DNA of 34,950 nt from a virus (lineage: Duplodnaviria > Caudoviricetes), in IMG/VR virus record IMGVR_UViG_3300044940_000186, positions 1 through 34,950 of that record. One strand, written 5' to 3'. Positions 1-34,950 of the stretch are shown here, in pieces. Under the pieces are notes generated by a model, which was not told where the DNA came from, did not search any database, and saw nothing but the letters and a program-made list of their open reading frames with translations. Position numbers and translations under genes: made by a program. The first letter of the stretch is position 1. Each line of letters opens with the position of its first letter.

Positions 1-148
1 AAATATCAGGGGGAATAAAAAAGGGGGGGGGTAGGAAATTCGGAAACCAATATTTTTTTCAAGGTAATAAATGTCAAAATGAAATTAAAAAAACAAAAAT
101 ACCTAGGCGATAAATAAAAAAATAATTTAAATATCTATTGACTTAAGG
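1..148. repeat. Terminal direct repeat, left copy (circular overlap or terminal redundancy)
   Basis: 1..148 matches 34802..34950 except G9 here versus G10 in the right copy. Confidence 0.95.
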
Positions 149-167
149 GTATCACTAGAAGTATAAC
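138..167 (+). promoter_or_regulatory. Sigma70-type early promoter
   Basis: TTGACT (138-143), 18 bp, TATAAC (162-167), with an AT-rich upstream region. It precedes the AAAGGAA RBS and ATG at 229. Confidence 0.7.
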
Positions 168-228
168 CATAGTAATACTAATAATTAGTAGAGTATAAAA
201 TAAAAATAAACAAATAAAGGAAAATAAT

Positions 229-651
229 ATGACCGACATAAAAGTAAAAATAGTAGAAGCAATTCCAGCGGGGAGATATCCATGTGTTCTTGAAGAAGTA
301 AAAAACATAACAGAGAAAGGATATCAAAGTGAAGAAATGGAAGAGCGAATCAGATTTACCTTCAAAGTAAAAGTAAAAAATTCTGTTAGAGAATTTATTT
401 ACAAGTGCTCTCCGACCGTCTCCCCAAAATCAAATTTATCTAAGATAACCGATGCTATGCACCCAGACGGTGCTGTACCGCTAGAAGCTAAAAGAGATGA
501 AAATCTTTTTGCAACTGAACTTGCTAAAATGATCGGCAAAAAATATCAGATTCAAATTGGAATCAACGAGAAAGGCTATAACGTATATGGCGGAATAGTC
601 CCACTAGAGCAAGCGTCTAAAGACGTAAGTACCGATGAAATACCATTTTAA
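229..651 (+). CDS. Putative single-stranded DNA-binding (OB-fold) protein
   Basis: 140 aa with an 'IPAGRY..V.E' start and beta-rich core like phage DUF669/SSB-like proteins. Acidic C-terminal tip 'STDEIPF' resembles the SSB C-terminal DDIPF. Good RBS. Confidence 0.6.
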   Translation: MTDIKVKIVEAIPAGRYPCVLEEVKNITEKGYQSEEMEERIRFTFKVKVKNSVREFIYKCSPTVSPKSNLSKITDAMHPDGAVPLEAKRDENLFATELAKMIGKKYQIQIGINEKGYNVYGGIVPLEQASKDVSTDEIPF

Positions 652-674
652 TACCTTATACCTAAATACCAAAA

Positions 675-770
675 TTTTAGTTGCCAGTTAAATTCCTTTT
701 TCTGGCAGTTAGTTGTAATCGACTCCTAGGAAAGACTAGGTGACAGCTCGGAAAGACGAGCACTTTTTTA
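675..770 (+). ncRNA. Putative structured small RNA (three stem-loops, anti-RBS segments, U-tract)
   Basis: Stem TGCCAG/CTGGCA with loop TTAAATTCCTTTTT, then CCTAG-GAAAGA-CTAGG, then GCTCG-GAAAGA-CGAGC followed by AC and T6. Complementary to early-gene leaders. Confidence 0.6.
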
Positions 771-780
771 AGGATTTTAT

Positions 781-1281
781 ATGCCATTTCTATCAGGAAT
801 TATCTTAGAGATTGAACAAACTAAAATTAGTAACTCCGGCAACTGGTACACAAAAGGAATACTAGAAGACTCAGATAAAGCCCTTCATGATTTTTGTATC
901 TTCTGGAAAGACGAGACTTGTATCAAAGAGTTTTTGAAATTCCAAAAAATTGACTTAGTCGGAAAGCGTGACAGAAAAGAAGGAAGCTTCTTAGCTAACT
1001 ATGTTCGTGACCCGAACGATAAATCAAGACGAAACCCATCAGCCACTCATCGGGCTGACGAAACTTACAGAGGAGAGGATGCTATCGATGGCAAGAAACC
1101 AATCGACTTTATATTAGACCAACTAGGGGCTACTAGAATAAATAATGAATTAAAGGCTAAATTCGGCTCCTATTCGTCTATCTTAGAAGGGGAGGGTGCT
1201 AGGCAAGAATATAAAAAGATGCTCTCACAGTGGTTAATTGAAGCAAAAGAAATTAAAGAATTCAAGGAGATGCCATTTTAA
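781..1281 (+). CDS. Hypothetical protein with N-terminal OB-fold-like domain
   Basis: N-terminus 'LSGIILEI..KISNSGNWY.KGILED....DFCIFW' resembles OB-fold nucleic-acid-binding domains. Ends in 'EMPF'. RBS AAGGA at ~770. Confidence 0.5.
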   Translation: MPFLSGIILEIEQTKISNSGNWYTKGILEDSDKALHDFCIFWKDETCIKEFLKFQKIDLVGKRDRKEGSFLANYVRDPNDKSRRNPSATHRADETYRGEDAIDGKKPIDFILDQLGATRINNELKAKFGSYSSILEGEGARQEYKKMLSQWLIEAKEIKEFKEMPF

Positions 1282-1532
1282 TGATGAAAAAAAATTACAA
1301 TAATCTAACTGAATTATATCGAGATTATTTAGAAGAGAATGAAACTTCGCCATATGCTCATAACGAAAAGCTATCATTTAACACAGGCTATAGATTAAAA
1401 AGAGGAGAAGTGGGACAGCGACTAAATATTGATACACTTCGACTTCTTTTTAACGAGATAGAAGACAAGCAATTAGTCTTAGAAACTATCTACAATCATG
1501 TCATGACCTATCAACAAAAAAAAGATGACTAA
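1281..1532 (+). CDS. Small protein, possible Cro/XRE-like HTH regulator
   Basis: 'LSFNTGYRLKRG...RLNIDTLRLL' resembles an XRE/Cro recognition helix. TAATG overlap with the upstream gene. Confidence 0.4.
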   Translation: MMKKNYNNLTELYRDYLEENETSPYAHNEKLSFNTGYRLKRGEVGQRLNIDTLRLLFNEIEDKQLVLETIYNHVMTYQQKKDD

Positions 1533-2121
1533 GTTTGAAACCGAATCTCACTTAACTGAAGAAGTCAAATACGCTGACAGGTTAAGGGAAGTTTGGTGGA
1601 TGTACAACTGGATCAAGGCATCGACATTTAGCAATATCGATTACTACGTTACAAGAAAAGAAGATGATGCCTGTATTGCTTATGCAGAACTAAAGAGCAG
1701 AAATTGTTTTTTTAGAACTTACAGAAGTTACATCATCTCAGCTAAAAAAATAGACAACATGCTAAAGATGATAAAGTATTCTGGTTATTACAAGTCAGAA
1801 GATAGCTTTGACTTATCCGAAACCATCGGACTAATCTTTATTAGATATTTAGATGGGGACTTCTATTACAAACTAACTTCTAAAGACTTTGAGCAACACA
1901 TAAAGCTTGGTTATGTAGTAAGGAAAATGGGAGGAAGAACCAAACAGACTAGAGCTAATGCAGTTAATGACATTGAAGAGATTTATCATATCGACACTAA
2001 CTTACTTAAACAAGTAGGAGATATGCAGATAGGGAAGAAAAATGGAATTTATAAACACTTACCAGAAAAAACATTAAAGGAAATATTAGATGGTAAAGAG
2101 CTTAAAAAAGATCTCATATAA
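1525..2121 (+). CDS. PD-(D/E)xK superfamily nuclease-like protein
   Basis: 'NIDYYV...IAYAELKSR' fits the (P)D...ExK catalytic signature. Confidence 0.55.
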   Translation: MTKFETESHLTEEVKYADRLREVWWMYNWIKASTFSNIDYYVTRKEDDACIAYAELKSRNCFFRTYRSYIISAKKIDNMLKMIKYSGYYKSEDSFDLSETIGLIFIRYLDGDFYYKLTSKDFEQHIKLGYVVRKMGGRTKQTRANAVNDIEEIYHIDTNLLKQVGDMQIGKKNGIYKHLPEKTLKEILDGKELKKDLI

Positions 2122-2584
2122 AAACAAAAGAGCAAGTGAGCATATTTTAAATAACTTCATCGATGGTTCTTCTAAGATGAGAGCCAAAAGAGCATTAGAC
2201 GCTGATAAGCTAGAAAAGATAGAAACAACAGAAGAAGCAACAAAGACAATTTTACAATACTGTGAAGCAAAAAAATTAAAATATGAAGCACTAGAAGACC
2301 AACGCTTAATCTACATAGATAAAGAAAATCTTTACTTCAAATCTCTAATGCTATGCGTAAGAAAAGAAAACGTGATAACGCAAAAAGAAGCTTTATTTTT
2401 TCTTGATATGTTTCAATCAAAACGATGTTTCCCGTTTTTTTGTAACTCAAGTTTAACGGCTGTAGACGTAATAAATAACTATTTAACTAATGGTTTTAGC
2501 CACTTAATCCCTAAATTAAAAAAAGAAAAAATTTTATACTTTAATAAAAAAACACTTGACTTTATGATACCGAAACCGATATAA
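2090..2584 (+). CDS. Hypothetical protein, possibly a degenerate VRR-NUC fold
   Basis: The C-terminal half 'SLMLCVRK...TQKEALFFLDMFQSKRCFPFFCNS...AVDVINNYL' resembles the VRR-NUC layout without a clear PD/ExK motif. Confidence 0.4.
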   Translation: MVKSLKKISYKNKRASEHILNNFIDGSSKMRAKRALDADKLEKIETTEEATKTILQYCEAKKLKYEALEDQRLIYIDKENLYFKSLMLCVRKENVITQKEALFFLDMFQSKRCFPFFCNSSLTAVDVINNYLTNGFSHLIPKLKKEKILYFNKKTLDFMIPKPI

Positions 2585-2585
2585 C
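2556..2585 (+). promoter_or_regulatory. Sigma70-type early promoter
   Basis: TTGACT (2556-2561), 18 bp, TATAAC (2580-2585). Same hexamers and spacing as the promoter at 138. Confidence 0.7.
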
Positions 2586-2640
2586 TATTGTGACATCGAA
2601 ATGATGTTAAGTTTACAACTAATAAAAAGGAATAAATAAA

Positions 2641-2919
2641 ATGAGTAAAGTATATGACGCTTATATGGATACACTAGAGAACGATATGATTACTTTAATG
2701 CTTGAGCTTAAAGAGTCAATTCGTATCAAAGAAGATGAGCCAAGAACTTATCTAACACTAATCGAGTTAGCTAAAGCTTGTGGCAAGTTAGAAGCGGATG
2801 ACGTAATGGATGAGGCTCTTAGATACTCAAGAGAATATCTAACTGAAGAAGATATTGCAGAAGCTAAATCAATTTACAATCAAACCGTCGAAACTAAAAG
2901 ATGGAATGGGGGGTGTTAA
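2641..2919 (+). CDS. Hypothetical acidic early protein
   Basis: 92 aa ORF with an AAAAGGAA RBS, directly downstream of the promoter. Confidence 0.8.
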   Translation: MSKVYDAYMDTLENDMITLMLELKESIRIKEDEPRTYLTLIELAKACGKLEADDVMDEALRYSREYLTEEDIAEAKSIYNQTVETKRWNGGC

Positions 2920-2920
2920 G

Positions 2921-3088
2921 ATGAGTAAAATTTATGTAACAACTAACGATAAGTTTTTTCTTTCTTACGACAATGCAAGCATTGAAGAGATAGAGATTGG
3001 AAGTCATCCTGAAGAGATTCAGGAATGGGATATTCAAGACTATTTTTCGGAGATAGAAAAAATAAAACAAGCAAAAGAAAACAACTAA
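2921..3088 (+). CDS. Hypothetical early protein (55 aa; start revised from 2855)
   Basis: ATG at 2921 is preceded by GGGGGTG and lies 1 nt after the upstream stop. Confidence 0.65.
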   Translation: MSKIYVTTNDKFFLSYDNASIEEIEIGSHPEEIQEWDIQDYFSEIEKIKQAKENN

Positions 3089-3107
3089 CAAAAAAAGGAA
3101 TAATAAA

Positions 3108-3374
3108 ATGGGAACAAAACAAATAAAATATTGCGATATTTGTCACGCAACTAAACCAGAGCCAGAAGGTGGTTGGGAAACTGTAACAACTTTTCCAAAC
3201 AAAGAAGTGATAAGAGTGTTTGCAGATGGAAGCTTCAGAAAGTTTGACTATATATCTCTTGACTTGTGCGATCATTGTCGAGATATCGCACTAAGAGGGG
3301 TTGCTATTGAGGTACATGGGAATGACCTTTACAAGATTAACTTTGTTCATTCTCAAAAAGAAGGAGATTGCTAA
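3108..3374 (+). CDS. Small zinc-ribbon-like protein
   Basis: Two CxxC pairs (CDIC, CDHC) and an AAAGGAA RBS. Confidence 0.7.
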   Translation: MGTKQIKYCDICHATKPEPEGGWETVTTFPNKEVIRVFADGSFRKFDYISLDLCDHCRDIALRGVAIEVHGNDLYKINFVHSQKEGDC

Positions 3375-3375
3375 C

Positions 3376-3543
3376 ATGAATATCAAAACTCCCGCGTCAA
3401 AACAGATTGCAATAGCGATGACCCGTAAAATGTTTATTAAGTTTGAGGAGCTGTCAAAGGCTCCCAAACTGACACCAGAAGAATTAAAAGAATTAATTCG
3501 ACTGAGAAAAACACTAGCGGTGCTAAAGCAAGTTGAAGGTTAA
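3376..3543 (+). CDS. Hypothetical basic protein (start revised from 3301)
   Basis: AAGGAG at 3361 precedes ATG 3376, directly after the upstream stop. Confidence 0.65.
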   Translation: MNIKTPASKQIAIAMTRKMFIKFEELSKAPKLTPEELKELIRLRKTLAVLKQVEG

Positions 3544-3570
3544 TTTTATTTTTATAAAAGGTTATTTATC

Positions 3571-3810
3571 ATGGACGAACAATCAGAAAAACTATTAGAC
3601 GTATTAACAATAATTGGTATTGTAAGCTTTGGAGCGTACATACTCTTTATTACATCGGGCTGTATGCAGATTGTAGGAGCTGAGAGAATTAATGCTTGGG
3701 GCTTAGAAATCGAAAGCACAACAGGTTTTGAAGTATCAGCGGGTGTTATGCAGTACAACGGAGCTGATGAGCGAAAGACAATGAGCAAGGGAGTTAGAGA
3801 TGGAAGATAG
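3571..3810 (+). CDS. Putative membrane protein/lipoprotein
   Basis: Hydrophobic segment ending in a lipobox-like 'ITSG-C'. RBS AAAGG. Confidence 0.55.
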   Translation: MDEQSEKLLDVLTIIGIVSFGAYILFITSGCMQIVGAERINAWGLEIESTTGFEVSAGVMQYNGADERKTMSKGVRDGR

Positions 3811-4078
3811 TAAGAGCATTCACCCTATAATTGTTTTGCTTGCTATAGTAGGAGTTGTTTTCTTACTACTACTTGCCCGACTCTTTATTTTATCTGATTA
3901 CACTATTCAGTTTTCTAAGTTAGGTAGTGGACGGGTAACAGCTATCAATGCTCCTGACCCTGACGGGGTTGCTATGACTTTAAAGGTAGGGGAGCTTGAA
4001 TGCTTAAAAGCTAAAGAGTGTGAAATTAATGAGCATAATTTTATTAAGCTAACCCAAAAAGGGATTAATAAAAAATAA
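3800..4078 (+). CDS. Putative membrane-anchored protein
   Basis: N-terminal TM 'IIVLLAIVGVVFLLLLARLFIL'. Overlaps the upstream gene. Confidence 0.7.
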   Translation: MEDSKSIHPIIVLLAIVGVVFLLLLARLFILSDYTIQFSKLGSGRVTAINAPDPDGVAMTLKVGELECLKAKECEINEHNFIKLTQKGINKK

Positions 4079-4245
4079 TGGCTCACGTTGATAGAATCCT
4101 TCAGGCTCTCGAGTTTAGAAAAATCTTACTAGAGAGCCTCGAAGGGCTTGGAGAGAAGGAATTAGAAGAAAAATTAAAACAAAAAATTAGAGAATTAGAG
4201 GATAAGCAAAATGAAAAAAATAACATTGCCAGACATAACACCTGA
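4078..4245 (+). CDS. Small coiled-coil-like protein, 55 aa (absent from the ORF track)
   Basis: Translated by hand: MAHVDRILQALEFRKILLESLEGLGEKELEEKLKQKIRELEDKQNEKNNIARHNT*. TAATG coupling at 4076-4080. Fills the gap before 4211. Confidence 0.6.
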   Translation: MAHVDRILQALEFRKILLESLEGLGEKELEEKLKQKIRELEDKQNEKNNIARHNT

Positions 4246-5422
4246 GATGCAAGCAAAAGCACAGGATATTGTTAGATATGTTATTAAGATGCAATCAATG
4301 CCGACCGACCCAAAAATCGGACTTTTAGTAATATCTGAAATTTTAAAGTTATCAAAGCACAAAGAAATTAAACTTGAAGATAAAATTACGGGTGGGCTTG
4401 ATGATGGGCTTAATGCAATGCTTCATGATGGGCTTAATGATGAGCTTGATGCTGGGTTTCATCTTGAGCTTTATGCTGGGCTTGATGCTGGGCTTGATGC
4501 TGGGCTTAATACTGGGTTTCATCTTGAGCTTTATGCTGGGCTTGATGCTGGGCTTGATGCTGGGCTTTATACTGGGCTTTATGCTGGTCTTGATGCTGGG
4601 CTTTATGCTGGGCTTAAAGCTGGGCTTCATGAAGGACTTCGTGTTGGACTTAGTAACGATCTTAAAGAGAATAAAAAATTCAAACTTGAATATTGTGGTA
4701 TTTTCTGGTCATGGTTGCTTGCTCGATATTTGATAGCCTACAGCTGGGGAGTTCCGCTAGATATTAAAAAGCTAACTTTGCTGTGGGGATTTTGTAGGTA
4801 CGCTAGAATTGTTTTATCAACAGAGATTAATGATAAGATTATTCCCGTTATTGCTCCAGCTCCGAAGGTCAATTTTGTCGAAACGGGATTGACTTCAGGT
4901 TATATAAAATTGCCAATTTTCGAGTTAGAAGGTGAAGTCAAATTATTAAATGTTTCTATTCATTATAAGAATAACCGAAAACACAGAGAAGGTTTTCCTG
5001 CTGAAAAAATTGGAGACAAAAAGAGATGGTTTTTAAATGGTGTTCAAGTAGAGCAATGGTTAGCAGAAACGCCAGTAGATCAGTTGGACGCTAAAAAAAT
5101 ACTTGATCTTAAAAACGTAGATCAGAGAAGAGAAGGGCTTCGTCGACTTGGGATGGAAAGATTTGTAAATCAAGTCAAAGGAATAGTAATCGATAAAGAT
5201 TACACAACTAAAAGTAAGTACGAGTTACTAGCAATCAAGTTAGGGAATAAAGACGAGATTGTAAAATTCTTGAAAATGAATAACCCTTCAGTTGAGGCAA
5301 TACATATTGAATGTGTACATGAAGATTGCTTAACTGTACAAGATGCGATTAACTGGAGAGCTTACGGAGACGAAGCATTAACTAATAAAAATTTAAGGTG
5401 GGAACCTTCAGAATTAACTTAA
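4211..5422 (+). CDS. DUF6745-like protein with tetrapeptide repeat region
   Basis: GLxA-type repeats followed by 'HREGFPA...WFLNGVQV...NVDQRREGLRRLG...LKMNNPS...HIECV...AINW', the layout of phage DUF6745 proteins. Confidence 0.7.
   Translation: MKKITLPDITPEMQAKAQDIVRYVIKMQSMPTDPKIGLLVISEILKLSKHKEIKLEDKITGGLDDGLNAMLHDGLNDELDAGFHLELYAGLDAGLDAGLNTGFHLELYAGLDAGLDAGLYTGLYAGLDAGLYAGLKAGLHEGLRVGLSNDLKENKKFKLEYCGIFWSWLLARYLIAYSWGVPLDIKKLTLLWGFCRYARIVLSTEINDKIIPVIAPAPKVNFVETGLTSGYIKLPIFELEGEVKLLNVSIHYKNNRKHREGFPAEKIGDKKRWFLNGVQVEQWLAETPVDQLDAKKILDLKNVDQRREGLRRLGMERFVNQVKGIVIDKDYTTKSKYELLAIKLGNKDEIVKFLKMNNPSVEAIHIECVHEDCLTVQDAINWRAYGDEALTNKNLRWEPSELT
4394..4657 (+). repeat. Degenerate 12-bp tandem repeat (GGGCTTGATGCT-like, ~22 units) with a 60-bp higher-order duplication
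   Basis: Encodes GLDD-GLNA-...-GLDA-GLYA-...-GLSN. The block at ~4453 repeats at ~4513. Confidence 0.9.
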
Positions 5423-5441
5423 TATTTAGGAGAAAGAAAAA

Positions 5442-5771
5442 ATGAAAAAACAATTGCAACAAGGTGATGTGATAATTGAAACAAAAACTATTCCAGCAGA
5501 AGCTAGGGAAGTTGATAGAAAAGGAGTTGTAGCAGAAGGAGAAGGTCATCATGAACATGCTTTTTCTGACCCTTCGGTTGTTCAATTCTTTGAGTTTAAC
5601 GATAAAACTTACATTAGAGTTTTAGAAGAGACCGAACTACTACATAGAACTAAAGGAACTAAATCTCATGGGGAACATAGAGGGTTGAAGCTTTTAAAAG
5701 GAGAGTATGAGTATAGACCAGTTATTGAAAGGGATTGGTTATCGAAACTAAATCGCAAGGTAATTGATTAA
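5442..5771 (+). CDS. Conserved phage hypothetical His-rich protein (partner of the DUF6745-like gene)
   Basis: Motifs 'QQGDV', 'AEGEGHHEH', 'HGEH...GEYEY...ERD'. RBS AGGAG. Confidence 0.75.
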   Translation: MKKQLQQGDVIIETKTIPAEAREVDRKGVVAEGEGHHEHAFSDPSVVQFFEFNDKTYIRVLEETELLHRTKGTKSHGEHRGLKLLKGEYEYRPVIERDWLSKLNRKVID

Positions 5772-5782
5772 CGGTATACGGC

Positions 5783-6415
5783 ATGATTAAAGAATTAACT
5801 CTCACCATCCTACTAGTAACCGGCAGTCCTTTATCGGTACCGACTCGAGACGCTAGAACTATAGTAAATTATTCTTTAAAGAATTGCGTAAACTCAAAGC
5901 AAAAAGAATTTACAATAAAATACAAAAAAGTGAAGTGGGTAAAGAGAAGGGCTTCATCAATCAAACGAGCTAATACTAATACACAAAGATTCGACAAATG
6001 GGATTTTTATATCTTCCATCAAGTCAGAAGAAAAAAATTAAAAAGGAATACAAATTTAATTTACGTTTTTGATATCTCAGATCAAGATGGTGGATTGCGG
6101 GGAGGACTAAGCTATCTTTGCCAAGGGTGGAAAAGCGAAGCGGAAGCTATCGTGTGGGGGAGTCACTCAAGACTAGATGTAACTTTTATTGATAGGCCGT
6201 TAGACGTTAACGCATCTTTATTCTGTCACGAGATAGGGCACGCAACAGGAAGAGGGCATTGCGGAGATATTAACAACGTAATGTTTCCCTACTACTATTA
6301 CACGGGTAATATTCCTTTAGCCGAAAAACCGATGTGCGATAGCTTTGGACTAAAGCAGTGTAAAAGAAATCCTGATAATTTTTCACCTTTTGGATGTGGT
6401 TTTAAACATGGATAA
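5783..6415 (+). CDS. Exported metzincin zinc metallopeptidase (matrixin/M10-like)
   Basis: HEIGHATGRGH matches HExxHxxGxxH, with a Met-turn 'VMFP', an N-terminal signal-like segment and several Cys. Confidence 0.75.
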   Translation: MIKELTLTILLVTGSPLSVPTRDARTIVNYSLKNCVNSKQKEFTIKYKKVKWVKRRASSIKRANTNTQRFDKWDFYIFHQVRRKKLKRNTNLIYVFDISDQDGGLRGGLSYLCQGWKSEAEAIVWGSHSRLDVTFIDRPLDVNASLFCHEIGHATGRGHCGDINNVMFPYYYYTGNIPLAEKPMCDSFGLKQCKRNPDNFSPFGCGFKHG

Positions 6416-6425
6416 GATTATAGAA

Positions 6426-6794
6426 TTAGCTCTTTTGGTTGGCTTTATTTTTTATATTCTTTTGCCTTGTCTTTTGCTTCTTGGAAAGATAGTGATCATG
6501 GCACTTGGCTTTGGGTATGTTGCCATTAATAATTTGTAGAGCATCCTCGAAGGTCTCAATTATATAAACGGGGCTACCCTTCCATTCTTCTATGAATTTT
6601 ATCTGACTATCCTGAAGATCAGGATTATTAGCCGTTGGGTTCTTGATTTCAAAAATATAAGTCTTGTGTTGAAAGCCAACTACAATATCAAGAATTCCGT
6701 TTACAATCCAAACCGAAGCCCCTATTTTCCTAAGATTATTTACTATCTCAGATTGATTCTTATCAACACTAGATTTAAAATTCCTCCAGCCCAT
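6426..6794 (-). CDS. VRR-NUC family nuclease
   Basis: 'VDKNQSEIV..LRKIGASV...GILDIVVG...IFEIKNP...LQDSQIKFIEEWKG' is a typical stand-alone VRR-NUC. Confidence 0.85.
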   Translation of the reverse strand: MGWRNFKSSVDKNQSEIVNNLRKIGASVWIVNGILDIVVGFQHKTYIFEIKNPTANNPDLQDSQIKFIEEWKGSPVYIIETFEDALQIINGNIPKAKCHDHYLSKKQKTRQKNIKNKANQKS

Positions 6795-9700
6795 TAGAAT
6801 CTATAGACTAACCTTTTAGTACCATCAGCTAAAGACTCCTCCCCTTTAATAGCAATGTCATTATTAAGAGCTGCCATTTCAATTTTCTCACTTCCTATCA
6901 TGTCTCTTAGAAGTTTAGCCTCTCTTAATCTTCTTGGCATTAACTCTGGATTCTTTGACCAGTTTCTAGGATTCTCTAGTCTATCAGCAATAACATCCCA
7001 CCTTCCAGATAAAGCAGCTCTCCATATCTTAGGAGCTGCCGACTTAAGATTAGCTCCTAAGTTATATCCTAGTGATAATAGAACGGCTCTAGCAGGTGCA
7101 GGGATATCCTTAATCTCTACTCCTGTTTCTGCTTTGTATGCGTTATTTATCTTATCTACAGTTTCTTGTTTAAAAGCTTTTGATAAGTTTAGTGCTTCCT
7201 CTTCTGATAATTCTAAAGGATTGTTCTTAAGTACGTCCTTAGCAGAAGAGCCTCTTTTGCCGATATAAGGGGCAATTTTAGCAATAACATCCTCCTTAAT
7301 TCCTAGATCTCTTAATTGAGAAATAGAAGTATCTGATAAGTTAACGCCTTCTCCTATCGTAATCCTCTCTCCGTCTCTTGCAGTGTCTAAATATGCCTTA
7401 GTTCTAAAGCCCTCTTGTTGGGATAGAAACTCATCTTCCAGTTCCTTCTTAGATTCTCCACCTAAGAACTTATAACTAAAAGTAGGTAAAGGCTCATCAG
7501 CTCTTATGGCTTTAATAGCCTTGGCTTTTTTAATAGGGTCAGATGATAATCTCTTATCTAGCAATGCCTCTGCTCTAACCTTTTCTTCGGGATCAACAAT
7601 GGCTCCATTAATTAAAGAAGTAAATCCGGGAATAGGACTTGGTTCAAATAACTCTGGCTTAGCCCTAGCTAGTAACATAACTCCACGTTTCTGATCTTCT
7701 TCAGTAGCCGACATTAGAGCAGAGATTTCTTGAGCCTCTTGCTCTGGTATCCCTAACATCGCTAGGTCTTTCCCAACCATGTACTGCATAACAGCGGTAG
7801 TATTACGAGCAATTTTTTCAGTTTGCTGTTCATCTTGAACTCCCTCCTCTACTTGGTCAGGTATATTCGTTTGTTGAAGATAAAACTGATTAGTATCCAC
7901 TCCATCAACTAATGGGTCTGCAATAGGCTCTGAGGATAGAATATCCGCCTGTGGAGCTAAAATGTCTGTGACTCCACCTAATTGCATAGCCTCCTCTACT
8001 GGGTTAACAAGAGACGCCCCTGCTGCTCTTGAAGCTGAGGTTAGTGTGCCCCCTTCGAGTTTGTTTACCCCAGCTATCCCTCTAAGGACATCAAGTCCTA
8101 TGTCTTTATTTGCAGTATAGCTAATGGCTTCATCCGCAGGTGATCTTGTAGCTCCCGGGAAAAGTGATTGCAAAATTCCCCTAGTTCCGCTCCTAACCGC
8201 CCCAGAGACAGGAGCCATTGCTTGGTCAATAATAGAAGGCCCTACGACCCCTTTAGCAACTTTTGTAGTTAACCTCTTTGTTTCAGATGCTTGAGTTTTT
8301 AACCCTCCCTGTAAGGCATCTTCCATTTGAAATAAAACTCTAATATTGTCGGTGGCTTCATCATACTTCGCAGCATTATACTTTATTCCTCGAAAAACCC
8401 CAGTAGAAGAAGATATAGCATTATTAAGGGATGCCTTAACCGCATCATCAACAGAAGTGGCTATCTCATCTAATATAGCAGCTAGCTGATTAGCTCTTCC
8501 AGTTAAAACTGAGTCTCCCATGTTAACTCGCTCAAAGCTTCTAATGGAGTTTCTTAATCCCCGAATAGTTACCCCTGCCTCCATCGCCTCATCAACAGGG
8601 ATTGAATTCTTTAATTTCTCAATAGCCGTTAACGACTCGTCTCCAACTTTAAATTGTTTTAGACTTTCCATTAGTGATTGTAACTGGTCTAAAGCACTAT
8701 CGAGGGTTTCTCTTGTTATCCTCATTTGAGATGGAATAGCTGCTCCTGTTTTATTTGCAATACTAATCGTTACATCATCGACTATAGGAGCAACTCTAGC
8801 TCCTGTCTTACTAGCAACCCTAGCTACGTCTTTTAATCTTTCCGCTGCTATTTTTGACCTAAGTTTAACTACCTTTTCTATCGTTTCTCCGACGGTTTTA
8901 GTGTTTCTAAGAGAAGGTGAATTTAATAGCTCAACAGCTCTTTGCCCAACTTTAGTAACGCCATCTCTTAAGGTTTTTGATAACCCCTCAATATTTCCAC
9001 CAAGATAACCAGCAACTTCAGAGGTATCTCCGCTCTTTAAGTTCTTAGCTGTCTGCTTTAATAGAGAAGTTGCTCTCTTTTCTGATCCGTATGCTTTGAC
9101 TAAGTTAGAAGCTGGTTTAGGGGTAATTCCGCTCAAAGAGGACAAACCTGCCTCAACGGCTCCTTCTAATGTCGGCATCTCTCCTTTTAGAGTAGTAGAT
9201 AACAGGTTTTCCTTTCTATAATCAGAAAGAGTATCAGAAAAATCCTTCTCTGATTTTCCTGTAAGGACATCAACTCCAGCCGCCGCAATATCTCCAAGTT
9301 CAGGAGCACCAAGAGCCGCAGCTGTCATAGCAAAAGGTCTTCCAACTGGAGTTAATCCAGCTAACCCTCCAGCCGCACTCCCTACTGCCCTAGCCCCCAC
9401 AGAAAGAGCTTCCCTACCTCTATATTTAAGGTCTTCCAATGTTGCTTTAATAGGGGAAGAGTCCATTGCGGATTCATAATCTTTAAATAGCCTAGAGTCT
9501 TCTATTTTAGATATTTGACTTGATAGGTCAGACTGAGTTCCGATGCTTTCTTGTAAATTTAAAACCTTTGCAGTTAAGTCTAAAGGAATATCATCAGGAG
9601 TACTAGCATTTAACACTGACAACAACTCATCCTCTGAAAGATAGTCATAAGGATTTAAACTTGGTGAGCTTACTGTATCTGTCATTGTTTCCTTACCCAT
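6794..9700 (-). CDS. Large internal virion (ejection) protein with C-terminal lysozyme (pesticin/T4-lysozyme-like) domain
   Basis: 968 aa, Ala/Gly-rich and helical. C-terminal 'QQEGFRTKAYLD....ITIGEGVNL...LLSLGYNLG...RRLREA'. Last of the internal-protein cluster. Confidence 0.8.
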   Translation of the reverse strand: MGKETMTDTVSSPSLNPYDYLSEDELLSVLNASTPDDIPLDLTAKVLNLQESIGTQSDLSSQISKIEDSRLFKDYESAMDSSPIKATLEDLKYRGREALSVGARAVGSAAGGLAGLTPVGRPFAMTAAALGAPELGDIAAAGVDVLTGKSEKDFSDTLSDYRKENLLSTTLKGEMPTLEGAVEAGLSSLSGITPKPASNLVKAYGSEKRATSLLKQTAKNLKSGDTSEVAGYLGGNIEGLSKTLRDGVTKVGQRAVELLNSPSLRNTKTVGETIEKVVKLRSKIAAERLKDVARVASKTGARVAPIVDDVTISIANKTGAAIPSQMRITRETLDSALDQLQSLMESLKQFKVGDESLTAIEKLKNSIPVDEAMEAGVTIRGLRNSIRSFERVNMGDSVLTGRANQLAAILDEIATSVDDAVKASLNNAISSSTGVFRGIKYNAAKYDEATDNIRVLFQMEDALQGGLKTQASETKRLTTKVAKGVVGPSIIDQAMAPVSGAVRSGTRGILQSLFPGATRSPADEAISYTANKDIGLDVLRGIAGVNKLEGGTLTSASRAAGASLVNPVEEAMQLGGVTDILAPQADILSSEPIADPLVDGVDTNQFYLQQTNIPDQVEEGVQDEQQTEKIARNTTAVMQYMVGKDLAMLGIPEQEAQEISALMSATEEDQKRGVMLLARAKPELFEPSPIPGFTSLINGAIVDPEEKVRAEALLDKRLSSDPIKKAKAIKAIRADEPLPTFSYKFLGGESKKELEDEFLSQQEGFRTKAYLDTARDGERITIGEGVNLSDTSISQLRDLGIKEDVIAKIAPYIGKRGSSAKDVLKNNPLELSEEEALNLSKAFKQETVDKINNAYKAETGVEIKDIPAPARAVLLSLGYNLGANLKSAAPKIWRAALSGRWDVIADRLENPRNWSKNPELMPRRLREAKLLRDMIGSEKIEMAALNNDIAIKGEESLADGTKRLVYRF

Positions 9701-10953
9701 ACACCTTGTGCATTTTTAATTAATCCTCTTTTTAAACCTGACTCTTGAAGCAACCCAGCATTTGGAAGACCAGATGACGTTACTGCTTCTATTGGCTCCC
9801 CTGTAATGGGATCAAAATTCTTAAATCTAGTGAATATAGTGGGCTTGCCATCCACATCAGAGAACTTCAATCCAGCGGATCTCCCTGTAGCTTCTAGTCT
9901 GTTAGTTAAGTTCGATCCAAAAGCCCTCCACATTTTATCAGGGTCAGAAGAATTCATCGCTTGGTCAAATAACCTTTTAAGGTTTTGGATTGTTAAGTTT
10001 TGTATTGTTGGAATTTGTGGAACGGGAATTCCTGCCGACGTTAATAGCTCTTCTAACGCAGTAAAAGCAGCTCCGTTGTTGTTAACGTCCTTCATTATAT
10101 TAACAAGATTTGAATAAACAGTTGCCTGTTCTGTCCCACTTAGCTTCCCCCAACCCTTATCCACTACTTGAGATACTAACTTTAAAGCTCTCCCAAACGC
10201 AGGTAGAGTTTGCTTGGCAACCGTCTCATCTTTAATCGACGGAGGAATTATGATTTGCTTAGTTGATCCATCAGGAAGTTTCTCAGTCTCATATCGAGAG
10301 TAAAGAACACCATTCTCCTTATCTTCAAGTCTTTTTGCTGCTAAGCTAGCGTCTCTTTGACTAGTCTCAAAACTAACCTCAGTGGCTCGCTCCTTTGCCC
10401 CTTCTCTAAACTTACGAGCCTCCTCATCTCTGTCCATTTGAGCCTTCCTAGCAAGGTCTTGTCTCTCTCTTAAAGCCTTTTCTCTTGCTTCCATTCTTAA
10501 CGCTTGCTCTATAGAGCCTAGCCCTTGCTGTTCTATTTTAGCAGCATCAATAGCATTTTTAATTCTCTCTCCTCTAAATTGCAAAGCTCCCTGACCGCCA
10601 AGAGTAGCCCCTATCCCTAAGCCCTTCTTGCCCCCAGCAGCTAGTCCCAACAACGCAGGAACAAGAGCCGTAAGAGCTGACTCTATAGCATCATTTTGAG
10701 TTACTGTTGGATTTCTAACTTGCTCTGCTAGTGCTTTCCTTCTCTCATCAAGACGAGTTAAAGCATCTAATGGAATCGATCCAGCTCCAACGGAATCTAT
10801 TAGCGTATCCTCTACGCTTGTCCCATCTAAACTAGGAGTCGGTGTATCCATGTAACCTGAATCTATCTCAGGAACTGGAGTATGAGACCTATCAGCAACT
10901 GCTCTATTTACCGCAGAAATAAAATCATCATCTTCATAATCAGGTGTTGCCAT
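9682..10953 (-). CDS. Internal virion/ejection protein
   Basis: Gly/Ala hydrophobic patch plus charged coiled coil. Lies after the nozzle gene. Confidence 0.6.
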   Translation of the reverse strand: MATPDYEDDDFISAVNRAVADRSHTPVPEIDSGYMDTPTPSLDGTSVEDTLIDSVGAGSIPLDALTRLDERRKALAEQVRNPTVTQNDAIESALTALVPALLGLAAGGKKGLGIGATLGGQGALQFRGERIKNAIDAAKIEQQGLGSIEQALRMEAREKALRERQDLARKAQMDRDEEARKFREGAKERATEVSFETSQRDASLAAKRLEDKENGVLYSRYETEKLPDGSTKQIIIPPSIKDETVAKQTLPAFGRALKLVSQVVDKGWGKLSGTEQATVYSNLVNIMKDVNNNGAAFTALEELLTSAGIPVPQIPTIQNLTIQNLKRLFDQAMNSSDPDKMWRAFGSNLTNRLEATGRSAGLKFSDVDGKPTIFTRFKNFDPITGEPIEAVTSSGLPNAGLLQESGLKRGLIKNAQGVWVRKQ

Positions 10954-10962
10954 AGCTATTCC

Positions 10963-11961
10963 TTATTTATACATTTTATTTAATTGTTGTTGATAAATAT
11001 TAAGACCTTGCTGCCCTTGCTTAATCTGCTCTCTTCCTAGTAGAGCATTAATTCTCATATTCTCCTGAGCTAGTGCATTTGCTCTTTCATTACCAACTAG
11101 CCCTGCTTGAATACCAGCTCCTCCTAGTATCGTTTGAGTTTGATTTAATGCTCTATTAGTTCCTTGGTTAATATTAAAAGTCTCTCTATCAATATCTCTT
11201 CCCACCTGATTATTAAGTTGATTAGCTAAAAGCCCAGAAGCTTGAAGCCTTTGCTGTCCTTCTCTACCCTCGAGAGTATTAACAAAATTCCCAAAATTCT
11301 GCAAAGCTTGTTGCTTAATGCCATAGTTTTGTAAAGTTAAGTCCTGCTCTAAGTTCCCCTGAGCCTTTCCTCTAGCTGATTGTAATAATGCTTGTTGAGC
11401 ACCAGCGGCTCCCCCTCTTACTCCACTACGAGCAGCATTAACCTTAGCCTGAGCCATTTGGTTTTGGAATTGACTATCAAGCTCTCTTCTTGCTGTTTCT
11501 CTTAGAGCCATTCCTTCTTGAGAATTTAACCCTTCAAGCCCCGATCTAAATCTCTCCATTGCCAAAGTAGAGTCAGCACTTCTAGTGCCAGCGTTCTCAT
11601 ATTCTCCTCTGAGTAAGTCTATTGCTTCAGTTTCCTCTGCTGTTCTGTCGGTAGAGATCCTCCCAAAGGCATCTGGATCTTCTAAGTCTTTTGCTAGGTT
11701 CTTTCCAAAGTTAATAGAATCTTCTGCTTGTCTTGAGACTTCTGTTTTTAATTTGCTATCATTTGGTTGCTTTACTGTTAGCTCTTTATTTAGCTTTTGT
11801 TCTGAGGAAATAGTTTTAGTAGGAGTCTTGGTTGTATTAGTTTTAGTAGGAGTACTAGTTGTGCCACCGGCTTTCTTTAAAGCCTCCGCTGAGGTTTTAG
11901 CCTTTATTATCTTACCGTTAACCTTATAAACACCCGGCGATTGTCTAATTGCTGTTGCCAT
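10963..11961 (-). CDS. Internal virion/ejection protein
   Basis: Q/N/A-rich helical protein with 'AARSGVRGGAAGAQQALL', typical of podovirus DNA-transfer proteins. Confidence 0.65.
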   Translation of the reverse strand: MATAIRQSPGVYKVNGKIIKAKTSAEALKKAGGTTSTPTKTNTTKTPTKTISSEQKLNKELTVKQPNDSKLKTEVSRQAEDSINFGKNLAKDLEDPDAFGRISTDRTAEETEAIDLLRGEYENAGTRSADSTLAMERFRSGLEGLNSQEGMALRETARRELDSQFQNQMAQAKVNAARSGVRGGAAGAQQALLQSARGKAQGNLEQDLTLQNYGIKQQALQNFGNFVNTLEGREGQQRLQASGLLANQLNNQVGRDIDRETFNINQGTNRALNQTQTILGGAGIQAGLVGNERANALAQENMRINALLGREQIKQGQQGLNIYQQQLNKMYK

Positions 11962-11966
11962 TTTAT

Positions 11967-12458
11967 CTAACTCCTACTTATCTTTTTACTATTATACAAG
12001 AGTCTCCCTCTTACTACACAAGATACAGAAACTCCTATTGCAGTTGGAAGAAAAACCGAAAAATAAATGCTATCAAATTCTTTAACTACAGGGGCTAATT
12101 CTCTGGCGCTAGTTCTTACATAAGCTGTACCAAGAAATGCTGTCTTATTATCATCAATAAAAGGTCTGTCTTCTGGTGGCAAGAAACTAATAGAATCAAC
12201 ACTACCAGAAGCTCCGACAAAAGAAATATCAAACAATATTTCAACTTCTCCTGTTTCTGGAATGTCTCTCCATTTCAAAAACTCCACTCTGGTTATTGTG
12301 GCAGTTCCTCCAGTAAAAACAAAAGAAGAATCATACTCGGTAAAGGGTCTTGGTTCCTTCTGCTCCTTATCTCTCCTCCTCAACTCAACAGCCCACTGTT
12401 GTAAGGTTTGGATTGGAGATCGTAGTAAGGGATAATTGTAAGTTAGTTTTTGTGTCAT
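11967..12458 (-). CDS. Putative tail-associated protein
   Basis: Beta-rich 163 aa, coupled (TAATG) to the nozzle gene. Confidence 0.55.
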   Translation of the reverse strand: MTQKLTYNYPLLRSPIQTLQQWAVELRRRDKEQKEPRPFTEYDSSFVFTGGTATITRVEFLKWRDIPETGEVEILFDISFVGASGSVDSISFLPPEDRPFIDDNKTAFLGTAYVRTSARELAPVVKEFDSIYFSVFLPTAIGVSVSCVVRGRLLYNSKKISRS

Positions 12459-15421
12459 TAGAAACTATTACCTCCTCCACCACCACCTGAGCTAACAGGT
12501 GCTCCTCTTGGTGCAACACCAGCTCTTTTGCCATCAGTTCCAAATTGAGCATCATATATAATCTCTATTCCACTAATAAAGATATTCTCATTAATACCCT
12601 CGTTTCTTACCTCAACGGCAATGCTTCTAGCTCTCTGGTCTCTAATATTTAATTCAACAAACGGTAAAGTATCAAAAATTGCAGTAATAGTACTGTGCTT
12701 AGCTTGAGGATAAGAGCTATTAGTTACCCAATCCATATAACAAGATATTTGAATAGATTCCCCTATTGCAGTTGTGTCAACTGGGACATAAGCAGAACCA
12801 GTTAAATAATCAGCAGGGACTCTCCAGATAAGAATTTTCTGGAACAACTTAAACATTGATGGCTCCCCAAGGGAGTCAAAGCTAGTAAACAATCTAAAAG
12901 GAATAGCAAGCCCTGTATCATTAAATGGAAGAGCATCGGTTCTCTTTTTTAATCTAATAGCATTCCCTGACCCTAGCAGTGTTTTAAAATTATTATAGGT
13001 AATAACAGAAGGAGAGTTCGGCTCTTTAGTCCCGCATCGAGATATCCCATAGAGCTGACCCTTATGCATAACCATTCCACCGGTTAAGTCTAAATTAGAA
13101 GTACCAGTGTTCCACTGTAACCACTTCCCTCTTTCATAGTTTAGAACGAAAGTCTCTGAGGCTCTTCCAAGAGAATAAGCTCCACTTTGAACTATAGTTG
13201 GAATACTTAAAATATACTGAGAATTTATATAATCATTAATCCCTGTTGCCCTTTGATAGTCTAGATCCGATCTTCCTCTAATAACTGGAGAGATATTACC
13301 AACAGACTTAGAGTCAAGAACGCCCCCTAGAACGCCAACCACCCCATTAGACCCCATACCCATAATAACGCCATCCACCTTAGCAATGCTCCGCTGAGAA
13401 GATATTCCATAATCGCCCTCCTTAATAACTCGAACAGAAACCGCCTTAGTCGCTAAATCCCCATCCAGTGAATAATAAGCCCTATCCTTAAAAAGAGCCA
13501 AAGAATTGTCATTGTCAGATACTCCTGCTGTTAAGTTACCAACTATCGTAGAAGGAACATCTATGGAGTTAAAAGCCCTAGGAAAATACTCAACTCCATC
13601 AATACCTGACCAATACACAGTATTAGGCTCGATGTTACTTCCTAGTGAAACTAAATTACCCTGATGAGAGCATATCTTACCAATAATAGGAGTAGGTTCA
13701 TGCTCTTCTCCGGGTAATGGCTCTATATACTCTATAGTTAAATTTGAATCTGAAGTTGTATCAACCGTAACAACTAACTGTGTTTTGTAAATCGGATGTT
13801 CAGATTGCTTGTAAAATATCTGTCCAAATTGTTTAGTTCTATAGATTCTAATGAAAAACCCTGTACTTGCCCTCTGTCCAGCGACAACAGATAGGCTATT
13901 ATCTATTGTTATAGTTGAAGGGCTTACTGTAAAGTCAATGTCAAGAATCTTTCTGCTAACAGTAGGCGAAGTGTAAATAGTGTCTCCTATTGTTACGTTA
14001 GGGTAGGTACCAGTAAGTGCTCCTCTAACATTCAATACTGTCCCAGTTTGAGTTGTTGTAAAGACTACTCCCCTTACGTCATAAAGCTCTAATCCACAAT
14101 CTAACCAAGCAACTGGCAGTGGATTTATTGTTATTGTAGTACCTCCTCCAGTCCCTCCGGTATTATTTGTTTGCACAGTTGAAGGAACAGACTCCCACTC
14201 AACCCCATTATCATCGTAATAAATATAAGTCCAGAAGTAAGAAAAATTTCCATTAGCATTATGTGGAGAGATGCTCGAAGGGGAAAAACCAGAAATAGTG
14301 TTAGGACGTGGAAGCCCAGCTCTATATGTGGCTTCTTTATCATAGGATAGTAGTTGACCCGGAGGGTTTACTTCTGCGTTAACAAAGCCCGGACTCTGAT
14401 AATTATCAAAATAAGGAAGAGCAAAGTAGTTTTTATCATTAAGGTTAAGTCCCTGTACTGAGGGGATTTGACCAGTTGAAATTCCACTGTAGTTCTCAAG
14501 AAGACCAGTATATCCAAATAGCACACTTTCAAAAATTCCAGCAAAGGTAGAAGAGGGGAGAGTGATAACATTATCTTGTCGATCTGCATGAATACCAGAA
14601 GGGACACCATCCCAAAAATAAAATGGAATGATATGTGAAGCTGAGGGAGAGCCAGCCGTGTCAAAATTAGCAGAAGATAAAAACCCAACGCAAGAACCAA
14701 TTGGATCATTTTCATCGTAGGTACATTTTATATTTCTAACTAATTCAATATCCCCAGAAACATCTCTTGAGGCTAAAAAATATTCCAAGAATCCTGTTTC
14801 TCTATTGTATGCAGTATACTTTCTTCCTACTTGCATTGTCCCAATATTAGCATTGAATTCTAAAGTTAGAGGTCCAATACCGGATGGCATATTTGTCCCA
14901 GTAGCTGTTAAGACGGTTCCGGGCTTACTTAACGAGACAATGTAAAACCCAGTTCCCAGCAAACCAAGACACAAGTCGCCAATAGTCCCAATAGGATAAT
15001 TCTGGCTAGATTCCGACTCGGTATAAGTATAAGTATACTCAGGTAAAATACCTCCATTAGGATAAAACAAGATAGAGATGTCTTCTCCGGAAGTTTGCTT
15101 CTCTATGGAAAAAGTTCCAGAGGTTCTACTTATGGTAAGGTTACACTCGGTAAATCTAAAAAGGTGACATCCAAACCCTAGTAATTCCTCTTTTGTCTCT
15201 CCAGTGGTCTTGTCTAAATAAACATAATTATCTATCCCTAAATGAAGACCAACTCCACCAATAACCTCAAAGCCAGCACGCTTTTGAATTCCCGAAGTTT
15301 CTACATAAGTAGCATTTTGAGCAGCTTTTAGAAACTCAGCAGGTTTTTTTAAGTCGGTAGTAGTAAAATCTAATCCAACAAAATCGTCCTCTATTATTTT
15401 CAAGCTACTCTTTTGTCCCAC
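12458..15421 (-). CDS. Tail nozzle/DNA-stabilisation protein (T7 gp12/P22 gp10-like)
   Basis: 987 aa with GTG start. Motifs 'FVGLD...AQNA...GIQKRAG', 'NTVYWSGIDGVEYFP', 'YGISSQRSI'. Follows the adaptor gene. Confidence 0.75.
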   Translation of the reverse strand: MGQKSSLKIIEDDFVGLDFTTTDLKKPAEFLKAAQNATYVETSGIQKRAGFEVIGGVGLHLGIDNYVYLDKTTGETKEELLGFGCHLFRFTECNLTISRTSGTFSIEKQTSGEDISILFYPNGGILPEYTYTYTESESSQNYPIGTIGDLCLGLLGTGFYIVSLSKPGTVLTATGTNMPSGIGPLTLEFNANIGTMQVGRKYTAYNRETGFLEYFLASRDVSGDIELVRNIKCTYDENDPIGSCVGFLSSANFDTAGSPSASHIIPFYFWDGVPSGIHADRQDNVITLPSSTFAGIFESVLFGYTGLLENYSGISTGQIPSVQGLNLNDKNYFALPYFDNYQSPGFVNAEVNPPGQLLSYDKEATYRAGLPRPNTISGFSPSSISPHNANGNFSYFWTYIYYDDNGVEWESVPSTVQTNNTGGTGGGTTITINPLPVAWLDCGLELYDVRGVVFTTTQTGTVLNVRGALTGTYPNVTIGDTIYTSPTVSRKILDIDFTVSPSTITIDNSLSVVAGQRASTGFFIRIYRTKQFGQIFYKQSEHPIYKTQLVVTVDTTSDSNLTIEYIEPLPGEEHEPTPIIGKICSHQGNLVSLGSNIEPNTVYWSGIDGVEYFPRAFNSIDVPSTIVGNLTAGVSDNDNSLALFKDRAYYSLDGDLATKAVSVRVIKEGDYGISSQRSIAKVDGVIMGMGSNGVVGVLGGVLDSKSVGNISPVIRGRSDLDYQRATGINDYINSQYILSIPTIVQSGAYSLGRASETFVLNYERGKWLQWNTGTSNLDLTGGMVMHKGQLYGISRCGTKEPNSPSVITYNNFKTLLGSGNAIRLKKRTDALPFNDTGLAIPFRLFTSFDSLGEPSMFKLFQKILIWRVPADYLTGSAYVPVDTTAIGESIQISCYMDWVTNSSYPQAKHSTITAIFDTLPFVELNIRDQRARSIAVEVRNEGINENIFISGIEIIYDAQFGTDGKRAGVAPRGAPVSSGGGGGGNSF

Positions 15422-16348
15422 TTAAATAATGCTCCAATCTAAGACAGGGATGCCATAAACATCCTCAGTTGGTTGAGCATAGCCAGAAAGAATTAAAGAC
15501 AACATTTCTTTAAGCTCTACATCTTCTGATATCATTGAGTTTGCAACATCTTTAGTTAGCATTCTTTTTTGCAAGTATGTAGATATATACCTCTCACAAG
15601 CCTTTGGTAATTGAGGAACTTGAGTTGAATTACTCCCAAAAGTAATAACAGACAACCCATTATCAAAATCAGCAGAAGGGACTAGATTGTCTCGATAAGA
15701 ATTTAAAGGGGCAACTAAATTTATCTTAGAGCTAGTTACAGGAGGTACTGCAATTTCACAATTTCTAAAAATCAATCTCCCGAATCTATCTGCTATGTTG
15801 CAATAATAAACCCCACTAGGGACAGCAGGTGTGGTTGTACAAGTTATTTCAGGGAGACCTACGTTAGCAACACTTGATATATCAACATTAAAAGAAACCT
15901 CGGTAAGACTATCTAAAGTATAATAATAAACTATTTTAATAGTTGCAGAGGTTGTTAATGGTATAGGGTTTAGATAAACCACTCCATTAGCTCTAATATA
16001 AAAAGAAGGATTAGTGGCAGTCCTCTGGTCTCTTTCTACCAAGGTTCTTGGAGGTAATCTAAAGTAATCCCTCTCTTGTCCAGTTTGAGAATAAAAAACA
16101 GAAATAATTCTATTCCCACCAAAAGCATCACTTGGGATAGAATAAGCCTCTTGTCCTCCTACTAAGCTAATAATAACTTCTTTAGTAAACTCTTGAGGAT
16201 ATTGATTAACAATAGCCGCTTGAAGTTGCTCTTGAGCTTCGTTTAAAAACTTTAAACACAAAGATTGAGAAATTCCACTAGTAGCACTATAGGAAGTGTT
16301 GTTAGTAAACTCTCTGGCTTCTGATATTATCTGAGCAACTGATTTCAT
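15422..16348 (-). CDS. Head-tail adaptor (T7 gp11/P22 gp4-like)
   Basis: 'AQIISEAR...LKFLNEAQ...LVGGQEAYSIPSD...YLNPIP...IVYY' is a typical adaptor pattern. Confidence 0.75.
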   Translation of the reverse strand: MKSVAQIISEAREFTNNTSYSATSGISQSLCLKFLNEAQEQLQAAIVNQYPQEFTKEVIISLVGGQEAYSIPSDAFGGNRIISVFYSQTGQERDYFRLPPRTLVERDQRTATNPSFYIRANGVVYLNPIPLTTSATIKIVYYYTLDSLTEVSFNVDISSVANVGLPEITCTTTPAVPSGVYYCNIADRFGRLIFRNCEIAVPPVTSSKINLVAPLNSYRDNLVPSADFDNGLSVITFGSNSTQVPQLPKACERYISTYLQKRMLTKDVANSMISEDVELKEMLSLILSGYAQPTEDVYGIPVLDWSII

Positions 16349-16350
16349 TA

Positions 16351-16677
16351 TTAACTAAACTTTCTTTTTAAAGATATAATTAAAGCTTTTTTACCTAATG
16401 GCATTTTATCAAATTTCTTTTCCTCGTCCTCTTCTACTTTTCTTTCTCCATAAGTCTTTTGCCCCATTTTAGCATGGTCAACAAAAGCCTCATCTCCATC
16501 TTCATAAGCTTCTTCTCTTTGCTCATCAGCCTCTTGGCTTATCTTATCCAAGTCTGACTCCTCATCATAACCCATGGCGTAACTCATTTCTTTCATGGCA
16601 CTGGCAGCCTCCATTAAAGAACAAGCTAAGTCATATAATTCTTTAGGATCTTGCCCTCCTGATTTCATTGTTTTCAT
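16351..16677 (-). CDS. Hypothetical acidic protein
   Basis: 108 aa, D/E-rich, in the late gene series with AGGA RBS. Confidence 0.7.
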   Translation of the reverse strand: MKTMKSGGQDPKELYDLACSLMEAASAMKEMSYAMGYDEESDLDKISQEADEQREEAYEDGDEAFVDHAKMGQKTYGERKVEEDEEKKFDKMPLGKKALIISLKRKFS

Positions 16678-16681
16678 ATCT

Positions 16682-18106
16682 TTATCCTATGCTCCTTTGT
16701 TGTTGTGGTACAAAATTTCTTGCAAAGCTACTATACATTGCTCCAACGTCTTGCTGTTGGCTTGCCGCATTGTTTTGCTGATTTCTCTGATTAAACTCTG
16801 CTGCAAAGTTTTGATTCCCCGATGGTGGAGGAGGTGGGGGAATTTTAGGTTGAGCTGGTGCTCTACGACCGCCAGTAGGAACAGGGGCTGGCGTATCTCC
16901 CCACTTCATTCCAGCAGTCGTTCTTGTGATATCGTCCTTCCAGATTTTAGCAGTTGTAGCATCTATTTTATTGCTAGATAACATAGCATCTATTTGTTCA
17001 TGCAATAACTTTGGATTGGCGTCTAATTGCCTATAAAAACTTTGTACATTGGCAAGTGCTTTATTGTAATCCCCCCCAGAATTGCTCATTGCCGCTCTAA
17101 CTAAATATCCAGTAAAGTCCGATGTTAATTTCTGGTCTCCTCCAGTCAAAACTGCAACCAAAGGATTAACTCTTGGAATTAGCTTTTGAACTAATGGGTC
17201 TTCGTGATTTAAATCAAAAGCATGCATCTTTCTTCCATCGGGTAAAACTCCATATCCTTCCTTCGCTTTCCCGTCTATCTTAATACCAGAAAAGATAGAA
17301 CCATCTGCTAATTTAAGATTGAAATCTTTATCTAAGAAATTTACTTTTTGCAGTTGCTTTCTAACAGCGTCTCTCTTCATTTGGTCTTTATCTTTAGAGG
17401 AACCAAAAACATCCGAGCCAAGAAAACCAGCTAGTCCTCCTATCACAGCTCCAATAGCTGTTCCAATACCGGGTATAACACTCCCAATAGCGGCTCCAGA
17501 AGCAGCTCCAGAGACAGCTGCAGAGGTATTTCTCTTGCTCCCTGTTGGCATCGCTCCTGTTAATTTGGCAGTTTGATAAGCTCCATAAAGTCCAGCAATT
17601 GGAGTAGCTACTCCAGCAATGGAAGCTCCCGTCTGAGAACCTAACGAAGCAGCAATATTAGCCCCTCCTGCTACTGTATTAATTCCACCGCCTAGCATAT
17701 TTCCTTGTCTTAATTGACTTAGTCCTTGAATAGCTTGGACTCCTCCTAGTATCCCTTGACCATAATTAAAAGAAGTTACCGGCTCAACCACTCCAGTGGG
17801 GGTCATCGGAGCAACTGACTGATTGGCTAGCACCGTCCCTCCGTTAACAGAACTTGCAACTGGAGTTGTTGGAGAAAGACCCCCAATGGTCGTAGGAGAA
17901 GAGCTATCCCCAAATAGACTATTGGAAATAGCTTTTCTTATTTCTCCATCATTATAAATAGAATCTGCTGCTAAGGCAGAAATAAGGATACTTCCACCGC
18001 TAGATTTTTTCTTACGCTGTTCTTGTTCTTGAGCTTGTTGTTGTTGAAGCCTTTGAGCATAATCCTGCTGATTCTGTAGGGCTTGTATGTAGGCATTTTG
18101 AGACAT
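16682..18106 (-). CDS. Putative internal virion protein with glycine-zipper segments
   Basis: 'SGAASGAAIGSVIPGIGTAIGAVIGGLAGFLG' and Q-rich termini. Confidence 0.65.
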   Translation of the reverse strand: MSQNAYIQALQNQQDYAQRLQQQQAQEQEQRKKKSSGGSILISALAADSIYNDGEIRKAISNSLFGDSSSPTTIGGLSPTTPVASSVNGGTVLANQSVAPMTPTGVVEPVTSFNYGQGILGGVQAIQGLSQLRQGNMLGGGINTVAGGANIAASLGSQTGASIAGVATPIAGLYGAYQTAKLTGAMPTGSKRNTSAAVSGAASGAAIGSVIPGIGTAIGAVIGGLAGFLGSDVFGSSKDKDQMKRDAVRKQLQKVNFLDKDFNLKLADGSIFSGIKIDGKAKEGYGVLPDGRKMHAFDLNHEDPLVQKLIPRVNPLVAVLTGGDQKLTSDFTGYLVRAAMSNSGGDYNKALANVQSFYRQLDANPKLLHEQIDAMLSSNKIDATTAKIWKDDITRTTAGMKWGDTPAPVPTGGRRAPAQPKIPPPPPPSGNQNFAAEFNQRNQQNNAASQQQDVGAMYSSFARNFVPQQQRSIG

Positions 18107-18109
18107 TCA

Positions 18110-18592
18110 TTACCTTCCTACTATTGGTTGTTGAGCTGATACCATTCCTCGACCAATTAATCCTGCTAAATTCTGATAGCCAGTTTGAGCACTCTCTCCA
18201 CCTCTTTGTGCCAACTGAGCACCAGTGTTAATAGCACTAGTTAAGGTATCAGGCTTCATCATCTCCAACATTCTCATTCTACCAGATAACAAAGCTTGTT
18301 GAGCTTCTATTTTAATTCTTTGTCTCTCTCTTGCGTCTGTTATTCTAGCAGCCGCCAAAGCCGCTCCACTACCGGCCCCAGCACTAGCGGCTTGTAGCTG
18401 AGCAATGGCTAGTCGATTTGCAAGCTCAGCCTCCTGAAGCTTCATTCTCTCATCGAAAGAAAGAGAATCAGAACCTCTCTTATCTCCGCCACCTGCAAAA
18501 AGCTGACCAAGAGTAGAAATACCAATAGGGATTAACTTATCCCATAAACTAGCTCCACTAAGCGAAGCTCCTATTCCTTCTAGTATACTCAT
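18110..18592 (-). CDS. Putative small internal virion protein
   Basis: Gly/Ala-rich with a hydrophobic N-terminus. Confidence 0.55.
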   Translation of the reverse strand: MSILEGIGASLSGASLWDKLIPIGISTLGQLFAGGGDKRGSDSLSFDERMKLQEAELANRLAIAQLQAASAGAGSGAALAAARITDARERQRIKIEAQQALLSGRMRMLEMMKPDTLTSAINTGAQLAQRGGESAQTGYQNLAGLIGRGMVSAQQPIVGR

Positions 18593-18966
18593 TAGCTCAT
18601 CCCCCCTGCTTTCATGTAATTAACAAAAGCATTTATCTTTTCTAGTTCTTCAGGAGTCATTAATAATTCAGGTCTTTCTTGTTGAACCGTACCAAAGTTT
18701 GGTACGGGAGGTGGACTTACCATCGGCATTGCGGTAACACGAGGTTGCGCCATCGGCTGTTGTGGCATTGGATTAGAAGAAACTCCTGCTCCACTAAGAA
18801 GACCCCCAACTCTAGGTTGAGGTTGAGGAGCTGTCACAACTTGAGGTTCAGGCAGAGCGGCACCTATAACAGGACGACCAAAGTATCTCTGCATAGCAGC
18901 TACTTTATCCTCGTTACTCTGAGGGGCTATTTGCTTCTGAGGTTCCTTCTTCTTGTCCTTTTCCAT
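18592..18966 (-). CDS. Hypothetical Pro/Gln-rich protein
   Basis: 124 aa, overlapping or coupled with both neighbours. Confidence 0.65.
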   Translation of the reverse strand: MEKDKKKEPQKQIAPQSNEDKVAAMQRYFGRPVIGAALPEPQVVTAPQPQPRVGGLLSGAGVSSNPMPQQPMAQPRVTAMPMVSPPPVPNFGTVQQERPELLMTPEELEKINAFVNYMKAGGMS

Positions 18967-19126
18967 CTATTGCCTTCTTTTCTTTTTCTACTATTAAAGA
19001 TTCTATTGTAGCTAGATTTCTTTTTTGAATTTCAAGCTCTCTAAGAGTGTCATAGCCTAGTGCTTTTAATTCATTGACTGTTAGTGTTGAAATGTCTTTT
19101 TGTTCCATATTCTCCTTTATGTCCAT
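18914..19126 (-). CDS. Small coiled-coil protein, possible tail-fibre chaperone
   Basis: 'LTVNELKALGYD..RELE...NL..IE'. Directly downstream of the tail fibre. AAAGGAG precedes an internal Met. Confidence 0.55.
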   Translation of the reverse strand: MDIKENMEQKDISTLTVNELKALGYDTLRELEIQKRNLATIESLIVEKEKKAIDGKGQEEGTSEANSPSE

Positions 19127-20481
19127 GTTATAGTTCTTGTTGTAGCTCCATCTCGGAACTTTAAATTAGTCCCATCATACCAAAAATCTCCAGAATTAGG
19201 AGCACTAGGGGCCGTCCCAGCAGGTATGCGAATTGAAGCCACCGAGGTAGTAGATGCTGCAACATGAACGTAGGCTGTAGGTGAAGTCACCCCAATTCCT
19301 AAACAACCGTTAGAGCCAAGTAGACGCATACGCTCTGTAGCAGTTGCATCAGTACTTGTTACCCAATAAAAACTTGAAGATCCATTACCTGTAGATTGGA
19401 ACCACATGGAATTTGTTCCATCAAATCCTATCGCGGTTTTTTGGTTTGACGCATTCCAAAAGACTATCTTATCACCGCTAGAAGTGGTGTTGGCATTAGA
19501 GGGATTCGCCCAACCTTGATTATTGAAAATAAGTGTAGTTTTATTTCCACCATTAGAAGTTCCACCGTTTCCTAATCTTAATAAGTCTCCAAAGGTGTAT
19601 GCTGTCTGACTTGTGGCAGCAGAGATTGTGCCATCTCCGATTTGTAGGCCTCTAGTAGCTCCTGTCTCAAAAGCCATTATTTTAGTATTATGATAATACC
19701 ACTCAAATCCATCTCCAACTACACCGCTCTTAGATTGAAACCATAATACTCCACCGTTTCGACCAATGGCTATTTTACCACTTGCATCATTACGAAAAAC
19801 TAACTTATCACCGTTACTTGTAGCATCAAAAGTAGATGGTCCAGCCCATCCTTGGTTATTAAAAACAATAGTTGTTCTATTCGAAGCCGAAGAAGTTCCA
19901 CTTAATCCTAAAACTGCATAATCCCCTGTGGCTAGTGCGGTTTGACCTGTTGCTACAACAGAAGCATTAGCAACGCACAACCTTCCTTCAGCGGTAATTC
20001 TTGCTCTTTCTACAGCAGTTGCTGAGCTGTTAGTGACAAAAAGAATCCCTCCAGTGGCAGCATTTGTTTGTGCCTGAATATATAAAGAAGCATTACTATC
20101 TACTCCAATGGCATCTTTTAAGCTAAACCCATTAAAAAAAACTAACTTATCTCCTCCTGAAGAAGTATTGGCATTACTAGCCCCTCCTGTTCCATTATTA
20201 GTAAATAAGATAGTTGTTTTTGCTGATGAGTTACCATCGACATCTGTTCTACCTATTACTAGATAATCGCCAGTAACAAGGGTTGGCATGGATGCTGTCT
20301 TAGCAGCAGCATTTGCAATTCCTAATCTATTATTAGTATTATCCCAAAAGAAATTTGCATTAGCCTGCTGAAGGACACTAGCAGCACCAACAAACAAAAC
20401 ACTACCAGTAGTGCCACCAGTTAAAGTTGTAGTGCCTACTGTTATTGTAGAAGAACCGCCCCCACCTCCACCTATTGGCAT
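19117..20481 (-). CDS. Tail fibre protein with three internal repeats
   Basis: 'GSVLFVG....LQQ.NANFFWDNTNNRLGI', 'ERMRL...GCLGIGVTSP', three 'TT..F.N.G...S...TS.GDK.VF.N' modules, and C-terminal 'GTAPSAPNSGDFWYDG'. Confidence 0.8.
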   Translation of the reverse strand: MPIGGGGGGSSTITVGTTTLTGGTTGSVLFVGAASVLQQANANFFWDNTNNRLGIANAAAKTASMPTLVTGDYLVIGRTDVDGNSSAKTTILFTNNGTGGASNANTSSGGDKLVFFNGFSLKDAIGVDSNASLYIQAQTNAATGGILFVTNSSATAVERARITAEGRLCVANASVVATGQTALATGDYAVLGLSGTSSASNRTTIVFNNQGWAGPSTFDATSNGDKLVFRNDASGKIAIGRNGGVLWFQSKSGVVGDGFEWYYHNTKIMAFETGATRGLQIGDGTISAATSQTAYTFGDLLRLGNGGTSNGGNKTTLIFNNQGWANPSNANTTSSGDKIVFWNASNQKTAIGFDGTNSMWFQSTGNGSSSFYWVTSTDATATERMRLLGSNGCLGIGVTSPTAYVHVAASTTSVASIRIPAGTAPSAPNSGDFWYDGTNLKFRDGATTRTITWT

Positions 20482-20487
20482 AGAAAA

Positions 20488-20784
20488 CTACCCTTCTATA
20501 AATAAAATTAAGGTTGTTGCAGAACCACTTGCTTGATAAACAGTGATACTACCAGTAGGACAAGTGTTGTCAGTAGACTCATACCACTCGTCAGGTTTTA
20601 AAACTAAAGCCCCATTAGCAGGGGTAATGGCTGATAATGCTTGACCTTGCAATCCAACTGCTATATTACCAGCCGTATAATTACGAACAAAAAAATAAGA
20701 CCTATCAGAATTAGCAGCAAGTGCAACTACATTCGTAGCATTAGCTATACTAGGAACTGTGCATTTTACGGAGCGTTTTTTCAT
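20488..20784 (-). CDS. Small virion-associated beta-sandwich protein
   Basis: 'ALAANSDRSYFFVRN...NIAVG...GALVLKP' is a pattern common in small phage structural proteins. Confidence 0.6.
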   Translation of the reverse strand: MKKRSVKCTVPSIANATNVVALAANSDRSYFFVRNYTAGNIAVGLQGQALSAITPANGALVLKPDEWYESTDNTCPTGSITVYQASGSATTLILFIEG

Positions 20785-20795
20785 GTTAATCCTAT

Positions 20796-20830
20796 AAAAG
20801 CCTAGATAGTAAAACTACTACTACCTAGGC
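20796..20830 (-). terminator. Rho-independent terminator
   Basis: Minus strand GCCTAGGTAGTA-loop-TACTATCTAGGC followed by TTTT. Confidence 0.65.
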
Positions 20831-20840
20831 ACTTTTAAAA

Positions 20841-21311
20841 TTACTCTATTGCAGGAACAGTTGCATAGATAACTTCTACCTCAACTTCACCAGCCGTAAA
20901 GTTAGAGCCACCAGCTGTTAACAAGACTCCAGTTGCCGTCTTGAATAATTCGACATTTACTGTAGTATTATCCCCATTTATTACACTGTTTGATTTAGCC
21001 CCTAAAGTTACCGCCATAGCATCTGCAAACTTATCAGTATTCCCAGATACTCCAACTAATATTGAAGTAGCTCCAGTTACTAGAGTAGTAACTTTTGCTC
21101 TTACCGAGTAAACAAAAGAACCTGCTGGAATTAAGTTAGCAAAAGTGTAGTTAGCTCCTGATAGTGGCCCTGAACTTGCTCTTACTGACTTAAGTTGAAG
21201 TCCTGATTGAGTACCAATAATATGATCCACTCCACCAGAACCACCAACTCTTACTGGAACAGAAGTATCTGCGATCACCTGATGTCTTACTGTATCTATA
21301 TTTAATGTCAT
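20841..21311 (-). CDS. Putative capsid decoration/spike-base protein
   Basis: 'LIPAGSFVYSV...VTT...GATSILVG...FTAGEVEVEVIY'. Directly after the major capsid gene with AAGGAG RBS. Confidence 0.6.
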   Translation of the reverse strand: MTLNIDTVRHQVIADTSVPVRVGGSGGVDHIIGTQSGLQLKSVRASSGPLSGANYTFANLIPAGSFVYSVRAKVTTLVTGATSILVGVSGNTDKFADAMAVTLGAKSNSVINGDNTTVNVELFKTATGVLLTAGGSNFTAGEVEVEVIYATVPAIE

Positions 21312-21330
21312 TTTAAAATCTCCTTAAACT

Positions 21331-21356
21331 AAAATGGGGTAGTTTCCCACCCCTTT
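21331..21356 (-). terminator. Hairpin/terminator after the major capsid gene
   Basis: Minus strand GGGGTGG-GAAA-CTACCCC followed by ATTTT. Confidence 0.65.
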
Positions 21357-21359
21357 AAA

Positions 21360-22580
21360 TTACGCTACTGCCAAGTTGTACAACACGCCATGGAAAGGAA
21401 GAGCTATAAAGAACTCCTCATAAGTAGCGTGCCTTAACTCGAATTGATCCTCATCAACTACTCTTAAGTAGCCCTGACCACCAATATCTTCCTTAACAAA
21501 ACCAGTGTTTGGTCTTCTATAGAAAGACATGAATTTAGTGTTAAGAGCGTAGAATCTACCATCTTCGCAGAACTTGTCAGGGAAAATGTTCATCACACCT
21601 TGAGAGCCGATGAATTCAATTCCTGCCATTGAGACTTTCCCTTTGGAGGCCCCTCTATCAAAGTTATATCTCTTCTGGTTAGTAAATGTGTTTAGTAACA
21701 ACTCATATTGCTTATAGCTAGTTACTGCCATATTAGGAGTTTTACCGCACTTTTTCTCTACTGTTACCATTAGTCTATTAAGGAGAGCCTCTGATATCGC
21801 AGCCGCAGAAGCATCAATTCTTGTTGCAGACCATTTTCTATCAACAGGAATTCCATAAGCAGAACCAACGGTAGTATCAAGGATTTTCAAACCCATAGGG
21901 TCAGCATTTTCAGAACCTTGCATATAGCAGACATCTGTGTTTGCAGGAACTTTGCTTCCACCAGCTTGACGCTGAACTCTAATAGTTCTAGTGGCTGGAG
22001 TTACGCTAGTTACTAGGAATAAATCAGTGTTCCCTGACTCGATGTTTATTAACATCCCTTCTTCCCAGTTTGCTTCTTTCCAAGTTGCAGTAGAAATCAC
22101 AATATCCCAGATTCCAGCAGAAACTAGAGTAGGAGCAGCTCCGATAGTTCCTACAGTTCCAGTTCCATCGTTGAAAAGAATTCTGTTATGGTTCCAAGCA
22201 TCACCTTGAGCAGTTCTCTTAATAGCTTCTGCCATTAATCGAACAAACGCTCCAGAATCATTTAAAGAAGCCATGATTGACTCTCTATCGATTCTGTTGA
22301 TAGCGTAAACTTTCTTGGCGGTGAAGTTAACCTCCCCATAAGGGTTAGTTCTAAACTGAGGAAGCTTTCCAGCTCCAACACCAGTCATATATCCTAATGG
22401 TACAGGAAACTTTGCTTCTTTACCCGTAAAGTCGTTTCTCTTCGGGATTAAGTTTAAGGTGGGTTGAGATGTGTTCATCACATCTTCGTATAGCGGTTCG
22501 TATTTGGTTTTAAATAAACCATCGGTTTCAGCGTTATTTAATCCATACACTGAACCTAAGTTGGTTGTTGAAATTGACAT
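21360..22580 (-). CDS. Major capsid protein
   Basis: 406 aa following portal and scaffold. 'LFNDGTG', 'DPMGL', 'PDKFC..GRFYALNT'. Followed by a terminator. Confidence 0.85.
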   Translation of the reverse strand: MSISTTNLGSVYGLNNAETDGLFKTKYEPLYEDVMNTSQPTLNLIPKRNDFTGKEAKFPVPLGYMTGVGAGKLPQFRTNPYGEVNFTAKKVYAINRIDRESIMASLNDSGAFVRLMAEAIKRTAQGDAWNHNRILFNDGTGTVGTIGAAPTLVSAGIWDIVISTATWKEANWEEGMLINIESGNTDLFLVTSVTPATRTIRVQRQAGGSKVPANTDVCYMQGSENADPMGLKILDTTVGSAYGIPVDRKWSATRIDASAAAISEALLNRLMVTVEKKCGKTPNMAVTSYKQYELLLNTFTNQKRYNFDRGASKGKVSMAGIEFIGSQGVMNIFPDKFCEDGRFYALNTKFMSFYRRPNTGFVKEDIGGQGYLRVVDEDQFELRHATYEEFFIALPFHGVLYNLAVA

Positions 22581-22646
22581 ATCTTTGCCCTAAAAAAAGT
22601 TAAACATTCACCGTTTAAACTTTCTCTAAGACTTTCCTAGATAGGT

Positions 22647-23930
22647 CTAAACAGTAGTTGGTAAATCTGATTCCATAATCTGCTTTAGTAGATCATCTAC
22701 CAAGCTAGGTTGAGGAACCGGCTTTCCTTGTTTACTTCCTTTAGGTGCGAGAGCCTTAGCGACTGAAGTGGCTGGCTTCTGGCTTGCCAAAGAAGTAACT
22801 TTCTTTGGTGATGGTTTTCCTAACACCTCTGAAAGTATTTCTTTTAGCTCTGTTGCATCACTCCAAACTCCCGCTTTTTTGAGTTTAAACATCTCAGCGA
22901 GAAAATCTTGTTTTGCTTCTTTGCTAAAAGCATTAAATTTCTGAGAGTTTACTTTACTAGCTACACCCTCAATCTCAACATATACTGGAATCGCAGAAAG
23001 CCTGTCAAGAACAATATCTCTTATTTGCTCTTCATTGGCATTGTTCGGGAATATCTCCGGCTGGTTGTCAATTAGGAAGTTAGAAGCGTCCCTAAACTCA
23101 TCTAAGGTAAAGCCTCGTGCTAAAACAAGGTTTTCCGTGTCTGCCCAAAATTGCTGTTGTTTTATAGAAACCTCTTTCTTTTGAGCTTCTTTTAACTCTC
23201 TTTGCTTATATTGCTCTAGCTCAATAGCATCAAGTAGTTGCTTTCGACCTTCAGGTGAAGTCTCAAGCCATTCTCTTACAGTCTTGTCTGCTTGGACTAA
23301 AAAATTTGCTACCTGCTCTTTAGCATTTAAGCCTTTAAGATTAGCTATTGCAATAATAGCCCCTAGTGGGTTTTTGTTTTCTAACTGATAAACTACATTT
23401 TGAAGCTCTGAAGCCTTTTCTTGAGCTTCCTTAACAAACTGAGCTTTTTCCGCTTCTAAGGATTTTTTTTGTCGTCCTAACTCTGAGAACTTATTTGCCC
23501 AAACAGTTCTTCCGTTATAGTCAGTAACTAAATCTTTAACAGAAACTATCTTAGTCTTTCCGTCTACTTTGATTTTAATAGTAGCAGTTTCGGGAACCTC
23601 GACTTCCTCCCCGTTAACCTTCATGTTAAACGTAGGAACATCCTCCTCTTCTGAAGTTTGTTCTACTTCCTCTTCGGTCGCCTCTTCTTCTGCTGTCTCC
23701 TCGGTTACTTCCTCCTCTGATTCTGAGGGTTCGTTGTCAACTTCTTCGTTCTGTTCTTCTTCTTGCTCCACTTCACTATCTGAAGGTTCTTCAGGTAATG
23801 GAGTCTCTGCTTCCAGTTGTTGTCCATTTGCACTATCAAAAATATCGTTAACATGAGAAAAGGGATCGTCATAAGACATTACATCAGCATTTCCCATTGG
23901 TAGGGCGGTTGCGTTATCAGGTTGTGTCAT
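22647..23930 (-). CDS. Capsid scaffolding protein
   Basis: Very acidic N-terminus, 'KVNGEEVEV...KVDGKTKIVSVKDL..DY', and a coiled coil. Between portal and capsid. Confidence 0.8.
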   Translation of the reverse strand: MTQPDNATALPMGNADVMSYDDPFSHVNDIFDSANGQQLEAETPLPEEPSDSEVEQEEEQNEEVDNEPSESEEEVTEETAEEEATEEEVEQTSEEEDVPTFNMKVNGEEVEVPETATIKIKVDGKTKIVSVKDLVTDYNGRTVWANKFSELGRQKKSLEAEKAQFVKEAQEKASELQNVVYQLENKNPLGAIIAIANLKGLNAKEQVANFLVQADKTVREWLETSPEGRKQLLDAIELEQYKQRELKEAQKKEVSIKQQQFWADTENLVLARGFTLDEFRDASNFLIDNQPEIFPNNANEEQIRDIVLDRLSAIPVYVEIEGVASKVNSQKFNAFSKEAKQDFLAEMFKLKKAGVWSDATELKEILSEVLGKPSPKKVTSLASQKPATSVAKALAPKGSKQGKPVPQPSLVDDLLKQIMESDLPTTV

Positions 23931-23941
23931 AATAATATCCT

Positions 23942-26005
23942 TTAAAAATTAGGTAAAGATTGCCCAAGGACGGCGTCCCCCATACCTTGAGATTGAGGCA
24001 TTGCCATCTCTGCTGGAACCTGTAGAGGAGCCCCTTGAGCTAATGGATCTCCCATCCCTGCCATCTCCATTCCCATAGGTTGAGGTTGTGGTTGTGCTTG
24101 CGGTTCTGGAAGAGCTGTTTTCATGGGTAAGAATATAGGAAAGTTTGGAAGCATATCTATTTGTTGGGCAGATGCTTGAGACTTATCCTTCATTTTTTCA
24201 ATGAACATTTCATGCACTAAAACGTGGTCTTGAAACGAATCCTTAAAAACTTTAGGAAGTCTTCTATAAGTTTCCGTTTGCATAAAAATTACATGATTTG
24301 TCCAGTGAGTTATGTGATCATCGCTTGGCTCTGGAGCACTAACAGGAATACCATCCATAAAATCAGAGTTTTCTTCGTTAACCCTATCAAGAGCAGCAGT
24401 TAAAATATCATAAGCTTTTTGAGGTTGAGCAATCTCTAAGATATCTGCAATCTGCTCTGGTCTTAACAACCCCGGAACTGTTTGCTGTAAGAATCCGATT
24501 TCTTCTATTCTTCCTGCTTTTGACTCGCTAAAGCCAGTAGAGTTTTGAATAATAATATCATAGTTAGAGCTAATCTTAACTTCTGCAAGTCTATAGATTT
24601 TATATCGGTTATTCTTGCCAACAGTTCTAATTAACCTGTCTGGATTTAATGGGTACCTATCTCCGATAATACTTGCAGCTTTTGTTATTATCTTTCTAAT
24701 TAACTCGTTGTGCTTAGTTATTAGAGTTGAGTTTCTCTTAACTTCTTGTTCTTCGTAGAACTGAAGCATTGAAGCAGCTCTACTTCCAGCAGGAGGAGTC
24801 CCTCTTGATACTCCTTGAATACCATAGATTGTTTGCATCTCACTTCTCATGTCTTGCCTAAAAGTATAGGTATCAGCATTAACAGAGTTAAAAGTAGCAA
24901 GCTCAGGTTTTGGAGTTCCCGGATTATACCAAGCAATAGAAGCAGTGTTGCCTAATGTTTTCATATCAACAGAGCCTTTTTGAGCCATCCACTTTGGATG
25001 AGCTGTTAAGAGAATATTTCTGTTAATAAGAGCAGTTAATTTATTATAAGTATTTTGAAGAGGGATAAGATAATTGTACCCACTCATAGGAAAAATTCTT
25101 CCCGGAACGTCAATATCAGTATGACGCTCATAAGGAAAATCATTATGAGAGTAAGGATATTTTCTTTCAACTAAAACAACTTTGTTTCCAGCTATCTCAA
25201 AAATTAATCCATCAGGAAGGTATTGAGAGGGTTTGTAAATTACTCGATAAACAACAACCTCGTCACTTCCTTTCATAATATCAGGAGCGAATGTATAAAC
25301 AGTTTGAAGAGAATCAGCTTGAATAGAAGCATCTTTATATTTTACTCTTGCTTCCTCAACGTGAATAATCTCTTTAACTTCTGTGATAAAAGAAACATCC
25401 CTCCAATGTCTTTTAGGCTCATAGAAAACCCAAAAAGGCTCTTTGGTGAAAATAGTAACATCCCCTATGGGTTTGCCCTTCTTTAAATCTCCAGCTTGAG
25501 CATCCCAATCGATACCAACAAAGCACTCTCCAAAAACAGCAGTCCATCTTTCTATCTCTTGAATTAAGAAATCTAGGTTATTGTTTCTTGCTACTGCATC
25601 AAGACAAGGTTTTAAAAGTCTTGCTGTAATTCTATCAGTCTCTTCGGTATGAGTTGGGGCGACATCAAAAGCTGGTTTGTAAGATGAGAGCCTCGATACT
25701 CTTTGCTCAGTTAGCTCATACATGTGTCCTACTACAACTGGCATCTGGTCTGCTGAGATGTTAGCTAGAGTTCTAGTCCCTAAAAGAAGCTTTGCCCCTA
25801 AAGAGCCAGAAGTTTCATTTAGATACCACCCTAAGTTTAGGTTCATTCTTCGGATTCTATTCTCGTGAATTCTTTCAAGAAGGGGCTGGGTTTGACCAAA
25901 CCATTTTAGCAAGCCTTGTTTTGTTTTATGATTACCATCAACCCAAACAGGAGTAATTGATTGCCTAGCTTCTTGTTCTGCAAAATCAAACTGCCCAACG
26001 TCCAT
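23942..26005 (-). CDS. Portal protein
   Basis: 687 aa after the terminase. 'LIPLQNTYNK...HPKW', 'IYGIQGVSRG...', 'DDHITHW..H', with a P/Q/M-rich tail. Confidence 0.85.
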   Translation of the reverse strand: MDVGQFDFAEQEARQSITPVWVDGNHKTKQGLLKWFGQTQPLLERIHENRIRRMNLNLGWYLNETSGSLGAKLLLGTRTLANISADQMPVVVGHMYELTEQRVSRLSSYKPAFDVAPTHTEETDRITARLLKPCLDAVARNNNLDFLIQEIERWTAVFGECFVGIDWDAQAGDLKKGKPIGDVTIFTKEPFWVFYEPKRHWRDVSFITEVKEIIHVEEARVKYKDASIQADSLQTVYTFAPDIMKGSDEVVVYRVIYKPSQYLPDGLIFEIAGNKVVLVERKYPYSHNDFPYERHTDIDVPGRIFPMSGYNYLIPLQNTYNKLTALINRNILLTAHPKWMAQKGSVDMKTLGNTASIAWYNPGTPKPELATFNSVNADTYTFRQDMRSEMQTIYGIQGVSRGTPPAGSRAASMLQFYEEQEVKRNSTLITKHNELIRKIITKAASIIGDRYPLNPDRLIRTVGKNNRYKIYRLAEVKISSNYDIIIQNSTGFSESKAGRIEEIGFLQQTVPGLLRPEQIADILEIAQPQKAYDILTAALDRVNEENSDFMDGIPVSAPEPSDDHITHWTNHVIFMQTETYRRLPKVFKDSFQDHVLVHEMFIEKMKDKSQASAQQIDMLPNFPIFLPMKTALPEPQAQPQPQPMGMEMAGMGDPLAQGAPLQVPAEMAMPQSQGMGDAVLGQSLPNF

Positions 26006-26007
26006 AA

Positions 26008-26337
26008 TTACTCACCCTTAATGTCTGGAATATCTCCAATTAAATCGTCAAAATAGCTCATCCTTGAGCTTTTTCTTTCCTCTAGTGATACTATGTTATC
26101 ACGAGAAGAGCCTGTCATGTCTATCCCTAATGCTTCATCCATGGTTCTTCCTGTAGTTGCTTTGATAAGAGCTTCTGAAGCCATAGCCTGAGCGTGCTGT
26201 GCTATAATTAATGCATTTCGACTATCTGCTACCATTTCAATAGCTTTTGTCATTTGAGATGCTATTAACTTTTGCTCCATTTGAAGAGCTGCTAGTTGTT
26301 CTCTTAGAAACTTAATCTCTTTGTCCCAATCACTCAT
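26008..26337 (-). CDS. Hypothetical coiled-coil protein
   Basis: 109 aa between terminase and portal, overlapping terL. Confidence 0.7.
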   Translation of the reverse strand: MSDWDKEIKFLREQLAALQMEQKLIASQMTKAIEMVADSRNALIIAQHAQAMASEALIKATTGRTMDEALGIDMTGSSRDNIVSLEERKSSRMSYFDDLIGDIPDIKGE

Positions 26338-27871
26338 AATAAACTTCCTCTTCCTTATCTTCTAAAAATAAACTATCGCCTAAAAACATAAATGGGTCTT
26401 TTTGTAGTCCAGCTTCTCTTACTAAATCTCTAATATTAGAAACTCGAATACTCTCCCCTCTTTCTAACTTATCTTCCATTGTAATATCAACTTCTAATCC
26501 AGTAGAGATTTGTAAATTGTTAAAAACATATAATAGTAAATCAATACAGTGGTCGTTCTTATCTGGTAAAGTCCCATCCTTATTATAGCTCCATCTATCT
26601 AGCTCTTTAATAAAACCCTTGCAATTTTCACTAATCCAAACCGTATCTCTCTGAGCGAAAAAATCCTTAACCCTAGAGATAGGACTACTTAAATCTCTTT
26701 GGTTTTTTGCACCACGCTTTTTAGCAGGGATAAGAGATTCTTGAAAGCGGTCATAAATGTCCACTTGGAACCAACTGGCTGCCGGATCATAGTAGTTGTA
26801 CCAATCTTCCAAGAAGATTCTTTCGTTCCAATTCTTTCGTAGCTGTTGAACTCTTTTCCAGATTTGACCAGCCGAAGTCTTCTCTCTATCAGTTTCATAA
26901 ACTTCATCTATAAACAATAACTGTCCTGTATACCTATTGTGACCTAACAAAAGAACAGCAAAAGTAGTTTGTCCGGGGTCTGAAAAAGTATACCAATTGA
27001 ACTTCTTGTAATCTATTTTACAATATTCTTTTAAGAAAGAGTAAGGTTTTATTATCTTGCTTTTATTTTTATGCCATAAAGGTAAAACCGCAGTAGCTCC
27101 ACCTTGTATATATCTACCAAGAAACTCCCTTTCCCAAACTGCTCTTTGACCAGCTCTTGTTAACTTCTCTTCTGTTTTTTTTAACCACTCTCTTGATATA
27201 AAAGGATTGTCAGAGGTTGGAGCTTCCATGAAGAAGTAAGGAGAGTCTGGTTCTCTAGCAACACGAGAAACCTCTTCTGTAAATTCGGTATAGTAACACT
27301 CGTTATCAGGAGGAGTTGAGATAACAAAAAGTTGAGAAGACTTTGCCGCTCGGTTTGGAGTCATAACTTCTACGTCAAATTCTTTTGAGTGGTCTCTAAA
27401 TTCTTCGTAAACAACTAAATCTGGGTTAATTCCCCGTAGAGCGTTTACGTTATCGCACCCATCTAAAATAATAGAACTAGCAATATTATCACTGTTATAA
27501 GAATCAATAACTAATCTTAGTTCGTTCTCTCTAATATCGACAATCAAAGAAGGGTCAGAATAAGTTTGCAATCTTTTAGAAATCCAATAAATATCTTTAG
27601 CTTGTCTTCTAGTTGGAGCTATTATGTAAATTAAGCTACCCGGATTTTCTATTGCGTATCTCCATGCTGCGTAAATAGCAGACTCTGTCTTGGCAAATTT
27701 TCTTCCACATTGCAGTTGAACAATTTCTTTTTTATCTCTAAACAAAGCTCTTAAGGGTTTCCATTGACCAGAATGAGGAAATCTTTTCTTTGTTTTTAGA
27801 TAATTATGAAACCTTCTTATCCTATCTTGAGATAATAGAATTTGAAGTTCGCTATCAGATATCTTGGTCAT
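26330..27871 (-). CDS. terL: Terminase large subunit
   Basis: 'PHSGQ', Walker A-like 'CGRKFAKT', 'IAPT..QAK', 'LRG.NPDLVVYEE', coupling motif 'ISTPP', and nuclease 'DPG...YDPA...NDHCID'. Confidence 0.92.
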   Translation of the reverse strand: MTKISDSELQILLSQDRIRRFHNYLKTKKRFPHSGQWKPLRALFRDKKEIVQLQCGRKFAKTESAIYAAWRYAIENPGSLIYIIAPTRRQAKDIYWISKRLQTYSDPSLIVDIRENELRLVIDSYNSDNIASSIILDGCDNVNALRGINPDLVVYEEFRDHSKEFDVEVMTPNRAAKSSQLFVISTPPDNECYYTEFTEEVSRVAREPDSPYFFMEAPTSDNPFISREWLKKTEEKLTRAGQRAVWEREFLGRYIQGGATAVLPLWHKNKSKIIKPYSFLKEYCKIDYKKFNWYTFSDPGQTTFAVLLLGHNRYTGQLLFIDEVYETDREKTSAGQIWKRVQQLRKNWNERIFLEDWYNYYDPAASWFQVDIYDRFQESLIPAKKRGAKNQRDLSSPISRVKDFFAQRDTVWISENCKGFIKELDRWSYNKDGTLPDKNDHCIDLLLYVFNNLQISTGLEVDITMEDKLERGESIRVSNIRDLVREAGLQKDPFMFLGDSLFLEDKEEEVYYE

Positions 27872-28445
27872 CTTCGTCTTTAATCTCTTCAGTCATTTCA
27901 TACAGTGGAGCATCTAAATTTTGAATAGGGTCTTCTACTATTGCTCGAGCAAGTTCTAATACTTTAGGGTCTTTAATGTCAGCTCTAATATTTTGAGAAA
28001 TATCAGTGGGTTTTCCTTTTTCTAATCTAGCAATTTTATCTAAGCTAGTTACGATATTACAAAGTTCAGTTAATTCTCTTGGCTTTAAATCGTTATCGAC
28101 ATTTAGTTTTTTAGTAATTTCCCTGTCAATTAAAAGTAAGCACTTATCTGCAATAGAAGAAAGAACAGGGAGTTTATCTTCAAATATCTCTTCTAATATT
28201 TTAGCAGAGTGTTGTTCTGCAATGGTTTTTAATTCTTGTGCTCTTAGTATTTTAGCAACTCTATCTCTACTGATTCCAGTATATCGATGAATCATTTCCG
28301 GCTCAGTAACTCCAGAAAGATAAAGTCGAGAAACTTGAGCAATATCATCTAATTTGTTGTCAGATGTTTTTAGTCTAATGCTTTGCTCTTTTCCTCTAAT
28401 CAGGGAGTTTGCGAGACTTTCTATTTTGTTTTGGTTGTCTGTCAA
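27855..28445 (-). CDS. Putative terminase small subunit
   Basis: HTH-like 'LYLSG....MIHRYTGISRDRVAKIL' and 'RLEKGKPT'. Overlaps terL. TTG start with AAGGAG RBS. Confidence 0.65.
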   Translation of the reverse strand: MTDNQNKIESLANSLIRGKEQSIRLKTSDNKLDDIAQVSRLYLSGVTEPEMIHRYTGISRDRVAKILRAQELKTIAEQHSAKILEEIFEDKLPVLSSIADKCLLLIDREITKKLNVDNDLKPRELTELCNIVTSLDKIARLEKGKPTDISQNIRADIKDPKVLELARAIVEDPIQNLDAPLYEMTEEIKDEDDQDI

Positions 28446-28653
28446 CGGAACTATCTCCTTTAAATGCCTCTACTACTGCTTGAAGTTTTTCTATTGTAAA
28501 TACTGCACTTTGATTTTTTAATATAGCATAGATCTTTTCATCAAGTAGTTTAGATAAGTGCTTTTCTATTTCTTCATTAGAGATTTTTAAATTCTCATTC
28601 TTTAAAGCTCCTAGAATAGAGTTAACTCCTTGTTCAATGTCTTCTTCTTTCAT
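28396..28653 (-). CDS. Hypothetical protein
   Basis: 85 aa, abutting the upstream stop. Confidence 0.6.
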   Translation of the reverse strand: MKEEDIEQGVNSILGALKNENLKISNEEIEKHLSKLLDEKIYAILKNQSAVFTIEKLQAVVEAFKGDSSVDRQPKQNRKSRKLPD

Positions 28654-30735
28654 TTATTTTAATCCTATAAAAGTTGATGCTCTTAATAACTCATCTAAAG
28701 TAGGTTCTATCTCATTTACAATAGCGGTTACAATATCATTAACAAGTCCCGGGCTTGTTAATGGGGTTTGAGCTACGGTAGGTTGTCCGTTTGACCAGCT
28801 ATACCCTGATGAAATCATTTGTAAAGGATAATCTATATAAATGCTCCCTAAGTTAGCTTGGATATAATAAGTTAGGGTAGCACCCCCACTTACAGGAGCC
28901 ACTCCTGAAACGTTTATTAAGCTCCAAACATTAGCAATTAATCCTGTAACAGTAGTAGAAATACTACTTCCGTCTGACCAAGTTAGAGTTAATTTTATTA
29001 CTGTAAGACTTGTTGGTATATATCCAGAAACTGAAAGAATTGGAACTGTAAAACTATAGGCAGTATTAGCTGTAACAATAATTTGATATTGATGACGTGC
29101 TGGTCTGAATGGCTCGTTAATTGCCGTTGGTGCGATTGCTGTTGTGGTAATTAATCTATTATAAATAGTAGCACCACTTGGAGGTGGTGGGATCGCATCG
29201 GGTGGTGTTGTAAATCCAGTAGTATTTCCACCGGGAGCTAATTTTATTCCAATAGTTGAAGGGGAGTTTGGACCAAATGGGGATTGAAATTGTGCTGCTG
29301 AGCCACCTCTTGCAATTGAGGCTCTGGAATTTACATCACTAAAGATGTTGCCAATTGTTCCAGTAAAATTGGCTGACTCAATATATCTTGGAGATTCAAT
29401 TCCAAGTCCTGAAACAAGTATAGAGAGCCTTCCGTAGGTTGGTCTAATTGTTTGAACTGCAGTTGCTTGAGATAAGATTGCATTTGCGTGACAATCTACT
29501 GCTAAAGTTCCGTTCATTGCATTGTTGACTTGTAAAAATCCACAATTTGTAAATATTGTTCCTTGTGAATTTGCAATTGCTTGTATAACGTCCTGAAAGT
29601 AACAATCGTAAAATTCGGTATTAGGCATTACGTTGTAAATATCTACATTTCTTACTGCTATACAAAAGAAATTATTTAAGTGAATTTGAGAAGTGGTATT
29701 TTGAGTAGTGAAACAATCAAAGACGCAAGAAATATAAGTTAGTGGTTGAGAAGTTGTATTTGCTCTAATTCCCATTGCATTATTAGTAATAGAAACCGCT
29801 GGACCAATTAAAACAACTCCTTGTAATATTTTATTATTGAATTGTCCGGCATTTGAAGCGGATCCATTGAACCATTTTAAGGTGCAGTTTTGTAAATTAA
29901 ATATTGGATTAGTGCTTGCTGCTCCTGTAAACCCCCAATATTTTGTATTATTTATTGCTCTAATAGTGAATACAGAAGTTTCAGAATATGCCCTTGCTCC
30001 ACTTTTAGGGACTCCAGTAATAGCATTAACTGCAATTTGCGTTGTAAAATTGCTTGTTACTGTTGCTGTTAACGTTCCAGAGTCATAGGAAGCGGTTGTT
30101 CTATTTTGTGGATTGTTTAATTGTCCGTTAGTTGAAATATGAGAGCTAGGAAATATTAAAATATCTCCACCTCCTGCTCTTAGTTTTAAATTTTCTGCAA
30201 AGACTACATCTGCTTGAGCTATGTTAACTTGGCTTGCAATTTGTGTGTAATTTCTTCTTGTATTATAAACGATGCCAGTGATTGGATGAGTATAACTTTC
30301 AGTGACTCCGAAGATAGTTGCATCACATACTATAGAAATTCCACTTGTGGTGGTGTTGCAAGCCGACATATTTAAATGATTTCCTGTAGCTGCTTGAGAT
30401 GCTACAAGCCCGTTTAAAATTACCGTATGAAATCCAGTAAGTGGTGTTGCGGTATCTCCGGCTTTAAAATATCCATTAGCCCCAAAAGTAATTAAGTTAT
30501 CTGCAAGTCCATCTCCTACGGTAAATTCTGTAGTAGCTCCATCTAACCAAGTTAAAGTTCCTGCTAATGAAGATATTCTTCTACATCCTAGCCCTGTTGT
30601 ATCGATGGTAATAGTATCACCTGCAACAATAGTTACATCATCTAAAGTTGCAAGGGTAGGAACTACTCCACCAGCCCATGAAGCTGGATTACTATAATTT
30701 CCTCCTCCTGTGCCGTTACTTGATATTGCTGCCAT
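28654..30735 (-). CDS. Putative tailspike/receptor-binding protein (G8-like N-terminus, beta-helix-like core)
   Basis: 'GGNYSNPASWAGGVVPT...DDVTI.AGDTITID'. Thr/Asn-rich with short repeated beta turns. Confidence 0.6.
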   Translation of the reverse strand: MAAISSNGTGGGNYSNPASWAGGVVPTLATLDDVTIVAGDTITIDTTGLGCRRISSLAGTLTWLDGATTEFTVGDGLADNLITFGANGYFKAGDTATPLTGFHTVILNGLVASQAATGNHLNMSACNTTTSGISIVCDATIFGVTESYTHPITGIVYNTRRNYTQIASQVNIAQADVVFAENLKLRAGGGDILIFPSSHISTNGQLNNPQNRTTASYDSGTLTATVTSNFTTQIAVNAITGVPKSGARAYSETSVFTIRAINNTKYWGFTGAASTNPIFNLQNCTLKWFNGSASNAGQFNNKILQGVVLIGPAVSITNNAMGIRANTTSQPLTYISCVFDCFTTQNTTSQIHLNNFFCIAVRNVDIYNVMPNTEFYDCYFQDVIQAIANSQGTIFTNCGFLQVNNAMNGTLAVDCHANAILSQATAVQTIRPTYGRLSILVSGLGIESPRYIESANFTGTIGNIFSDVNSRASIARGGSAAQFQSPFGPNSPSTIGIKLAPGGNTTGFTTPPDAIPPPPSGATIYNRLITTTAIAPTAINEPFRPARHQYQIIVTANTAYSFTVPILSVSGYIPTSLTVIKLTLTWSDGSSISTTVTGLIANVWSLINVSGVAPVSGGATLTYYIQANLGSIYIDYPLQMISSGYSWSNGQPTVAQTPLTSPGLVNDIVTAIVNEIEPTLDELLRASTFIGLK

Positions 30736-30962
30736 TAGTTATAATTAAGTGAAGTCCTATCATCCCAAGAGCCGATAGCTGATTCTATTAGGATAATCTG
30801 ATTATTCCCATTATAGGAGTAACGGTTGATTTTCCAAGTAGGAGTATCAGGTAGCGACCCTTTATTGGCAATTCCTTTGTAGGTTATTTTAGTGCCATCG
30901 TAGTCTAATCTAACGACTAGCTCAGAGAATTTAAAAACAGTTAAGTCATCAAAAGGGTACAT
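30735..30962 (-). CDS. Small conserved phage protein
   Basis: 'TYKGIA..GS....TWKI.R...WDDRTSLNY'. TAATG-coupled on both sides. Confidence 0.65.
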   Translation of the reverse strand: MYPFDDLTVFKFSELVVRLDYDGTKITYKGIANKGSLPDTPTWKINRYSYNGNNQIILIESAIGSWDDRTSLNYN

Positions 30963-31177
30963 TAGTAGCTAGAGCCTGAATTATTTTTAGCTGCCTTATG
31001 AACTAATCCAACTGGAGTAAGAACAAATCCCAACCATCCAATAGCTTCTAGTACTAAGTCTTTATATTGGGGCAAGAAGACAATAACGGCATAAACTATA
31101 ATTGAGAAGACGCCTAAGGCGGTTTTATTTCCATTTAGAGGAATTTTATTTAGTAGGGCAAGTAGTAGTGTGTTCAT
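30962..31177 (-). CDS. Putative holin (two TM segments)
   Basis: 71 aa, 'NGNKT', two hydrophobic helices, basic tail. AGGAG RBS. Confidence 0.55.
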   Translation of the reverse strand: MNTLLLALLNKIPLNGNKTALGVFSIIVYAVIVFLPQYKDLVLEAIGWLGFVLTPVGLVHKAAKNNSGSSY

Positions 31178-31195
31178 GGGGATCTCCTATAAAAG

Positions 31196-31486
31196 TTAAT
31201 GAATAAATAAACAATCGACTAAAACATAATCGGAGCGAATTGGATTTTCTTTGACGTAATTAGTGACCCAATCTCTTAGAATTACAAGCTCTTCTGGTGA
31301 GACATCGGAGTTACCGGATAGAGAAAAGCCATCATCAGAGAAATCAAATTTTATTCTACCATCTGCAAAAGCTAGGATAATATCCCATGAGGCATTAGCC
31401 ATCATTTTTGAGACGTAAGTTAGGTAGTAGTCTTCACCTAGAGGAGATAAGTCTTTCATATTGGTTAAGTGTTTTTTTGTATTCAT
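31196..31486 (-). CDS. Hypothetical protein (start may be 31459)
   Basis: ORF fills the gap in the late operon. Confidence 0.55.
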   Translation of the reverse strand: MNTKKHLTNMKDLSPLGEDYYLTYVSKMMANASWDIILAFADGRIKFDFSDDGFSLSGNSDVSPEELVILRDWVTNYVKENPIRSDYVLVDCLFIH

Positions 31487-32306
31487 TTACAGTACCAGTA
31501 GGTAGATTAAAGCTCCTAGACTTAGGGGGAGTAAAAGGCTGTCCGAATTCTCTTCCTTGGGACACTGGTTCCCAGAAAAAGAGGGCGTGGCAGAAACGGA
31601 ACTTCCGTAATTGTTCCAACTGCTCTCTAGGGGAGAGGTTGTTTCCATCGATGTTGAAGACACAAGGAACTCCTGCCCAGTATGAGAAAACGGAGTGCAA
31701 CTCACAAAGGTGAGCACCACGAGTCCTAGAACAAAAGTCCGCCAATGGGTTCCTAACAAGGTAACCTCTATATCCTGCTTGTTTAATCCAAAGTTGAACA
31801 TTGAGGTAAGCCTTATCACTGAAGTTATCTTCTAATCCTGTAGTTAGCATAAGAGTGGTTTTTGAGTTTGTCAAAGGAATTATATTCCTCTCTACAAATC
31901 TAACTCTGTTTTGAATTGCAGTTTTTAATTCTCTATTGCCCCTCTCTAGTTCCTTATTGTATTTATCAGCCCCCCAAGTTGGTTTAATTTCATCTTGAGT
32001 ACATCTTCCTTTTGCTCTTCTACAGGTCTCATTAGTTAGATGAACTTGTAGTAAGTGAGGTTTATCAGCATGAGCACTTAGGAATCTTTTAATACAATCA
32101 GTGTTAGTTCCAAAGGTAGAAAGAAGAACTGACATTGCAGGTTTAGAGTAAGATTTAGAAATGTTAATAAAGTTAGAGCAAGGGTATTTCTTATTCATTG
32201 CTGCAAAAGAAGAGAACCCAACAAAAGGTTTTTTAGGTGGTTTGGCAAAAACTTCTTCTGAGCTAATTGTAATAAGTAAGACCAAGTAAAGTAAGAATTC
32301 TTTCAT
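31434..32306 (-). CDS. Exported Cys-containing protein of unknown function
   Basis: Signal peptide 'MKEFLLYLVLLITISSEEVFA-KP'. 290 aa, basic, alpha/beta pattern. ATGA overlap with the upstream gene. Confidence 0.7.
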   Translation of the reverse strand: MKEFLLYLVLLITISSEEVFAKPPKKPFVGFSSFAAMNKKYPCSNFINISKSYSKPAMSVLLSTFGTNTDCIKRFLSAHADKPHLLQVHLTNETCRRAKGRCTQDEIKPTWGADKYNKELERGNRELKTAIQNRVRFVERNIIPLTNSKTTLMLTTGLEDNFSDKAYLNVQLWIKQAGYRGYLVRNPLADFCSRTRGAHLCELHSVFSYWAGVPCVFNIDGNNLSPREQLEQLRKFRFCHALFFWEPVSQGREFGQPFTPPKSRSFNLPTGTVNEYKKTLNQYERLISSR

Positions 32307-32551
32307 CTGATTTTCTCCGCTATTTTGTCTAATTTAGAGTCAATTCTTTCCATCCACCTGTAGGCTGCAAACTCTTTAGACTGAAGCACCTGTATTGAAG
32401 ATTCATGCCTATCTGTTGCTGTTTTAACTCTCTCTATCTCATCATCAATCTTTTTTAGATGGTAAGAAGCAATCCCTAAAAGAAGCATGATTCCAGTCTT
32501 AATTGCAAAATCAACCCAATACCTTACCGACTCCTTGTCTCTGTCGTTCAC
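32303..32551 (-). CDS. Single-TM coiled-coil lysis-cassette protein (holin/antiholin-like)
   Basis: One TM followed by a coiled coil ending 'RIDSKLDKI'. GTGA overlap with the endolysin gene. Confidence 0.55.
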   Translation of the reverse strand: MNDRDKESVRYWVDFAIKTGIMLLLGIASYHLKKIDDEIERVKTATDRHESSIQVLQSKEFAAYRWMERIDSKLDKIAEKIR

Positions 32552-33024
32552 CTTGCATGATCCCCCGTTCTAATCATCTCACACACTCTCCTAGCTCTAT
32601 TAGGAGTTTGTGTTGCCCATTTGCTTTTTAATGCTTGCTTACTAGCTTCTTCCCATTTGCCTTCTTTTAAAAGCTTTATGGTAGTCTTAAATTCTAAAAA
32701 ACCAGACCTCCCCAATTGAAAAATCATAGATGAAATAGCAACTTGCCTTCCAATACTCCAATCATCAAAATCAGGGAATATAGCCTTAGCTTGAGCCTCT
32801 ACCTTAACCATATCGTTAAGTAATAAATACCTAGACTCTTCTCTAGTTATTCCAACATCCTCAAGATTCCTCCCAACCCCAATAGTAAGCTTACCAGCAG
32901 TACACTTATAAGGCTTTAATCTCTCCCCCTCCTCCCTAATTAAATGCTCTTGCAACATAGGCAAATAAGACACTTTAGGCTTTTCAGGCTTATCCCTTCT
33001 TTTAACCCAACTAAATATCCCCAT
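32548..33024 (-). CDS. Endolysin, GH24 phage lysozyme (start 33024 ATG or 33030 TTG)
   Basis: 'REEGERLKPYKCTAGKLTIGVGRNL...MIFQLG...SKWATQTPNRA'. Confidence 0.92.
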   Translation of the reverse strand: MGIFSWVKRRDKPEKPKVSYLPMLQEHLIREEGERLKPYKCTAGKLTIGVGRNLEDVGITREESRYLLLNDMVKVEAQAKAIFPDFDDWSIGRQVAISSMIFQLGRSGFLEFKTTIKLLKEGKWEEASKQALKSKWATQTPNRARRVCEMIRTGDHAR

Positions 33025-33239
33025 ACTCAAACATTTATCACATTACCCTCTTCTTACAATCTAATATTTAATATCTAAACTGGTATAAAACTTAAAATTC
33101 TCCAAAATGGGGATTAGAGGGTATATATATACATACCCACTCCCCCTTAACCCCCAATATACGGGTGGGGGGTAGGGGTGGAGGCAGGGTTAGATAACTG
33201 TTAATAGGGGCAGGATATTAGCTGAGGTTCAAAGAATTT

Positions 33240-33265
33240 GGGGTAGGGGAGGGTTAGGGTAGGGG
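33240..33265 (+). other. G-quadruplex-forming motif
   Basis: GGGG-TA-GGGG-A-GGG-TTA-GGG-TA-GGGG. A second G-run cluster lies at 33163..33189. Confidence 0.7.
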
Positions 33266-33348
33266 CAAATAAATATTCTCACTACGGGGCTATTTGGTGC
33301 CCTAAATCCAGTCCCCTAGCTTTCTAACACCAATCCCTGAATCGATTG

Positions 33349-33460
33349 CCCAACCAATTGCCTAACCGACAACCAAACCGGTAGCCTAACCAATCCCCTA
33401 ATTGATTAACCAAACCGGTAACCCAACCGGTAGCCTAACTGATCAACCCAACCTAACCAA
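33349..33460. repeat. C/A-rich degenerate repeat with three AACCGGTA cores
   Basis: AACCGGTA at 33376, 33413 and 33425. AACCGGTAGCCTAAC twice and AACCAAACCGGTA twice. Confidence 0.8.
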
Positions 33461-33726
33461 AGCTCGGTATACCATGCAAATATTTTCGTGTGTGTTATCA
33501 ATAGTTTAACTATAGCATTTACGCAACTCAGTTGCATTAGTGATTTTACACTGAAAACAGAACGGTTATTCTAAAGATTTATTCTTTAATTATATTAGAT
33601 AGTTAAGTCGGTTATCAACAGGTGTTTTAAAAAAAGTGACCTTGACACAGGTTTTAGAGTTGACGCACACTAATTGAATAAAATCTATATATATTATAAT
33701 ATATATTTTATCCTTATTTTTTTTTC

Positions 33727-33790
33727 TCTATCTGTCTATCTGTCTATCTGTCTATCTGTCTATCTGTCTGTGTGTGTGTGTGTGTGTGTG
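33727..33790. repeat. Compound microsatellite (TCTATCTG)5-TC-(TG)11
   Basis: Read directly from the sequence. Confidence 0.95.
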
Positions 33791-33861
33791 TTATTGAGTA
33801 ACAGATCGATCTGATCGCTCGCGTGCTACGTCGTAGCTGACGCCGACTCTGCACGCTCGCT

Positions 33862-33920
33862 AGTATATGCTATATAATATAGTATATATATATATATTAT
33901 ATAATATAGTATATATATAA
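33862..33920. repeat. (TA)n-rich tract with duplicated TATATAATATAGTATATATA
   Basis: Read directly from the sequence. Confidence 0.85.
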
Positions 33921-33980
33921 CTAACTGATAATATTAGTTAAAAAAAAATATAAAAAAATAAAAAATCTTATTTAGAGGGC

Positions 33981-34009
33981 TTGACGTTCTATCGATAGTG
34001 ATATAATAT
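33981..34009 (+). promoter_or_regulatory. Near-consensus sigma70 promoter
   Basis: TTGACG (33981-33986), 17 bp, TATAAT (34004-34009), with A-tracts upstream. Confidence 0.8.
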
Positions 34010-34073
34010 AATTGTATTGCTAGCTAACACTAGTGATGATTAACAACTAACAACAAAAAAAAAGGAAAAAAAA

Positions 34074-34301
34074 ATGGCTATAATAAAAATCACACACAAA
34101 AAGCAAGCGTATTTTTTTGATTATCAGGGCGGGTATATACGGCTAGAGGATCACGAAAACGGGAAAATTGGCACGCTGGGTTATCAGATCTGTGAGGGTG
34201 GGAAACTCACTGGGGCAACGCTATCAGCAGATAATTTAGAGCACGCAAAAAAAATCTGTAGATCGTGGGTCGTAAAACACGCGAAACTAAACGAATTTTA
34301 G
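34074..34301 (+). CDS. Hypothetical early protein (monocistronic)
   Basis: 75 aa with its own promoter, AAAGGAA RBS and downstream terminator. Confidence 0.8.
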   Translation: MAIIKITHKKQAYFFDYQGGYIRLEDHENGKIGTLGYQICEGGKLTGATLSADNLEHAKKICRSWVVKHAKLNEF

Positions 34302-34324
34302 ACAACTAACAACTAACAACTAAC

Positions 34325-34360
34325 AAAAAAAAGAGGGGGGGGCTTTGTGCCCCTCTTTTA
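34325..34360 (+). terminator. Rho-independent terminator, possibly bidirectional
   Basis: AAAAGAGGGG (34329-38) pairs with CCCCTCTTTT (34350-59), with an A-tract before and a T-tract after. Confidence 0.7.
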
Positions 34361-34394
34361 ATATCTATAGAACAAAAAAAGGGTAAGCCTATGC

Positions 34395-34773
34395 AATAAT
34401 CAGTAGCATAAAATAAGCTAAAATATGGCTCACTACACACCTATAATTCTAGGCTATAGCTAGGGATAGGGTAGACTAAAATCTCGTAACAGTGGCTAAA
34501 TATGAGCTTGCTGTGGGGGGTATCCAAGGCTTTGCTTAGTGCTGACTGACGACTATTGGCAACTGACTGAGGGGGGAGTCTATCGAATAATCAGTAGCAT
34601 AAAATAAGCTAAATATGCCTCACCACACGCCTGTAGTTCTAGGCTATAGGCAGGTATAGAGTAGGCTAAAACCTCTTAACAGTGGGCGAATATGGGCCTA
34701 TTTTAGGGGTATATCTGAGAGTGTCCTTAGTGCTAGTTGACGACTGTGGCTGGCCGGTGGTGGGGGTTTATCA
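34395..34773. repeat. Diverged tandem duplication, 191-bp period
   Basis: Copies begin AATAATCAGTAGCATAAAATAAGCTAAA at 34395 and 34586, with colinear similarity throughout. Confidence 0.9.
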
Positions 34774-34801
34774 CTAGTCAAAAGTAAGAAAAACTAGTCT
34801 A

Positions 34802-34950
34802 AAATATCAGGGGGAATAAAAAAGGGGGGGGGGTAGGAAATTCGGAAACCAATATTTTTTTCAAGGTAATAAATGTCAAAATGAAATTAAAAAAACAAAA
34901 ATACCTAGGCGATAAATAAAAAAATAATTTAAATATCTATTGACTTAAGG
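34802..34950. repeat. Terminal direct repeat, right copy
   Basis: Matches 1..148 with one extra G. Confidence 0.95.

Follow-up and report, generated by a model that had tools for sequence, protein, structure and literature searches.

The window analyzed here is the whole 34.95-kb virus record (34,950 nucleotides) of an uncultured phage with 38% G+C, and its first 150 bases are repeated as its last 150. Family searches of the ORFs showed that the minus-strand genes include those for terminase, portal, capsid, tail-related proteins, and lysozymes, and that the plus-strand genes (34074 and then 229 to 6415) are small, with no assigned function for most of them. A pattern scan returned three plus-strand promoter-like sites of one pattern, at 33981 (P1), 138 (P2), and 2556 (P3); a fourth match, on the minus strand at 13938, lies inside a gene. 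Each predicted early transcript opens with a small hairpin and then an A-rich open leader (174-190, 2592-2609, and 34018-34034). Nearly all of the record is contained in four sequencing runs labelled as hot-spring or microbial-mat metagenomes, which may be its source, and no RNA run containing it was found among the listed sequencing runs. Four DNA runs with a low share of the record were compared with positions 300-1300, and their coverage excludes 677-720.

The element that concerns us lies in the 129-nt gap between genes 229 and 781, beginning 26 nt past the stop codon of gene 229, and is made of two modules, an anti-leader hairpin at 677-720 followed by two GGAAAGAC hairpins, with a U run at the end. 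The features of this region and the predicted promoters are as follows:

138..167, plus strand: predicted promoter P2 (TTGACT-N18-TATAAC), from the pattern scan; likely source of the RNA proposed below
229..651, plus strand: gene 229, putative single-stranded-DNA-binding protein (phrog_378, E 0.008; homologue P0002, E 0.0024; all weak)
677..712, plus strand: anti-leader hairpin, six Watson-Crick pairs (682-687/702-707) and five more (677-681/708-712), three of these G-U
688..701, plus strand: loop, in which 692-701 (ATTCCTTTTT) complements the Shine-Dalgarno block AAAAAGGAAT and the apex UUCC (693-696) is predicted to be unpaired
708..718, plus strand: 3′ guide segment (GTTAGTTGTAA), which complements the upstream tag TTACAACTAAC and is partly masked by competing pairings
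720..762, plus strand: GAC-stem-GGAAAGAC-stem units in a tandem pair, forming an RNA module that is portable among phages
746..769, plus strand: second GGAAAGAC unit and U run, terminator-like by match to the terminator consensus only; likely 3′ end of the RNA
770..783, plus strand: ribosome-binding site (RBS) and start of gene 781; weak cis pairing with the loop possible (-6.8 kcal/mol)
2556-2585, plus strand: predicted promoter P3; first gene downstream is 2641
33981-34009, plus strand: predicted promoter P1; first gene downstream is 34074

Gene 229 likely encodes a single-stranded-DNA-binding protein (SSB), as suggested by the weak PHROG hits, the acidic DEIPF end of its product, and a structure model of moderate confidence (pLDDT 64) whose nearest structures were PrgE and RPA (best E 3.7e-3); the comparison of the model with structures gave no match at E ≤ 0.001.

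A sequence-only reading of this locus had put forward 675-770 as a candidate antisense small RNA, and the strings it quoted are all present where it placed them (arms 682-687/702-707; 692-701; 708-718; 677-683; 2613-2633; 3081-3101; 34043-34067; 210-222). The segment 660-775 has a predicted fold of -30.6 kcal/mol (z -2.83), equalled by 1 of 200 shuffles. Both modules fold preferentially on the plus strand, and the 677-720 hairpin is more stable there than on the minus strand (-11.1 against -8.8) because the five-pair extension includes three G-U pairs. The UUCC apex of the loop is predicted to be open, but the segment 3′ of the stem, which the sequence-only reading took to be free, is not: 711-715 is predicted to pair with 677-681 (three G-U pairs) or with 720-724. 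The second TTAGTTG that had been noted is indeed present at 677-683 but is best read as the wobble partner of the 3′ segment, a masking arm that the full pairs of a true target could displace. Of the segment put forward, 677-720 is anti-leader, but 720-762 is a separate and widespread module. No described family had been recognized, and Rfam covariance models (4,227 families) likewise gave no match at E ≤ 1 for the whole window or at E ≤ 10 for 600-850.

The GGAAAGAC double unit is found in 36 viral contigs spanning 28-66% G+C, and single units occur in cultured phages of many hosts, chiefly between genes. The stem cells of 25 distinct double units hold 146 Watson-Crick, 24 G-U, 3 A-C, and 27 other combinations. 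Because a top-1% anti-leader window lies upstream of the double unit at just 2 of the 25 distinct loci (of 36), both of them plain anti-SD, the module is portable and stands outside the guide, and the same count ruled out the use of GGAAAGAC units as a marker for anti-leader RNAs. These numbers, along with a tRNA gene within 300 nt of 8 of the 25 distinct units, would suit an explanation in which the locus is a signal only, the units serving for termination, processing, or protein docking and the tag being recognized by the ribosome or a protein instead of an RNA. Such a signal accounts for 720-769 but not for the 57-base complement to three leaders at 692-718 described below, and we consider this explanation improbable.

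At five other loci (L040, L042, L045, L046, and L047), a pyrimidine tract sits directly before the double hairpin and after a tRNA-Ser gene, and in three of them it includes the anti-SD-like CACCTCCT. The 33 bases of 731-763 also sit between two CRISPR repeats in a contig of run X5, and the spacer read on the minus strand has the flank AAG; a search of genome contigs with this spacer gave 0 matches. The repeat and PAM look like those of a type I-E system, and the spacer points to a host that targeted this phage.

The pattern CAA[CA]TAA.{0,12}AAAGGA has four matches in the genome, three on the plus strand over early start codons and one on the minus strand at 694-715, inside the hairpin. When windows were scored by how well two collinear blocks of Watson-Crick pairs matched the 44 leaders, the element ranked first of 17,400 (20+19+18=57), followed at ranks 2-5 by the motif copies' own reverse strands. 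A score of 57 was reached anywhere, on either strand, in 2 of 299 block-dinucleotide-shuffled genomes, and a third-best score of 18 in 3 of 299. The feature is thus non-random and statistically well supported, in agreement with the proposal that it complements the RBS leaders of early genes (34074, 2641, and 3108). The matched bases in the three leaders number 9-10 in the RBS block and 9-11 in the upstream block, counted on the sequence. The pairing energy of loop plus flank over the 44 leaders was -21.7 kcal/mol for 34074, -21.6 for 3108, -20.3 for 2641, and -16.9 for 4078, with a median of -9.0, and none of 150 letter-shuffled guides attained the third- or fourth-best leader energy. The sites are:

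34043..34076, plus strand: target leader and start of gene 34074 (pattern, two-block score, -21.7 kcal/mol), first gene past P1
2613..2643, plus strand: target leader and start of gene 2641 (pattern, two-block score, -20.3 kcal/mol), first gene past P3
3081..3110, plus strand: target leader and start of gene 3108 (pattern, two-block score, -21.6 kcal/mol), internal in the P3 operon
4046..4080, plus strand: leader of gene 4078, likely a fourth target (-16.9 kcal/mol, rank 4 of 44), with a tag variant that would pair through G-U
34302..34360, plus strand: three tandem ACAACTA tag copies and then a terminator-like hairpin, 3′ of the gene 34074 stop; possibly an extra landing site or sponge

Antisense action against several early RBSs, with a C4-like design of loop and flank, remains the best reading, but the set of targets differs from the one first listed, which had missed the 4078 leader and had included the site of gene 229 (210-222) as a weaker target. 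We excluded gene 229 because its site pairs with the 3′ segment at just -2.2 kcal/mol, and it falls outside the best 12 of 44 leaders. The 34074 and 3108 leaders are predicted to be largely unpaired, and that of 2641 partly so. Separately, the 5′ arm and loop (677-701) can pair with the SD and ATGGCAAC at the starts of the late genes 10953 and 11961; these were third and fifth in one ranking but within the null range, and were not accepted as targets.

Plain energies gave a less favorable picture: in an approximate genome-wide duplex scan with G-U allowed, the 34074 leader was 26th, the 2641 leader 33rd, and 3108 outside the best 44. Similarly, the element was outside the best 8 in an energy scan of 1,309 non-coding windows. 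Such scans are dominated by G-U-rich duplexes at GC-rich sites, so the element does not stand out in them. With the full fold of 652-780 taken into account, the net gain was -11.2 kcal/mol for 34074, -7.6 for 3108, and -6.5 for 2641, with two to six non-target leaders preceding 3108 and 2641; the net gain drops as the RNA is lengthened.

The tag itself is a generic phage ribosome-binding leader, as 54 of 120 fetched matches to ACAACTAA-N0-8-AAAAAGGAA head an ORF, compared with 560 of 11,900 random positions. Leaders that share it therefore require no regulator, and the feature that demands explanation is the single reverse copy, split exactly by the stem arm. One explanation is that this copy is the start of a minus-strand gene, real or decayed (a 27-codon frame with a CTG start, antisense to the end of ssb), or an inverted, non-regulatory copy of a leader. 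The minus strand does carry the full leader pattern, a 27-residue frame opens at 687, and the motif is generic. However, CTG is poor as a start and would lie within the stem, no phage-type promoter is directed into the frame, the 6 nt between the blocks exactly complement 682-687, and the wobble extension exists on the plus strand alone; we find such an origin very unlikely.

We propose that the ssb message would pair through its 3′ end with early RBSs and shut them down as infection proceeds, a reading to which we assign a probability of roughly 55%. The element lies on the plus strand at the end of the ssb gene, in the operon downstream of P2, and not in the first early transcript, from which the sequence-only reading had derived its RNA; it would belong to the ssb (DNA-metabolism) transcript instead. 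Beyond the complementarity, we infer each step of what follows. Transcription from P2 would yield the RNA as the 3′ part of the ssb message, with its end near 769, and its active form could be the whole message or a 3′ fragment of roughly 95 nt, released by a cut in the AU-rich sequence preceding 677. First contact would be made by the exposed UUCC apex with GGAA of an unstructured leader, the tag would next replace the G-U pairs at 708-712, and the 6-bp stem would then open, leaving about 20 bp to cover the RBS. The stem would have to open because 2641 and 3108 leave just 0-2 nt between their target blocks. The four putative targets all sit in the P1 or P3 transcripts, whose genes are small and have no assigned function; the P2 operon, which would make the RNA, contains none of them. 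With no good target within that operon, accumulation of the ssb message would act as an RNA timer that lowers the small early genes once DNA metabolism starts. If this is true, a single RNA that shuts several early genes in separate transcripts would let small phages that have no obvious repressor or sigma factor time their infection. Given that leaders with this tag are common among phages, early genes of unrelated co-infecting phages might be silenced by the RNA as well.

The loop could also act in cis. In such a two-way switch it would hold the RBS of gene 781 and so keep the DNA-metabolism genes beyond it silent; binding of early messages to the hairpin would then free the RBS. Nine base pairs with one mismatch can form between the loop (688-701) and 770-779 (-6.8 kcal/mol), and this pairing would involve the 5′ side of the loop, which none of the three main targets requires. 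Similar energies are nevertheless obtained at any AAGGA site (-6.7 for genes 229 and 2090), and a terminator-like run separates the loop from the RBS of gene 781. We hold the switch to be unlikely, and it can coexist with repression of early leaders by the ssb message.

Repression by the ssb message would resemble the C4 RNA of P1 and P7 (RF01695), in which, according to the available text of PMC5320573, b′ covers the RBS, a′ pairs upstream and gives specificity, and the RNA comes from a longer transcript. Here too, in sequence only, one block covers the RBS and another lies upstream. C4, however, has three stem-loops with a′ and b′ in the loops, whereas a row of hairpins is predicted here with the second segment in a partly paired flank, and C4 sites lie in an immunity operon, whereas here three or four leaders lie in other transcripts and the 44 ORFs, most of them matching no family, gave no sign of lysogeny genes. 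The element would work like P1 C4 and yet is not a member of C4. In the case of P4 CI, the available text of PMC4825925 describes a processed RNA that pairs with the flanking seqA and seqC in its own transcript and causes termination. The likeness is that of a processed phage RNA with more than one pairing site, although processing is only proposed here; the flanking leaders fail (gene 229 at -2.2, and gene 781 by the loop only, at -6.8), and the sites overlap RBSs.

The bipartite logic of C4 (PMC5320573, in its available text) and the presence of capsid relatives on contigs in 5 genome bins could be taken to favor an immunity RNA of the C4/CI type, one that keeps early genes silent in a lysogenic or carrier state and blocks superinfecting relatives. 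Action against superinfecting relatives had been suggested by the sequence-only reading, and we found nothing in its support: there was no match to an integrase, repressor, or antirepressor in 44 ORFs or in 21 ORFs, a weak negative given that most early ORFs, and most of the 44, match no family. The replication operon is not among the targets. The 5 bins fall into five unrelated groups, which looks more like binned phage contigs than prophages. We judge an immunity role quite unlikely.

In searches for relatives of the phage, queries with the SSB gave 2 distant loci, the capsid 24 loci at 34-42% identity, the nuclease 1 locus, and the genome bins 5 loci, the capsid relatives being those on contigs within the five unrelated bins. 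The query with gene 781 turned up 3 loci, all from metagenomes and none viral. In L028 and L030 the 781 homologue is immediately preceded by coding sequence, and L029 begins too near to judge. The element was absent from all 11 distant related records or loci examined with the detector, and a DNA pattern of the full architecture found nothing among viral contigs (0 matches). A close relative, at 59-70% protein identity, is a 15,740-base contig (encoding P0002, P0004, and P0010) known here from its proteins.

P22 sar and lambda OOP are cis-encoded and fully complementary to their targets, and the element here differs from them in being encoded elsewhere and in matching several leaders in two blocks. 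In the available text of the 2025 review PMC12197685, both are phage RNAs that repress phage messages by pairing, one message each; together with C4 and CI, each phage antisense RNA described there as acting on phage genes controls one gene or operon, mostly in the lysis-lysogeny decision, and none is directed at an early leader that several genes share. The available texts of PMC2864571 and PMC5737381 describe c4, c4-a1b1, and c4-2. Literature searches brought up no paper on this RNA, on the GGAAAGAC module, or on a multi-leader phage antisense RNA; the supplements of PMC2864571 and PMC5737381 may bear on the matter. The element is a variant of a known antisense principle, and what is notable is chiefly the class as a whole.

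A better test case than the 677-720 hairpin is found in the G006 phage family, which has just one weak terminase match to this phage and a tag of the same kind. There, a 12-bp hairpin with a large pyrimidine loop that complements early-gene RBSs and start codons (L154:15688-15743; loci L204-L283 in relatives) lies right after the gene that follows the Erf gene in 80 of 80 loci, retained from 117 relatives, and 12 of 12 positions pair in 79 of them. The complement of its invariant loop core has 7 distinct sites in 589 kb, 6 of which are over start codons 5-6 kb upstream. When 22 of the 42 distinct variants were aligned, 94.3% of cells were paired and both partners had changed in 6 of the 12 pairs; the covariation score was equalled by 0 of 500 shuffles, a control that is inflated by the relatedness of the sequences. 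A loop variant in 52 of the 80 loci breaks one tag pair and is uncompensated, as the tags read ACTAAC in 7 of 7 cases in 5 such loci. The hairpin had no match near the gathering score in Rfam. The gene after Erf may be SSB-like, as judged from position only, and no homology to gene 229 was detectable. A second hairpin of G006 (L154:9950-10000) scored 47, within the null range, and was not accepted.

A further parallel is offered by the Cluster K phages, for which the available text of PMC3203893 describes a 13-bp SAS found at many gene starts and, in four phages, a single reverse copy that is left unexplained; the binder of the SAS (RNA or protein) is left open, and the word 'antisense' is absent from the main text. 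The stretch of phage Anaya that we fetched has 16 forward copies and 1 reverse, the latter in the gp96-gp97 gap (L285:31855-31900), where a long hairpin is predicted on the transcribed strand with this copy in its loop, and the stretch of phage Pixie fetched has no reverse copy. The two systems are alike in having an asymmetric tag at several non-structural starts and a lone reverse copy that is not at a start (3 forward and 1 reverse here); they differ in that sequence and host are unrelated, and the leaders here carry another tag, not the 13-bp consensus. Unrelated phages might have repeatedly evolved an RNA-only timer, in which a shared leader tag is silenced by one reverse hairpin copy on a later transcript, and this would explain the lone reverse SAS of Cluster K; we put the idea forward tentatively and with less than even confidence. 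The question left from 2011, what recognizes the Cluster K SAS and why a lone copy is reversed, thereby becomes testable in a cultured phage.

Several other features of the record were observed. Upstream of P2, 34381-34807 is non-coding and holds repeat units of ~190 bp (two full and part of a third), possibly an origin or packaging region, and the non-coding stretch 33330-33920 contains repeats with a 12-bp period, an 8-bp tandem run, a GT run, and AT palindromes. In gene 4211, a short GLDA/GLYA peptide coded by 12-bp units is repeated over 4390-4640. On the minus strand, 6794-9700 encodes a 968-aa protein with a Pesticin/lysozyme-like domain at its C-terminus, likely a virion lysin, which has 40% identity over 490 residues to a protein in L029, and the leader of the capsid gene (22598-22666) contains a hairpin with the loop variant GGAAAGTC.
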